A stretch of 64,000 nucleotides of DNA, from NCBI GenBank assembly GCA_964479045.1, contig CAYZJI010000012.1, forward strand, positions 9,321 to 73,320. The letters are read 5' to 3'. The notes under the pieces were generated by a model, which saw only the letters and a list, made by a program, of their open reading frames with translations, had not been told where the DNA came from and ran no database searches. Below, one piece after another: positions 1-64,000 of the stretch (position 1 is the stretch's first letter; every line of letters begins with the position of its first letter). The translations under genes and the position numbers were made by a program. The stretch is from an uncultured Enterobacteriaceae bacterium (lineage in GTDB: Bacteria > Pseudomonadota > Gammaproteobacteria > Eutrophobiales > Eutrophobiaceae).

Positions 1-357
1 ATGATAAGGCGAAAACGTTTTGGTCAGAGACAGATAGGCATCCAGTGCTGATGGCTGTGAACCGTTGAATGGATTCAGCATGGACAAGTAGAACGGCCCG
101 GAAAAAATTTCCGAGAATTCATTGGCAACCTGGTCCCAGAAATTACGCAAAGCTGCGCGCGCCCCATTGCGGCCGCCACTGCAGTAACCGGAGGCAAACA
201 CGGCCGCATTGATGGCGCCGGAACTGGCACCGCTGATGCCTTCAAACAACAGGCGTTCATCTTCCAGCAGGCGATCGAGCACCCCCCAGGTAAAGGCACC
301 ATGGGAACCACCGCCCTGCAATGCCAGATTGATCGTCTTGGTAGTGTGATTGTTCAT
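1..357 (-). CDS. Patatin-like phospholipase family protein, N-terminal part (truncated by window edge)
   Basis: Not in the ORF track. Manual translation from ATG 357: MNNHTTKTINLALQGGGSHGAFTWGVLDRLLEDERLLFEGISGASSGAINA, with the Gly-rich GGGxxG loop and GxSxG nucleophile motif. Confidence 0.9.
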   Translation of the reverse strand, partial: MNNHTTKTINLALQGGGSHGAFTWGVLDRLLEDERLLFEGISGASSGAINAAVFASGYCSGGRNGARAALRNFWDQVANEFSEIFSGPFYLSMLNPFNGSQPSALDAYLSLTKTFSPYH

Positions 358-571
358 GATGAATACTTATACGACTAATGCTGCGCCGCGTCAATTGCTT
401 GAAATACAATATGATAGGAATATCACAGGTGCTTTTTTGTGCACTGATATCGGGCAGACTGCATTTCCCTGAATTTATATTTCAGCCATAGTGCTTCCGC
501 TACAGCCAGGTCTGGTGCGTCAGGTTCTGGTTTATAATCAACGCACTTTTGTACTGGCTTGGCGTAAAAAA

Positions 572-1408
572 ATGGATGGCATAAACAAAGAAATCGAGAG
601 CATCAATAAAGTGCTGGATACCGCCAATACATTTGCGGTGAATTACGGTTTCCAGATCGTGGGCGCCATCATCATCCTGGTGCTGGGCTGGTATCTGGCA
701 CGCTGGTTCAGCCGCCTGACTACTCGATTGTGTGAACATGCCAGACTTGATGTCACGCTGACCAAATTTTTTTCAGGGCTGGCCAAGACCATTGTCCTGA
801 TTTTTGTTGTTATCATCGCGCTGGGTAAACTCGGAATCACCATAACGCCATTGATTGCAGCACTCAGTGCGGTGGTTTTTGGCGGGACTCTGGCATTGCA
901 GGGATTGCTGTCGAATTTTGGTGCCGGCCTGAACATAATACTGAGCCGGCCGTTTGTGGTGGGCGATACCATACGCATACAGGGAATTACTGGAGTGGTA
1001 GAGGACATCAAACTGGGATATACCCTGCTTAGTAACGAAGACGGCGAATTGATCACAATTCCGAATAATAAAATCGTGGGCGAGATAATTTTCAATTCAT
1101 ATTCGAATATTGTTGTCGAAGCTGTAATACGCATCAGCTACAACGAAGATCCGCAAAAAGCCGTCAGGCTTGTCCGCAGTATTCTGGAACAACATCCTGA
1201 AGTTGCACAGCGGCCAGCACCCTTGATCGGAATCCAGAAATTCAGCGAGACAGCTTATGAAATTGGTCTGCGCTACTGGGTGCCAACCCGGCGATTTTTT
1301 GAGATCCAGTACACTGTGAACGGCATGATTAACCAGCAGTTTGCAGGTGAGGGGATACGTTTTGCCCGGCCGCAGATGGATGTACATATCAGCAATAACA
1401 GCGCATAA
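572..1408 (+). CDS. mscS: Small-conductance mechanosensitive channel (MscS family)
   Basis: Three TM helices, then LSNFGAGLNIILSRPFVVGDTIRI and IPN motifs; ATG 572 preferred over track start 491. Confidence 0.9.
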   Translation: MDGINKEIESINKVLDTANTFAVNYGFQIVGAIIILVLGWYLARWFSRLTTRLCEHARLDVTLTKFFSGLAKTIVLIFVVIIALGKLGITITPLIAALSAVVFGGTLALQGLLSNFGAGLNIILSRPFVVGDTIRIQGITGVVEDIKLGYTLLSNEDGELITIPNNKIVGEIIFNSYSNIVVEAVIRISYNEDPQKAVRLVRSILEQHPEVAQRPAPLIGIQKFSETAYEIGLRYWVPTRRFFEIQYTVNGMINQQFAGEGIRFARPQMDVHISNNSA

Positions 1409-1449
1409 TATATTGATATTTGACACATATATTGTTTTGAGGAAATGAG

Positions 1450-1683
1450 ATGGCTTTTACAGACGATGAAGATAAAACAGTAGCAAAGACACTCTGGTCA
1501 GAATCTCTCATTGATGCATTGTTGGTCGGCCTGAAAAAGAAAGCAGCGGATCCGAAAATCAAGGAACTCATCAAGGATATAATCGCGAGAGGTTACAAGC
1601 AGGATTATATTATTCAGAAAGTGACCAAGGAAATGGGCACCCAGGCAGCAATGCGGGTAAAACAATTGATGTCGGGAAAATAG
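1450..1683 (+). CDS. Hypothetical 77-aa protein
   Basis: Clean ORF with upstream GAGG/GAGA; no recognised motif. Confidence 0.6.
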   Translation: MAFTDDEDKTVAKTLWSESLIDALLVGLKKKAADPKIKELIKDIIARGYKQDYIIQKVTKEMGTQAAMRVKQLMSGK

Positions 1684-1801
1684 TTCTCCAAAAAGTATTG
1701 CGTGTATTAATAATAATGTAATTAATCGGATTGCGCGCCAGCAAAATCATCCGGTCGATATTTGTGACGCTGAATCAGGGTTCTCTTTGTTTTTCTACTG
1801 T

Positions 1802-2305
1802 ATGCGCCTCTTGAAAAATTATCCTCTGTTTTTGTTTCTGATGTTTGTTGCAATGCCTGTTGTTGCCAAAGGCAAGCATGCAGTAGGCTGGATTGAGTAT
1901 GTAAAAGTTTTTCCGGGTGAACTTGAATTCAAGGCCAAACTCGATACCGGGGCATATAACTCTTCAATTCATGCAGAAAATATTGTTGAATTTGATCGTG
2001 ATGGAGAGCTATGGGTCAGGTTCGATATTATCAACCGTAAAAATATCAGTGCCACGCTGGAGCTGCCGGTCGTCAAGGAAGTCACCATCAAGCGTCATTT
2101 CGGCAAGAAGCAAAAACGCTATGCGGTCATGCTGGGAATCTGTGTGAATAAAACCTACAAGAAAACCCAGGTCAGTCTTGTGGACCGTGAAGGGTTTCTC
2201 TATGCGTTGCTCATCGGCCGCAGTTATTTGAAGAAGGATTTTATGATAGACCCCGCTGAACAGTTTACCTCCAAGCCACAATGCCAGGTGGCCACAGATG
2301 AATAA
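1802..2305 (+). CDS. Secreted RimK-associated retropepsin-like peptidase ('ATP-dependent Zn protease' family)
   Basis: Signal peptide, GWIEY, AKLDTGAYNSS (DTG motif) and LLIGRSYL; stop overlaps next start. Confidence 0.85.
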   Translation: MRLLKNYPLFLFLMFVAMPVVAKGKHAVGWIEYVKVFPGELEFKAKLDTGAYNSSIHAENIVEFDRDGELWVRFDIINRKNISATLELPVVKEVTIKRHFGKKQKRYAVMLGICVNKTYKKTQVSLVDREGFLYALLIGRSYLKKDFMIDPAEQFTSKPQCQVATDE

Positions 2306-3824
2306 CCGTCATCTGTATATTCTTGCGGGTCTGCTGTTTGCGACAGGTCTTGGCCTGTTTCTCTACAAGGCCATTTATCTCGGGTTCCCTTTGCTGCCGG
2401 GGCAGAAAACGGATGTGTGGGAAGTCGAGATCAAAATGAATTTCAATGCCAGCGAGCGGCCGGTCAAGGCGTTGTTATATATCCCCCGTAACTCCGCGGA
2501 TTTTTCGATTGTAAACGAGAACTTTATTTCCAAGGGATACGGCATTTCCATCAGCACTCTGGATGGTAACCGTCAGGTAGCATGGTCCATCCGCTCGGCC
2601 CGCGGCCAACAGACGCTTTACTATCGTGCCATGATCGAAAAGATGGTGGTAATTGATCGCCCTGCGACCAGCTCCAGAAATATCGAGGTGGTTCCTGCAG
2701 ACTATGAAGGTGCTGACCTCGAAGCGGCCAATGCCATCCTGCAGGAAGCCCGGCAGAAATCGGCTGATCGCATCACCCTGGTGCTGCAGCTCATGGACAT
2801 CATCGAAAATTATACGACAAACGATAATGCCGGACTTCTGCTCAAGGAGCATCCAACCCAGCAGAAGAAAATTGAAACCATGATCAAGATACTTTCACTG
2901 GACGGTATTCCAGCCCGGCTGGTGCATGGACTGCGAATGGTAGAGCAATACGGCAAGTCTGATCCCATTACCTGGCTCGAAGTCTATGTCGAAGATAAAT
3001 GGCTGCCCATCGACCCGGTGACCCGCCAGACCGGCCAACTCAGCGATTATCTGGTGTTGTGGAAAGGCACCGACCGGATGGTGAACCTGACGGGTGGTGA
3101 TAATCTTGACGTGGATATCAATATCCAGAAGTCCGGCCTGGAAAGTATCACTGCAGCAAGCACACGCGAACGGACTATCAGTCCGGATTTTTCCCGCTAC
3201 TCATTATTGAATCTGCCGCTCGATACCCAGCGCGTGTATAACATCCTGCTGACAGTACCGGTGGGCGTGTTTCTGCTGGTGTTGTTGCGTAATATTATCG
3301 GCATCAAGACCTTCGGCACGTTCATGCCGATCCTGATCGCGCTTGCTTTTCGCGAAACACAACTGGTGTCCGGGTTGATTCTCTTCTGTATCCTGATCGC
3401 CGCCGGTCTGGCGATAAGGTTTTATCTGGAAAAACTCAAACTGCTGCTGGTGCCACGCCTTGCTTCTGTGCTGATCATCGTCATCATGCTCATGTTGTTC
3501 ATGAGTATTGTCAGCCACAACATGGGGATCGAAAGTGGTTTGTCCGTGGCCCTGTTCCCGATGGTGATTATCACCATGACCATCGAGCGCATGTCGATTG
3601 TCTGGGAAGAACGCGGGGCCAACGAAGCCATCAAGCAAGGCATCGGCAGTCTGATAGTTGCTGCCGCAGCTTTTATGATCATGAGCCTGGATGTGGTGGA
3701 ACATCTGACCACTGTATTTCCGGAACTGTTGTTCATCCTGTTGTCCATCACTATCCTGCTGGGACGTTACTCCGGGTATCGTCTGCTTGAGCTGCACCGG
3801 TTCAAGGCCCTGGTGAGCAAGTAG
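2298..3824 (+). CDS. Inactive transglutaminase-like protein with C-terminal 7TM domain
   Basis: GIPARLVHG..TWLEVY..WLPIDP transglutaminase-like core with no catalytic Cys/His visible; multi-TM C-terminus (GIKTFGTFMP, LFPMVI..TIER). Confidence 0.85.
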   Translation: MNNRHLYILAGLLFATGLGLFLYKAIYLGFPLLPGQKTDVWEVEIKMNFNASERPVKALLYIPRNSADFSIVNENFISKGYGISISTLDGNRQVAWSIRSARGQQTLYYRAMIEKMVVIDRPATSSRNIEVVPADYEGADLEAANAILQEARQKSADRITLVLQLMDIIENYTTNDNAGLLLKEHPTQQKKIETMIKILSLDGIPARLVHGLRMVEQYGKSDPITWLEVYVEDKWLPIDPVTRQTGQLSDYLVLWKGTDRMVNLTGGDNLDVDINIQKSGLESITAASTRERTISPDFSRYSLLNLPLDTQRVYNILLTVPVGVFLLVLLRNIIGIKTFGTFMPILIALAFRETQLVSGLILFCILIAAGLAIRFYLEKLKLLLVPRLASVLIIVIMLMLFMSIVSHNMGIESGLSVALFPMVIITMTIERMSIVWEERGANEAIKQGIGSLIVAAAAFMIMSLDVVEHLTTVFPELLFILLSITILLGRYSGYRLLELHRFKALVSK

Positions 3825-3826
3825 TC

Positions 3827-4774
3827 ATGCTGTCTCTGGCCGGAAAACTCCATGCTGCCGGTGTTATGGGTATCAACCAGCGTAACTGTGATTACACGCT
3901 GGTCTACAATCCACGCAAGTTTTATCCACTTGTGGATGACAAGCTGCGAACCAAGCAACTGGCGCTGGATGCGGGAATTGCCGTACCGGAGTTATACGGT
4001 GTGATCGAAATCGAGCACCAGATCCGTGAACTGCCTGAGTTTCTCAGGAAATATTCTGATTTTGCGTTGAAGCCTGCGCAGGGTACCGGGGGTGAAGGTA
4101 TCGAAATTATCGTTGGCAAGGTCAAGCATCTCTACAAAAAAGCCAATGGCCAGTTTGTGACTGAAGAGCAGCTCCAGCATCATGTGTCGAATATTCTGAA
4201 TGGCCTGTTCAGCTTGGGCGGTCATGAAGACAAGGCCATTATCGAATACCGCGTCAAGTTTGATCCGGTGTTTGATGCGATCAGCTATCAGGGTGTGCCG
4301 GACATCCGCATCATCGTCTTCATGGGTTTCCCGGTTATGGCGATGATCCGTCTGCCCACCCACATGTCCGGTGGCAAGGCCAACCTGCATCAGGGAGCGA
4401 TTGGTGTTGGTATTGATATTGCCTCTGGCCGGACACTGAATGCTGTCTGGAAGAATGATGTCATCATCGAGCATCCGGACACGCACAATCCTGTTACAGG
4501 TTTCGAAATTCCGAGATGGGATGATTTGTTGTTGATTGCGGCAAAATGTTATGAGCTCACCGGGCTTGGCTATCTGGGGGTGGACATCGTGCTCGATCGG
4601 ATAAAAGGTCCGTTGATTCTGGAGATGAATGCCCGGCCCGGACTCAATATCCAGATTGCCAACCATCGCGGCCTGCTGCACCGGCTGGAATTTATTCGTG
4701 CCAATGCCCGCCGTCTGGGCTGTGTTGAGGACCGTGTGGCCTTTTCCAAAAAAATGCTCACCCGTGTACCGTAA
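3827..4774 (+). CDS. Alpha-L-glutamate ligase-like ATP-grasp protein
   Basis: VDDKLRTK, FALKPAQGTGGEGI, GVPDIRII, KANLHQG, YLGVDIVLD and ILEMNARPG ATP-grasp motifs. Confidence 0.9.
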   Translation: MLSLAGKLHAAGVMGINQRNCDYTLVYNPRKFYPLVDDKLRTKQLALDAGIAVPELYGVIEIEHQIRELPEFLRKYSDFALKPAQGTGGEGIEIIVGKVKHLYKKANGQFVTEEQLQHHVSNILNGLFSLGGHEDKAIIEYRVKFDPVFDAISYQGVPDIRIIVFMGFPVMAMIRLPTHMSGGKANLHQGAIGVGIDIASGRTLNAVWKNDVIIEHPDTHNPVTGFEIPRWDDLLLIAAKCYELTGLGYLGVDIVLDRIKGPLILEMNARPGLNIQIANHRGLLHRLEFIRANARRLGCVEDRVAFSKKMLTRVP

Positions 4775-4936
4775 TAACACCCGGACAGGCATAAATAGTT
4801 TGATAGAGTTAACAGTATCCCGTCCACTGTACTGGCAATATCTTCATCCCTGCGTATAGTGTTTTTCAGTGTCCAGCAGAAGTTGTCTGCCGGATTATTG
4901 ATCTATTTCAGTTCTCGAACTTAAATCATTATAGAT

Positions 4937-6700
4937 ATGGCACCGATCGCTCATCGCAATGCTCTGCAGGCAGGCCATACCTTGCACTGGTATCGCATCG
5001 AGCGTGTGCTGGGGCAGGGGGCATTCGGTATTACCTATCTGGCACACGATATCAACCTGGATCGTCAGGTGGCGATCAAGGAATACATGCCCTCACAGCT
5101 TTCCATGCGCGAGAACAGCCAGTCGGTACAACCCTTGTCGGAAGAACATCGTGAGGGTTTCAAGGCTGGTTTACTGCGTTTTGTCAGTGAAGCGCGGACA
5201 CTGACCCGTTTTGAACATGCCAACCTGATCCGTGTATTTAATGTATTTGAAGCAAACAACACCGCTTATATGGTTATGAATTACGAAGTGGGCCAAAGCC
5301 TGAAGGACCTGATAAAACGAAAACAGAGGTTCACTGAAGAACAGATTATCAGCATTATTCAGCCACTGCTCAGTGGCTTGCAAAATATCCATGACAAAGG
5401 GTTTGTACATCGTGACATCAAACCGGGTAATGTGTTCATCCGTTCCAGCGGCAGTCCTGTTCTGATTGATTTCGGATCCGCCCGCCAGACCCTGCAGGAC
5501 AATCCGCAAACCCTGACCAATTTTGTTTCACCGGGTTATGCCCCGATAGAACAGTACGTCAGCAAGAGTGACAAGCAGGGACCCTGGACCGATATTTATG
5601 GTCTCTCTGCGACACTGTATCGGGTGATGGCAGGCGTGGTGCCGCATAATGCTATCGAACGCAGCGAATCCATCATGGGAGACAAGGTGGATCCGCTCAT
5701 GCCGCTTTCAGTACTTGTTTCCGGGCAGTACAGTGAAAAACTGCTCGAAGCCATTGACCATGGCCTTGCCTTCTGGGCGCATGATCGACCACAAACCGTT
5801 GCATTGTGGAGGGAAGACTTCGGTTTTCCCCCTGAGAATACCGGGCCCTATATCCCTAACCAGGAACAGACGGTAATCACCGATCCACTGCAACATATTT
5901 CATTGCATATCACCAGTGAAACATCCACTGACATAACGGAGTCTGTCGCCCCCACGACAGCACCGGTGAAACTGCAGACACTGGAAAGTGAGATGGCCAC
6001 TGCTCCCGTGATAGATACAACAACCGGTAATATTCAGGAGACCACAGCAGTCACCACGGAGATTTCAGACAGAAAGCTCAACACACAACTGAAAGTCACT
6101 GCTGCAGCAGTCATAGTGCTCGCCGGATTTCTGTATTTTTTGTTGTTTTACAGGGCCGAGACTGAAACACCGGCATTGATGAGTACCGGTCCTGTTCCTG
6201 CTCAACACACAGAAGCTGGATCGGAACCTGTACTGACACAGCAACCTGCGAACGAGATAGAGAAGCTGCTGACAGCCGCGCAGGCAGCCATGACTGATCT
6301 GAAACTGACCACGCCTGCAGGAGATAATGCGTATGAGCGCTACCAGCAGGTACTGACGATTGATCCGGAAAATACCGAGGCAAGGCAGGGTATAGAGTCC
6401 ATATCGGATCGATATGTTGACCTTGCCTATCGCGCCATGGACACAGGTGACCATGACCGCGCGAGCCATTATGTAAACAAGGCCCGGGAGATTTGGCCGG
6501 AATCACCACGGATTCGGTCCGCCAGCGACAGACTGGACAGTATGGCTGCCCAGACATCCACCACCGCCAGCGAAACCTCGGCAGAGGATGTGTTTGAGGA
6601 CATCAAAAAATGGTTTAAAGAGTCTGCAGAAAAAGCCAGTGAAAGTGAAAAGAACAGGAAATCCAACCCTCTGGATGAACAGATTAAACGATCCATGTAA
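4937..6700 (+). CDS. Membrane Hanks-type Ser/Thr protein kinase with extracytoplasmic TPR-like helical domain
   Basis: GQGAFG, VAIKE, HRDIKPGN, DFG, APIE and DIYG motifs; one TM near residue 390; C-terminal LTTPAGDNAYERYQQVLTIDPEN. Confidence 0.92.
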   Translation: MAPIAHRNALQAGHTLHWYRIERVLGQGAFGITYLAHDINLDRQVAIKEYMPSQLSMRENSQSVQPLSEEHREGFKAGLLRFVSEARTLTRFEHANLIRVFNVFEANNTAYMVMNYEVGQSLKDLIKRKQRFTEEQIISIIQPLLSGLQNIHDKGFVHRDIKPGNVFIRSSGSPVLIDFGSARQTLQDNPQTLTNFVSPGYAPIEQYVSKSDKQGPWTDIYGLSATLYRVMAGVVPHNAIERSESIMGDKVDPLMPLSVLVSGQYSEKLLEAIDHGLAFWAHDRPQTVALWREDFGFPPENTGPYIPNQEQTVITDPLQHISLHITSETSTDITESVAPTTAPVKLQTLESEMATAPVIDTTTGNIQETTAVTTEISDRKLNTQLKVTAAAVIVLAGFLYFLLFYRAETETPALMSTGPVPAQHTEAGSEPVLTQQPANEIEKLLTAAQAAMTDLKLTTPAGDNAYERYQQVLTIDPENTEARQGIESISDRYVDLAYRAMDTGDHDRASHYVNKAREIWPESPRIRSASDRLDSMAAQTSTTASETSAEDVFEDIKKWFKESAEKASESEKNRKSNPLDEQIKRSM

Positions 6701-6826
6701 GAGACCCAAAAAACGGGTTTTTAGCCGTTGACAGATTGTCATCAAATTTTAATATTCTGCAACTGTTCTGTCGTATTCCCTCAGTAAACTCCCCTCAAAA
6801 CCTGCAACCGGCAAATGGAGGCAATT

Positions 6827-8257
6827 ATGAGGAACTGGATGAATTACCTGGCCTGTCATTACGAGTCCATGCGTGAAAAGTATCCCGATGACAGGCTGCT
6901 TATACTGTTTGATATTGATGGCACCATCCTCGACATGCGTCATACGATGCATTACCTGCTGAAATCCTATGATCAGAATTTTGGTACACAATATTTCAAA
7001 CACCTGCAGGTGCCGCTCATAACCTTTCCGGAAGAAGAGTTGACTTCAGGCCTTCGGCCTTTCTGTATCCCCGAGGGTGAAATGGAAAAAATCCTGTGCT
7101 GGTATGGTGAAAACCGCTGGTCAATGTGGTCCCTGTTCGAAGCGAACCGGCCATTTCCGGGAGTGATGGAAGTCATCCGCTGGTTCCAGTTACAGAACAA
7201 TACCTGTGTCGGGCTCAATACCGCACGTTCCGAAGTGCTGCGCGAAGAGACCATGTTGTCATTAAACAGTCTGGGACGTGAATTCCGCGTGACGTTTGAT
7301 GATCAGCTGATGAAAATGCACCGACCCGGATTACACAAGAACCATGCCGACAGCAAAGTAGGCGCCATACGGGAATTTCAGGCGACAGGTTACCGGGTAA
7401 TTGCGATGGTCGATAACGAGCCGGAAAATCTTGAACATATCGCTGCAAGTGGTCTGGCGGATGAAATCCTGCTTTTGCATGCCAGCACCCTGTTCAAAAG
7501 CCGGGTGGACCACAGGCAAATCAGGGCCGTGGGCGGCAATGTGTACGATCTTACCGAGCTGATTCCGCGCCGTGCCTTGCCACAACACATCCAGTTTGTC
7601 TGGAACAATGTCAATAATGACTCCAGCCTGACACATTTCATGAAATCGAATGTCAGGTGGGCGGATGTGACCGGAGTTGCCAACGATACTTCATATACGG
7701 ACGAGTTCAGTGAGGCAGTCTCTAATCCCCGGGAATTTGTCCGTTATATTTCGCTGTTCAGGACGAACGGCAAGGGCATACGCATCAATTTTGAATCCAT
7801 ACACGAGCAAGCTGATACTATTATTGATCTGCTGGCTCGGCATGACGTTGTCAGCAACCAGCTCTGGTTGTGTGGAAAGATTGATACGCTGCGCCGTGAA
7901 ACCTATGGTCTGATGTCGGACATATTCCCCGAAGCGATAATTGAATGTCCCGTGGATTTTCTGGCCCCTATTCTGCTGACTACACCTGAGCAGGCAGAAC
8001 GGATACTGGATACCTATACCGGTTGGGGCATCAATCGTTTTTCCCTGAGCTGGAAAACAGCACAGGTCAAGCGTGTGCTGGGGATACTGGATCGCCTGGG
8101 ATTTGACATCACTATCCGTGATATCAATAATTTGGAGGACTTTCTGCAGGCGGTATTGCTGTTGCCCACAGCAATAGTGACCAGCTTCAATTTCCCCAGG
8201 TGGGAACAAAATCAGGCGCACAGAGACAATGAAATGCAGGTATTGAAACAGGCCTGA
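6827..8257 (+). CDS. HAD-like N-terminal domain fused to a probable FAM151/DUF2181-like (GDPD-type barrel) domain
   Basis: LFDIDGT (HAD motif I), LNTAR and MVDNEPEN; C-terminal IQFVWNNVNN..FMKSNVRWADV resembles the FAM151 N-terminal motif. RBS GGAGG before ATG 6827. Confidence 0.6.
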   Translation: MRNWMNYLACHYESMREKYPDDRLLILFDIDGTILDMRHTMHYLLKSYDQNFGTQYFKHLQVPLITFPEEELTSGLRPFCIPEGEMEKILCWYGENRWSMWSLFEANRPFPGVMEVIRWFQLQNNTCVGLNTARSEVLREETMLSLNSLGREFRVTFDDQLMKMHRPGLHKNHADSKVGAIREFQATGYRVIAMVDNEPENLEHIAASGLADEILLLHASTLFKSRVDHRQIRAVGGNVYDLTELIPRRALPQHIQFVWNNVNNDSSLTHFMKSNVRWADVTGVANDTSYTDEFSEAVSNPREFVRYISLFRTNGKGIRINFESIHEQADTIIDLLARHDVVSNQLWLCGKIDTLRRETYGLMSDIFPEAIIECPVDFLAPILLTTPEQAERILDTYTGWGINRFSLSWKTAQVKRVLGILDRLGFDITIRDINNLEDFLQAVLLLPTAIVTSFNFPRWEQNQAHRDNEMQVLKQA

Positions 8258-8305
8258 ACAATCACCCAATCCTTTTACTTCCCGTTAACCTGGAGTGTCG
8301 TTCTG

Positions 8306-8343
8306 ATGCCGGAGCCCGAGAGGATCCGGGCATTATTTTTGTT
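8306..8343 (+). terminator. Possible intrinsic terminator
   Basis: Imperfect stem ATGCCGGA...TCCGGGCAT followed by TATTTTTGTT. Confidence 0.4.
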
Positions 8344-8424
8344 CTGCCGATTCGCGGTATCATAGGCGGTATGTCATCTATATTCAGATTAATAATGTTC
8401 ATTTCAGGTAACAGGTGAAACACT

Positions 8425-8790
8425 ATGAATGATCAACCAGGAGAAAAAACAAGACGTATGGTCATGGGGGATACGTTCGTGGACAAGGCATTAAACAGCA
8501 CAGATGAATTTACCCGGCCATTGCAGGACTATATTAATGATCATTGCTGGGGCGCCGTGTGGACGCGTGCAGGACTCGATCTTAAAACTCGCAGTCTGAT
8601 TACAATTGCCATGCTGACAGCATTAAGAGCACCACAGGAACTTAAAGGCCATGTGCGCGGCGCTATTAATAATGGATGTACAAAAGAAGAGATTCGCGAA
8701 ACGCTGTTACACACGGCAGCTTATTGTGGAGTGCCTGCAACACAGGAGGCGTTTCGTGCCGCAATTGAAATTATAAATAGTGCCAGATAA
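8425..8790 (+). CDS. Carboxymuconolactone decarboxylase (CMD/AhpD-like) family protein
   Basis: WGAVWTRAGLDLKTRSLITIAML, ELKGHVRGAINNG and AAYCGVPA motifs. Confidence 0.9.
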   Translation: MNDQPGEKTRRMVMGDTFVDKALNSTDEFTRPLQDYINDHCWGAVWTRAGLDLKTRSLITIAMLTALRAPQELKGHVRGAINNGCTKEEIRETLLHTAAYCGVPATQEAFRAAIEIINSAR

Positions 8791-8889
8791 ATGATACTAA
8801 AAGGGCCAGTATTCGGTCGTTGGTCTCTAAGTGAAGTGTAACTGGCTGATAATATTATGGGCAGGCCCGAACCATCGGTTTCATCATTA

Positions 8890-9226
8890 TGCACAGAAGT
8901 CCAGTCCTGATTGGACACTTGGTGGTTTGATGGTGGTGACATTCAGATGAAGTCTGGTTAATCATATTTTCCCGCCAGCTTTGTTTGCCGTCCATCAACA
9001 TTTCCATGGATGTTCGTCCACAGTACATTTTGCCTGGTGCGACCGTTCATGGTTGTAGTACTGTAACCATTCGTCCAGATTGATTTGTAACGCTTCAATG
9101 CTGGCATAGACTTTCTTGCTTGCGGAATGTGACCTGATAAAACTCCTGCAGGACGGTCTCGTGGAACCGCCCGTAGATCCCGTTGGTCTGTGGCGAACGG
9201 ACGCGGGTTTTGGTGTATTCAAGGTG
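8890..9226 (-). mobile_element. IS481-family transposase remnant (3' fragment, two frameshifts)
   Basis: Minus-strand reading across frameshifts: HLEYTKTRVRSPQTNGIYGRFHETVLQEFYQVTFRK/KVYASIEALQINLDEWLQYYNHERSHQ/KMYCGRTSME. Possible degenerate terminal IR TGCACAGAAGTCCAGTCCTGATTGGACA at 8890-8917. Confidence 0.8.
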
Positions 9227-9241
9227 GTTCATGGGCCTTCA

Positions 9242-10015
9242 TTACATCAGTTCAACGGGAACCAACGGTAAAGATTCGAATCCCGGTCTGGCAAACAGAT
9301 AACCCTGGTATAGATCTATACCCGCATCAGACAGCCAGTGATATTCTTCCCGCTTTTTAATCCCTTCTGCCAAGATTCCTATCCCCAGTTCAGTACAGGT
9401 TGTGATGATGCCGCGTACGATAGATTGTCTGGCGGGTCTCTCATGTATGTTCATCACCAGCAAGCGATCAAGCTTGATGTAATCAGGCTGGAACTCGGCC
9501 AGCAGATTCAGCCCGGAATAGCCTGCGCCAAAATCATCAATTGAAGTGGTGAATCCGAGTTTCTGATAGGTTTTGATAATATTTGCCAGGTGAGCATGAT
9601 CCTTTATTTTTTCTATTTCCGTAATCTCGAAAGTAATACGCTCAATGGGAAACTTGTATTCGTCAGCTGCCCGTAAAGTTGTCCGTATACAAAGCTCGGG
9701 TTTGTAGATGGCGTTCGGAGTAAAATTAATGTTCAGGTTGCACTTCAGGTCCAGACGGGAAGCCAGATGAATGGCCTTGACCCGGCAATACTGGTCAAAT
9801 CTGTAAAGGTTTTCTTCATTGACGTGGTTGAAGATACTGGCGGCTGGTTCATTATTAAGTCCACGCACCAGCGCCTCATAAGAAATTATTGTTTTGTTTT
9901 TCCTGCTGATAATCGGCTGAAATGCAAAGCTGAAATCAAACCCAAGATTTTCCGCATTGATGCATTGCCGGCAGGTAATATCTTCAAATTCTTTGATTGT
10001 CCACTTTTTGTCCAT
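9242..10015 (-). CDS. Stand-alone EAL-domain c-di-GMP phosphodiesterase
   Basis: FAFQPI, YEALVR, NINF, FEITE, DDFGAGYS, IKLD, AEG and QGY motifs; short N-terminal CRQC extension. Confidence 0.92.
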   Translation of the reverse strand: MDKKWTIKEFEDITCRQCINAENLGFDFSFAFQPIISRKNKTIISYEALVRGLNNEPAASIFNHVNEENLYRFDQYCRVKAIHLASRLDLKCNLNINFTPNAIYKPELCIRTTLRAADEYKFPIERITFEITEIEKIKDHAHLANIIKTYQKLGFTTSIDDFGAGYSGLNLLAEFQPDYIKLDRLLVMNIHERPARQSIVRGIITTCTELGIGILAEGIKKREEYHWLSDAGIDLYQGYLFARPGFESLPLVPVELM

Positions 10016-10136
10016 ATTGGAATTGCAGGTTAATACTAGGATAATACATGTATGATGATATTAACAAATTATTACATACAACACTGAAGATGGCGAACCG
10101 GGTGTTAACAAGGCATGAAAACAGAGGATTCCGCAG

Positions 10137-10556
10137 ATGAAGCAACTCGTATATATAAGCAAGGCCAGTATTCCGTTTACACCGGAAAGCATAAAAGAAC
10201 TGACAGAATCATCCAATAAAAATAACAGAAGGATCGGGGTTACAGGCTGCATGGTATATGCCTCCGGCTTTTTTCTGCAATTGCTTGAAGGGGACAGCGA
10301 AGATGTTGATAACCTTTACCGGAAAATACAAAAGGACAGCAGGCACAAAAACACTAAAATACTGATCGAGAATGAAGTGGAAGAAAACAAACGCCTTTAT
10401 GACAGATGGTTCATGTCATCTTTTAATCTGGACGCATCTGTTGATTTTCCTGAAGACCTGAAAAAAAGCATTATTGGCATTATCAATGGTAATAATACCA
10501 CGTCAATTCCCGTGCACAGGATTTTTATGGAATTCCGGAAATATCTTGCCAGTTAA
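10137..10556 (+). CDS. Stand-alone BLUF blue-light sensor
   Basis: LVYIS (Tyr), N..IGVTG, FLQLLEG (Gln), RH and WFM (Trp/Met) conserved BLUF residues. Confidence 0.9.
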   Translation: MKQLVYISKASIPFTPESIKELTESSNKNNRRIGVTGCMVYASGFFLQLLEGDSEDVDNLYRKIQKDSRHKNTKILIENEVEENKRLYDRWFMSSFNLDASVDFPEDLKKSIIGIINGNNTTSIPVHRIFMEFRKYLAS

Positions 10557-10569
10557 ACAGGAAACTATC

Positions 10570-10791
10570 TCAAAAATTTTTTATCAGGATCAGTCTGGTG
10601 GCAAGCCGCACAAAACCGGAAAAGTTATGTGCATAATACTCCCATAACACCAAAGGCCGTCGTTGCGCCCCCGTATTCAGAATCCACAACACGCCTCTCA
10701 GCACAGCGGCAGTGCCGGTTTGCGGCCCGGCCGATTTTTCAGGAATATTTTCTCCGGAAAGCGATTCGGACCCGTTTCCTTTGGTCATCAT
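10570..10791 (-). pseudogene. IS5-family transposase N-terminal remnant
   Basis: IPEKSAGPQTGTAAVLRGVLWILNTGAQRRPL resembles the IS5 N-terminal motif (VLNGILWILRTGAQWR); similarity then decays. Confidence 0.6.
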
Positions 10792-10879
10792 GCAGCCGTG
10801 AAATGCTGCAAATTATACGTGTGTTCAGAAATTTATATGGTTTTGCGACAGATTCAAGAGGCGAGAGTCTGTAATGAAT

Positions 10880-10956
10880 TGGTGGCTATGGGTAGACTCG
10901 AACTACCGACCTCAGCATTATGAGTGCCGCGCTCTAACCGGCTGAGCTACATAGCC
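10880..10956 (-). tRNA. tRNA-Met (elongator, CAT)
   Basis: GGCTATGTAGCTCAGCCGGTTAGAGCGCGGCACTCATAATGCTGAGGTCGGTAGTTCGAGTCTACCCATAGCCACCA; 77-nt cloverleaf, paired G1-C72, encoded CCA, acceptor stem like elongator tRNA-Met. Confidence 0.93.
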
Positions 10957-11036
10957 ATGATGGCCAAAAAATGGGAAGCGGGATTGTCGTGACTGAGGGC
11001 CGGTTTGTCAAGGTTCCGGCAGTATTGAAGAACGTT

Positions 11037-11672
11037 TCAGCGGGTGCCAAACACCACAATAGTTTTGCCAGCCACGGAAATGAGGTGATCTTCTTCCAGG
11101 CTCTTTAACACGCGCCCGACCATCTCCCGGGAACAGCCGACGATTCGGCCCAGTTCCTGGCGGGTGATTTTAATCTGCATACCGTCCGGATGGGTCATGG
11201 CATCCGGTTCCTTGCAAAGATCCAGCAGGGTACGGGCAACCCGGCCCTGTACGTCAGTAAAGGCCAGATCACGGACCTTGGAGCTGGTCTTGCGCAGCCG
11301 GATGGCAAGCTGTGAAGCAATTGAAAAGAGCAGATCCGGAAATATCGATTGCAGGGATTTGAGCCGTTCATAGCTGATCTTGGCTATTTCACACTTGGAC
11401 TTGGCGCGGACATACGCTGTGCGCTTGTGGCTGTCATCGAATAGCCCGATTTCACCAAAGAAATCACCGGGATTTAGATAGGCCAGAACGATTTCCCGGC
11501 CCCTCGGATCTTCAACCTGGACCGTTACCGAGCCACTGATGATGTAATACAGCTCGGCGCTCGGGTCGCCTTCCTTGATGATCACGCTTTTGGCGGGATA
11601 CTGTTTCTGGTGGCAATGTTCAAGAAACCTCGAAATCAGCGTGTTTTGATCGCGTGCCATTATCGTCGCCAT
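11037..11672 (-). CDS. crp: cAMP receptor protein CRP/Vfr
   Basis: GDFFGEIGLF, RTAYVRAK, THPDGMQIKITRQELGRIVGCSREMVGRVLK; start 11672 chosen by RBS and length. Confidence 0.96.
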   Translation of the reverse strand: MATIMARDQNTLISRFLEHCHQKQYPAKSVIIKEGDPSAELYYIISGSVTVQVEDPRGREIVLAYLNPGDFFGEIGLFDDSHKRTAYVRAKSKCEIAKISYERLKSLQSIFPDLLFSIASQLAIRLRKTSSKVRDLAFTDVQGRVARTLLDLCKEPDAMTHPDGMQIKITRQELGRIVGCSREMVGRVLKSLEEDHLISVAGKTIVVFGTR

Positions 11673-11778
11673 AAATCTTTTCCCCTGAATGGTAAGCCGG
11701 AGCAGTCCCCATGCCACTCCATCCTCCTCAATACTTATGTTACTCTCTTTCCCGATAGTCAACCAGTTGGAGATATTG

Positions 11779-12195
11779 ATGGAAACACAGTTACGCTGGG
11801 CCGGTGGCGCGGCATTTATCGGTTTGTCGTCAGGAGGTCACGCTGTTGTAATGGATGGCCCGCCGGAAGGCGGTGGCCGCAACCTGGGTCCAAGGCCGAT
11901 GGAAATGTTATTGCTGAGTATGGCCGCGTGCAGCGCATATGATGTGGTTTCCATCCTGCAGAAATCCAGAGAAGAGATCAGTGGATGTGATGTGAAAATT
12001 ACAGCCGAGCGTGCAGACGATCATCCCAAGGTATTTACCCGTATCCATTTGCATTTCACGGTCACAGGCAAGGCGGTGAAGGAAAAAAATGTGGAACGGG
12101 CCATCCAGTTGTCCGCCGAGAAATACTGCTCCGCCTCGATCATGCTGGGCAAGACGGCAAATATCACCCACGATTTCGAGATTGTTCAGGCCTGA
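11779..12195 (+). CDS. yhfA: OsmC-family protein (YhfA-like)
   Basis: GPRPMEMLLLSMAACSAYDV and SAEKYCSAS; divergent from crp as in enterobacteria and pseudomonads. Confidence 0.88.
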   Translation: METQLRWAGGAAFIGLSSGGHAVVMDGPPEGGGRNLGPRPMEMLLLSMAACSAYDVVSILQKSREEISGCDVKITAERADDHPKVFTRIHLHFTVTGKAVKEKNVERAIQLSAEKYCSASIMLGKTANITHDFEIVQA

Positions 12196-12839
12196 GAGTT
12201 GTTTTTGATCAGCATACCGGCCGGCCCGGTAACGATTTTGTGTATCAGGACCGGCATCCGGTTGGTATCGGTTTTGCGATAGATACGTTTCAGGTGTGTT
12301 TTTACAGTGAGCGGGCTCACATGCAGGCTTTCTGCCGCAGTATTAAGGTCAGGATACTCAATCAGTTTGGCTACCAGTTTGGCTTCAGATTTCGTCAATC
12401 CATAAAGACTGATCAGGATGTCTGTGATGGAAGTGCCCGTGCTGGCAGGGGTCTTGCCGGTTGCGGCCGGTGAGCGGGCAAGAGCAAGCTCGATAGTGGT
12501 TTTCAGATCAGTATCGCGCAGGGGCTTGTTGACGTAACCGGCGGGCGAGACAGCCTTGGCACGTTCCAGCGTGTCGGGCTCGGCGTGGGAAGTGACGAAC
12601 ACCACCGGAATGCCGAAGTGTTTCTGGATGATTTCTGCGGCGCTGATGCCATCCAGTCCCTTGCCCAGAATAATATCCATCAGGACCAGATCCGGCCGTT
12701 CTTGCTCAGTGAGGCTGAGTGCCAGATCTCCATCCATGGCAATACCGGCTGTGGCATAACCAAAGTTCTCGATATAGAGCTGCATGACTTTTGCAGTCGT
12801 CAGATCATCATCCACTATCAGGATTTTTTTTGTGCTCAT
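12186..12839 (-). CDS. Response regulator (receiver + LuxR-type HTH)
   Basis: ILIVDDD, LVLMDI, FVTS and YVNKP receiver motifs; C-terminal GLTKSEAK..LHVSPLTVKTHLKRIYRK. Confidence 0.88.
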   Translation of the reverse strand: MSTKKILIVDDDLTTAKVMQLYIENFGYATAGIAMDGDLALSLTEQERPDLVLMDIILGKGLDGISAAEIIQKHFGIPVVFVTSHAEPDTLERAKAVSPAGYVNKPLRDTDLKTTIELALARSPAATGKTPASTGTSITDILISLYGLTKSEAKLVAKLIEYPDLNTAAESLHVSPLTVKTHLKRIYRKTDTNRMPVLIHKIVTGPAGMLIKNNSQA

Positions 12840-12849
12840 ATCATGCAGT

Positions 12850-13122
12850 TCAGATCTTTCGGGGATTGTCAGCGCGCCTGATATAAAACTCGAACAGATT
12901 ACCGGACCCGGAGTATTTCACCAGTTCATGATCGGTCCGGGCACAATAGGCTTCGAAGTCAACCACAGAATGCGGATCCGTAGCCTGTACATATAATATT
13001 TGTCCGGGCTGCATCCGATTGAGGACGACCTTGGTCTTGAGTATCGGCAACGGACAGTTCAATCCCCGGGCATCCAGAGATTCATCTGCCTTGATTGTAC
13101 TGTCAGCCTGAGCCGTGTTCAC
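12850..13122 (-). CDS. tusA: TusA/SirA-family sulfur carrier
   Basis: LDARGLNCPLP and ATDPHS motifs. Confidence 0.85.
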   Translation of the reverse strand: MNTAQADSTIKADESLDARGLNCPLPILKTKVVLNRMQPGQILYVQATDPHSVVDFEAYCARTDHELVKYSGSGNLFEFYIRRADNPRKI

Positions 13123-13239
13123 ATGCGCCGCCTGTTAAGGGAAACAAGATTCTATTATATCCCCGGCACAGAATATCCCGCCAATCGACGATATTAAACC
13201 CAAGAAATCATTCCCTCGCCACCACTGTGCAAGTATGGT

Positions 13240-15216
13240 TTAGTATTCAAGACTGATACCCAGCATCACAGCACGGCCCGGCAGTGGCGCACGATCCTTG
13301 ATAAAGGAAGTGTGCCGTCGTGCGTCCTCATCGAGCAGGTTACTGGCACGTAAAAACAGTTCCCCGGAACCCGGCAGCTCACTGAAGCGGTATACAGCGC
13401 CGGTATTGAGGAGCACATAACCACCGGTTCCGGATTCAAGGCGGGCGAGATCGTCCTGTCCGAAAACATGGATGATATCCAGATCAAATTGCCAGTGACC
13501 CGGATCATAAATCAAACCGCCGCCGAGCCGTGCCGGGGAAATTCGCGGCAGATCATCACCGCCATCTCTTTCAGCGCGTACATAATCTCCAAACAACCGG
13601 AAATCGAGATTGCTGTTAAATGCATAGAGTGCCTCTGCTTCCGTGCCATAGAACAGGCTGTCTTCCTGCTGTATACCGGTCAGCAAGAGTTCGCCCGGAG
13701 CGGTCCCGGTCTCATCCACTTCATCCGCAATGCCATCAGCATTCCGATCAAGTTCATTGAGGAAAATATAATCCTGTATGTAATTCAGGAACAGGTTCAG
13801 TTTCCACGTCAGATGCCCGTTTTTCTTGTTGAAGCTGAGATCAATATTGTTTGCCGTTTCGGGTTCCAGCGCCGGATTGCCCATCTCGAATGTGCCAGTG
13901 GCGAGGTGTGGTCCGTTGGCAAAGAGTTCTTCTTCAGACGGTATGCGTTCCGATCGCGACAGTGATAACGCAAGAGAATAGCCCGGAATAAAATGCCAGT
14001 GCGTCCCGCCGGCCACGCTCCATGCGTTGTGATTGACTTCCGGTTGTCCCGAAGTACGGGTCGGCTCATACTGTTTGTATTCGTAGCGTCCGCCCAGTTC
14101 GAAATGCCAGTCACCATGATCGGATTCCTCTAGTATAAACAGGGCAAAGCCTTTGCTTTTAACTGGCTGAATGAACGCTTCGTCACCTGCAGCGGCGAAA
14201 CTGCGCAGATTGAATTGTGTGCCAAGTGAACCGGACCAGTTTGCAAGGGGAGAGTGTTGAAGTTCCATACGTCCCTCCCACTCGGCATTATCAAACGTTG
14301 TTCCCGGCGGCTCACCCGGGCCTTCAAATTCGATATGCTGATAATTATTGTGCGCGGCGCGGATACGTAAATGCTGAAATCCGGGAAGGGGACTATCCAG
14401 CATGGCCGCAAAATCAATTCGATCCTGTTCGCTTTCAATGAAAGGCAATTCATCCGGTTCCGCCGGATCGAGCGGGATTTCATGCATGGTTTCCAGACGG
14501 CCATAGGAAAATCCGAAAAAACCGCGATCAAAATGATAAGCGGCACCGAGATTCACATCTTCACTGTCATAGGCGCTATTGCGGATTTTGCCGTCAGCTG
14601 CATGGTAATCATGCGCGTTGCGGATCGTGGCATCAAAATGCAGGGCCATATCTTCAAGCCCGCCATCGGCGCGCAGAGACACCAGTTTCTCCTGATTAAC
14701 CGTGTTGTAGCGGCTGTCCAGTTTTGCTTTGAAATTTTCCGGAACATATTCCGGGATGCGTCCGGTGACGAGATTCACCAGACCGCCGGAAGCCCCGCTG
14801 CCGTAAAGCAGGGTTGAAGGGCCACGAAAGATTTCAATCTGATCTGCGCCAAAGGATTCAAGGGCCACCGGATGATCGACACTGATGGTGGACATATCCA
14901 GCGTCCCGATTCCACCCTGCAGCACCTGCACCCGCGAACCTCCCAGACCGCGAATGATCGGGCGGCTGGCAAACGGTCCGAAACCAGTGCCGGTCACCCC
15001 GGGTTGCAGGCTGAGTGTTTCTCCGATGCTGGCAGTTTTGGCTTTCTCCAGTGCTTCATCACGCAACAGACTGATGGGCTGTGCCACATGTTCAAGGCTG
15101 TCGAGTCCCGGTGGCCGTGCGGTGACCGTCATCTGCTCCAGTGTTTCCGCCTCTGCAGCACAGGTTGCGGTGTAAATAATGTTCAGCGCCAGAGTGCTGA
15201 TGAAAAAAAATTTCAT
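13240..15216 (-). CDS. znuD: TonB-dependent receptor, ZnuD-like zinc uptake
   Basis: Plug motifs (SRPIIRGLGGSRV, IEIFRGPSTLLYGSGA), SEEELFANGPHLAT, RHTSFIKD, aromatic C-terminus; divergent from zur-znuACB across a Zur box. Confidence 0.82.
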   Translation of the reverse strand: MKFFFISTLALNIIYTATCAAEAETLEQMTVTARPPGLDSLEHVAQPISLLRDEALEKAKTASIGETLSLQPGVTGTGFGPFASRPIIRGLGGSRVQVLQGGIGTLDMSTISVDHPVALESFGADQIEIFRGPSTLLYGSGASGGLVNLVTGRIPEYVPENFKAKLDSRYNTVNQEKLVSLRADGGLEDMALHFDATIRNAHDYHAADGKIRNSAYDSEDVNLGAAYHFDRGFFGFSYGRLETMHEIPLDPAEPDELPFIESEQDRIDFAAMLDSPLPGFQHLRIRAAHNNYQHIEFEGPGEPPGTTFDNAEWEGRMELQHSPLANWSGSLGTQFNLRSFAAAGDEAFIQPVKSKGFALFILEESDHGDWHFELGGRYEYKQYEPTRTSGQPEVNHNAWSVAGGTHWHFIPGYSLALSLSRSERIPSEEELFANGPHLATGTFEMGNPALEPETANNIDLSFNKKNGHLTWKLNLFLNYIQDYIFLNELDRNADGIADEVDETGTAPGELLLTGIQQEDSLFYGTEAEALYAFNSNLDFRLFGDYVRAERDGGDDLPRISPARLGGGLIYDPGHWQFDLDIIHVFGQDDLARLESGTGGYVLLNTGAVYRFSELPGSGELFLRASNLLDEDARRHTSFIKDRAPLPGRAVMLGISLEY

Positions 15217-15285
15217 AATGATCTCTCCGAATCGAGCCGGCCGTGCGAGAGACCGCACAATGCCGGCTTAAAAAAACAACCGATA

Positions 15286-15573
15286 TCAGTTAAGGAGAGT
15301 CAGGGGTGGGGCACGTATACCGTAGTGAACAGCAGGAACAGCCGGATAAACAAACCGTGTGATCGGAACATCGAACAGGAGCTCAGGAAGCGAAACTGCA
15401 TTTGCGGAAATATTTACTGCAGTTCCATGATGATGGTTCTGCAGTGTACAGACGTCACACCCGCCATCCTGTCCGGCCAGCACATGTTCTGTTGCATGCG
15501 CGAGGCCCAGCCACTGGCTCAAAACCAGCAACAGGGCCAGCGAGGTGGCCAAATGTGGGTATCGCAGACGCAT
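15286..15573 (-). CDS. DUF2946/CruR-like leader protein with CxxC-HHH and C-terminal RAPP
   Basis: N-terminal hydrophobic helix, CDVC..HHH, ends YGIRAPPLTLLN; directly upstream of the TonB receptor. Confidence 0.75.
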   Translation of the reverse strand: MRLRYPHLATSLALLLVLSQWLGLAHATEHVLAGQDGGCDVCTLQNHHHGTAVNISANAVSLPELLFDVPITRFVYPAVPAVHYGIRAPPLTLLN

Positions 15574-15578
15574 ATAAG

Positions 15579-15593
15579 TGTTATATTATAACA
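15579..15593. promoter_or_regulatory. Zur box
   Basis: Perfect 7-1-7 palindrome TGTTATA-T-TATAACA matching the gammaproteobacterial Zur consensus, between the divergent zinc genes. Confidence 0.92.
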
Positions 15594-15625
15594 TTACGTT
15601 CAGTTCAAGCGTTTAAGAGAATCTT

Positions 15626-16123
15626 ATGGCACACAATCGAGTATTAATTCCCTTTCAAAAAAGGGGGCATGCCCACAAGCATTGCCGTGATTCAGCTTTG
15701 TCAGCTGCAGAACAGACCTGTGATGCGCGTGGTGTGCGTCTCACCAAACTGCGTCGCCGGGTACTGGAATTGATCTGGAGCAGTCATGAACCGGTCAAGG
15801 CGTATGACCTGCTGAACAAACTGCGTGATGAACATGCCGGTTCAGCACCGCCGACGGTTTACCGGGCGCTGGATTTTTTGCAGGCCGAGGGAATGGTGCA
15901 CAAAATCGAGTCACTGAATGCCTATGTCGGTTGCGGTGATCCACACGAAAGCCACAACAGCCAGTTTCTGATTTGTGACAGTTGTGGGGCAGTTGCGGAA
16001 ATGGACAATGCAGAAGTGACCCAGTTACTCGCCGACAAGGCGCGCCAGTTGGGGTTTCGTATTGATTACCAGATGATTGAAATCAAGGGACTCTGTTCCA
16101 ACTGTTCGGGCACGGACCGCTGA
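15626..16123 (+). CDS. zur: Zinc uptake regulator (Fur family)
   Basis: RLTKLRRRVLEL, PPTVYRALDFL, HKIESLNAYVGC and two CxxC motifs; heads znuACB. Confidence 0.92.
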   Translation: MAHNRVLIPFQKRGHAHKHCRDSALSAAEQTCDARGVRLTKLRRRVLELIWSSHEPVKAYDLLNKLRDEHAGSAPPTVYRALDFLQAEGMVHKIESLNAYVGCGDPHESHNSQFLICDSCGAVAEMDNAEVTQLLADKARQLGFRIDYQMIEIKGLCSNCSGTDR

Positions 16124-16135
16124 AGGGACTCTTCC

Positions 16136-17011
16136 ATGCGTCGTGCTCTGTTTACTATGGTGATTGTCAGTGTGTTGTGTCTGGCCGTTGTTCCGGCTCA
16201 CGCAACCGGTGCACTTGATGTATTTGTCAGTATCTTGCCGCAGAAATATCTGCTTGAAAGGATCGGCGGTGAACAGGTACGGGTGCAGGTCATGGTGAAG
16301 CCCGGACTGAATCCCGAAACCTACGAGCCGACGCCCAGACAGATGGCAGCCTTGAGCCGCGCTGATCTGTATTTCCGTATCGCTGTGCCGTTTGAGGAGA
16401 TCTGGATTGGCAAAATCCATGATCAGAATCCAATGCTGAAAATAATTGAATGCTGTGCTGAATTAACGATCACCGATCCGCCCCCGTATGATCCCGTGAC
16501 AGGCACGGAAAGTAATATCGGAGTGGATGCCCATGTGTGGACCAGTCCGCACAATGCCAGAGTGCTGGCGCGGATTGTCCTGGAAGCCCTGACGGAAGCT
16601 GATCCGGAGCATGCGGAAAATTATCAGGTTAATTTTCACAGGTTGATAATGGATCTGGATGAACTTGATCATTTCATACAGGAGACACTTTCAGAGGTTG
16701 ATAACCGTTATTTGCTGGTGGCGCACCCGTCCTGGGGACACTTCGCAGCACAGTATGGATTGACCCAGATCGCGATAGAACGGCATGGGACCGAGGCGCG
16801 TGCCCGGCAGCTTGCGCACTTGATTGAATTTGCAAAATCAGAGCGTATTCAGTACATCTACTTGCAAAAACAGTTTGATTCTCCTGCTGCCAGAATGCTG
16901 GCCGATGCCATCGAGGCGAAACTGATAGAGCTGGATCCGCTGGCGGAAAATTATATTGAAAATCTCCGGCAGGTCGCACTCAGCATCGCGAACGCGGAAA
17001 ACCAGCCATGA
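16136..17011 (+). CDS. znuA: Zinc ABC transporter substrate-binding protein
   Basis: PETYEP, DAHVWTSP, HPSWGHFA and LDPLA cluster A-I motifs; signal peptide. Confidence 0.88.
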   Translation: MRRALFTMVIVSVLCLAVVPAHATGALDVFVSILPQKYLLERIGGEQVRVQVMVKPGLNPETYEPTPRQMAALSRADLYFRIAVPFEEIWIGKIHDQNPMLKIIECCAELTITDPPPYDPVTGTESNIGVDAHVWTSPHNARVLARIVLEALTEADPEHAENYQVNFHRLIMDLDELDHFIQETLSEVDNRYLLVAHPSWGHFAAQYGLTQIAIERHGTEARARQLAHLIEFAKSERIQYIYLQKQFDSPAARMLADAIEAKLIELDPLAENYIENLRQVALSIANAENQP

Positions 17012-17742
17012 CGGCGGCAATTGAAATCAACCAAGTCAATTTTGCCTACGATCGTGAACCGGTGCTGAGTGATATTTACCTCACGGTCACGGCGGAAGAG
17101 TTTCTCGGTGTCATTGGTCCGAATGCAGGCGGAAAAAGCACCTTGATCAAATTGATACTGGGTCTGTTAACGCCGGCGGCCGGCAGCATACGGGTGCTGG
17201 GTAAAACACCGGCGCAGGCCCGCGCGCAGATAGGTTATGTGCCACAGCATCCCACATTTTCACGCCGCGATTTTCCCATCGATGTACGCGACACTGTGTT
17301 GATGGGCCGGTTGGGGAAAGTCTCGCGCCTTGCCGGATATTCGAAGGAAGATCGGATAATCGCGGATAATGCCTTGCGCGCCGTGGAAATCCATGACATC
17401 GCCAGACGGCCGATCGGTGAATTGTCCGGCGGACAGTTACAGCGTGTGCTGATTGCGCGTGCGCTGGCCTGTCAGCCGGAAATCCTGATTCTGGATGAGC
17501 CTACCGCCAATATTGATATGCGTGCTGAGGAAGATATTTTCGGTTTGCTGAAACACTACAACGACCACATGACCATTATAGTGGTGTCGCATGATATTGG
17601 TTTCATCTCCGGTTATGTCGATCGGGTCGCGTGTCTGAACCGCAGTCTGGTCTGCCATGCCACGGATGCGATCAGCGGTAAAACCATTGAGGAGTTGTAT
17701 GGAGCGCCGGTCAGGATGATCCACCACCATCATAGTCATTGA
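17008..17742 (+). CDS. znuC: Zinc ABC transporter ATPase
   Basis: GPNAGGKS, LSGGQLQR, LDEPT; His-rich tail. Confidence 0.9.
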   Translation: MTAAIEINQVNFAYDREPVLSDIYLTVTAEEFLGVIGPNAGGKSTLIKLILGLLTPAAGSIRVLGKTPAQARAQIGYVPQHPTFSRRDFPIDVRDTVLMGRLGKVSRLAGYSKEDRIIADNALRAVEIHDIARRPIGELSGGQLQRVLIARALACQPEILILDEPTANIDMRAEEDIFGLLKHYNDHMTIIVVSHDIGFISGYVDRVACLNRSLVCHATDAISGKTIEELYGAPVRMIHHHHSH

Positions 17743-18581
17743 ATCCCATGTTCGAATTTTTTACGGAAATTTTCAGCTATCGCTTTATGCAGCATGCATT
17801 GCTGGCCTGTTTGCTGGCGAGTATCGGCTGCGGGATCATGGGCACGTATGTGGTGGTCAAACGGATCGGTTTCATGGCGGGCGGTATTGCCCACTCGGTA
17901 CTCGCCGGAATGGGTATCGCTTATTTCCTGGGTTCATCACCATTATTCGGCGCCATGTTTGCGGCACTGGTTTCCGGCATCATGATCGGCTGGATCAATC
18001 TGCATTGGCGGGAACATGAGGATATCCTGATTGCTGCGTTCTGGTCAGTGGGCATGGCCATAGGTGTGATCTTTATTTCCCGCAGCGAGGGCTATAACAT
18101 CGATTTGATGAGTTATCTGTTTGGAAACATTCTGCTGGTATCACAGCAGGATTTATGGCTGATGTTATTACTGGATATAGTGATCGCATTGCTGGTAGCC
18201 ATGTTTTACCGGCAGTTTCTGGCGGCAGCGTTTGATGAGGAGTTTGCGCGCCTGCGTGGCGTGAATGTCGAGTTTTACTACATGCTGCTGTTGTGCATGG
18301 TGGCATTGACCGTGGTGCTGCTGATCCAGGTTGTGGGGCTGATTCTGGTGCTGGCCCTGCTGATATTGCCGGCTGCCAGTGCCGCGCAGTTTGTCAGTTC
18401 CATCGGCCGTATGATGTTGCTGGCAGTCGTTTTCTGTGCGCTGATCACAACGACCGGACTGATCCTGTCGTATGAGCCGGATCTGCCATCCGGATCCACC
18501 ATCATCCTGCTTGCCGGAATTTTTTATCTGTTCTCTATTCTCGGGCGCAGAGTCCTGAAGCGGATCTATAACGGCCGCTGA
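17739..18581 (+). CDS. znuB: Zinc ABC transporter permease
   Basis: GGIAHSVLAG, SYLFGNIL and FDEEFA motifs. Confidence 0.9.
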   Translation: MNPMFEFFTEIFSYRFMQHALLACLLASIGCGIMGTYVVVKRIGFMAGGIAHSVLAGMGIAYFLGSSPLFGAMFAALVSGIMIGWINLHWREHEDILIAAFWSVGMAIGVIFISRSEGYNIDLMSYLFGNILLVSQQDLWLMLLLDIVIALLVAMFYRQFLAAAFDEEFARLRGVNVEFYYMLLLCMVALTVVLLIQVVGLILVLALLILPAASAAQFVSSIGRMMLLAVVFCALITTTGLILSYEPDLPSGSTIILLAGIFYLFSILGRRVLKRIYNGR

Positions 18582-18585
18582 AAAG

Positions 18586-19644
18586 CTATTTTGCTGAGCG
18601 GCGTTTGGCGGAAGCCTGCGCCAGCCGATCAATCAACGGCACGGTATCTTCCCAGCCAATGCACGCATCGGTAATGCTTTGCCCGTAGACCAGCGGTTTG
18701 CCTTCAACCACATCCTGGCGTCCGGCCACCAAGTGGCTTTCGATCATGATGCCGAAAATACGCTTTTCACCGCCGGCGATTTGATCAGCAATAACCTTGC
18801 CGACTTCCATCTGGTTTTGCGGTACCTTGCGGCTGTTGGCATGACTGAAATCCACCATGATCCGTGGTGGCAGTTTGGCGGCTTCCAGTTCTTTGGCCGC
18901 CTGATCAATGCTCGCCGGATCATAGTTCGGTGATTTACCCCCACGCAGGATGATGTGACAATCCGGATTACCTTTTGTTGAAAAAATCGCCGAGTTGCCT
19001 TCCTTGCGCAGTGACAGGAAATGATGCGGACGCATGGCCGCGCCGATGGCATCCACCGCGACCTTGATGGTGCCGTCCGTGCCGTTCTTGAAACCGACGG
19101 GGCATGAGAGACCGGACGCGAGTTCACGATGTACCTGGCTTTCTGTTGTGCGTGCACCGATTGCGCCCCAGCTGATCAGATCAGCTACATACTGTGGCGT
19201 GATTAAATCCAGATATTCAGTTCCGGCAGGCACGCCCATGTCATTCAGATCACGCAACAGGGATCGCGCAATACGCAATCCCTTGTTGATCTGAAAGCTG
19301 TTGTCCAGATCCGGATCATTAATCAGACCCTTCCAGCCAACTGTGGTACGGGGCTTTTCAAAATACACACGCATTACAATCAGCAAATCCTTGCGGTATT
19401 TATCAATCAATGGTTTCAGGCGTGATGCATATTCCTTTGCCGCCTTGATGTCATGAATAGAGCATGGCCCGGTAATCACGAGCAGACGATCGTCCTTGCC
19501 TTCCAGGATCTCGTGTATGGCCTGACGGGTTTCGTACGTGGTTTTAGCAGCCGCTTCTGTCAGCGGAATTTCTTCGCAGATTTCTACAGGCGGCGTGACA
19601 GACTTGATGGATTCAATCCGAAGATCATCGGTTTTGTATTGCAT
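18586..19644 (-). CDS. 3-deoxy-7-phosphoheptulonate (DAHP) synthase, class I (AroF/G/H type)
   Basis: GPCSIHD, RVYFEKPRTTVGWKG and IGARTTESQVHRELASG; paralog identity unresolved. Confidence 0.95.
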   Translation of the reverse strand: MQYKTDDLRIESIKSVTPPVEICEEIPLTEAAAKTTYETRQAIHEILEGKDDRLLVITGPCSIHDIKAAKEYASRLKPLIDKYRKDLLIVMRVYFEKPRTTVGWKGLINDPDLDNSFQINKGLRIARSLLRDLNDMGVPAGTEYLDLITPQYVADLISWGAIGARTTESQVHRELASGLSCPVGFKNGTDGTIKVAVDAIGAAMRPHHFLSLRKEGNSAIFSTKGNPDCHIILRGGKSPNYDPASIDQAAKELEAAKLPPRIMVDFSHANSRKVPQNQMEVGKVIADQIAGGEKRIFGIMIESHLVAGRQDVVEGKPLVYGQSITDACIGWEDTVPLIDRLAQASAKRRSAK

Positions 19645-19698
19645 AAATTCCAGCGTTCTTTAATTAAATGAAATAATGAATGATACAACTGCCGGGTA

Positions 19699-20040
19699 TC
19701 AGCCCGGCGGCCAGGTAAAATGCCGGCCCGCAAGGATGTGCACATGTAAATGAAAAACAGTTTGTCCGGCTTCTTCACCATTATTGATGACCAGACGAAA
19801 TGCATCACCATAACCTTCGGCTTTGGCAATATGGCTGGCTGTGAGCAGTAAATGGCCCAGAAGATCCTTGTCGGATTCTGTTGCGTCAGCTGCTTTTGAA
19901 ATTGTCTTTTTCGGAATCACCAGTATATGCAGGGGTGCCTGCGGGTTGATGTCCTTGAATGCCAGACACTGATCGTCTTCATAGACGATATTCGCCGGAA
20001 TCTGCCGGGCGATGATCTTGCTGAAGATAGTGCCTGTCAT
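19699..20040 (-). CDS. HIT-family nucleotide hydrolase (HinT-like)
   Basis: QTVFHLHVHILAGR histidine triad. Confidence 0.93.
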   Translation of the reverse strand: MTGTIFSKIIARQIPANIVYEDDQCLAFKDINPQAPLHILVIPKKTISKAADATESDKDLLGHLLLTASHIAKAEGYGDAFRLVINNGEEAGQTVFHLHVHILAGRHFTWPPG

Positions 20041-20098
20041 GGTAATAAATAGGTTTAACGGGTCAGGCCGGATTATACATTAATAAGGAATGTTCTGA

Positions 20099-20287
20099 TC
20101 ATGACGGGCCTTGCAGACGGGCGTGCTCGGCCCTGATTTGAGCGACCTTGTCTTCCCATCGTTGTAATGCTTCTTCGTAGTACACATACACACAACGCTC
20201 GCAACCACGCCCGCAGCATTCGCCAGGCAACGGTTCTTGCGGCCGGGGCGGCAGTTCAGGTCCGGCAGTGTGTTCAGGTGCAGTCAT
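20099..20287 (-). CDS. Oxidoreductase-like N-terminal domain protein
   Basis: PPRPQEPLPGECCGRGCERCVYVYY motif. Confidence 0.8.
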   Translation of the reverse strand: MTAPEHTAGPELPPRPQEPLPGECCGRGCERCVYVYYEEALQRWEDKVAQIRAEHARLQGPS

Positions 20288-20390
20288 TGATTATTGTGGG
20301 TTCGCAAAAGAAGCCGCTTTTTATCACAAAACGGGATTTCTATCGAGTACCGGGCATACAGGATATTGATCCAGCTGAGGTTTCATAACC

Positions 20391-20421
20391 TTGACTCCGT
20401 ACCTCACTAGAGGTCTATACT
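20391..20421 (+). promoter_or_regulatory. MerR-family-type promoter (19-bp spacer) for leader ORF-cusCBA
   Basis: TTGACT-CCGTACCTCACTAGAGGTC-TATACT; long spacer with partial dyad. Confidence 0.75.
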
Positions 20422-20455
20422 TTACCTGTAGAGAGTGTAGAGACATTCAAAACAC

Positions 20456-20881
20456 ATGGGCATATTCAGAAAATTCATCTCCAGACAGACCTGGCTGCTG
20501 ATCATTCTGGCCGGCATTCTGCAGGTCCAGGCCGCGCAGGCGGTCGCCTGTGACTTGATGATGACCATGCCGGAAACGGCTGGAGAGAACTGCAACAAAC
20601 ATCTTGCCCAGGCACAGCAGGAAAATACCTCAGATAAAACCTGCTGTGATATGGATCATGATTACATGGCGGATTCCGGTGATTGCAATGACAGCAATCT
20701 TGCTGTCAATTCATATCTCTCAGGGAAACTCAATCCGGAAGTTGTGTATTCATTAATATCGTATGTATTGCATGATCAATTCATTGTTACTCAATCCGGC
20801 TTAATTTCTGCATCACCGGCCCGTCATTCAGTATACCCGGGCAACCACACTTACCTCACGACACAGCGCCTGCGGATCTAG
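20456..20881 (+). CDS. Cys/Met/His-rich leader protein upstream of cusCBA (CopL-like position)
   Basis: N-terminal hydrophobic segment, CDLMMTM, CCDMDHD, ends YPGNHTYLTTQRLRI. Confidence 0.65.
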   Translation: MGIFRKFISRQTWLLIILAGILQVQAAQAVACDLMMTMPETAGENCNKHLAQAQQENTSDKTCCDMDHDYMADSGDCNDSNLAVNSYLSGKLNPEVVYSLISYVLHDQFIVTQSGLISASPARHSVYPGNHTYLTTQRLRI

Positions 20882-20882
20882 A

Positions 20883-20942
20883 CGCCTGCTCCATCCGCTT
20901 CCGTATGTTACGGAAGCCATGCAGCGACGTTTTTATTTTTTT
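20883..20942 (+). terminator. Hairpin plus U-tract between leader ORF and cusC (possible attenuator)
   Basis: Core GCTTCCGTA-TGT-TACGGAAGC (20897-20917), extendable to about 20883-20926, then TTTTATTTTTTT. Confidence 0.5.
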
Positions 20943-20960
20943 ACCCGTCAGGAGTTGTTT

Positions 20961-22235
20961 ATGAACACCTTGTTTACTGGCTCTCACGCCAGAGCACATC
21001 CATTATGGCCGGCCGGCCACAGCATGATTTTGTTGGCGGCCATTACTCACGCTCAGGCTGCACCGCTGGGTTTTGCTGAAGCGTTAACGCTGGCTGAACA
21101 GAATGCGCCATCGCTGTCTGCACAACAGGCCGGCATAGAAGCCGCTGAATATTCAGCAGTGCCTGCGGGCGAATTGCCGGACCCAAAACTTTTTGCCGGG
21201 ATAGAAAATTATCCGGTGTCTGGTCCGGCCAGCGGCAGCCTGACTGAAGATTTCATGACCATGCAGAAAATCGGTTTGATGCAGGAGATTCCAAACGGCG
21301 ACAAACGGCGCGCCCGTGTCGATGCAGCAGCAGCGGAAATAGATCGCAGCCGGATCATGCAACAAGTGGAACGCCTGAGGGTGCGCCGGGAAACAGCATT
21401 GGCCTGGATAGAACGTTACATTGTCGATCGCAAACTTGGATTGTTCAGTGAACTTGAACATGAAAATAAATTACTTGCGGAAGCGGTGACTGCACAGCAG
21501 GTCGCCGGCGCGGGTTCGATTACAGATACCCTGCTGGCACGTGAAGAGGAAGCCATGCTGGCCGATGCGCGTGATGAACTGGTGCGGGACCAGTCTGCGG
21601 CAACGGCACGGTTGCGGCGCTGGACCGGTGTGGTCGTGGATGAACCCCTGGCCGGTGAGCCGCCGGCCTGGCCCATCTCCCGCGACATCCTTGAACACCG
21701 GTTGCATCAACATCCGGAACTGCTCGCCTATGTTCCCATGGCACAGAAAATTGATGCAGAAGTGCGGGAAGCGGTCGCCATGAAAAAACCGGACTGGGCG
21801 GTGGAGCTTGCCTATCAGCATCGTGATGATGAATTCGGTGATATGGTGTCCATGCAATTCACTGTTGACCTGCCGATATTTCCCGGCCGGCGGCAGGACC
21901 CGCAAATCGCAGCGCGGCGTGCCGAGCGGCTCAGGCTCGATGCTGAACGCGAAAATACCTGGCGTGAGCATCTGGAAATGCTTGAGTCAGAAATCGCTGA
22001 ATACGAACAACTGGATCGGGCCGTGCAACGGCAAAAAGACTTGTTGTTGCCACTGGCCCAGGAAAAAGTGGACTTGATTATGGCAGCCTATCAAGGTAAC
22101 CGGTCAGATCTGATGAGTGTGATTGAAGCACGGCGTAAATTGATAGAGGCCCGGTTGAAACTGATTGAGCTCGAAGGTTCGCGTACCGGAACGGCCGCCC
22201 GTCTGCATTATGCCTACGGGGAGGATCTGCCATGA
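20961..22235 (+). CDS. cusC: Outer-membrane factor of Cu/Ag efflux system (TolC family)
   Basis: LPDPKL, QKIGLMQEIP, MVSMQFTVDLP; RBS AGGAG before ATG 20961; operon context. Confidence 0.82.
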   Translation: MNTLFTGSHARAHPLWPAGHSMILLAAITHAQAAPLGFAEALTLAEQNAPSLSAQQAGIEAAEYSAVPAGELPDPKLFAGIENYPVSGPASGSLTEDFMTMQKIGLMQEIPNGDKRRARVDAAAAEIDRSRIMQQVERLRVRRETALAWIERYIVDRKLGLFSELEHENKLLAEAVTAQQVAGAGSITDTLLAREEEAMLADARDELVRDQSAATARLRRWTGVVVDEPLAGEPPAWPISRDILEHRLHQHPELLAYVPMAQKIDAEVREAVAMKKPDWAVELAYQHRDDEFGDMVSMQFTVDLPIFPGRRQDPQIAARRAERLRLDAERENTWREHLEMLESEIAEYEQLDRAVQRQKDLLLPLAQEKVDLIMAAYQGNRSDLMSVIEARRKLIEARLKLIELEGSRTGTAARLHYAYGEDLP

Positions 22236-23494
22236 GCACTAAAAATATTCAATCGAGCATGCTAATCATGCTGGCGCTGCTGGCCGGTGCAGCTATCGGT
22301 TATTTTTATGCTGATTATTTTCCTGAGGATGACAAAATAAAAGCGGAAAAACCCGGGGCCATGTCCGTCACTGAAAGGGAAAGAAAAGTGCTGTACTGGT
22401 ATGACCCGATGTTTCCGCAACAGCAATTTGATCAACCCGGTAAATCACCGTTCATGGATATGGAACTGGTGCCGAAATATGCAGATGAAGAGAACAGTAC
22501 GGCATCAGTCAGTATCGATCCGGGCCAGGCACAGAATATCGCCGTGCGTTATGCAACGGTGACACGCGGTTCATATGCGACAACCATTGATGCTATTGGA
22601 ACCTTTGCTTATAACGAACGGGATGTTGCTATCGTCCAGAGCCGGGCCGTTGGTTTTGTGGAGCAGGTTTATCCGCTTGCTCCGGGTGATGTAATTGAAA
22701 GCGGCGCGCCTCTGGCCGATATTCTGGTGCCGGAATGGACAGCTGCACAGATCGAATTTCTGGCGTTGCTGAAGACCGGGGAAACAACACTGATCGAAGC
22801 AACCCGCGAACGTCTGAAACTGCTAGGCATGTCGTCCTGGCTGATCAAACAGATTGAAGAGACCGGCAAAACCCGTCCGATCATTTCAGTGACGGCGCCG
22901 ATTGCCGGTGTGATTCGGGAGCTGGAGATTCGTACGGGCATGGCCGTCACCACTGGTCAGACATTTGCACGCATTAATGGAATTGAATCTGTGTGGCTGG
23001 ATGTGGCAGTACCAATGACGCAGGGTGCAACGATCAAAACCGGGGATAGTGCAGAAGCCAGAGTAGTCGCTTATCCCGGACAGGTTTTCTCCGGCAAGGT
23101 GATCGCAATATTACCTGAGCTCAACGTAGATACCCGTACGCTGAGAGTGCGGCTTGAGTTTGAAAATGAAGACAGTCGCTTCCGGCCCGGCATGTATGCG
23201 GAAGTGACGCTGCGCAATGCCGAAGAGCAGATGGCATTGCAGGTGGTCAGCGAGGCGGTGATACGCACCGGCCGTCATGCTCTGGTCATGCGTGTCGATG
23301 GTGACGGGCGTTACCAGCCGGTGGAAGTTGAAACGGGCCCCGAAGTTGAAGGAATGACCGTGATCCTGAGCGGACTGGAAGAAGGTCAGCAGGTTGTGGC
23401 CTCAGGACAATTCCTGTTTGATTCTGAAGCCAACCTCAGAGGAATCGTGCCGACCGTTCCGGAAAAAACGCATGTGCATGGAGGTGGCGAATGA
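22232..23494 (+). CDS. cusB: CusB-type membrane fusion protein
   Basis: [29 protein letters not shown] heavy-metal-binding motif; MFP core. Confidence 0.9.
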
Positions 23495-26400
23495 TCAAAC
23501 GCCTGATACGTTGGTCTATTGCAAACCGTTTTCTGGTGTTGCTCATCACCATTTTCATGACGGCGTGGGGCATCTGGTCAGTGAAGGCCACACCGATCGA
23601 TGCGCTGCCTGATCTCTCTGATGTACAGGTGATTATACGCACCACCTGGCCGGGGCAGGCCCCGCAGATCATCGAGAACCAGGTGACCTATCCACTCGCA
23701 ACGACGATGCTATCGGTGCCGGGCGCAAAGACGGTGCGTGGTTATTCCTATTTCGGTGATTCGTTTGTTTATGTTCTGTTTGAAGATGGCACGGATGTGT
23801 ACTGGGCCCGATCGCGGGTGCTGGAATACCTGAATCAGGTGCAAAGCCAGTTGCCCACTACTGCACGTTCATCATTAGGGCCTGATGCCACTGGCGTTGG
23901 CTGGATCTATCAATACGCTTTGATAGATCGCAGTGGTCAGCATGACTTGGCACAACTGCGAGCACTGCAGGACTGGTTCCTCCGCTTCGAACTGAAAAGT
24001 CTGCCGGATGTGGCCGAAGTGGCGACCATCGGCGGTATGGTCAAGCAATACCAAATCGTTCTGGATCCGATACGGCTGGCGGCGCAGGGCATCACACACC
24101 GTGAAGTGATCGAGGCCGTACGTGCTGCCAATAATGAAACCGGTGGCGCGGTTATGGAACTCGCCGAAGCAGAATTTATGGTGCGCGCTTCCGGTTATCT
24201 GAAAACCCTGGATGATTTTCGCAATATTCCACTGAAGGTGTCCATCTCAGGTGTCCCGGTGCGGCTCAGTGATGTGGCCCATGTGCAAATCGGGCCGGAG
24301 ATGCGGCGCGGTATTGCCGAACTCGATGGCGAAGGTGAATCGGTGGGGGGTGTAGTAGTGTTACGTAGTGGCAAGAATGCGCGCACAACTATCGAAGCCG
24401 TACGCAAGCGGCTGGAGGAATTGAAATCCAGTCTGCCGACGGGTGTCGAGATCATTCCGGTCTATGATCGTTCACAATTGATCGATCGGGCCGTAGATAA
24501 TCTCAAACAGAAACTCATTGAAGAGTTTATGGTGGTAGCGCTGGTCTGTGCAGTGTTTCTCTGGCACCTGCGATCTTCGCTGGTGGCGATTGTGTCTTTG
24601 CCGCTGGGTATCCTGCTGGCATTCATTATCATCAAGCAACAGGGCATCAATGCCAACATCATGTCACTGGGTGGTATTGCCATTGCCATTGGCGCGATGG
24701 TGGATGCCGCTGTGGTGATGATCGAAAACGCCCATAAAAAAATTGAACATTGGCAACAACTGAATCCGGAAAAAAAACTGGCGGGTGAAGAGCGATGGGA
24801 GGTGATTACCCGTTCGGCGCTGGAAGTCGGGCCGGCGCTGTTTTTTTCTTTATTAATAATTACGTTGTCATTCGTCCCGGTATTTACGCTGGAGGCGCAG
24901 GAGGGACGGTTGTTCGGACCACTGGCCTTTACCAAGACCTATGCCATGGCCGCAGCTGCAGGAATTTCAGTGACGCTGATTCCGGTGCTCATGGGCTATG
25001 CCATCCGTGGCCGGATTCCGGCCGAGACACAAAATCCGCTTAACCGCTTACTGATCCTGATTTACCGGCCCTTGCTGAATCTCGCTTTACGCTTTCCCAA
25101 GACGATCCTGCTGTTTGCGGTGCTGGTTTTTGCGACAGCCTGGTGGCCGCTGTCACATCTCGGTGGTGAGTTCATGCCACCCCTGGATGAGGGAGATCTG
25201 CTGTATATGCCTTCTGCTTTGCCTGGATTGTCTGCCGCCAAGGCCGGTGAATTACTGCAACAGACGGACCGCATGATCCACACCGTGCCTGAAGTGCAAA
25301 GAGTATTCGGCAAGGCGGGTCGGGCGGAAACTGCGACCGATCCGGCGCCGCTGGAAATGTTTGAAACCACCATACAATTCAAACCGAAATCGGAATGGCG
25401 GCCGGGTATGACTACAGAGAAACTGATTGAAGAACTGGATCAGGCTGTGCGTGTTCCCGGACTTGCGAATATCTGGATTCCTCCCATCCGTAATCGTATC
25501 GATATGCTGGCTACTGGAATCAAGAGCCCCATCGGCGTCAAGATTTCCGGCACACAGCTCAGGGATATTGATGAAGTGGCTATGCAGGTCGAACAGGTTG
25601 CAAAAACCATCCCGGGGGTATCGTCGGCACTGGCAGAACGCCTGACCGGGGGTCGTTATATCGACATCAACATCGACCGTATTGCAGCCGGGCGTTATGG
25701 TCTCAACATAGAAGATGTGCAGAGCGTGGTGGCCAGTGCCATAGGGGGCGAGAACATTGCTGAGACAGTAGAAGGGCTGGCACGCTTTCCCATTAATGTA
25801 CGCTACCCACGTGACTGGCGTGACTCTATCGAAGATCTCATCAATCTCCCGATTTATACCTCAATGGGTCAGCAGATCACGTTGGGGACGGTGGCGGAGA
25901 TCAGGATTACAGACGGCCCGCCCATGTTGAAAAGCGAAAATGCCAGACCTTCCGGCTGGGTATATGTGGATGTGCGCGGCCGCGATCTTGCTTCAGTGGT
26001 TAATGATTTACGTACGGCCATCTCACAGAATGTGAAATTGAAATCCGGCATGAGCGTGAGTTATTCAGGTCAATATGAATTTCTTGAGCGCGCGAATGCA
26101 CGGCTGAAGATGGTAGTGCCTGCCACATTGTTGATCATTTTTATCCTGCTTTATGTCACATTCCGGCGGTTTGATGAAGCTTTTCTGATTATGGCCACAT
26201 TGCCATTTGCACTGACTGGCGGGATCTGGTTCATTTATCTGCTGGATTTCAATCTCTCCATTGCCACCGGTGTCGGATTTATTGCACTGGCGGGGGTGGC
26301 CGCGGAATTCGGCGTGGTGATGCTGATGTATCTCAAACATGCCTGGCAGCAACGCTGCTCTGAAGGCAGGACTATGGACAGTGATTTACTTGAGGCCATA

Positions 26401-26613
26401 CGTGAGGGCGCCGTTTTGCGGGTGCGACCGAAAGCAATGACCGTCGCGGTGATCGTTGCAGGTCTCTTGCCCATCTTCTGGGGCAGTGGTACCGGCAGTG
26501 AAGTCATGACGCGGATTGCTGCCCCTATGGTTGGTGGCATGATTACCGCGCCACTGCTGTCATTGTTTGTGGTTCCGGCGGTGTACTACATGTTACGCAG
26601 ACGAATCAAGTAA
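23491..26613 (+). CDS. cusA: CusA/SilA heavy-metal RND pump (Cu+/Ag+)
   Basis: [23 protein letters not shown]; Met triad contexts LYMP, LEMFET and IDMLATG present. Confidence 0.95.
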
Positions 26614-29600
26614 ACGGATGTTTGTCTTTGTAGACAATACGATATAACGCGGGCAGGACAAACAGTGTGAGCAAGGTGGATGAAATAATGCCGCCGATCA
26701 CAACCGTTGCCAGCGGGCGTTGCACTTCGCTGCCGACACCGGTATTGAAGGCCATCGGCAAAAATCCCAGCGAAGCCACCAACGCGATCATCAGAATAGG
26801 CCGTAGACGCAACAGTGCGCCTTTTATAAGGGCTGCCTCAATACCAATTTCTTCATTGTCAAGAATATCGCGGAAAGCCGACACCATCACCACGCCTGTA
26901 AGTACCGCAACGCCGGATAGAGTAATGAAGCCAATGCCAGCAGAGATCGATAAAGGAATATCCCGCAGCCAGAGCGCCGCGATGCCGCCAGTCAGCGCCA
27001 GTGGAACTCCACTGAATACGAGCAAGGCATCTTTCGCTGATCCGAACGTCATCAGTAATAACCCGAAGATCATCAATAACGTTAACGGCACCAGCAATTC
27101 CAGACGTGCGGCAGCAGATTCCAGTTGTTCAAAAGTGCCGCCATAATCAAGCCAGTATCCCGGCGGAAGTTTGACGTTTTGCGCGATGGCTTGCTGCACT
27201 TCCGCGACAAAGCTGCCCAGATCACGATTCCGCACATTCGCAGATACCACTACACGCCGTTTGCCATTTTCGCGGTTAACCTGATTGAGACCCGGCGCAA
27301 CCGTCAGGTTTGAGACATCTGAGAGAAGTATATAACCGCCATCCGGCAAAGGAACAGGCAAGCGCTCAATGTTTCCGATGTCTGTGCGCATCTGTTCCGG
27401 CAGGCGCACGACGAGGCTGAAACGTTGATCGCCTTCAAATATTTGCCCTGTTTCCCTGCCGCCCAATGCTATTTCAATGACCTCCTGTACATCTGCAACA
27501 TTAAGCCCGTAACGGGAAAGTGTATTACGATCCGGAGTAATGCTGAGCATGGGCAGGCCACTGACCTGTTCAACCTTGACTCCGGATGCCCCTGCTACGG
27601 GTTGCATTACTGCCGCAACACGATTGCCGATTTTCAGGAGCGTGTCGAGATCATCACCAAAAATCTTGACGGCAAAATCGGAACGCACACCTGAGATTAA
27701 TTCGTTGAAGCGCAACTGGATGGGTTGTGAAATTTCAAAGTTATTGCCCGGTACATTACGCACGGCGGTTTCGATTTCATCCAGTAATTGTGCCTTGGTT
27801 TTTGAGGGATCAGGCCATTCCGCATGCGGTTTAATCATTACATAACCATCCGAGACATTCGGCGGCATGGGATCTGTTGCTACCTCGGCAGTACCCGTGC
27901 GCGCGAATGCGGTGTGGACTTCCGGCAATTTCAGCAGTGCCCGCTCAATTGCTGCCTGCATTTCCAGTGATTGATCCATGCCGGTGCCGGGAATCCGGAT
28001 GGCCTGAACGGCAACATCGCCTTCATCCAGTTTGGGAACAAACTCGCTGCCCATATGCGATGCCAGCCAGAGTGAGCCGATAACCAGCAGAGTGGCTGCA
28101 CTTACGGTAAGCCAGCGCATCTTCAAGGCAAATTTCAGCATTGGGGTGTAAATCCATTTTGAAAATTCGATCAACCGGTTTTCTTTTTCACTTATCTTGC
28201 CGCGCAAGGTCAGCGCGACAGCAGCAGGAATAAAGGTCAGCGAGAAGATCAGTGCGCCGATTAACGCTACGACCACAGTGAAAGCCATCGGCCAGAACAT
28301 TTTTCCTTCCACCCCGGTGAGGGCAAAGATAGGAAGATTGACCAGCACTACCACAATCACACTGACTAGGCTGGGTTTGAATACTTCACGGGTGGCAATA
28401 TAAACCGTATGGAAACGTTCTTCGGCCGTCAGTACACGGCCTAGATGATGTTGTTTCTGCGCCAGCCGCAGGATGCAGTTTTCCACGATAATTACCGCGC
28501 CGTCCACGATCAAACCAAAATCCAGTGCTCCCAGACTCATGAGATTGGCGCTTACACGGTTTTCCACCATGCCGGTGATCAGGAACAGCATGGATAACGG
28601 GATCACTGCCGCTGTGACCAGTGCGGCGCGCAGGTTGCCCAGCAGAGCAAGCAATACCGCCACAACCAGCACAGCGCCTTCCAGAAGATTTTTCTGCACT
28701 GTGGCAATGGTTTTATCGACCAGTACGGTCCGGTCATACACTGCTTCGGCTTTCACGCCCGGCGGCAAGGTAGTGGAAACTTCTTTGAGTTTCTCAGCCA
28801 CCCGCTGGGACACCGTGCGGCTGTTTTCACCCACCAGCATCACGGCAGTACCTAGCACAGTCTCTTCACCATCGCGTGTGGCTGCGCCAGTGCGTAATTC
28901 TTTACCGATAGCAACTTCAGCTACATCGTGTACGCGAAGGGGTACACCATCCCGATTCGCAACAATCACAGACTCAATATCGGGAATACCGGCTAACTGA
29001 CCAGGAGCGCGAATCAGGTATTGCTCACCGCTTTTTTCAATATAACCGGCCCCGACATTGGCATTATTACGCTCCAACGCATCAATAACGTCATTAAAGG
29101 ACAAACCCAGAGCGATCAGTTTTGCTGGGTCGGGTGTTACATGATATTGCTTGGCATATCCGCCAATGCTGTTAACCTCGGTGACGCCCGGCACCTGCCG
29201 CAACTGCGGCCGGATGATCCAGTCCTGCACGGTGCGCAGGGCCGTGGCGTCATAAGCGCGGCCATCCGGTTGTTTGGCACCGGGTTCGGCAGTCACTGTG
29301 TAAAGAAATATTTCACCCAGTCCAGTGGCGATCGGCCCCATGCTGGGTTCGATACCGGGTGGCAACAGGCTTTTCACTTCCTGTATCCGTTCATTCACCA
29401 ACTGCCGTGTGAAATAAACATCTGTGCCATCCTCAAATACCACCGTGACTTGTGACAGACCGTATCGTGAGAGTGAACGGGTGTATTCCAGATTTGGCAG
29501 ACCGGCCATGGCTGTTTCAACGGCATAGGTGATCCGTTGTTCAGTTTCCAGTGGCGAATAACCCGGTGCTTCAGTATTGATTTGCACCTGTACATTGGTA

Positions 29601-29725
29601 ATGTCTGGCACTGCATCAATCGGAAGCCGCTGATAATTGTATACTCCAAGTCCTGCAACCAGAGTGGTCAGAAACAGGATTACCCAGCAGCGTTCAATGG
29701 AGAAACGGATAATGGCATCAATCAT
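26606..29725 (-). CDS. czcA: CzcA heavy-metal RND pump (divalent cations)
   Basis: [25 protein letters not shown] and [15 protein letters not shown] motifs. Confidence 0.95.
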
Positions 29726-30368
29726 GATGAGTACCCTCAGACTTATTACAAGAATTTGTGGGGCTCAAGAGGTGACTTTGTGCTTCTGCCGCTTCCCTGA
29801 GAATTTCGAGGCAACTGCGCATAATCAATATTGCGATTGCAATACCGATTAACAAATCCGGCCACCGGCTGTTCATCAACATGACCAGAGCGCCTGAAAT
29901 AAATACACCAATATTCGCCAGCACATCGTTTTGAGAGCAGATATAAGCTGCTCGCAAATGAATCTTGTCTTTCCGGAAGCGGGCAAGGAGTTTAAGGCAG
30001 GTTATATTTGCGGCCAGTGCTAGGATACTCATCAGCAACATAATCTGGCTTTCTGGCTCGTTACCATAGATAAAACGGCGCAGTACATCAATAATGACAC
30101 TTGCAGCCAGTAATAAGAGCGACCATCCAAACAATGTGGTTGCACGGCTTTTCCAGTAATCCGGGCGCCCGATAGCATAGAGAGCGACACCGTATAAAGC
30201 AGCATCTGAAGCCATATCTAATGAATCGGCCAACAGACCACTGGAGTTTGCCCACAAACCGGCTGTGCCCTCAATCACAAACATCGTCGCATTGATAACG
30301 AGTACAATCCACAGTGTGCGGCGTTCCTCTGCGGTATGTAATTCAAATTCGCATTCACAGTTTGACAT
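29718..30368 (-). CDS. Cation diffusion facilitator lacking the cytoplasmic C-terminal domain
   Basis: LLADSLDMASD and SQNDVLANIGV; six TMs; only 216 aa. Confidence 0.85.
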   Translation of the reverse strand: MSNCECEFELHTAEERRTLWIVLVINATMFVIEGTAGLWANSSGLLADSLDMASDAALYGVALYAIGRPDYWKSRATTLFGWSLLLLAASVIIDVLRRFIYGNEPESQIMLLMSILALAANITCLKLLARFRKDKIHLRAAYICSQNDVLANIGVFISGALVMLMNSRWPDLLIGIAIAILIMRSCLEILREAAEAQSHLLSPTNSCNKSEGTHHD

Positions 30369-30377
30369 GTTGTCTCC

Positions 30378-31652
30378 TCAGTGCTCGTGTTCTGCTTCGT
30401 TCTTGCCAAGCTCTGCTTTCAGCAGAAAACTGTTTTGAGTAACGTACATGTCGCCGGGATTGATTCCCTCAAGCACTTCCACCCATGTGCGATCCTGCCG
30501 TCCTGCTTTGAGCGGACGGGCTTCAAATTCATCTTCATCAACACGAATGAAAACAACCGGCTCATTGTTAATGGTTTGTATGGCGGAAGGTTTTATCGCT
30601 ACCGGAACTTCAAATTTTTGTTCGGTGATTTCTGCTTCCACAAACTGACCGGGACGCCAGCGCTGGGACGTGTTATCCATCTGGATGTGAACAATAGCCT
30701 GCCGTGTATCTTCGCCTACCAGTGAACCAATGTAGGTCAGTGTGCCTTCATCTATCAGAGAACTGTTGACGCTGCGTACTGTTGCGCTCTGCCCGGTACT
30801 GAGTGTATCTATGATCTTTGGACTAACCGATACTGCGGCAATAACTGTGGCGAGGTCAGCAATGGTGAATACATTTTCATCTTCCGTTAAGGCTTCGCCG
30901 ATGACAGCATGTTTTTCAATCACCACGCCATCCATGGGAGCCCGTACTTCATAACGGTTAAGAGGCAGTTTTGGATCAGTGCCGATCCTGTTTATCGTTG
31001 AGATATCAAAACTGAGTGCCTGCAGAGCTTGTTCGGCTGCCCGCACTGCAATTTCCGCCTGGCTGCGCTCATTGCGCGCAGCCAAGTAATCCTGTTCAGC
31101 GGAAATTTTTTGTTCCCATAATTCAGCTTCACGAGCGTAAGTGGTATCAGCAAGATTAAGCTGTTGCCGTGCCACCAGATAATCACTCTTGAGTTCAGCG
31201 AGTTCGCGGCTTTCCAGCACGATCAATACATCACCCTTTTTGACATTGTCGCCAAGTTCGGTATTCACTTCAGTCACCACGCCTTTCAAACGTGGTACGA
31301 CATGGGCCTGTCGATCAGGATGAATTCGAACCTCGCCTGACAAAACAGATACAACGCTGATTTGTGCGGGAGTTACTACTTCGATTTGAATGCCCGATGA
31401 TTTTTGGACAGCAACGGGTATTACAATACGTCCTTCTTCTGATCCTGATGATGCCTTATCATGTTCATGAGCAGGGGTTGTTTCTGCCTCACCTTCAGTG
31501 TGTCCGGTGTTGTTTCTGTGATCATCAGCATCGTTGTTAGCCTGTACGGTTTCGATAAAGACAGGTGTCATGCTGTGGTCCGGCCATAGATACAAAATAC
31601 CGGCGAACACTAACGGAAATAAAATAATTATCGATATTAGCCTGCGTATCAT
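30378..31652 (-). CDS. czcB: CzcB-type membrane fusion protein
   Basis: His-rich N-terminal periplasmic region, RAPMDGVVIEKH and WRPGQFV. Confidence 0.9.
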   Translation of the reverse strand: MIRRLISIIILFPLVFAGILYLWPDHSMTPVFIETVQANNDADDHRNNTGHTEGEAETTPAHEHDKASSGSEEGRIVIPVAVQKSSGIQIEVVTPAQISVVSVLSGEVRIHPDRQAHVVPRLKGVVTEVNTELGDNVKKGDVLIVLESRELAELKSDYLVARQQLNLADTTYAREAELWEQKISAEQDYLAARNERSQAEIAVRAAEQALQALSFDISTINRIGTDPKLPLNRYEVRAPMDGVVIEKHAVIGEALTEDENVFTIADLATVIAAVSVSPKIIDTLSTGQSATVRSVNSSLIDEGTLTYIGSLVGEDTRQAIVHIQMDNTSQRWRPGQFVEAEITEQKFEVPVAIKPSAIQTINNEPVVFIRVDEDEFEARPLKAGRQDRTWVEVLEGINPGDMYVTQNSFLLKAELGKNEAEHEH

Positions 31653-32986
31653 GGTGTATTTCCTCCAACAGGACTGGCGAGTTCGCCCACCGTAGCAACA
31701 TCGGCATCTAACAAACGTCCGGCATCAGCTGCGGCAGCATGGTAGTTTTCGAGGGCGTTGATGTACTGAATGCGGGCATCAAAGAGGGTGCGTTGTGCAT
31801 CCAGTACATCCAGATAACTGAATTTACCGGCACGGTAGCCGGCGGTCATTGCTGTAAAAGCGTATTGTGCTGCAGGTAGAACCTCGTCACGAATGATATT
31901 GACTTCACTATAGGCTGCCTGTAGTTGCTGGTAGAGATCATGCAGCGCCGTGGTCAAGCGCAGACGTGTGGCGGTCTGATCAGCTGTTGCCGCCAATGCT
32001 TGATAACGTGCGGAAGCTATTTCGCCCTGATTGCGATTAAAGATGGGTAGCGGGACTGAAACGGTGGCAATCAATGCCGCATCATCGTCTTCCGCAAAAT
32101 GCCGGATACCCGCACCAATAGTGATGTCAGGTATTTTGTCTGCTTCAGCCAACTTCTGTTGGGCCTGTCTGAACTGGATTTCGGTATTCCAGCGCATCAG
32201 ATCCGGGTTGTTTTCCAATGTGGCCATAATGAGATCGAAATCCGGCAGAGGCGGGATATTTTCAATATCCGCTATAATTTCGCTGAATCCCGGTGTGCTT
32301 TCACCCCATTGGGCGGAAAGCCGTTTACGGGCGGCTGCTAGCTCAGCCTTGGCATGTGCAACTTCGATACGTGTGCTGGTGGCGGTGACCTGGGCACGGG
32401 ATTCTTCGATAGGTGATACTTTGCCGGCCTTGATCCGTTCTTTTACGTTATGTACGACTTCTTCGGCAAGCTTCACCAGTTCATCGGCGAGCGCAAGATG
32501 TTGTTGAGCGGCGGCCACTGCAACAAATTCCTTGCGGGTTGATGTTATGATGTCGAGACGTTTGGCTTCACGCTCCCAAACTGTTCGATCCCGATCCAGA
32601 CCGGCGGCGGTGATGCGCCGTGCACGTTTGCCACCAAGCTCGATCAACTGACTTATCTGCAAAGACGTTTCAGCAGACTCAAATCCGGAGCGGTTGCCAC
32701 CACCGGCAAAATTTTCAATTTCAAGACCCAATTCAGGATTCGGGATCAAGCCCGCCTGCAGCGTCCTTCCCTCGGCTGCAAGAATGTTACATTCCGCAGC
32801 AACGATATCCGGATGGTTCTTCAATGCTGATTCTATTGCCAGCATGAGCGTGATTGAGCCGGATGGGTAGTCAGCAGGCCAATCCCTACTGTCCGTACAA
32901 TTGTAATTGTCAGCATATGAAATGCTGGTTGTTATCAATAAAACAAGCATCAGTATGATGCGCGTTATTACAGGACATATACTCAT
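31649..32986 (-). CDS. czcC: CzcC-type outer-membrane factor
   Basis: QLIELGGKRARR, SVPLPIFNRNQG and LDVLDAQRTL; RBS GAGGAG before ATG 32986. Confidence 0.9.
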   Translation of the reverse strand: MSICPVITRIILMLVLLITTSISYADNYNCTDSRDWPADYPSGSITLMLAIESALKNHPDIVAAECNILAAEGRTLQAGLIPNPELGLEIENFAGGGNRSGFESAETSLQISQLIELGGKRARRITAAGLDRDRTVWEREAKRLDIITSTRKEFVAVAAAQQHLALADELVKLAEEVVHNVKERIKAGKVSPIEESRAQVTATSTRIEVAHAKAELAAARKRLSAQWGESTPGFSEIIADIENIPPLPDFDLIMATLENNPDLMRWNTEIQFRQAQQKLAEADKIPDITIGAGIRHFAEDDDAALIATVSVPLPIFNRNQGEIASARYQALAATADQTATRLRLTTALHDLYQQLQAAYSEVNIIRDEVLPAAQYAFTAMTAGYRAGKFSYLDVLDAQRTLFDARIQYINALENYHAAAADAGRLLDADVATVGELASPVGGNTP

Positions 32987-33163
32987 GTCCGAACTCCTCA
33001 AATTGGTTATGAAACCAGATACCCGGTTTCGCCATATAACTTGCGATGATGTGCAGCAAGCACATCAATACCAGGCTATACGGAAAAGATTCGTAGTGAT
33101 TTGCTTTGCATGATGCGAATAGGCATCACGCAGCAAAATCAGTTCTATGATTGATTGATGGGT

Positions 33164-33541
33164 TTAGGGGGAAGCGCGGGAAGGCGGCCGTAAAGTAAAA
33201 ATAACCGGCCGCAGAAAAAGGATAATAACTTCATGCCGGATAACCCGGAGAGCAAGGAGGGCTAACAATAATGAAACAAACAATACCAATGGCAGGAGAT
33301 CTGGTGTTAATTTGACCTTGGCAATCAGGCTGTGAAACTGCAAATCAATTTCACCCGACTGATCATGTGGCTGATCATGCGCATGCCCACCAAGGACATG
33401 CACTTGAGGAGCGCCTGTCGCCAGAAAATCATGGTTATGCATATGTAAATGTCCAAACTGCACGGTCAACATCAACAGTGATACCAGCACAAGCACATGC
33501 GTGCTGTAGGTGAAGCGGCGTAATAATTTCAACGGATTCAT
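33164..33541 (-). CDS. His-rich CzcI-like leader protein upstream of czcC
   Basis: TM helix, HLHMHNH..HAHDQPHD, second hydrophobic segment, ends LRPPSRASP. Confidence 0.65.
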   Translation of the reverse strand: MNPLKLLRRFTYSTHVLVLVSLLMLTVQFGHLHMHNHDFLATGAPQVHVLGGHAHDQPHDQSGEIDLQFHSLIAKVKLTPDLLPLVLFVSLLLALLALRVIRHEVIILFLRPVIFTLRPPSRASP

Positions 33542-33706
33542 CAGATAAATGTTGGTATCACCGTAAATCTAAGCCTAGACATGTTACTCCACATCTTCGT
33601 TATTTCAAATATTCTCGTGGCATCTTCGCTAGCAGTATTTTGTTAGAAACAACATCCGATTGAAAGCATCGCAAAAGCTGGAAGAGAAGCCACATTTATG
33701 CAAGGC

Positions 33707-33738
33707 TTGACTCTATAGTAGAGTACAGGGTCTATACT
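33707..33738 (+). promoter_or_regulatory. MerR-family-type promoter/operator (20-bp spacer)
   Basis: TTGACT-CTATAGTAGAGTACAGGGTC-TATACT; dyad ACTCTATAGTA/GAGTACAGGGT (7 of 11 match), similar to ZntR/CadR/PbrR operators. Confidence 0.8.
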
Positions 33739-33766
33739 TTAGACAGAACCATTGGTGGAGCTGGAT

Positions 33767-34168
33767 ATGAACAGTATGACCATCGGGCAGGTCGCCCGCA
33801 AAACCGGGCTCGGCATTGAGACCATCCGCTTTTATGAACGCAAGGGCCTGGTGCAGGAGCCGCAGCGTAAAGACAGCGGTTATCGTCAGTATCAGCAGCA
33901 AGATGTGGATCGCCTGCTGTTTATTCAGCAGGCGAAGACGCTTGGATTTACGCTGTCGGAAATCCATGAGTTACTGTCGTTGAAAGTGAGCCCGCACACA
34001 TCCAGCCGGGAAATCAAGAAAATTGCCCAGAGCAAACTGGCAGACATCGAAGCAAGGATCAAACTGCTGAAGCGCATGCAGCGCACGCTGAAAAAACTGG
34101 TGGAGCAATGTCCGGGCCATGGTCCTGCGGATCATTGTCCGATTCTGGAGGCACTGGGGAAAAAATGA
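33767..34168 (+). CDS. MerR-family heavy-metal-responsive regulator (CueR-like)
   Basis: MTIGQVARKTGLGIETIRFYERKGL HTH; C-terminal CPGHGPADHCPIL; Ser at the helix-5 position (HTSSREIK). Confidence 0.9.
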   Translation: MNSMTIGQVARKTGLGIETIRFYERKGLVQEPQRKDSGYRQYQQQDVDRLLFIQQAKTLGFTLSEIHELLSLKVSPHTSSREIKKIAQSKLADIEARIKLLKRMQRTLKKLVEQCPGHGPADHCPILEALGKK

Positions 34169-34294
34169 CCGGTCAGTCAAAGGCTTGAGAGTCAGGTTGC
34201 CAATATTTGGTTGATACTTGATTTGAATCAAATACAGGGATTATGAAAGGAGATAATTTAAATCATGAACTCGCGCTGAATGCGGGAGGTTTAT

Positions 34295-34663
34295 ATGGCT
34301 GCATTTCTTGGCGATATCGCATTTTTGCTTGGAGTTGTTGTCGCTGTTTCAGGGCTGTTTACTCTGCATAAGGCTTACGCTGATCCACGGCCCGTGTTGT
34401 TAAAAGTTGCAGGAATTGCCCTGCTGGTGACCGGCATTGGTACTGCGCTTTGTACAAGTTATTTTTATCTGAAATATCATTTTGCCGGAGATCTTGAACA
34501 TCCTTATCCGGCTATGATGCATGGTAAGGACGAAAACATGATGATGAAAAAAATGATGGAACAGCGCAATGAAAGTAAACAACCCCCCATGGTCTTGCCT
34601 GATCGGGAAGACTCTGTATTAACTCCGAAAACGCCCGATGCCGGTCATGATACTCATCATTGA
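34295..34663 (+). CDS. Two-TM membrane protein with Met/His-rich tail
   Basis: RBS GGAGG; two hydrophobic helices; MMHGKDENMMMKKMM...HDTHH. Confidence 0.7.
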   Translation: MAAFLGDIAFLLGVVVAVSGLFTLHKAYADPRPVLLKVAGIALLVTGIGTALCTSYFYLKYHFAGDLEHPYPAMMHGKDENMMMKKMMEQRNESKQPPMVLPDREDSVLTPKTPDAGHDTHH

Positions 34664-34804
34664 GTGAATCCAATTATGTATTTGTCGGAGACATCGCATT
34701 TTTATTCGCTAGTTGCAGGCAATCGATGCCCTATGAATGGTGATCGAAAAAAGACAACAGATCATTAGCTGACCGGGAACTCATCAACCCGAAGGAGATT
34801 TATC

Positions 34805-35059
34805 ATGACCAATTTCTGGAAATTACATGCATTTACGCTGGCTACAACGTTTGGTGTGGCATATGCCCTGTGCGCCATTTTTGATACGTTGTTTCCCCCT
34901 TATGGACTCCTTACAGGCCTTGCGTCGGTCAGTCCATGGCCGGTCTATGGAAGTCTCCTGGGATTTCTGTCTGGATTTTCAATGTTTATCGTTGCCGGTT
35001 TTGTGCTCGGCGCAGTTTACGGAATCGCATGGGGATTCTGGGGCAAGAAATTGTCATGA
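34805..35059 (+). CDS. Small two-TM hypothetical protein (DUF5676-like, tentative)
   Basis: RBS AAGGAG; two hydrophobic helices; family guess is weak. Confidence 0.6.
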   Translation: MTNFWKLHAFTLATTFGVAYALCAIFDTLFPPYGLLTGLASVSPWPVYGSLLGFLSGFSMFIVAGFVLGAVYGIAWGFWGKKLS

Positions 35060-35201
35060 GCATAAACATAAACAAATTCATCCAGTAGTCACTCTTTAAT
35101 ATGGAAAATATTGTTTGGCGTTTATCTGTACATGCTTGTTGTATGCAATGTAAATAGTTTTTATATATTGATGTTTATCTGAATCCGAGAGGCAAAATAA
35201 T

Positions 35202-37532
35202 ATGGAAATAGATCCGGTTTGTGGAATGCAGGTGGACGAAAAACAGTCTGCCGGCAAAGCTGAATATAACAATCAGACTTATTATTTTTGCTCTGCCGAT
35301 TGCAAGATTAAATTTCAGATGGAACCTGCAAGATTTGTTAAGGATCCATCAAAACAAACAGCTGTGCCTCCTGTGCATAAAGGGGCGATGCATGAACCAC
35401 CTGTGCACGCCCGCGGCGCGAAGGATCTTGCCAAGGATCCCATCTGCGGCATGATGGTTAACAAAGCTACATCGTTGCGTACTGAACGGGGTGGAAGAAC
35501 GTATTACTTCTGCAGCACAGGATGCCAGCGCACCTTCGAGTCGCCTGAGCAGGAACTCAAATCAATGAAAACGCGCGTTGCTATTGCGCTGACTGGCGTA
35601 TTGGCACTGGCCGTTATGCGTGCAGGTGCATTTATTGCCTTAGCGACCGGCGCAACGATTGTCACGTGGGTGCCTATTCCTCAGTTACCTTGGTTCACCT
35701 GGGGGATGTGGCTTTTTATCCTCGTTACGCCGGTGCAGTTTATCGGTGGCTGGGGTTTTTATGTCGGCGCATGGAATGCTGTTCGTACGCGCAGTATTAA
35801 TATGGATTTTCTGATCGCGCTCGGAACTTCTGTTGCCTACTTTTACAGCGTTGCAGTGCTGTTTTTCCCCGAGGGTCTTCCAGTCAAGGTTGAAGAGCGG
35901 GATGTGTATTTCGAAGTTTCTGCGGTAATTATTGCGTTCGTTCTGCTTGGTAAATACATGGAAGAGATAATCAAGACACGTTCCTCGGCAGCAGTCAGAA
36001 AGTTGCTCGATCTCAAGCCGGCTACGGCCAGTGTGGTGCGAAATGGTGTCGAAATGGAAGTGCCGGCGGAGAGTGTGATGGTAGATGAAATTTGTATCGT
36101 ACGGCCTGGCCAGAAATTGCCTACTGACGGTGTTGTGCTTGAAGGTACTTCTTCGGTGGACGAATCCATGTTGACGGGTGAATCAATGCCAGTTGGAAAA
36201 TCACCTGAATCACAGGTTATTGGCGGCACCATCAACCGCAGTGGTATGTTGCGTATACGGGCAACGCGCGTAGGCGCAGATACTGCTCTGGCACAAATCA
36301 TTCGCATGGTCGAGGAAGCGCAAAGTTCAACTGCGCAAATTCAGCGTATAGCAGATCAGGTCACGGGCTATTTTGTGCCGGCGGTAGTTGCCGTTGCATT
36401 ACTTGCTTTTTTCGGATGGTGGCTTGCAGGAAACTTCCCGCAAGGGTTGCTTGCATTTATTGCAGTCCTGATTATCGCTTGTCCCTGCGCACTTGGTGTG
36501 GCGACTCCGGCAGCCCTTATGGTCGGTGTAGGCAAAGGAGCTGAAGCAGGAATTCTGATTCGTGGTGCAGAGATACTCGAGCGTGCGCAAAAACTTACAA
36601 CAGTGGTATTCGACAAAACCGGCACGCTTACACGTGGAGAACCTAATATTACGGATGTGATCCCTTTCGCAGGAACGGATGAAAATACCGTGTTGCGTGT
36701 TGCAGCTAGCGTAGAAGTCGGATCAGAGCATCCATTGGGTGAAGCGATTGTACGTGGTGCCAGGCACAGGGGCCTGAATCTTGGCAAGGTGGAGAAATTC
36801 GAAGCTGTTGCAGGGCATGGCATCAAGGGCAAACTGGATGGTGTATCTGTCCTGCTTGGAAATCGAAGACACCTGAAAAAGGAAGGTGTCGATCCCGCAT
36901 CTGCTGAAGAAACCATGGTACGTCTCGAATCAGAAGGCAAAACAGCCATGCTGGTAGCATCAAACAATTCTCTCATCGGCATTATCGCAGTTGCCGATAC
37001 GCTTAAGCCCGAAGCAAAGGAGGCAATAGCGGCACTCAGGTCTGAAGAAATTGAAGTTGTGATGTTGACCGGAGATAACCGGCTTACCGCAAACGCAATT
37101 GGCCAAGAACTTGGAATCACACGTGTGATCGCAGAGGTCTTGCCTTCTGATAAAGTTGCTGTGATTCAGGATTTACAGAAGGGCGGCAATGCTGTTGCCA
37201 TGGTGGGCGATGGGGTTAACGATGCGCCTGCGCTGGCTACAGCACAGATTGGTATCGCCATTGGTTCGGGTTCAGATGTGGCAAAAGAGACTGGCGGTAT
37301 CATTCTGGTACGTAATGATGTACGTGACGTCGTTACGGCAATCCGGCTTTCGCGCGCTACGATGCGAAAGATCAAGCAGAACCTGTTCTGGGCATTCATC
37401 TACAATATTATCGGGATTCCTATAGCTGCTTTAGGTTTTCTCAATCCGATAATCGCCGCAGCAGCGATGGCGCTCAGCTCGCTATCAGTAATAGTAAATT
37501 CGGCATTGTTAAAGGGGATGAAACTCGCGTAA
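35202..37532 (+). CDS. copA: Cu(I)-translocating P1B-type ATPase with two N-terminal YHS domains
   Basis: DPVCGM and DPICGM YHS repeats; TGES, CPC, DKTGT, HP, GDGVND and YN..MALSS motifs. Confidence 0.92.
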   Translation: MEIDPVCGMQVDEKQSAGKAEYNNQTYYFCSADCKIKFQMEPARFVKDPSKQTAVPPVHKGAMHEPPVHARGAKDLAKDPICGMMVNKATSLRTERGGRTYYFCSTGCQRTFESPEQELKSMKTRVAIALTGVLALAVMRAGAFIALATGATIVTWVPIPQLPWFTWGMWLFILVTPVQFIGGWGFYVGAWNAVRTRSINMDFLIALGTSVAYFYSVAVLFFPEGLPVKVEERDVYFEVSAVIIAFVLLGKYMEEIIKTRSSAAVRKLLDLKPATASVVRNGVEMEVPAESVMVDEICIVRPGQKLPTDGVVLEGTSSVDESMLTGESMPVGKSPESQVIGGTINRSGMLRIRATRVGADTALAQIIRMVEEAQSSTAQIQRIADQVTGYFVPAVVAVALLAFFGWWLAGNFPQGLLAFIAVLIIACPCALGVATPAALMVGVGKGAEAGILIRGAEILERAQKLTTVVFDKTGTLTRGEPNITDVIPFAGTDENTVLRVAASVEVGSEHPLGEAIVRGARHRGLNLGKVEKFEAVAGHGIKGKLDGVSVLLGNRRHLKKEGVDPASAEETMVRLESEGKTAMLVASNNSLIGIIAVADTLKPEAKEAIAALRSEEIEVVMLTGDNRLTANAIGQELGITRVIAEVLPSDKVAVIQDLQKGGNAVAMVGDGVNDAPALATAQIGIAIGSGSDVAKETGGIILVRNDVRDVVTAIRLSRATMRKIKQNLFWAFIYNIIGIPIAALGFLNPIIAAAAMALSSLSVIVNSALLKGMKLA

Positions 37533-37570
37533 TCATAAATCCATTGTCAATCTGAAGAGGCAAACTGATT

Positions 37571-37873
37571 ATGTCACATCAACATATGGGTAACAGATAT
37601 TCGGGCTTTCGTAATCTTATTCCCTGGATTTTTCTAGGGATCATTCTTTTCTTTCTATTAGTGGAACACCGGGCACATTTATATGGAGTACTGCCATATC
37701 TTTTGTTATTAGCCTGTCCGCTGATGCATCTGTTTCATGGGCATGGCGGCCATGGCGGGCATGGTCAGCATCATGAGAATGATGATGGAAATATGAAACG
37801 CAAACACAGTGGCGGTTGCTGTGGCGGCGGCAGCGATGAGGAAAATTCCAGAACAGGGGAGGAGAAGCCATGA
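37571..37873 (+). CDS. DUF2933-like protein
   Basis: EHRAHLYGVLPYLLLLACPLMHLFHGHGGHG motif. Confidence 0.85.
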   Translation: MSHQHMGNRYSGFRNLIPWIFLGIILFFLLVEHRAHLYGVLPYLLLLACPLMHLFHGHGGHGGHGQHHENDDGNMKRKHSGGCCGGGSDEENSRTGEEKP

Positions 37874-38526
37874 CACATGAACCAGCATATGGGTTATGGA
37901 GTCTGGTAATTATTAACTCGCTGGTTTTTATTATCTTCGCGTTCAGTTTTGCCAAGCCAAAGACCAATATGGACTGGCGATCTCTCGGAGTTTTTTCCGC
38001 TTTTATTGTTGCCTTGTTTACCGAGATGTATGGATTTCCTTTATCGATCTATTTACTTTCCGGATGGCTTGCCAAAAATTATCCGGATGTTGATTTTTTC
38101 TCCCACGAAAGCGGCCATCTGTGGCATACCTTGCTGCGTATGGAAGGCGATGCCCATTATGATTTCCTGCATATTCTGAGCAATGTTTTGATTTTAGGCG
38201 GTTTCTGGCTGCTTGCCAGTGCCTGGAATGTGCTGTACAACGCGCAACAGACAGCCACACTGGCGACAACAGGCGCATACCGTTATGTGCGTCATCCGCA
38301 ATATCTTGCCTTTATCATAATAATGCTCGGTTTTCTTTTGCAGTGGCCGACGTTGCCTACGTTAATCATGTTTCCCATACTGGTTTATTTTTATATGCGG
38401 CTGGCGAAGCAGGAAGAGGATGCAGCACTTGCCCAGTTTGGAGATGTATATCAGGAATATATGCGGCGAACTCCCGCGTTTATTCCGGCTATAAATGAAT
38501 TGCTTCTGAAAAGGAATCAGATGTAA
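37870..38526 (+). CDS. Isoprenylcysteine carboxylmethyltransferase-family membrane protein
   Basis: LFTEMYGFPL, LATTGAYRYVRHPQY and EE..A..FG..Y..Y motifs. Confidence 0.88.
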   Translation: MTHEPAYGLWSLVIINSLVFIIFAFSFAKPKTNMDWRSLGVFSAFIVALFTEMYGFPLSIYLLSGWLAKNYPDVDFFSHESGHLWHTLLRMEGDAHYDFLHILSNVLILGGFWLLASAWNVLYNAQQTATLATTGAYRYVRHPQYLAFIIIMLGFLLQWPTLPTLIMFPILVYFYMRLAKQEEDAALAQFGDVYQEYMRRTPAFIPAINELLLKRNQM

Positions 38527-38533
38527 TAATTAA

Positions 38534-39229
38534 ATGATTTCAGATGAATATATCTGGATTGGCTGGTCATTGGCATTTCTCGTGCCGTGGTTGTTTCTGT
38601 ATTTTCTGTACCCGGTTCACAGAAAAGCAATGTTGTGGTCCAGTCTGTTTACCATGCTATTTGGCATTTCAGAACCATTGTTTGTTCCGGAATACTGGTC
38701 GCCACCCAGTTTGTTTGATTTGGCACTGAGAACAGGTTTTGATATTGAAAGTTTTATTTTTTGTTATGGTATCGGCGGAGTAGGCGCAGTATTGTATAAC
38801 GTTATAACAGGTTCAGTAATTGAACCAGTGCCTGTATCATATCGCCACTCTGGATTGCACAAATATCATAAGCTTGCACTCGCAGCGCCATTTATAATTT
38901 TTCTGCCATTCTATTTTTTGCCCTGGAATCCAATTTATCCGGCATTTGTTGCAATGATTACCGGAGCAATTGCAACAATATTATGCCGCCCTGATCTAAA
39001 AACCAAAACGTGGATTGGTGGCTTGCTGTTTCTTGGATACTACTGGATATATATTCTGGGTCTTGATTTTCTGTCTCCAGGGTATATAGAGCGTGTCTGG
39101 AATCTGGATGCATTATCCGGTGTGATGATATTTAATATACCTTTGGAGGAGCTGGTATTTGCATTTGCTTTTGGAATGTATTGGGCTGGAGTATATGAAC
39201 ATTTCAATTGGTTCAGAGATTCAAAATAA
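38534..39229 (+). CDS. Membrane protein with lycopene-cyclase-like domain repeats
   Basis: PEYWSPP, DIESFIF and IPLEELVFAF; multi-TM. Confidence 0.7.
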   Translation: MISDEYIWIGWSLAFLVPWLFLYFLYPVHRKAMLWSSLFTMLFGISEPLFVPEYWSPPSLFDLALRTGFDIESFIFCYGIGGVGAVLYNVITGSVIEPVPVSYRHSGLHKYHKLALAAPFIIFLPFYFLPWNPIYPAFVAMITGAIATILCRPDLKTKTWIGGLLFLGYYWIYILGLDFLSPGYIERVWNLDALSGVMIFNIPLEELVFAFAFGMYWAGVYEHFNWFRDSK

Positions 39230-39258
39230 CAATAATATATTGCTGAAATAAATATAAA

Positions 39259-40620
39259 ATGAAACTGACATTTCTGGGTGCCGCGGAAACGGTGACTGGT
39301 TCACGTTTCCTGCTGGAAACGGCAAACAACAAACATCTGCTCATAGACTGCGGATTGTTTCAGGGGCTGAAAAAACTGAGGGATCTCAACTGGAAGGCAT
39401 TCCCGGTCAAGCCCGCCAGTATTGACGCCGTCGTTCTGACGCATGCGCATATTGATCATAGTGGTTACATACCACTGCTGTTTAAAAATGGATTCCGGGG
39501 CAAGGTGTATTGCACCCCGGCCACGCTGGATCTGTGCAGAATATTGCTGCCGGATTCCGGGCATCTGCATGAAGAAGAAGCAAAATATGCCAACCGGCAT
39601 GGTTTCAGCAAACATCATCCCGCATTGCCGTTGTATACGCGTGAAGATGCGGAGCGCTGCCTCAGCAGTTTTGAAACCATTCCGTACAAAATACAATTTA
39701 ATCCGGTGCCAGGTGTTAATGTGCAATTTATCTCATCAGGCCACATTCTGGGTGCAGCCTGTATACAACTTACAGCAGGTAATAAAACTGTCGTATTTTC
39801 CGGAGACGTGGGCCGGCCCGTCGATCCGGTGATGCACCCTCCAGAAATGATTGAACGGGCAGACTATCTGGTGGTTGAATCTACTTATGGTGATCGATTG
39901 CATCCAAAGCAGAGTCCAAAACATCTGTTGGAGCGTGCCATCAGTAATACCTTAAAAAAAGGCGGTACCGTGCTGATCCCGAGTTTTGCTGTTGGCCGGG
40001 CCCAAACCGTGTTGCATCTGATTACGGAATTGACCGCCGAAGGCAAGATTCCGAGAGTACCGGTCTATCTCGACAGTCCGATGGCAATCGATGCCACAGA
40101 AATTTTCTACCGTTATCATCAGGAACACCGGTTGTCTATGAGCGCCTGTAAAGCGATGGCCAAACGGGTCACCTGTACCCATACAGTAGAGGAATCCAAG
40201 GCCATCAGTATGCGCAATGGTCCAAAAATTATTATTTCTGCCAGCGGTATGTTGACCGGTGGCCGCATATTGCATCATCTGAAACTGTATCTGCAACATC
40301 GTAATAACTGTGTGATATTTGCCGGTTATCAGGCGGCTGGTACGCGCGGTGCAGCCATGCTGGCGGGTGCAGATACGATCAAGATTCATGGCCAGTACAT
40401 TCCGGTACGCGCCCGGACAGTATTTATCGATGGTTTGTCCGGGCATGCCGATTACAATGAGATGATTGCCTGGCTATCGGGCATTAAAATACCTCCGAAG
40501 CAAACCTTTATTGTGCACGGTGAGCCCCAGAGCCAGGATGCTTTCCGGCGGACAGTGCATGATCGACTGGGATGGGAGGTTATAATTCCGGGGTATGGAG
40601 ATACCTTTGAACTGAACTGA
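39259..40620 (+). CDS. Metallo-beta-lactamase / beta-CASP ribonuclease-like hydrolase
   Basis: GAAETVTGS, THAHIDHSG, SGHILG, FSGDVG, ESTYG and SGHAD motifs. Confidence 0.92.
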   Translation: MKLTFLGAAETVTGSRFLLETANNKHLLIDCGLFQGLKKLRDLNWKAFPVKPASIDAVVLTHAHIDHSGYIPLLFKNGFRGKVYCTPATLDLCRILLPDSGHLHEEEAKYANRHGFSKHHPALPLYTREDAERCLSSFETIPYKIQFNPVPGVNVQFISSGHILGAACIQLTAGNKTVVFSGDVGRPVDPVMHPPEMIERADYLVVESTYGDRLHPKQSPKHLLERAISNTLKKGGTVLIPSFAVGRAQTVLHLITELTAEGKIPRVPVYLDSPMAIDATEIFYRYHQEHRLSMSACKAMAKRVTCTHTVEESKAISMRNGPKIIISASGMLTGGRILHHLKLYLQHRNNCVIFAGYQAAGTRGAAMLAGADTIKIHGQYIPVRARTVFIDGLSGHADYNEMIAWLSGIKIPPKQTFIVHGEPQSQDAFRRTVHDRLGWEVIIPGYGDTFELN

Positions 40621-40722
40621 ATCGTTCAGAAAATCATGGTGTTGCTGGAATCCAGTGGTTATGAGGAATTAAACGGTCTGTGACCAGTCAAAGTCTTCAC
40701 GCTTGCATGAGAAATAACGCCC

Positions 40723-41352
40723 ATGACTGTCTATAAAATTTTCTATTTTCCGCTACTCCTGACAATAATCACGTTAATAACAGGCTGCGCTGCCAATCTA
40801 ACTCCCATTGAAGTTTCAGATCAGTTCTGGTCAGCAGTTAAAAGCAAGGACAACCGCAGCATCAAAAAATATATCGTTGCCGGAACCGGAAACCCTGATG
40901 ATTCTCTCGCCGATCTTCTGGACATTAAAAATTATACATTAGGGCGCACAGTCATGGATCAGAATCAGGCCTGGGTGGATACCACTGTCGAAATATCGGG
41001 GACCGACTCATTCGATGTTCCAATCAAGACAGTGTTATTACAGGAAAATAACCAGTGGAAAGTGGATTATGCGGCAACAGTCGCGCCAATATCCGGCAGC
41101 AGCGACATTGCCCGGGTACTGGGCAGTTTGAATGATCTCGGTATACAGTTTGCAGATAAATTAAATCATTCCCTGGGTGAGATGCAAAAGGCGCTGCCGG
41201 AAGTACAACGGGAAATTGAGAAGATTGAAGAAACCATGAAACAGAAGTTGCCTGAATTACAGCAGCGCATGGATGAACTGATGCAGCAACTTGAGGAAGC
41301 ATTAGGTAATCAACATCCGTCCCGACCCGTCCCTCGTTCCAGAGAAATCTGA
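40723..41352 (+). CDS. Hypothetical lipoprotein with coiled-coil C-terminus
   Basis: Lipobox LITGC; heptad-rich C-terminal half. Confidence 0.7.
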   Translation: MTVYKIFYFPLLLTIITLITGCAANLTPIEVSDQFWSAVKSKDNRSIKKYIVAGTGNPDDSLADLLDIKNYTLGRTVMDQNQAWVDTTVEISGTDSFDVPIKTVLLQENNQWKVDYAATVAPISGSSDIARVLGSLNDLGIQFADKLNHSLGEMQKALPEVQREIEKIEETMKQKLPELQQRMDELMQQLEEALGNQHPSRPVPRSREI

Positions 41353-41415
41353 TGGATTTTTCGGACCATCCTTATCCGGATTGACTTTAAGCCGGACTAG
41401 GCATTAAATGGAACC

Positions 41416-41991
41416 ATGGTTTATCCGGGGAGGGATAGCTCCATGCGCACACTTTTCATCCTGCTGTTTCTGTCAGCGATTTCATTTAATGTTCATGCAG
41501 TTGAACCTGTCGATGAACAGCAACTCATGCTCTATTATGAAATACCAATTGGTGCAGGCGATAAAAAACATGACAAGCACCAGTTTGGCTTGCGTCTGGA
41601 TAACACCAATCACGAGCCGGGCGCGGATGTGCATATCAATGAACTTTACAGAAAAAACGGTGCTCTTGATTTTCGCATGGGCTATGACGGTGTTGAATCA
41701 ATCAAGGTGCATGGAGTTGATTACACATCCTACCTGATTGCGAAAGCGGCAGCCGGAGAAGGAGAGGAAGCAGTTGAAGAGCCTGCTGTCGAAGAAGTTC
41801 CTGCGGAAGCGGCCCCTGCAGATACAGCGGCACCGGAAGCAGAGGCCGCACCGGCTGAAGCTGAAGCAGCAGATACTGCCCCTGCGGAGACAGCGCAGAC
41901 ACCTGCAGAAGATTCATTAAAAGATGTGCCCGTCGGGGTTTACCTGGGAGTTATCCTCGGTGTTTTGATATTTGCCGGAGCCGGTGGTTAG
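41416..41991 (+). CDS. Exported protein with Ala/Glu/Pro-rich linker and C-terminal TM anchor
   Basis: Signal peptide (NVHA/VE), low-complexity APADTA/AEAAP repeats, terminal hydrophobic helix. Start may be ATG 41443. Confidence 0.7.
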   Translation: MVYPGRDSSMRTLFILLFLSAISFNVHAVEPVDEQQLMLYYEIPIGAGDKKHDKHQFGLRLDNTNHEPGADVHINELYRKNGALDFRMGYDGVESIKVHGVDYTSYLIAKAAAGEGEEAVEEPAVEEVPAEAAPADTAAPEAEAAPAEAEAADTAPAETAQTPAEDSLKDVPVGVYLGVILGVLIFAGAGG

Positions 41992-42028
41992 GATTGAGCC
42001 TGTTCTGTTCAGGACCGGCCCACTGTTT

Positions 42029-42058
42029 TGCCTGACGTAATACTGCAGTTGTCAGGCA
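42029..42058. terminator. Inverted repeat between convergent genes
   Basis: TGCCTGAC-N14-GTCAGGCA. Confidence 0.35.
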
Positions 42059-42069
42059 CTTGCGGTCGG

Positions 42070-42330
42070 TCAGATTCCCATATTGCTCAACGTCACCATG
42101 ATGTCATTCATGATGGCGGTGGCGCGGGGATGTTCCGCCTCAAAGTGTTGAATCGATTCCCTGAGATTGTCGATTAACCCCTCGTTTTCATCTTCCGGAT
42201 TGTCAAGTTTGATTTCCAGTTCACTGATAAGCTGGTTCAGACGTGACCTTGATTCTGAATCATCAGAGGCCAGATGATTTATTTCATCACGCAGGCGTTC
42301 AAGAGAGTCTTGTAGTTTCTTTCTGTACAT
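42070..42330 (-). CDS. DUF4404-like small protein
   Basis: Ends FEAEHPRATAIMNDIMVTLSNMGI; start 42330, because the track start lies inside the tRNA. Confidence 0.85.
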   Translation of the reverse strand: MYRKKLQDSLERLRDEINHLASDDSESRSRLNQLISELEIKLDNPEDENEGLIDNLRESIQHFEAEHPRATAIMNDIMVTLSNMGI

Positions 42331-42355
42331 ACTGATTAAAGTTTTAGCACATATT

Positions 42356-42666
42356 TGGTGGGCCCGGTAGGACTTGAACCTACGACCCATGGATTCTCTT
42401 GTCCCAGCATTACTGATGGGGGAGGACTATCTCATCACCCTCAACCGGATTGTTAGGGCGCGGGACGCTCGTGCCTGTTATCAAGAACACTGAAGTTCTC
42501 AGGTAGTCTCTGCACCTTCCGGAAGTGTACTTCCGGCTTGGCTCAGGATTGCCATCAGTTATACTGATATGGTTTCCCTGAATTCATCCCGTTCATTTCA
42601 TATCTTTCGATATGAACGCACCTTCTTTGATGAGTCCACTGCTCTAACCAACTGAGCTACAGGCCC
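42356..42666 (-). tRNA. ileX: tRNA-Ile2 (CAT, lysidine type) interrupted by a group I intron; exon 1 = 42666-42630, exon 2 = 42395-42356
   Basis: Spliced GGGCCTGTAGCTCAGTTGGTTAGAGCAGTGGACTCAT|AATCCATGGGTCGTAGGTTCAAGTCCTACCGGGCCCACCA folds as a 77-nt cloverleaf; position after rpoD matches ileX synteny. Confidence 0.9.
42396..42629 (-). ncRNA. Group I self-splicing intron, 234 nt, no ORF (IC3-like)
   Basis: Inserted after the CAT anticodon; 5' exon ends in U, intron ends in G; P (AAUUCAGGGAA), Q (AAUCCUGAGCC), R (GUGCAGAGACUA) and S (GAUAGUCC) elements; P7 GACUA/UAGUC; P3 GGGAUG/CGUCCC. Confidence 0.93.
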
Positions 42667-42727
42667 AAATATTTTTTAAATTTTATCAGGTTTTAACACC
42701 ATGGTTACTAAATATTATTATATAATC

Positions 42728-42751
42728 AGATTATGAAAAATTTCATAATCT
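42728..42751. repeat. Perfect 10-4-10 inverted repeat upstream of the HNH gene
   Basis: AGATTATGAA-AAAT-TTCATAATCT, immediately after TATAAT (42721-42726) and before AAAGGA. Confidence 0.8.
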
Positions 42752-42766
42752 ATAAAGGAATATTGG

Positions 42767-43138
42767 ATGAAAAAATGTGTAAATTGCCAAAAAGGTCTCC
42801 GGGGAAGACAAACCAAATTTTGTTGTCGCAAATGCAAAAACATATACAACAATCTTAATTACCAATCGTATCTTGCACAGCAAAAACGCGGTAAGGATAG
42901 AAAGCTGGAGTTGATAAAACTCAAAGGCGGCAAGTGTGCACGATGTGGATACGATAAGAATTTTTCTGCATTGGAGTTTCATCATCCAGCGCCGAATGAA
43001 AAGGAATTTCAACTGGATTTGAGGTCGCTTTCCAATCGGAAATGGGACGTAATAATAAATGAAGCAAAGGAGTGCTTGTTACTTTGTTCAAATTGTCATG
43101 CTGAACTACATCATCCGGAATGCAGGTTAAGAGCATAA
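42767..43138 (+). CDS. Free-standing HNH endonuclease with N-terminal zinc-finger-like module
   Basis: CVNC..KFCCRKC N-terminus; CARCGY...ALEFHH...KECLLLCSNCHAELHH core; about 40% GC by hand count. Confidence 0.85.
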   Translation: MKKCVNCQKGLRGRQTKFCCRKCKNIYNNLNYQSYLAQQKRGKDRKLELIKLKGGKCARCGYDKNFSALEFHHPAPNEKEFQLDLRSLSNRKWDVIINEAKECLLLCSNCHAELHHPECRLRA

Positions 43139-43152
43139 CCTGCGTTTCTGAC

Positions 43153-43187
43153 AAACCTTCCTGGACTTAATCCAGGAAGGTTTTCAG
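43153..43187 (+). terminator. 13-bp perfect hairpin with the rpoD stop codon in the loop; likely terminator between HNH gene and rpoD
   Basis: AAACCTTCCTGGA-CTTAA-TCCAGGAAGGTTT followed by TCAGTT on the + strand. Confidence 0.65.
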
Positions 43188-45038
43188 TTGCTCGGAACGC
43201 GAGGGGTGACGCAGTTTGCGTAACGCTTTGGCTTCAATCTGACGAATACGCTCACGGGTCACATCAAACTGTTTGCCGACTTCTTCCAGAGTGTGATCGG
43301 TATTCATGTCGATACCGAAACGCATACGCAGCACTTTGGCTTCACGTGGAGTAAGGCCTTCCAGTGCTTCACGGGTGGTGCGACGCAGACCTTCAATCCC
43401 GGCCGAATCACTGGGCGCGAGTATGTTCAGGTCTTCAATGAAATCACCCAGATGTGAATCTTCATCATCACCAATCGGGGTTTCCATTGAGATCGGTTCT
43501 TTGGCGATCTTCAAGACCTTGCGGATCTTCTCCTCCGGCATTTCCATTTTTTCTGCCAGTTCTTCCGGTGTCGGTTCGCGGCCCTTTTCCTGCAGGATCT
43601 GGCGTGAGATACGATTGAGTTTGTTGATGGTCTCGATCATATGCACTGGTATACGTATGGTGCGGGCCTGATCGGCGATGGAACGCGTAATGGCCTGACG
43701 TATCCACCAGGTTGCGTAGGTTGAGAATTTATAACCGCGCCGGTATTCGAACTTGTCTACGGCTTTCATCAGGCCGATGTTTCCCTCCTGGATCAGATCA
43801 AGGAACAACAGACCGCGGTTGGTATATTTTTTGGCAATGGAGATCACCAGACGCAGATTGGCTTCCACCATTTCCTTCTTGGCGCGACGTGCTTTGGCTT
43901 CGCCGATGGAAATCCGGCGGTTGATTTCCTTGATGTCACTGATACTCAGGTCATCAACAAATTTTGCCGCCAGTGCTTCCTGGATGCGAATGATATCTTC
44001 CTGCAGTTCCTTGATGTTTTTTGCATAAGGTTTGCTGCGGGATTTGGCCAGAGTCTTGGTCCATTGCGTATTGATTTCATTCCCTGGGAACAGGGTTATG
44101 AATTCCTTGCGCGGCATTTTGCCCAGCTTGACACAAAGATTCATGATGTCGCGCTCGGCGCCACGAATCACCTCTATCAAGTGCCGCACGTTATTGGTCA
44201 GAATGTCAATAAACTTGGGGGCCAGCCGCAAACTCAGAAAAGTCTGGCAGAGTTCATTCTGCAGTTCCCGGGATTTTTTATGTGCGCGGCCATTGCGCTT
44301 GATGGCCCGTACCAGCTTGGTGTTGATTTTTTCAATGGCTTCGATGTGCGCACGAACTTCCTCCGGATCGAGCATGGCTTCCGGTTCTTCTTCACTCTCG
44401 CCGGATTCGTTTTCTTCGTCATCATCATTATCATTACCAGCACTTGTGGCCAGACGTGGCTCACCATCAGCATCTACCGGCATATGGCCGCTGTCCGGAT
44501 ATTCCTCGGTGTCATTGAAACCCAGAATGATGTCACTGAGCTTGATTTCTTCTCTGGCAATCGAATGATAGTTTTGCAGCAGGGTATCGATGGTGCCCGG
44601 ATAACAGGCGAGCGCTTCCAGTACCTGGTTGATGCCTTCCTCAATGCGCTTGGCAATCTTGATTTCGCCTTCACGGGTGAGCAGATCAACCGTGCCCATC
44701 TCGCGCATATACATGCGTACCGGATCAGTAGTGCGGCCAAATTCGCTTTCGACACTGGCCAGTGCTGCTGCCGCTTCAGCCGCTGCTTCTTCATCCGGAC
44801 CTTCAGTGCTGTCGGTCATGATGATTTCAAGATCGGGCGGGGATTCATACACAGTGATCCCCATGTCATTAATCATGTTAATGATGTCTTCGATCTGCTC
44901 TGGATCGACAATATCGTCCGGCAGATGGTCATTGACCTCGTGATAGGTCAGGAAGCCCTGCTCCTTACCTTTGGCGATCAGTACCTTCAGTTGCGACTGG
45001 TCGTCTTCTTGCTCAATCTGCTCAATATTATTTTCCAT
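43167..45038 (-). CDS. rpoD: RNA polymerase primary sigma factor
   Basis: Regions 1.1-4: [57 protein letters not shown]. Confidence 0.99.
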
Positions 45039-45186
45039 AGAGATTTACGAGTTGGCTCAGGAATTGCAATGTGTTAATGTAGTGTAAGTAGTTGATTAAT
45101 TTGGTAAAAAGTTACTGGCATAAACGTTCAAGTTTAGCACAGGAATTGCTGCACCGCCAGTTAGATTGCTTATAAAGCAGGAATGT

Positions 45187-46935
45187 TCAGGTGTCGGACA
45201 GTTTGCGAAGGTCGCTTGGGGTACTGAGGTTGTTAAGCAGCGAATCACGTTGTTTCTTCCGGTGGTCTCTTTCAATCTTTGAAATATAGTCCATAAATTG
45301 CTGTTTGATGGCCTTTTCTTCAAGGCCCGCTTCATCCGACAGCAACGGGTCTTCCATGGCGGCCAGTTCCCGCAGGCGCTGTTCAAAACGGGTTTCCCGC
45401 CAGTGTTCCAGTATGCCGGCGCAGGTCACTCCGGGATGTTGCTGGATGTAGTCCAGCAGTTCCCTGAGAAAATCCACGCCTTTTTCTACTATTCCGGCCA
45501 GCCGTTCAACAATCTGCTCGTCACGGCCCAGGTCCGGATGGTGCAGCAACAGACGTATGGCCTTGCTGACATGCGGAATGTGGATAGTATTACCCGGAGC
45601 TTTTTGCGGGTTGCGGGTTACTGCGGCGGCTCTTGTGGCGATTGGTGTGCCCGTGATTAAACCTTTCAATGATTCAAGCGGTATCCGGCTCAGAGCTGCG
45701 AGGTCACTCATTATCAATTCACGCAGCGCGCCCGCCGGGAGTCTGGACAAATAGGGCAGGGCCTTTTCCGCCAGTCTAGCCTGACCTTCACGGCTGTTCA
45801 TGTCTGTATTTTCTTTAAGATGATTTAACAGATAATCAGACAAGGGCATGTGGTTCACCGTATCATTGAATTGCTCCGGGCCATGCTTGCGTATGAATGT
45901 GTCCGGATCTTCACTCTCCGGCATGAACATGAAATACACCTGGCGGCCTTCGCGTAACAACGGTAAAGAAATTTCCAGTGCGCGCCATGCAGCTTTCTGG
46001 CCGGCGGTATCGCCGTCAAAACAGAACACGAGCTGCGGGCAGATTTTGAATAATCGATCCAGATGATCCGGCGTCACCGCCGTGCCCAGTGTGGCAACGG
46101 CATTGGCTACGCCATGCTGCGCCAGTGCCAGGACATCCATGTATCCTTCGACCACAAACACACGTTCCAGATCGCGCAACTTGCGTTTGGCCTGATACAG
46201 GCCATAGAGCTCGCGGCCTTTATGAAAAATCGGTGTTTCCGGCGAGTTCAGATATTTCGGTGTCCCATCACCCAGGACACGGCCGCCAATGCCGATGGCG
46301 CGGCCGCGCTGATCGCGGATGGGATAGATGATGCGATCACGGAAACGGTCGTAATAACCACCATTTTCTTTTTTGATGATCATGCCGATTTTGTCGAGCC
46401 GCAACAGTGCGGCATTGGACTGGCCCATGCTGGTGATCAATCCATCCCAGCCGGAGGGTGCAAAACCCAGTTCGAATTCCGCCGCAAGTTGCCCCGACAG
46501 TCCGCGGTTTTTCAGATACTCGACAGCCCGCGGCGCTTCCGGATGTTCGCGCAGTTGCCGGGCATAATGTTTGATGACCATCTCCATCAACTCATAGAGC
46601 TCAGTCAATCCGCTTTCTTTGGGACTGACACCCCCTTCGCGCGGCACCTCCAGACCCACGCGGCTCGCGAGATCTTCAATAGCGTCGACAAAATCCTTGC
46701 CGGTGTAATCCATTAAAAAGGAAATGGCCGTGCCGTTCGCACCACAGCCGAAGCAATGGTAGAACTGTTTTTCCTGGCTGACGGTGAACGACGGTGTTTT
46801 TTCCTCATGGAACGGACAGCGGGCCTGATGATTACGGCCGGCCTTGCGCAACGGCACATAGCTGTCGATGACATCGACAATGTCGATGCGGGTCAGGAGA
46901 TCATCAATAAATTGCTGGGGAATGCGGCCGGCCAT
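45187..46935 (-). CDS. dnaG: DNA primase
   Basis: CPFHEEKTPSF zinc finger, KYLNSPET and EGYMDV TOPRIM. Confidence 0.98.
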   Translation of the reverse strand: MAGRIPQQFIDDLLTRIDIVDVIDSYVPLRKAGRNHQARCPFHEEKTPSFTVSQEKQFYHCFGCGANGTAISFLMDYTGKDFVDAIEDLASRVGLEVPREGGVSPKESGLTELYELMEMVIKHYARQLREHPEAPRAVEYLKNRGLSGQLAAEFELGFAPSGWDGLITSMGQSNAALLRLDKIGMIIKKENGGYYDRFRDRIIYPIRDQRGRAIGIGGRVLGDGTPKYLNSPETPIFHKGRELYGLYQAKRKLRDLERVFVVEGYMDVLALAQHGVANAVATLGTAVTPDHLDRLFKICPQLVFCFDGDTAGQKAAWRALEISLPLLREGRQVYFMFMPESEDPDTFIRKHGPEQFNDTVNHMPLSDYLLNHLKENTDMNSREGQARLAEKALPYLSRLPAGALRELIMSDLAALSRIPLESLKGLITGTPIATRAAAVTRNPQKAPGNTIHIPHVSKAIRLLLHHPDLGRDEQIVERLAGIVEKGVDFLRELLDYIQQHPGVTCAGILEHWRETRFEQRLRELAAMEDPLLSDEAGLEEKAIKQQFMDYISKIERDHRKKQRDSLLNNLSTPSDLRKLSDT

Positions 46936-46969
46936 GGTGCCGACAGTATAACTTTGTGAAGGATGAATT

Positions 46970-47018
46970 GTGATTGGTGATTGATGATTAGTGACTGGTG
47001 ATTAGTGATTGGTGATTA
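46970..47018. repeat. Seven tandem heptamers GTGATT(G/A)
   Basis: gtgattg gtgattg atgatta gtgactg gtgatta gtgattg gtgatta; a degenerate inverted array lies at 47061-47089. Confidence 0.85.
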
Positions 47019-47085
47019 GTTTATCAATATCAAAGGGTTAGTCAGTAGCGAGAATAACTGCTAATCACTATTCACCAGACACCAA

Positions 47086-47532
47086 TCACTTCAGTGATTC
47101 TTTTACCAGACCGGAAATCTTGCTCATATCCGCACGGCCCTGCAGTTTGGGTTTGAGGATGGCCATGACCTTACCCATGTCCTGCATGCCCGATGCCCCG
47201 GATTCCTGTATGGCTTGTTGTATGAGTTGTTTGATTTCGTCTTGAGACAACTGTTGAGGCAGATATGACTGCACGGTTTCCAGTTCGCGGGTTTCCTTGG
47301 CAACGAGATCATCACGGCCGGCCTCTTTGAACTGCGTGATGGAATCCCGATGTTGCTTGGCCATTTTATCCAGCACGGCCAGCACCTGCGTATCGTCGAT
47401 ATCAACACCGCCATCCACTTCTTTTTGTTTAATGGCGGCCATGATGAAACGCAGGGTGGACAGACGCTCCTTGTCCTGATTGCGCATGGCCGTTTTTACG
47501 TCATCAGCGATACGTTCTTTGATCGCGGCCAT
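47086..47532 (-). CDS. GatB/YqeY domain protein
   Basis: RLSTLRFIMAAIKQKEVD, YLPQQLS and GMQDMGKVM; between rpsU and dnaG. Confidence 0.93.
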   Translation of the reverse strand: MAAIKERIADDVKTAMRNQDKERLSTLRFIMAAIKQKEVDGGVDIDDTQVLAVLDKMAKQHRDSITQFKEAGRDDLVAKETRELETVQSYLPQQLSQDEIKQLIQQAIQESGASGMQDMGKVMAILKPKLQGRADMSKISGLVKESLK

Positions 47533-47550
47533 GACGATTGAAAAGGTGAA

Positions 47551-47772
47551 TTAATAACGGCGGGCGGCGCGGCGGCTGCTGACCGTCTTGAACGATTTCT
47601 TCTGGTGGCGTTTGACGGCAGCAGCGGCTTTACGCTTTCTTACCTGGGTCGGTTTCTCGTAGAATTCACGCTTGTGAACTTCGGCGAGGATCCCGGCCTT
47701 TTCGCAGGCCCGCTTGAAGCGGCGCAATGCGATATCAAACGGCTCGTTCTCTCTGACTTTAACGGATGGCAT
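47551..47772 (-). CDS. rpsU: 30S ribosomal protein S21
   Basis: [27 protein letters not shown]; start 47772. Confidence 0.97.
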
Positions 47773-47890
47773 ATCTCTCGAATTCCTTACAATACGGCCA
47801 CCGGGGTGGCGAAAAAGCGGTAATTCTAGTGTCTGTTGTGATAAATGCAATGTTTTCCTTACTGTAACTGGCTGGATTAGATAATAAATC

Positions 47891-48904
47891 ATGCGTGTAC
47901 TGGGTATAGAAACGTCCTGTGACGAGACCGGAATTGCCGTCTATGACAGCGAACAGGGTCTACTGGCGCACGCCCTGCACAGTCAGGTGGATATGCATGC
48001 GGTCTATGGTGGTGTGGTGCCGGAACTGGCCTCCCGCGACCATGTGCGGCGTATTATCCCGTTGATCCGCAAGGTATTGGAGCAGGCCGGACTAAAATCT
48101 GAAGATATTGATGGCGTGGCTTACACGGCTGGACCCGGCCTGATCGGCGCCTTGCTGGTGGGGGTGGCCGTGGGTCGGAGTCTGGCCTATGGGTGGGGGG
48201 TGCCGGCGGTGGCCGTACACCACATGGAAGCCCATCTGCTCGCACCCATGCTGGAACCTGATATCCCGGAGTTTCCGTTCCTAGCACTGCTGGTTTCCGG
48301 CGGGCATACCCAACTGGTACAGGTCAACCGTCCGGGAGATTATCAGTTGCTGGGCGAGTCGCTGGATGATGCGGCTGGCGAGGCTTTTGATAAAACGGCC
48401 AAATTGTTGGGGCTGGGGTATCCCGGCGGACCGGCGCTCTCGGCTCTGGCGGCGAAAGGCAAGCCCGGCCGTTATGATTTCCCCCGGCCGATGACTGACC
48501 GGCCTGGACTCGATTTCAGTTTCAGCGGGCTCAAGACCCATGCCGTGAACACCATACGCAATGAGGGTGATGATCCAGAGACACAGGCGGATATCGCGCG
48601 CGCTTTTGTCGAAGCGGTGGTCGACACCCTTTTTATTAAATGCCGGCGAGCTATAGAGGAAACAGGCATAAACAGGTTGGTAGCTGCAGGCGGAGTAAGC
48701 GCTAACATTCAACTGCGGGAAAAGCTGAAAAACCTGGCTCGTCAGAAGAGCGGCAAAGTCTATTTCCCCCGACCGGAATTCTGCACTGACAACGGCGCCA
48801 TGATTGCCTACGCGGGCTATCTCAGGCTGCAACGGGGAGAAACTGAACCGCTCTCATTTGTGGCCTATCCACGCTGGCCGATGATGGAAGCTGCAGCCGC
48901 CTAG
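47891..48904 (+). CDS. tsaD: tRNA N6-threonylcarbamoyltransferase
   Basis: [22 protein letters not shown] and DNGAMIA motifs. Confidence 0.98.
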
Positions 48905-49497
48905 GCTTTATCCGTTCCGATCTTGTCTTCCTTGCCGGCGAGCAGATTCCGTATATTGCTGCGGTGACGCCAGAACAGCAGAAACACCATGATGGTAATA
49001 GCGCTGATGTAGGGGATAGACGGTTGCAGCCAGGCCGTAATAAACGGAATGGAAGCTGCGGCCAGCAGGGCCGAAAGTGAGGAATAACGAAACAACGCGG
49101 CGGTCGTAAGCCAGGTCAGTACAAAAGCCAATCCCAGTCCCCAATACATTCCAAACAGCACACCAATCAAGGTGGCCACACCCTTGCCACCACGAAAACC
49201 AAAGAACACCGGATATAAATGGCCGCTGAATGCAGCAAGCGCGGTCAATGCAGTTACCCAGTCCGGGGTTTGCATGTAATACGCGATGATTACCGGGACA
49301 AACCCTTTGATGACATCGCCGGCCAGGGTCACGATGGCGGCTTTCTTGCCATGCAGACGCAGAACATTGGTGGCGCCGGGATTGTTCGATCCCTGTGTGC
49401 GTGGATCGGCGAGACCCATCAATTTGCACACGACCACGGCGGACGAAATGGAACCGCAGAGATAACCCAGAACAATCAGACCGGCATTCAGCAACAT
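48901..49497 (-). CDS. plsY: Glycerol-3-phosphate acyltransferase
   Basis: [28 protein letters not shown] and RHRSNIRNL. Confidence 0.96.
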
Positions 49498-49617
49498 GGT
49501 TGTATTGGAATCTGCACGGAAGGTCCCGTCAAGATGAAAATTGTCCGTTGTCAGCCACGGACGGTCAGTGTACAACTACGCCGAGCGGGGAATCCAAATA
49601 CAGGTATAAACAGGACA

Positions 49618-49974
49618 ATGGATATTATTTATCTCAAAGATCTGCGCATTGATACGGTAATCGGCATTTATGATTGGGAGCGCCGCACGCGGCAGACGGT
49701 CATTTTTGATATCGAAATGGCCGCGGACATCCGCAAGGCTGCGGCCAGCGATGCAATCGAAGATACTCTGAACTATAAAGCCGTGGCCAAACGGATCATT
49801 GCTTTTGTTGAAGCCAGTGAATTTCAACTGGTGGAAACCCTGGCGGAACGTGTCGCTGATATTTTGTTGAAAGAGTTCAAAGTACCCTGGGTACGCCTCA
49901 GTCTGAACAAACAGGGCGCTGTGCGGGGCGTGCGTGATGTCGGTGTGATTATCGAACGGGGATACCGCAGCTGA
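49618..49974 (+). CDS. folB: Dihydroneopterin aldolase
   Basis: MDIIYLKDLRIDTVIGIYDWER, LNYKAV and QLVETLAE. Confidence 0.96.
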   Translation: MDIIYLKDLRIDTVIGIYDWERRTRQTVIFDIEMAADIRKAAASDAIEDTLNYKAVAKRIIAFVEASEFQLVETLAERVADILLKEFKVPWVRLSLNKQGAVRGVRDVGVIIERGYRS

Positions 49975-49975
49975 A

Positions 49976-50458
49976 ATGACGCGGGTGTATGTCGGCATCG
50001 GCAGTAATATCGATCGCGAAATGAATATCCGCGGCGGTCTTGCTGCACTGGAACAGCACTTCGGCAATCTGACAGTGTCCGGTGTATATGAAAGTGAGGC
50101 GTACGGGTTTAAAGGGGACAACTTCTATAACCTGGTTGCCGGCTTCGAGACTGAACTGACCCTGGATCAGGTTGCCGAAACGTTGCGCAGGATCGAGTAT
50201 TCTTTTGGCCGCAAGCGTGAGCATGAACGCTTTCTCTCACGCACACTGGATATTGATTTGTTGTTATACGGAGATCTGGCAAGACATGATCAAAATTATG
50301 ATTTGCCGCGGCAGGACATCAGGATTTATGCTTTTGTCCTGTGCCCGCTGGCGGAAATCGCAGGGGATGAGAAGCATCCTGAACTGGCTACCAGTTATGG
50401 CAAGTTGTGGGAACAGTTCGACAAGCAGAAGCAACCATTATGGCGCGCAATACTCTGA
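49976..50458 (+). CDS. folK: 2-amino-4-hydroxy-6-hydroxymethyldihydropteridine pyrophosphokinase
   Basis: YVGIGSN and RTLDIDLLLY. Confidence 0.93.
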   Translation: MTRVYVGIGSNIDREMNIRGGLAALEQHFGNLTVSGVYESEAYGFKGDNFYNLVAGFETELTLDQVAETLRRIEYSFGRKREHERFLSRTLDIDLLLYGDLARHDQNYDLPRQDIRIYAFVLCPLAEIAGDEKHPELATSYGKLWEQFDKQKQPLWRAIL

Positions 50459-50529
50459 ACCAATTCCCGTGTAGGACTCCATCGCTTAACCTGCTAAAGT
50501 AACTTTTATGACCTGTCCGGAGATTGCCA

Positions 50530-50931
50530 ATGTGCTTTAGAAACATAGTGATTGTCATGCTGCTGCTGTTGACCGGTTGTGCCGGTGTTGCTATCAGGAA
50601 CAACACTGACAAGCTTAACAGCACGCTCAAGGAATATGGCGCAGACATGCGCTGGGGCCGCATGAACTACGCCTACAACTATCATGTGAACCGTGAGGGT
50701 ACCCGGCCCGTGGTTGATCTTGAGGCACTGGAACAATTCAACGTGACGGGTTTCCGCCCCGTCGATCCCGTGCTGAATGATGAAGCGACTGAAGCGGTCG
50801 TACCGGTGGAGATTGATTACTATGACAGGGAGTATGGTACCGTACGTAAAATCAAGACTACCCAGAACTGGTATTTTGATCCGGAAGCAAAAAACTGGCT
50901 GACGGAATCCGCATTTCCGGAATTCAAATAA
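50530..50931 (+). CDS. Hypothetical lipoprotein
   Basis: Lipobox LLTGC; no recognised family. Confidence 0.7.
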   Translation: MCFRNIVIVMLLLLTGCAGVAIRNNTDKLNSTLKEYGADMRWGRMNYAYNYHVNREGTRPVVDLEALEQFNVTGFRPVDPVLNDEATEAVVPVEIDYYDREYGTVRKIKTTQNWYFDPEAKNWLTESAFPEFK

Positions 50932-50941
50932 AATCCCTGTT

Positions 50942-51667
50942 TCAGGAGAAGAGCGTTCGCCCCCCATCAATCACCAGAATCTGCCCGGTCATGTAATTTG
51001 CTTCGATCAGGTAACGGGCTGCTTTGGCAATATCATCAGGCTGGCCTGCCCGTTTGAGAACTGTGCTGGCGAGTATGGCATTCCTTTCATCTGCACTCAG
51101 GCGCTCAGGCCAGAGTATAGCGCCTGGTGAAATGGCATTTACCCTGATCTGTGGCCCCAGTTCCTTGGCCAGAGATTGAGTCAGCATAATGAGCCCGGCC
51201 TTGCTGACACTGTATAACATATGTTCACGTAACGGACGTTTTGCGTGGATGTCGGCGAGATTGATGATGCAGCCCTGCTCTCTGGCAAGATGTGGCGCAG
51301 CGGCCCTTGAGAGAAACAGGGGCGCTCGCAAGTTCACATTCATCATCTCGTCCCACTGGGCCGCATCGACTGCCCCGACAGGTGTGGGATAAAAAACTGA
51401 GGCATTATTAATCAGCACATCCATCCGGTTATTGAACTGCATCGCAACATCAACAATTGATTGGCAGTCTGTTTGATTCAAATCTGCCTGCAGCAGATGG
51501 GCGGAACCAGGACGTTCGGCATTGAGTTCAGCTGCAAGCTGCGCGGCATCAGGTCTGGAAGTATTAAAATGGATGATTACATCCATGCCCATGGCATGGA
51601 CTTCTTTCACAATGGCCGCGCCGATCCGTTTTGCGGCGCCGGTAATTAATGCTGTCCTCTTGCTCAT
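50942..51667 (-). CDS. folM: Pteridine reductase (SDR family)
   Basis: TGAAKRIG, NNASVFYPT and YSVSKAG motifs; next to folBK. Confidence 0.88.
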   Translation of the reverse strand: MSKRTALITGAAKRIGAAIVKEVHAMGMDVIIHFNTSRPDAAQLAAELNAERPGSAHLLQADLNQTDCQSIVDVAMQFNNRMDVLINNASVFYPTPVGAVDAAQWDEMMNVNLRAPLFLSRAAAPHLAREQGCIINLADIHAKRPLREHMLYSVSKAGLIMLTQSLAKELGPQIRVNAISPGAILWPERLSADERNAILASTVLKRAGQPDDIAKAARYLIEANYMTGQILVIDGGRTLFS

Positions 51668-51695
51668 ATTTGATTTACAGGTGTATAAAACCCGG

Positions 51696-52889
51696 ATGGT
51701 TCTGTCTGCTGAAAGTACCGGTAATGTCGACTTGCCTGGGCCCGAATCCTTTGCATTGGAACATAGCCGGCGATTATGTCACAGGATAGCTGCAGCAATC
51801 GCAGAAAATGAGGGTGCCATCAGTTTTGTCCGGTACATGCAAATGGCGTTGTATGAACCGGGACTGGGATATTACAGCAGCGGCAGCCGGAAATTCGGGC
51901 CTGTTGGCGATTTTGTCACTGCCCCCGAAATTTCACCGGTATTTGCCCTCTGTCTTGCCCGTCAGTGTGTACCTGTACTTGAATCCTTGAACCGTCCGGT
52001 TATCTTGGAGCCCGGCCCGGGAACCGGCGCCATGGCAGCCACATTATTGCAGGCACTTGAATACATGGATTGCCTGCCGGAGAAATATTTCATGCTGGAA
52101 CTGAGTGCTGATTTGCGGCAACGCCAGCAGGATCAACTGTCAAGAAGGGTTCCCCATCTGTTGCACAGAATAGTTTGGCTGGACCAACTGCCGGGAGAGC
52201 CGTTTGAAGGAATTATTATCGGAAATGAAGTGGTCGATGCTATTCCGGTGCACAGGCTTGTGGTCGAGCATGGCCGCCTGTGTGAGTTATGTGTGGGCTG
52301 GAAGGACGATCAGTTTATATGGAAGGTAAAACCAACGGAGACCGCAATACAGGCACGGATTGATCAGCACCTTGCAGGCATGAATTTGCCAGAAGGATAT
52401 CAGACAGAAATCAATCTTCAGGTCGAAGCCTGGCTGTGTTCAGTGACGGTGCAGTTGCAACGTGGACTGGTGCTTCTGGTGGATTACGGGTATCCACGTA
52501 GTGAGTATTATCATCCACAGCGCAGACAGGGGACACTCTTGTGTCATTACCGGCACCATGTACATGCCGATCCTTTCCTGTATCCCGGGCTGCAGGACAT
52601 TACGGCTTCAGTCGATTTTACCTTGCTTGCGGAAGCGGCAACAGCGGCCGGTTTACAGGTCAGTGGCTACACCACCCAGGCCCATTTTCTGATCAATACC
52701 GGTCTCGACAAGGTCCTTCATGAAAACCGCCTGATGGCCGCCATCGATCCTGCCGAAGCTGGCCGTCAGATCAGGATTCTGACCTTGCCCGGTGAAATGG
52801 GGGAACGATTCAAGGTGATGGCGTTGACGAAAAACCTGGATTCTCCACTGGCGGCATTTCAGGTGTTTGATCAGAGAGGGCGTCTCTAG
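51696..52889 (+). CDS. SAM-dependent methyltransferase, MidA/NDUFAF7 family
   Basis: ALYEPGLGYY, GDFVTAPEIS, NEVVDAIP, DYG and QDITASVDF. Confidence 0.9.
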   Translation: MVLSAESTGNVDLPGPESFALEHSRRLCHRIAAAIAENEGAISFVRYMQMALYEPGLGYYSSGSRKFGPVGDFVTAPEISPVFALCLARQCVPVLESLNRPVILEPGPGTGAMAATLLQALEYMDCLPEKYFMLELSADLRQRQQDQLSRRVPHLLHRIVWLDQLPGEPFEGIIIGNEVVDAIPVHRLVVEHGRLCELCVGWKDDQFIWKVKPTETAIQARIDQHLAGMNLPEGYQTEINLQVEAWLCSVTVQLQRGLVLLVDYGYPRSEYYHPQRRQGTLLCHYRHHVHADPFLYPGLQDITASVDFTLLAEAATAAGLQVSGYTTQAHFLINTGLDKVLHENRLMAAIDPAEAGRQIRILTLPGEMGERFKVMALTKNLDSPLAAFQVFDQRGRL

Positions 52890-52896
52890 CCACACT

Positions 52897-53619
52897 ATGC
52901 ACAATATCATCCGGTTTCTGGCCAGTATGCAGATTGCTGTTTTGCTTGTTACCGTTGGCGGGTGTGCTCAACAAACTCCACGCAGTAACACGCCGAAACA
53001 GACCGGATTCAACATCAAGTCGCTGGCCAAGTCAGATATTGATGATGTGCTCGATATTCATGTCCGTGAGATGCGCGCTCACCTGCGCGAACTGATGATC
53101 AAGCTCTATAAACGCAATCCCCGTGAACTGAAAAAATCCAGGTATCAGGACATCAAGAAAAACGTCAATCGGGTTTTCCATCAGGTCCACAACTGGAAAT
53201 TTGATGAACTGGATAACAAACGCAGCATCCAGGCCATTCATCTTGCCTTTGATGAACATTATGAGGGCGATCGTGTGTTTGCGTTTATCGTCGGGCTGGC
53301 ATCGATGGTGATGTCAGCCTATGAATATAAATCCGAGTTTTACATGCTGGATACCATCGATCCGCAAAAACTGTACAATAGTGCCCGCAACATTGAAATT
53401 GCAGTATGGAAGCTGGAGCATGATCTGGATTCCCGGGGAGAATTGTTTTTGTACAGTAATTCACTTCCGGGAGAGCCGTTGAACCTCAGTTATGAACGTT
53501 TGTTTGGAAAGATGATCGCAACCCAGGACACTATTGCCATGATCATCGCTGATCGAACCAACCGCGGAATCAAGAAAGTAATACAGCAAATGGCCACGGC
53601 CGTATTTTTGCCGATATAA
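52897..53619 (+). CDS. Conserved hypothetical lipoprotein
   Basis: Lipobox VGGC; ELMIKLYKRNPREL; clean ORF. Confidence 0.7.
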   Translation: MHNIIRFLASMQIAVLLVTVGGCAQQTPRSNTPKQTGFNIKSLAKSDIDDVLDIHVREMRAHLRELMIKLYKRNPRELKKSRYQDIKKNVNRVFHQVHNWKFDELDNKRSIQAIHLAFDEHYEGDRVFAFIVGLASMVMSAYEYKSEFYMLDTIDPQKLYNSARNIEIAVWKLEHDLDSRGELFLYSNSLPGEPLNLSYERLFGKMIATQDTIAMIIADRTNRGIKKVIQQMATAVFLPI

Positions 53620-53632
53620 AAAAGAAAGAACT

Positions 53633-54430
53633 TTGGACTATTTACATCTTCTTATACTGGGCCTGCTCCAGGGACTGACTGAATTCCTTCCCATATCCAG
53701 TTCCGGACATTTGATTCTGTTGCCGCAACTGGCAGGCTGGAACGATCAAGGCATCGCCTACGATATCTTTGCCCACCTGGGCAGTCTCACGGCCGTGATC
53801 ATCTATTTCTACAGTGATTTGTCCCGACTGGTTCCTGCCTGGGTCCGATCCTTGCACGGCGGGCGCATGACACAGGATGCGCGTATTGGCTGGTACCTGA
53901 TACTGGCCACCATCCCGATCGCCGTCGCCGGCCTGCTTTTCTACAATATTATTTCCACACAATTCCGTAACCCGTTGATCATTGCCGGCGCCACTGTATT
54001 TTTTGGTTTATTGCTTCTCTTTGCTGATCTGAAAGGCAAACGTAACCGGGATCACACCAGCGTGACGTTGCGAGATGCGTTGTGGATCGGTCTGGCCCAG
54101 GCATTTGCCCTGATTCCGGGAACTTCACGTTCCGGTGTAACGATGACAGCCGGATTGCTGTTAGGGCTTAAACGGCAGGAAGCCGCGCGGTTTTCTTTTT
54201 TGCTGGCATTGCCGACGATTTTTCTCGCCGGGGCTCATCAGGTGTTGAAATTCATCCAGAACGGTTCCGAAGCAGACATGATCGGGCTTGCGATCATTTT
54301 TACTGCCTCGGCCGTGAGTTCATGGGCGGCAATAAAGTTTTTCATTGCCCTGATAGAACGGACTGGCATGCTGCCCTATGTGATTTACCGGCTACTGCTC
54401 GGAACATTTCTGGTCATTACCTTTACCTGA
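53633..54430 (+). CDS. uppP: Undecaprenyl-diphosphate phosphatase
   Basis: QGLTEFLPISSSGH and PGTSRSG motifs. Confidence 0.96.
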   Translation: MDYLHLLILGLLQGLTEFLPISSSGHLILLPQLAGWNDQGIAYDIFAHLGSLTAVIIYFYSDLSRLVPAWVRSLHGGRMTQDARIGWYLILATIPIAVAGLLFYNIISTQFRNPLIIAGATVFFGLLLLFADLKGKRNRDHTSVTLRDALWIGLAQAFALIPGTSRSGVTMTAGLLLGLKRQEAARFSFLLALPTIFLAGAHQVLKFIQNGSEADMIGLAIIFTASAVSSWAAIKFFIALIERTGMLPYVIYRLLLGTFLVITFT

Positions 54431-54441
54431 AGTCCTGGTCT

Positions 54442-55146
54442 TCAGCAATGCAGTTGCCGGGCCAGATCGCACATGTCCACGGCCTGCAATGTGTTGTCTG
54501 GATGAGCAATATTATCCTTTCTGAAGTCCCGGCCAAATTCGTCAGGCCGCTCGATAAAAGCAGTGGCAAGACCGCAGGCGCGTGCGCCATCCAGATCATC
54601 CTGATGTGCAGCTACCATCATGACTTCTGCGGGCGTAACCGAGAACATTTCCGCTGCCCCCAGATAGATGGCCGGATCGGGTTTGTAGGTTTTGAACATT
54701 TCTGCGGAGAGGATACAGTCCCAGGGCAAACCGGCATGCCTGGCCAGATGAGTGAGCAGGGCAGTATTTCCATTCGATAATGCGCACACGATATATTTTG
54801 ATTTCAGGCGCGTCATTCCGCTGATACTGTCCGGCCATGGTTGCAGGCGCTGCCAGACATGATTCAAATCCTGTTTTTGTTTTTCGGTCAGGTGGGTGAT
54901 TCCGTATTGTGCAAGCAGGCGGTCAAGAATTTCGCGATGGATCCGGTCAATGGTTTTCCAGCCTGTAATCCCGCGTACTACCTGTTGCATGGCGGGTTGA
55001 TAACCGGAACGCCAGTCTCGTGCGAATTGGGCCGCATCAATATCACAGTTTACGCGATGGATCTCCCTCACGACTGAGCTGTGCCAATCGACAACGGTAC
55101 CGAATACATCAAAGGCCAGTATCTTGATTGTCTGCAACGCTTCCAT
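54442..55146 (-). CDS. Haloacid dehalogenase type II-like HAD hydrolase
   Basis: FDVFGTVVDW, LSNGN, YKPDP and VAAH.DDL. Confidence 0.9.
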   Translation of the reverse strand: MEALQTIKILAFDVFGTVVDWHSSVVREIHRVNCDIDAAQFARDWRSGYQPAMQQVVRGITGWKTIDRIHREILDRLLAQYGITHLTEKQKQDLNHVWQRLQPWPDSISGMTRLKSKYIVCALSNGNTALLTHLARHAGLPWDCILSAEMFKTYKPDPAIYLGAAEMFSVTPAEVMMVAAHQDDLDGARACGLATAFIERPDEFGRDFRKDNIAHPDNTLQAVDMCDLARQLHC

Positions 55147-55179
55147 GGTATCAGGACGCTCCTTTTGATCAGGCCAGAT

Positions 55180-55452
55180 CTAGACCTTGATAAGGGTCCA
55201 GAGTCCGATGGCGATAAAACCCGCGCCGGCAATCATATTCAGATATTTCGCGCTGATATAATTTGATATGAATCCGCCGGCCAGTACACCGATACCTGCG
55301 GCAATCACCAGTGCCAGTGAAGCGCCGGCAAATATCACCAGTTTGTTCACATCCTTGTCAGAAGCAAACAGAAGCGTGGCCAACTGGGTTTTGTCACCTA
55401 TCTCGGCAATAAAAACAGTTGTGAATACAGTCAGAAAAATCTTGAGATCCAT
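55180..55452 (-). CDS. Half-size TMEM165/GDT1 (UPF0016) protein
   Basis: Single AEIGDKTQLAT motif and three TMs in about 90 aa. Confidence 0.85.
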   Translation of the reverse strand: MDLKIFLTVFTTVFIAEIGDKTQLATLLFASDKDVNKLVIFAGASLALVIAAGIGVLAGGFISNYISAKYLNMIAGAGFIAIGLWTLIKV

Positions 55453-55517
55453 ATAACCTCGCATGCAAGTGGCTCGAGGACAGATTATAACCCTTGGGGA
55501 GGCGGCTACATTATGGA

Positions 55518-58500
55518 TTATTTCAGCCTGTAATGTGTTTTGAGAAAGTCCGATATGACAGCGGATGACTCCGGTGCGCAGATGAGATAGCCCTGTATTT
55601 CATTACTGCCGTGGTTTTGCAGGAAATCAAATTGTTCCGCTTTTTCCACACCTTCTGCGACCACCCTGAACTTCAGCTGATTAGCCAGTGCCAGGATGGC
55701 CCGTACGATGGCGGCATCATTCGAATCCTGCGGAATATCCTGAACAAATGACTTGTCAATTTTTACCCGGTGCAGTGGCAGCAGTTTGAGATAGGCCAGA
55801 CTGGAATAGCCGGTACCGAAATCATCCACAGCCAGATTGATACCCATGCGATGCAATTCCTGCAACACCTGGATGGAGAGATTGACATCATCCATCACGG
55901 CAGACTCCGTAATCTCCAGCTCCAGATATTCAGGTTTTAGCCGGGTTTCATTCAGGATTTTATTGACCACACCGGAAAAGTTTTTTTGCCGCAATTGACG
56001 TGCAGAGATGTTTACCGCCATGCGGAGCGCTCTATATCCTGTTTTTTGCCATTCCAGACATTGTTCGCAGGCGCGGCGTAAAACCCAGACCCCGATAGGT
56101 TCGATCAACCCTGTCTCCTCGGCTATGGAAATGAAACGGTCCGGGTGTATCAGTCCATATCGTGGGTGCTGCCAGCGCAGTAGCGCTTCGACAGCAACTA
56201 TACTGTTGCTCTGTAAATCCAGTTGCGGCTGGTAATGGAGAACAAATTCGTCACGATCAAGAGCATGGCGCAGATCATTTTCAATCAGCAACCGTTCATG
56301 CATACGGGCATCAATTGCACTGTCAAAAAACTGATAGCAGTTGCGTCCATGATCCTTTGCCTGATAGAGAGCAGCATCTGCATGTTTGAGCAGCGCATCT
56401 GCATCATCGCCATCTTTCGGGAACAGACTGATCCCGATACTGGTGGTGATATGCAGTTCATGTCCCAGGACATTGAATGGGCCTGTTATGGCATGGATCG
56501 CGCGTGATGCCGTTTGTGCGGCATCACGGCCAGTGCCTATACGCGGCAAGAGGATGACAAACTCGTCACCTCCCAGTCTTGCTACAGTGTCCTCTTCACG
56601 CAGTAATGCCTGGAAACGTGATGCCACCTGACGCAACAATTCATCGCCAACCGCATGGCCCAGGGTATCGTTGATTTCCTTGAAGCGATCCAGATCAATG
56701 AACAGCACAGCCAGTGCCTTGCTGGTACGTCGGCAGGAGTGCAGGGCCTGCTCCAGCCGATCCAGAAACAGCGCACGGTTCGGAAGAACGGTGAGTGTAT
56801 CGTGAAAGGCAAGGTAACGGATGCGGGCCTCATTATTCTGGCGTTCCGTGATGTCGCGTACAAAAGCACTGAAATGCCATGCATTACCGATACGCAGGGG
56901 GCTGATAGTCAATTCAATCGGGATCACATCACCATTACGGTGCAGGGCTTTTACCTCAATACGTTTATTCAACAATGGCCCTTCACCCGTTGCGAGAAAA
57001 TGGGCCATGCCTTTGAGATGTGCAGCCCGATATTCCTGCGGAACGATCAACTCGGCGAGTGGCTGTCCCATGGCTTCATCATGTGACCAGCCGAGTATAT
57101 GTTCGGCCTGGATGTTCCATTCAGTGATCGTCCCTGCAGCATCTATTCCGATGACACCATCCAGTGCATTATCCACAATCATCCGGGTTCGTGCTTCACT
57201 TTCACGCAATGCAGCTTCGGTTTTTTTGCGCTCACTGACATTCACTATCGTACCAAGTACGGCCGGCTTGCCGTCATATTCTGTCAATGTTCCCCTGAAT
57301 TCTGCCGGTAATTTTCCAGCGGTTCCCTTTTTCATCAGGAACAGTTCGTATACAGCCGCTGGTTTTTCTCCCGCAATGCGTTGCGTGAAACGTTCGAGGA
57401 CCATTTCCTGTGATTCAGGAGCAACCACCTCACTGAGGTGTTTATTGACCAGTTCTCCCTGCGCATAACCCAGCATATTATGCATAGCCCGGTTGGCAAA
57501 CTTGCATACATAATCCTGAACAATAATAATCCCCGCCTCCAGCTGTTCCACCAGCAGCCGGTATTTGCGTGTAGTTTTGTTCATGGCCTGTTCCGCCCGG
57601 CGGCGTTCATCTGCTTCCATTGCAACACTCACATTGGCAGCGAGATGTCTGGCGAAATCCTCTTCCAGATCATTCCAGTACCGGTATCTGCCGGTCTGCT
57701 CATGGCATAACACACCGACAACCTGTCCATGGCTCCAGATCGGGACATCCATCATGGAGTAAATATTCATGGGCTCCAGCCAGTTGGATTTCATCTCACA
57801 GGTACGGGGGTCTTTGCGCGCATCATCCGCGAGTATGACTTCCTGCCGGTTAATGGCAATGAGATAAGGGGAGGTGCTGTCCAGTGTCAATATCATGCCG
57901 CGTTGGTGCTCACGTATCGATGCAACAAACTGATCCAGACACTCAATCGTATTCCCGTACATGGTCCAGATACTGGAACGTTCAATATTGAGTGCCTGAC
58001 AGCCTGCTTCTGTGATGGCCTTGAAATGTTCCTCGATCGTGTTGAATTTCTGTTGTGACAGGTTGAGCAGTATTTCCTTGTAACGGAGAGCCTGCTGGGA
58101 CTTTTCCAGTTGTTTATGTTCGACGCGTTTGCGCAGGTTGCTGTCTATGGCGGAGGCAATCCCCGCTATTGTCAGTACTGAAAAACCACCGGCCGTGGTT
58201 AATATGGCCAAGGTATGCTGACTGAGTCCGCTGACCGCAGCAAGACAAACACTTTCCGGGGCAAAGGAGGCTGCCGCCATGCCGGTGTAATGCATGCCGG
58301 CAATGGCACACCCCATGATGATCGCACTGCCCAGCTTTTTCCAGAAGGTGTGCGTTATGTTGTTGTCACGCACACGCATGGCGAGTTCCAGCGCTGCCCA
58401 GGACGTGACGATTGCGATCGCCACAGACAATGAAAACAGCAGCGGGTCATATTGAACAGGTGGTGACATCCGCATTGCTGCCATGCCGGTATAGTGCATG

Positions 58501-58856
58501 GAAGATATTCCGATCCCCATCAGTACTGCTGCTCCGTAAATCACATTCGGTGACGTATTGAAACTGCGCAGAAAATACAGGGCAATGCCAGAAGCGATGA
58601 TCGCTGGAAGTATCGAGAGTAGTGTAAGGCCGGTATCGAAGCCAATCGGTATCGGAAGGTGATAGGCCAGCATCCCGATGAAATGCATAGACCAGATTCC
58701 AAGTCCCATGGAGGTCGCGCCGCCCAGTAGCCAGTAACGGGCGGCAAAGGGTTCTGCTTGTGCGATTTTTGCGCCCAGAGACAGAGTTGTCCAGGACGCA
58801 AATATGGCCATAAGTATGGAGAGGCTGACCAGAAAAAAATTATAGCTGGCAGCCAT
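55518..58856 (-). CDS. MHYT-GAF-PAS-PAS-GGDEF-EAL c-di-GMP enzyme
   Basis: MHFIGM, MHYTGM (x2); GAF (SMMDVPI..GVLCHEQ); two PAS; intact GGDEF; EAL and DDFGTGYSS. Confidence 0.93.
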   Translation of the reverse strand: MAASYNFFLVSLSILMAIFASWTTLSLGAKIAQAEPFAARYWLLGGATSMGLGIWSMHFIGMLAYHLPIPIGFDTGLTLLSILPAIIASGIALYFLRSFNTSPNVIYGAAVLMGIGISSMHYTGMAAMRMSPPVQYDPLLFSLSVAIAIVTSWAALELAMRVRDNNITHTFWKKLGSAIIMGCAIAGMHYTGMAAASFAPESVCLAAVSGLSQHTLAILTTAGGFSVLTIAGIASAIDSNLRKRVEHKQLEKSQQALRYKEILLNLSQQKFNTIEEHFKAITEAGCQALNIERSSIWTMYGNTIECLDQFVASIREHQRGMILTLDSTSPYLIAINRQEVILADDARKDPRTCEMKSNWLEPMNIYSMMDVPIWSHGQVVGVLCHEQTGRYRYWNDLEEDFARHLAANVSVAMEADERRRAEQAMNKTTRKYRLLVEQLEAGIIIVQDYVCKFANRAMHNMLGYAQGELVNKHLSEVVAPESQEMVLERFTQRIAGEKPAAVYELFLMKKGTAGKLPAEFRGTLTEYDGKPAVLGTIVNVSERKKTEAALRESEARTRMIVDNALDGVIGIDAAGTITEWNIQAEHILGWSHDEAMGQPLAELIVPQEYRAAHLKGMAHFLATGEGPLLNKRIEVKALHRNGDVIPIELTISPLRIGNAWHFSAFVRDITERQNNEARIRYLAFHDTLTVLPNRALFLDRLEQALHSCRRTSKALAVLFIDLDRFKEINDTLGHAVGDELLRQVASRFQALLREEDTVARLGGDEFVILLPRIGTGRDAAQTASRAIHAITGPFNVLGHELHITTSIGISLFPKDGDDADALLKHADAALYQAKDHGRNCYQFFDSAIDARMHERLLIENDLRHALDRDEFVLHYQPQLDLQSNSIVAVEALLRWQHPRYGLIHPDRFISIAEETGLIEPIGVWVLRRACEQCLEWQKTGYRALRMAVNISARQLRQKNFSGVVNKILNETRLKPEYLELEITESAVMDDVNLSIQVLQELHRMGINLAVDDFGTGYSSLAYLKLLPLHRVKIDKSFVQDIPQDSNDAAIVRAILALANQLKFRVVAEGVEKAEQFDFLQNHGSNEIQGYLICAPESSAVISDFLKTHYRLK

Positions 58857-59092
58857 AGTCAGGCAGTGTCGGTTTTGTCTGGATCTGCTGCATGTTGAAC
58901 CGCGTCACCCATGCGGGCCATACTCAAAAAAAACATCTCAGTGTGAGCCTCTGGTTACAATTATTATTATAGTTATTCAGGCTGCTGTTGTCGTTTAATG
59001 GTAACAGATGTTGGTCTGCCGGATATGCCTATATTCTGGATGTAACACGGATCAAAAACAGTGCATGGTGCACCCGGTATGGCATTGCAGGA

Positions 59093-60307
59093 TTACCGGT
59101 TTTCCACGACGTCCCTGATGGCCTGCAGTTTTTGCAGGTGCACAGCTTCAGCCATTTTTTTTCCTTCATAGCCCTGTGCCACGAGAAGCTGGATATCAAT
59201 TTTCTGTGTCGCTGCCAGGGCACTGCGGAAATACCCGGCCTGGGGATAGTCCCGATCCTCAAATCCGCTGCGACCGCGCGCATCCGCTTCGCAAGCCAGC
59301 AGAAATTGTTCAAACCGTTCCGGTCGTCGGAACGCATCCAGCTCTTCAAGTTTTTTCAAAAGGGTTTCGGGACGCAGTTCCTGTACACGGTGACAATCCA
59401 GATGATAGCGTGCCGTAATGATCGCAAGTTCCCGATAGGCAGTGGGAATGCGATAGCGTTGGCAGAGCGATTCCACAAGTTTTACTCCGCGTGCTTCATG
59501 GCCATGATGTTTGGGCCATTCATTTCGGGGTGTGGTGCCTTTACCCAGATCGTGCAACAGTGCTGCAAACCGGATCTGTGGATCATTACTGAGGCGCGCC
59601 GCCTGGTTCAGAACCATCAGGGTATGCAGACCGGTATCGATCTCTGGATGATGTTCTGCTGGCTGGGGTACACCAAACAGGCGTTCAAGTTCCGGAAAAA
59701 TAACGCCGAGGGCATCACACGCGCGCAAAGCCAGTATGAAACGGCCCGGATATTTTTCACCGAGGGCCCGTTCAGTTTCAGCCCAGACCCGTTCAGGAAC
59801 CAGAGTATCAAGTTCGCCGGAGGCGGTAATTCCCCGCATGAGTTTAAGGGTTTCATCGGCAATCCTGAAACCAAAACGTGACGCAAAGCGGGCCACGCGG
59901 ATCACACGCAACGGATCTTCAGAGAACGCAGTAGAGACATGACGCAGGATGCCCTGTTCCAGATCATGTATGCCGTTAAAGGGATCGACAATATGGCCGT
60001 GTTCGTCTTCTGCAATGGCGTTGATGGTCAGATCACGCCGCCGCAGATCCTCTTCCAGCGTAATCTCTGGTGATGTATAAAATGTAAAGCCTTTGTAGCC
60101 TTTGCCGGACTTTCGTTCCGTGCGCGCGAGCGCATACTCCTCATGCGTTTCCGGATGCAAAAAGACCGGGAAATCCCTGCCGACGGGTTTGTAGCCCAAT
60201 GCGATCATTTGTTCCGGTGCGGCGCCGATAACAACCCAGTCACGGTCGATAACCGGACGTTTCATTAATTTATCGCGGACCGCGCCGCCCACCAGATAGA
60301 ATTTCAT
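59093..60307 (-). CDS. cca: Multifunctional CCA-adding enzyme (with HD domain)
   Basis: GGAVRD..DRDWVV, RRDLTINA, EDPLRV, HHPEID and LLHDLGKG. Confidence 0.97.
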   Translation of the reverse strand: MKFYLVGGAVRDKLMKRPVIDRDWVVIGAAPEQMIALGYKPVGRDFPVFLHPETHEEYALARTERKSGKGYKGFTFYTSPEITLEEDLRRRDLTINAIAEDEHGHIVDPFNGIHDLEQGILRHVSTAFSEDPLRVIRVARFASRFGFRIADETLKLMRGITASGELDTLVPERVWAETERALGEKYPGRFILALRACDALGVIFPELERLFGVPQPAEHHPEIDTGLHTLMVLNQAARLSNDPQIRFAALLHDLGKGTTPRNEWPKHHGHEARGVKLVESLCQRYRIPTAYRELAIITARYHLDCHRVQELRPETLLKKLEELDAFRRPERFEQFLLACEADARGRSGFEDRDYPQAGYFRSALAATQKIDIQLLVAQGYEGKKMAEAVHLQKLQAIRDVVENR

Positions 60308-60358
60308 GCGTCAGTAAGTTGTTTCATGCCCTGTATCACCATCTCCGGGCATGCAAGG

Positions 60359-61330
60359 TCAGGCAGAATGATGTCGATGAGTATAGCTGCGAAACTGGTA
60401 ATAACGGGCCCGTTGAGATCGGTGCGCGAGGTATTGTGGTACCACCGCTTCAATTGCAGCCGGTATGATGCCGAGATCTGAAAGGCCGTTATGTTCTGAA
60501 ATACTATCGCGTTTTGCAGAGAGATAATTATCGGTTGAAAAAGGTTTGCCCGGAACAAAATCAAACACTGCGGCCTGGATTCTGGAGAGAATATCATTCA
60601 ACGGAATAATGATGCGTTTGGTGCCGGCGCATGCCGCTGTATATTCCACCAGTTGTTGCAGGGTGTAGCTTTTCGGGCCACAGAGGTCGTAACGGCGCCC
60701 ATAGCTTTCGGGATCATGCAGACATTTTGTGAAAGCCTCAGCGACATCACCTACATGCACCGGAGCAAAACGTGATTTTGCGCAGGCCAGCGGGAAAAAC
60801 AGCGGGGTCAATTTCAGTAATTTCGCGAAGCGATTGAAGAAACTGTCCTCCCGGCCAAAGATCACGGAAGGCCGGAAACTGGTCACTTTCAGATCAGGTA
60901 CGGCATGCACAAGGTTTTCAGCTTCACCCTTGGTTTTCAGGTAATGACTGAGGCCATTGACTGCATCCGCATTCAGTGCGCTCATATGCAGCAGGCGGGT
61001 AATGTGATTCTCCCGGCAGGCCTCAATCACCTTCCGGGTGAGTTCGACATGGGCATGACGAAAACCGGCACCCTTTCTGCCGCGTTCATTCAGGATACCA
61101 ACAAGATTAATCACTGCATCACATCCGGCAAACTGTCGCTTCAGTTGCTGTACATCGTGCACATCGGCTTCCACCAGGTCCAGTCCAGGCAGCAGGATCA
61201 GGTTGTCCTTGTGCTGCTCACGATTGTGGGTCAACACACGCAAACGCAAACCATCCTGTGCCAGCCGGTTGGCCAGTGTCCGGCCCACAAAACCGGTGCC
61301 GCCGAGTATGCAGATTCTTCTGATTAACAT
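60359..61330 (-). CDS. NDUFA9-like NAD(P)-binding epimerase/dehydratase
   Basis: GGTGFVG, VINLVGIL, YLKTKGEAE and RPSVIFG. Confidence 0.88.
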   Translation of the reverse strand: MLIRRICILGGTGFVGRTLANRLAQDGLRLRVLTHNREQHKDNLILLPGLDLVEADVHDVQQLKRQFAGCDAVINLVGILNERGRKGAGFRHAHVELTRKVIEACRENHITRLLHMSALNADAVNGLSHYLKTKGEAENLVHAVPDLKVTSFRPSVIFGREDSFFNRFAKLLKLTPLFFPLACAKSRFAPVHVGDVAEAFTKCLHDPESYGRRYDLCGPKSYTLQQLVEYTAACAGTKRIIIPLNDILSRIQAAVFDFVPGKPFSTDNYLSAKRDSISEHNGLSDLGIIPAAIEAVVPQYLAHRSQRARYYQFRSYTHRHHSA

Positions 61331-61333
61331 GAG

Positions 61334-63310
61334 TTAATTGTAGGAAACGGTCTGCCCGCCGCAACTCAGTCCTGCAATCGTGGCATCCGCAGGTGCAGTT
61401 ACAGTAGCCATGCGTTGTTGCAGCGGCATGACCTCACGCCGCAGTCGCCAGTCATAGATGCTTGCGAAAAACATCACACGCCGGACGTAGGTGCGGGTTT
61501 CATCAAAGGGAATCTTTTCGACCCATACATCCGGTTCCGCACAGCCATTGCGTGGCAGCCACGACTTCACACGTCCCGGACCGGCGTTGTAGGCCGCGGT
61601 GGCGAGAATCATGTTGCCATCGAAACTGTCCAGCATCATCTTGAGATAAGCGCTGCCGATAGGGACATTTTTTTCGGCTTCCAGCAGGTGCGCCACCTGG
61701 AAATTTTTCAAGCCCATGCGTTTTGCAGTTTCCTTGCCGGTCTGTGGCATGACCTGCATAAGTCCCAGCGCACCGGCCGGTGATTTGGCGTCTTCAATGA
61801 AAGCGCTTTCAGAGCGTACCAGAGCATAGACCCAGCCCGGATCGAGGTTCTTGCGGCTGGCATTGTCACTGATGAGATTTTCATAGGGCAGCGGGAAACG
61901 CACTTCCAGATCATCATAGGAATGCGCAGAACCGAGGCTGACGATTGCCACGTCGTGCCAGTTCCAGTCTGCAGCCAGACGCGCAGCAATTTCCTTCTGG
62001 AAGCTGGTCATTTGCATCAGGGCATGGTTCCATTCTTTTCGTGCCTGTTGCCGTTCACCGATGACACGCAGTTCATTGGCACGCTGGATGCCGGGCATGC
62101 TGCGGATTTTGGCTTTTTCATCCGGCAAATCGGGCAGCGGTTTGTGTTCCATGCTGTAACCAATACCCAGCTGATCCGCAGCGAGAAAACCGTAATAGTC
62201 ACGTTTATTGGCGATAGAGGTATAAATGCGAGCAGCTTTATCAGGGTCCCCAGTCTGTTCCAGTGCGCGCGCGTGCCAGTAGAACCAGCGATACTTCAGG
62301 TCTTCATGCGCTGGCACCCCCTCAGTCCATTTTCTTAACTTTTCCCAGTCAAGATTGTCCAGCGCAGTGATCAGGCGCCAGTGAAACAGTTCATCATTAA
62401 TATGAAAGGGTTCAACGCGGTCCAATAATTCTTCGGCACGCGGATGCCCGGTTTTGGCGGCTTTAATGGCGAGCAGGCGATCGATTTCGCCGCGTTCCCC
62501 CGGTGTAAACTGATAATTTGTTTGCAGGCCGTCCCAGCGTTCAATCGCTTTGTTGAGATTCTGGGTGGCCAGACGCTGCACGCCATGTCTGAGAATCTGG
62601 CGGGCAATTTCGGTATCTTCAAAATGAGGATCCCGCGTCGAGCTGTCCGGGTTGTTATGCACAGCGATCCATTTATCAGCCCATTCACGATAATAACCAT
62701 CCAGCTGCTTGCTTAAGTGCGAGGCAAGTCCAGTATTGTTTTTGCCCATCGCGAGCTCCAGCCGTTGCCAGATCAGTTCATTGGTCATCAGTTCACTCTG
62801 GGCAAGAATCTTGAACGGCGCATCGCAGTCAGGCGGCAGAGAAGAGCCTGAGAGCCAGACGGAACGGATGTCTTCGAGCAGCAGCGTACGATTGCCGGTA
62901 TTGATGCGCGCAATCAGCTGATTGCATTGCAGGACAGTATCATCCTGTGGTACGTAATTATCAAAATATGCTTCCCACTGATTGGTACGGGCCAAATGTT
63001 TCAACCAACCGGTACGTAATTCATTGGCCAGTGGAAAATCATTGTAGTCTTTGAGAAATTCTATAACTTCTGCATTATCTGCCGTCTTGATTCGAGGCTG
63101 CAGGTAGTTGTAGATCAGATAGGGATATAAAGGATAGCCCCGTACCTCTTCGCTTAAAACGGTAAACGCTTTCAGATCCCCCTTGCGCAGGGCTTTTTTT
63201 GCATCCTGATATTGTTCGCGTTGCAGTTCCAGTGAATCGGCATAAACAGCACCCGAAAACTGAAAAAGAAAAAAGGCTGATAAAAACGCCGGTCGGAAGC
63301 AGCGTTTCAC
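61334..63310 (-). CDS. slt: Soluble lytic murein transglycosylase Slt70-like
   Basis: YPLYPYL N-terminus; RSESAF, GLMQVMP, AYNAGPG and ETRTYV catalytic motifs. Confidence 0.95.
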   Translation of the reverse strand: MKRCFRPAFLSAFFLFQFSGAVYADSLELQREQYQDAKKALRKGDLKAFTVLSEEVRGYPLYPYLIYNYLQPRIKTADNAEVIEFLKDYNDFPLANELRTGWLKHLARTNQWEAYFDNYVPQDDTVLQCNQLIARINTGNRTLLLEDIRSVWLSGSSLPPDCDAPFKILAQSELMTNELIWQRLELAMGKNNTGLASHLSKQLDGYYREWADKWIAVHNNPDSSTRDPHFEDTEIARQILRHGVQRLATQNLNKAIERWDGLQTNYQFTPGERGEIDRLLAIKAAKTGHPRAEELLDRVEPFHINDELFHWRLITALDNLDWEKLRKWTEGVPAHEDLKYRWFYWHARALEQTGDPDKAARIYTSIANKRDYYGFLAADQLGIGYSMEHKPLPDLPDEKAKIRSMPGIQRANELRVIGERQQARKEWNHALMQMTSFQKEIAARLAADWNWHDVAIVSLGSAHSYDDLEVRFPLPYENLISDNASRKNLDPGWVYALVRSESAFIEDAKSPAGALGLMQVMPQTGKETAKRMGLKNFQVAHLLEAEKNVPIGSAYLKMMLDSFDGNMILATAAYNAGPGRVKSWLPRNGCAEPDVWVEKIPFDETRTYVRRVMFFASIYDWRLRREVMPLQQRMATVTAPADATIAGLSCGGQTVSYN

Positions 63311-63465
63311 GCAGACTGCAGATACTGACGAAATGAAACGGTAGATAGCCGTTACGGCCGGGCCGCCTCCTGTGGAAATGTTTATTGTATGATGACCCTG
63401 ATAACTGTCCGGGTCATAAAGTGGTTATACTCATCAAAACATCACTTTAGCAAAATGTCCCGGTC

Positions 63466-64000
63466 ATGATAAGTATATCTGCTCCTGTCCTGCTTACCTA
63501 TCTCTTGCTGGGAGCGATAGCTGGCGTGATAGGCGGATTATTGGGTCTGGGCGGGGGAATAGTGATAGTGCCCGCCCTCCTGTTTCTGTTTATCTATCAG
63601 GGAGTGACCGCCGATATACTCATGCAGACAGCTGTTGCCACTTCACTGGCTACCATCGTCATCACTTCGGTTTCAGCCACCTGGGCCCATCACCGCCATC
63701 GTGCGGTGTTATGGCCGGTGGTGATGGCGATGGGGCCCGGGATTATTCTGGGCGCTGTGCTTGGCGCACTCAGTGCACACCTGTTACAGAGCAATACCCT
63801 GCGGGTCATTTTCGGTATTTTTGAGATATTGGTGGCCATCCAGATCGGCAGCGGCCTCAAACCGGCTGGACAGCGGGTTTTACCCGGCAGGGCAGGAATG
63901 GGCATGAGTGGTCTTGCGATAGGTACGGTTTCAAGCCTGCTCGGAATCGGCGGCGGTACACTGACTGTGCCATTCCTGTTGTGGTGTAACGTGCATCTGC
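63466..64000 (+). CDS. TauE/SafE sulfite-exporter family protein (truncated by window edge)
   Basis: Not in the ORF track. Manual translation MISISAPVLLTYLLLGAIAGVIGGLLGLGGGIVIVP..AVATSLATI..GIGGGTLTVP. Confidence 0.88.
   Translation, partial: MISISAPVLLTYLLLGAIAGVIGGLLGLGGGIVIVPALLFLFIYQGVTADILMQTAVATSLATIVITSVSATWAHHRHRAVLWPVVMAMGPGIILGAVLGALSAHLLQSNTLRVIFGIFEILVAIQIGSGLKPAGQRVLPGRAGMGMSGLAIGTVSSLLGIGGGTLTVPFLLWCNVHL

Follow-up and report, generated by a model that had tools for sequence, protein, structure and literature searches.

The window, i.e. the complete stretch of 64,000 nucleotides of DNA that was analyzed, contains a tRNA gene split by an intron and, divergent from it, a small free-standing HNH endonuclease gene. 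The latter is convergent with rpoD, behind which dnaG follows (Table 1). ARAGORN located the split tRNA gene (42356-42666, minus strand, insert of 234 nt) if introns were allowed and missed it without this option. The anticodon calls (Leu, Gln, Ser) and the splice site of the intron-tolerant run were set aside, and the boundaries were re-read by hand from the exons. This reading, GGGCC...GGACTCAT / intron / AATCCATGG...CCA, places the intron after the anticodon CAU, with U-1 in front of it and a terminal G. The junctions are CTCAT/CAAAG...AAGAG/AATCC, and in the Rfam alignment U-1 pairs as a U.G wobble in P1. The best E. coli matches of the spliced tRNA are genes annotated as tRNA-Ile (82% identity).

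Table 1. Features of the tRNA-HNH-rpoD region, with positions counted along the window.
Feature	Position	Strand	Evidence
3' exon of tRNA-Ile2(CAU), AATCCATGGG...CCCACCA, 40 nt, CCA encoded	42356..42395	-	ARAGORN and exon reading
ORF-less group I intron, 234 nt, ends in G	42396..42629	-	Rfam RF00028; boundaries from exons
5' exon of tRNA-Ile2(CAU), GGGCCTGTAGCTCAGTTGGTTAGAGCAGTGGACTCAT, 37 nt, U-1 last	42630..42666	-	ARAGORN and exon reading
Spacer, 100 bp, 18% GC, with divergent promoter-like sites	42667..42766		Composition and consensus scan
Perfect 22-bp palindrome, GATTATGA-AAAATT-TCATAATC	42729..42750		Repeat scan
Free-standing HNH endonuclease gene, 123 aa and stop	42767..43138	+	ORF; PHROG HNH families, E 1.6e-22
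Four-Cys zinc-ribbon-like N-terminal module (C4, C7, C19, C23)	42776..42835	+	Invariant in homologue alignments
HNH (His-Me finger) core (C57, C60, H72-H73, N90, C107, C110, H111, H115)	42935..43111	+	Invariant or near-invariant columns
13-bp perfect hairpin between convergent HNH gene and rpoD, overlapping the rpoD stop	43153..43183		Repeat scan
rpoD, conserved neighbor defining the rpoD-ileX site	43167..45038	-	ORF; synteny comparison

The group I core was recognized by the Rfam model RF00028 at 42403-42639 (minus strand) with 80.4 bits compared to a gathering score of 50 (E 7.6e-19). The alignment spans the full model (1-253), and related loci score between 57 and 87 bits. The intron follows anticodon position 36, the fifth position of the anticodon loop, in a tRNA-Ile2(CAU), and this is the location that defines Ile2.5Ug, the name of the site class of the Azoarcus-type tRNA intron (10.1101/2020.01.27.920355). 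With this intron it shares the tRNA, the site after CAU, U-1, the terminal G and the small, ORF-less size. Judged by these features it is a classical Azoarcus-type, IC3, Ile2.5Ug group I intron, a class whose conservation extends over at least 120 species genomes. The ORF scan found no ORF of at least 40 aa within the 234 nt, in agreement with the original prediction that the intron encodes nothing.

The HNH gene begins exactly 100 bp from the 5' end of the tRNA gene. Its position between rpoD and ileX, its divergence from the split tRNA and the zinc-finger-like N-terminus of its product had all been described correctly in the original prediction. The catalytic residues H72, H73, N90, H111 and H115 are flanked by the CxxC pairs C57/C60 and C107/C110, and the copy in the window has retained all invariant catalytic and zinc-binding residues. 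More than 400 homologues share 60-77% identity with the protein. Two PHROG HNH families match it, the second with E 1.4e-18, and the match to Pfam HNH_2 is weak (residues 57-113, 13.2 bits, below the cutoff of 21). A search of NCBIfam returned no match, and a profile search of the PDB returned a weak match to the McrA HNH alone. An AlphaFold model, for which the prediction was run with database proteins, reaches a pLDDT of 93.9. Its top fold matches in the PDB are HNH nucleases (Cap5, Gme HNH, the Cas9 HNH, T4 Endo VII), although these are weak, with E of at least 0.1 and TM-scores of approximately 0.3. Neither the sequence nor the fold search revealed a close relative among solved structures.

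The GC content of the HNH gene (38.7%) is low compared to rpoD (50.5%) and the whole window (50.3%). The low GC content of the gene and the AT-rich spacer had thus been rightly noted before, but rpoD had been put at about 55% GC, and the compositional argument is therefore weaker than initially stated. The distance between the rpoD stop and the tRNA gene has a median of 134 nt in intronless genomes of the same synteny compared to 500 nt in the window; the HNH gene is therefore an insertion into the rpoD-ileX site. The hairpin between the HNH gene and rpoD is probably a terminator shared by both. A leftover 5' tRNA exon, as expected after a move from a nested to a free-standing position, is not present 3' of the HNH stop, where only this rpoD terminator hairpin was found.

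The spacer contains two putative promoters, both matches of a consensus scan: TTAACA-17-TATTAT at 42693-42721 (plus strand) in front of the HNH gene, and ATGAAA-18-TATAAT at 42746-42717 (minus strand) in front of the tRNA gene. Both are overlapped by the palindrome, which is located just 3' of the -10-like box of the HNH gene and 17 bp ahead of its start codon. If up to two mismatches were allowed, the pattern GATTATGA-N6-TCATAATC occurred in 40 out of 117 unique HNH upstream regions compared to none in shuffled sequences, with a gap of 6 nt in every case. The carriers are gammaproteobacterial, CPR and phage copies of the HNH gene. The half-site TCATAATC is identical to the anticodon loop of the intact ileX gene. 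We regard the palindrome as a putative operator with a sequence that imitates the presumed target of the nuclease. The half-site also holds CATAAT, a -10-like hexamer, and the palindrome could alternatively consist of back-to-back promoter elements. A second half-site does not occur in the intact ileX gene, where by eye two of eight positions match on either side.

Relatives of the HNH protein are encoded in 371 species genomes. For the best 80 of these 371 loci we recorded the surroundings of the HNH gene, and 78 were assessable. In 76 of the 78 the gene is found at an intron-split ileX: 63 copies lie upstream and divergent as in the window, two lie downstream and co-oriented, and 11 are nested in antisense orientation inside the ileX intron. 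Only two have neither a tRNA gene nor an intron nearby. The interrupted tRNA is the sole feature common to the three placements, and at three loci (L039, L111, L112) rpoD is not adjacent, yet the HNH gene is still beside the tRNA gene. Since the gene occurs beside the same intron in dozens of genomes, chance co-occurrence is excluded. The intron site differs by 3 nt between placements: introns with a nested HNH gene are inserted between U33 and C34, and those with a free-standing HNH gene between U36 and A37. Both sites split TCATAATC. By their position, the nested homologues are canonical intron-borne endonuclease genes.

Viewed from the tRNA, the association is asymmetric. The original prediction had named uncorrelated presence of HNH gene and intron as a result that would speak against it; what we find is a correlation. 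Among the matches listed, 88 intron-bearing loci were assessable, and 18 of them have a full HNH gene, six a remnant and 64 neither. In the same listed matches, the HNH gene adjoins none of the 120 intronless ileX loci with an identical 20-nt anticodon arm (24/88 compared to 0/120, Fisher p = 3e-9). The HNH gene thus implies the intron; the reverse does not hold, as approximately 73% of the assessable intron-bearing loci among these matches are without it. The intron is far more widespread than its neighbor, and therefore the pair is not an obligate unit. Homing endonuclease genes are marked by an association with a self-splicing element, or by a sporadic distribution with decayed copies; both are seen here, and the HNH genes are candidates for this class.

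The decayed copies comprise truncated remnants at the expected position in six genomes and degenerate copies such as L090, in which conserved Cys residues are replaced. Purifying selection on intact copies is strong (dN/dS 0.05-0.12). Within the Gammaproteobacteria, Mantel correlations of HNH with rpoD (0.46) and with the intron (0.44) are about equal, and the hosts of the most similar HNH pairs have near-identical rpoD genes. We found no clear pair in the sampled Gammaproteobacteria in which HNH or intron identity exceeds rpoD identity, as expected after transfer. Inheritance in this sample looks mostly vertical with loss, and a recent joint spread of intron and HNH gene, as had been proposed at the outset, finds no support in a clearly transferred module. 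Contigs labeled Halobacteria or Bacteroidota (L148, L149, L167) were rejected as indication of wide transfer, since their rpoD is of the gammaproteobacterial type. Two nested loci (L004, L010) were unusable for the question of cross-phylum transfer because they have flanking genes in common and may represent relatives or a binning error.

Phage relatives of the HNH gene are free-standing in tRNA arrays without an intron, and they are basal in a neighbor-joining tree. Their immediate neighbor is often a tRNA(CAU) gene. In three cases (L220, L225, L227) this tRNA(CAU) retains TCATAATC, and recognition must therefore depend on more than this 8-mer.

An ORF-less intron beside a free-standing endonuclease gene is the arrangement of collaborative homing, and it is present in the window. 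We consider it reasonably probable that the HNH protein is a homing-type nuclease directed against intronless ileX and that the intron provides immunity to it. Both the nested homologues and the half-site of the palindrome suggest that the nuclease targets the anticodon region in its uninterrupted form. The mechanism that we infer would operate as follows. The natural target of this small homing-type HNH protein would lie in the tRNA-Ile2(CAU) gene, in an anticodon-loop region that no intron interrupts. By splitting this target after CAU, the ORF-less intron would spare the ileX copy of the host, which is presumably essential, and splicing would restore the tRNA. Once DNA with both HNH gene and intron encountered an ileX that lacks the intron, the recipient allele would be cut and would acquire the intron during recombinational repair; the HNH cassette, only about 140 bp away, would be acquired along with it. 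After fixation the nuclease would be dispensable and often decay, leaving the intron behind. At its own promoter the nuclease probably binds the palindrome, whose half-sites copy the target, and could thereby limit its expression. The mostly vertical inheritance, the many intron-bearing loci without the HNH gene, the phage tRNA(CAU) genes that retain TCATAATC and the weak Pfam and fold matches count against homing, and so do two further observations. The tRNA-Met of the window carries TCATAATG (ARAGORN), and strong long-term purifying selection is unexpected for a fixed, purely selfish nuclease unless re-invasion is frequent.

Other functions of the locus have to be weighed against this reading. 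It is unlikely in our view that the protein is a free-standing homing endonuclease with its target off the intron site, in another part of the tRNA or in flanking intergenic DNA, so that the intron, without a role in immunity, would be a passenger that is just carried along by co-conversion or happens to be frequent in these lineages. T4 SegB, known as a free-standing nuclease of a tRNA cluster, offers a precedent (PMC2330249), and phage relatives beside intronless tRNA genes imply other routes to immunity within the HNH family. Against such a target stand the complete absence of the HNH gene from the intronless ileX loci among the matches listed, an association that spans three placements and two intron positions, nested copies, whose position implies a target where the intron is inserted, and a palindrome half-site that equals the very sequence split at both positions. 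Very doubtful is the notion of an inactive or decaying relic of an intron-borne endonuclease that is kept beside the intron by descent alone. The mostly vertical inheritance within the Gammaproteobacteria and the existence of remnants and degenerate copies such as L090 would fit a relic, whereas the intact set of catalytic and zinc-binding residues, the low dN/dS, the perfect promoter palindrome and the confidently predicted fold would not. An action on RNA, as a maturase-like splicing cofactor of the ileX intron or through binding or cleavage of the anticodon loop of tRNA-Ile2, appears highly improbable. It could account for the tight association with an intron-bearing tRNA, and the conserved half-site is an anticodon-loop sequence that is present as RNA too. 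Most intron-bearing genomes, however, manage without the protein, introns of the Ile2.5Ug class are known to self-splice, and the phage relatives have no intron at all; moreover, an HNH fold that contains two zinc sites is characteristic of enzymes that cut DNA, and the palindrome sits in the DNA 5' of the ORF.

A domesticated nuclease is also of low probability. Such an enzyme would be kept by the host to cut foreign intronless tRNA(CAU)-type DNA (phage tRNA arrays, incoming plasmids or islands), with the intron as self-protection, or it would regulate ileX transcription through the shared divergent promoter. A dN/dS of approximately 0.1 and HNH divergence that tracks host phylogeny are in line with a host function; the operator-like palindrome extends over both divergent promoter-like sites, and phage tRNA arrays, which commonly hold tRNA(CAU) genes, also contain relatives of the HNH gene. 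The loss of the gene from most intron-bearing genomes, together with the remnants in six, speaks against a general benefit to the host, and no defense-island context is apparent at the locus in the window, whose neighbors are rpoD, dnaG and a DUF4404 gene. We give a quite small chance to the more specific idea that intron and nuclease form a host-kept device to discriminate self from non-self. Here the intron would mark and shield the only ileX copy of the host, and the nuclease would destroy incoming DNA with an intact anticodon arm of the tRNA(CAU) type, for instance phage tRNA arrays, to which phages might respond with variant anticodon stems and nuclease copies of their own. If this were true, a group I intron would be an immunity element in a defense-like system and not just a selfish passenger.

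The collaborative homing that we favor for the locus has precedents in phages. In cyanophage S-PM2 an ORF-less group I intron in psbA and the adjacent free-standing F-CphI reportedly constitute a case of collaborative homing, and T4 mobE is said to home in trans with the nrdB intron. Common to both cases and the window is an ORF-less group I intron beside a free-standing endonuclease gene, and they have the proposed course of events in common: the intronless allele is cut, the intron interrupts the site and repair copies both. The host gene is a phage protein-coding gene in the two known cases and a chromosomal bacterial tRNA gene in the window, and unlike those endonucleases, members of the HNH family are also found within the intron or, in the tRNA arrays of phages, on their own. 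To our knowledge, the partnership of a selfish nuclease with an ORF-less intron has so far been described in phages only. Summaries of the concept are given in PMC2988022 and PMC2790892, and the motif used by F-CphI is of the Endo VII type (PMC6083498), in contrast to the 123-aa zinc-ribbon HNH of the window. In a search of the openly accessible literature, we found neither a mention of an endonuclease neighbor of the Azoarcus-type tRNA-Ile intron nor a prior description of the association between HNH and the ileX intron.

Endonucleases are also known from other tRNA loci. I-Ssp6803I is a PD-(D/E)XK enzyme that is encoded inside its intron on the sense strand, and free-standing homing endonucleases, the F-Tfl enzymes, occur in the tRNA gene clusters of phage T5. 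The intron of I-Ssp6803I is a group I intron in a cyanobacterial tRNA-fMet (title cited as reference 105 of PMC3984707). The family studied here differs from I-Ssp6803I: its members are HNH enzymes, their genes lie either outside the tRNA gene or in antisense orientation inside the intron, and the tRNA is tRNA-Ile2. SegB is a GIY-YIG enzyme. Located in the tRNA cluster of T4, SegB drives the preferred inheritance of this cluster (PMC2330249). Like SegB and the F-Tfl enzymes, the phage relatives of our HNH gene are interspersed among the tRNA genes of arrays; a tie to the intron exists in the bacterial copies and not in those of phages. With respect to regulation, I-TevI represses its own expression via an operator similar to its homing site (PMC2988022). 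A sequence like the target, presumed in the case of the window, is thus found at the promoter of the nuclease in both systems, but the putative operator described here is a symmetric 8-N6-8 palindrome and belongs to an HNH enzyme.

A couple of phage examples gave rise to the proposal of collaborative homing, by which ORF-less introns would unite with free-standing nucleases to become mobile introns. A single nuclease family may now be seen in all stages predicted by this model: on its own among the tRNA genes of phage arrays, free-standing next to an ORF-less intron in bacterial chromosomes (in two placements), and nested in an intron at a site 3 nt away. Hundreds of natural replicates and the decayed copies allow the model to be tested with comparative genomics and, on a protein of 123 aa, with simple biochemical assays. 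The locus also provides a compact zinc-ribbon HNH protein, for which a half-site of 8 bp is predicted and which may regulate itself through an operator. Should the homing reading be wrong, the exclusive association of HNH and intron still needs another explanation. If it is right, it would help to explain the spread and persistence of the Azoarcus-type tRNA-Ile intron in Proteobacteria.

The tRNA-Ile2(CAU) gene ileX of the window is detected by ARAGORN solely if introns are allowed, and the exon-intron reading taken directly from the sequence (GGGCCTGTAGCTCAGTTGGTTAGAGCAGTGGACTCAT / 234-nt intron / AATCCATGGGTCGTAGGTTCAAGTCCTACCGGGCCCACCA) places the intron after the anticodon CAU. The Rfam group I model matches with 80.4 bits (gathering score 50) and no ORF of at least 40 aa was found inside the intron, which bears out the original observation of an ORF-less tRNA intron. 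The −1 base is U and, according to the Rfam alignment, takes part in the U.G wobble of P1; the terminal intron base is G, and the spliced tRNA is closest to E. coli genes annotated as tRNA-Ile (82% identity). This is the classical Azoarcus type, for which a survey of tRNA introns in bacteria (10.1101/2020.01.27.920355) uses the name Ile2.5Ug.

The HNH gene had been described as 100 bp from the split tRNA, divergent from it and wedged between ileX and rpoD, in agreement with the coordinates below. Its GC content (38.7%) and that of the spacer (18%) are as low as claimed, whereas rpoD, previously given as about 55%, has 50.5% (whole window 50.3%); apart from this figure the earlier observation stands. 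The gap between rpoD and ileX is 500 nt in the window; in genomes in which rpoD adjoins an ileX without intron, its median is 134 nt. The HNH cassette is therefore an insertion. On the other side of the tRNA, the longest ORF version of a DUF4404 gene (Pfam E 3.8e-20; start 42390) overlaps the tRNA 3' exon; translation probably begins at the ATG in position 42330.

Coordinates of features in the window and at loci (L-numbers) from other genomes or predicted viral contigs
Feature	Positions	Strand	Remarks
tRNA-Met (CAU)	10880-10956	minus	without intron
DUF4404 gene	42070-42390	minus	downstream of split tRNA
Split tRNA gene (ARAGORN)	42356-42666	minus	234-nt insert
Group I intron (Rfam)	42403-42639
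Perfect palindrome GATTATGA-AAAATT-TCATAATC	42729-42750		just downstream of HNH -10-like box
HNH ORF, 123 aa	42767-43138	opposite to tRNA	exactly 100 bp upstream of tRNA
rpoD	43167-45038	convergent with HNH ORF	stop codon 28 bp past HNH ORF end; dnaG next
Split tRNA(CAU)	L014:3689-4130	minus	Pyrinomonadaceae
HNH homologue	L163:1501-1914
HNH homologue	L198:1333-1851		Gracilibacteria
HNH homologue	L005:3995-4408		50 nt upstream of tRNA(CAU)-like gene
tRNA(CAU)-like gene	L005:3824-3945	minus	Armatimonadota MAG
tRNA(CAU) beside phage HNH	L218:3368-3458, L219:3368-3458	minus	91 nt
Split array tRNA	L219:3600-3930	minus	group I intron 3689-3890
tmRNA matches	L229:2457-2787, L230:3583-3834		near HNH

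The HNH protein matches phage protein families annotated as HNH endonuclease (E 1.6e-22) and has more than 400 database clusters with 60–77% identity across its full length; Pfam HNH_2 reaches 13.2 bits, which is under the cutoff, and an NCBIfam search with the protein gave no match. In the alignments, four N-terminal cysteines (C4, C7, C19, C23) form an invariant module, where a zinc-finger-like N-terminus had been described, and the HNH core, which includes two CxxC pairs, is likewise invariant (C57, C60, H72, H73, N90, C107, C110, H111, H115). The top fold matches of the confidently predicted structure (pLDDT 93.9) are HNH nucleases, although weakly matching, and no solved structure of a close relative was found.

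A first genome scan gave 12 true homologue loci, and a group I intron adjoins the gene in 11 of them. With a profile-based scan, relatives were found in 371 of approximately 186,000 species genomes, and the arrangement was counted for the best 80 of these 371 loci. As in the window, the gene lies upstream and divergent of an intron-split ileX at 63 loci; it is nested within the intron at 11 and located 35–60 nt downstream on the same strand at two (L175, L179). Two loci have neither tRNA nor intron near the gene (L163, L198), and two are cut by a contig end and not assessable.

Searching with the uninterrupted anticodon arm GCAGTGGACTCATAATCCAT gave intronless ileX from at least 120 species of many phyla, and none of the 120 matches listed has an adjacent HNH gene. 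A 20-mer from the window intron core retrieved at least 120 species, mostly gammaproteobacterial; 88 intron-bearing loci were assessable among the matches listed, with a full HNH gene in 18, a truncated remnant where the gene would be expected in six and neither in 64. For the matches listed, the two sets differ in HNH presence with p = 3e-9 (Fisher). Among these loci HNH presence is correlated with the intron, as anticipated, but the majority of intron loci lack the nuclease.

Some individual loci deviate. L163 and L198 hold intact homologues, and the surrounding 1.5 kb contains neither a tRNA nor an intron. The former adjoins a 341-aa ORF bearing its own HNH-like motif, and its genome also has an intron-split ileX on a separate contig (L095); the latter has a 482-aa ATPase-like ORF as its neighbor, and the palindrome is retained at its HNH start codon. 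At L005 the homologue is free-standing, and the anticodon loop of the neighboring tRNA(CAU)-like gene contains a 49-nt insert (CTCA/cggagaag...cttctccgcaag/TAATCC) with an 8-bp inverted repeat and without a group I core. A pseudogene, the remnant of a deletion or a small insert of unknown kind would each account for it, and the presumed target is still interrupted there. Contigs of MAGs assigned to Bacteroidota or to a Halobacteria archaeon (L148, L149, L167) have the gammaproteobacterial rpoD-HNH-intron-ileX arrangement, with an rpoD C-terminus approximately 90% identical to that of the window, and are probably binning errors rather than cases of cross-domain transfer.

Nested homologues are antisense ORFs between the 5' exon and the catalytic core of the ileX intron, in CPR bacteria, Chloroflexi, Acidobacteria, a Rhodothermales genome and others. 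Their intron is inserted between U33 and C34, i.e. 3 nt upstream of the window intron site. The 369-nt intron of L014 has the same position; its sole HNH trace is an antisense stretch of 23 aa that matches the C-terminus of HNH, which looks like a nested nuclease gene nearly wholly decayed. The closest relatives on viral contigs (predicted viruses, 49–62% identity at full length) are free-standing in tRNA arrays, very often directly beside a tRNA(CAU) without intron, and a more distant relative directly follows tRNA-Met in a cultured E. coli Vequintavirus. Midpoint rooting of a neighbour-joining tree puts the phage copies at the base, with two clades of nested copies amid the free-standing bacterial ones; given the shortness of the protein and a tree without support values, this placement is only suggestive.

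The tRNA(CAU) beside the phage HNH in L218 and L219 carries a long extra arm, uncommon for Met or Ile2 tRNA, and its anticodon arm TCATAAAC departs from the palindrome half-site at the two conserved outer positions. The group I intron of L219, a predicted phage contig (Rfam 59.3 bits), lies within an array tRNA (...ACAGACTT / intron / AAAATCTGT...) that, judged by its exons, is tRNA-Leu(UAA) interrupted between U34 and A35, the classical cyanobacterial and chloroplast intron site. A 2014 review placed every phage intron then known in protein-coding genes (PMC3984707). L229 and L230, predicted viral contigs with large tRNA arrays, contain tmRNA (65.7 bits) and permuted tmRNA (53.8 bits).

The palindrome is of an 8-N6-8 type which, with at most 2 mismatches of 16 and a gap of always 6 nt, occurs upstream of 40 out of 117 distinct HNH genes and was counted 0 times in dinucleotide shuffles. 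It is found with gammaproteobacterial, CPR and phage copies, overlaps the HNH start codon in nested ones, and its conservation is limited to the eight half-site positions. The half-site TCATAATC equals the anticodon loop of an intact ileX together with the first bases of the stem (cTCAT/AATCc), and both intron positions split the matching sequence. We infer that HNH may be autoregulated via the palindrome. T4 I-TevI, which represses its own promoter via an operator resembling its homing site (PMC2988022), is a precedent for a target-like sequence at a nuclease's own promoter. The half-site also includes the -10-like hexamer CATAAT, and back-to-back promoter elements are therefore an alternative explanation of the palindrome. 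Recognition by the nuclease must exceed the 8-mer, since some phage copies adjoin a tRNA(CAU) that retains TCATAATC. The anticodon arm of the window tRNA-Met (TCATAATG) differs from the half-site by a single base.

The dN/dS of HNH, calculated only from pairs with unsaturated synonymous change, is 0.05–0.12, indicating that intact copies are functional. Over 47 loci, HNH identity follows rpoD identity (Mantel 0.46) about as closely as intron identity (0.44), and where two HNH genes are most alike, their hosts have near-identical rpoD. The visible history in Gammaproteobacteria is therefore one of vertical descent and frequent loss, and no clear recent transfer within this class was found among the 47 loci. 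Both states occur in Luteimonas (intron-bearing L034 and L066, intronless L300) and Sedimenticolaceae (L202 and L296, respectively), so gain or loss has taken place at shallow depth. Strong purifying selection, together with the vertical signal, would also allow that the host retains the nuclease for some function, with the intron as a self-mark.

The intron in the window ileX belongs to a classical type. Phage S-PM2 is the known example of collaborative homing and T4 that of trans homing (PMC2988022, PMC2790892), and free-standing nucleases within phage tRNA clusters have also been described (PMC2330249). In the literature searched, with most subscription journals outside its range, neither a link between an HNH gene and a tRNA-Ile intron nor collaborative homing at a tRNA gene of a bacterial chromosome was found, and the term "collaborative homing" was confined to 14 papers, each dealing with phages, viruses or organelles.

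The most economical account is the originally predicted chromosomal collaborative-homing unit, somewhat widened to a family of small homing-type HNH nucleases whose specialty would be the anticodon region of tRNA(CAU) genes. This family would persist in bacteria solely where a self-splicing intron interrupts that region, with the window as its free-standing stage. HNH would cut intronless ileX, the intron could shield the resident copy, and repair may copy intron and HNH together. Once fixed, the nuclease would tend to decay, leaving many intron-only genomes and HNH remnants.
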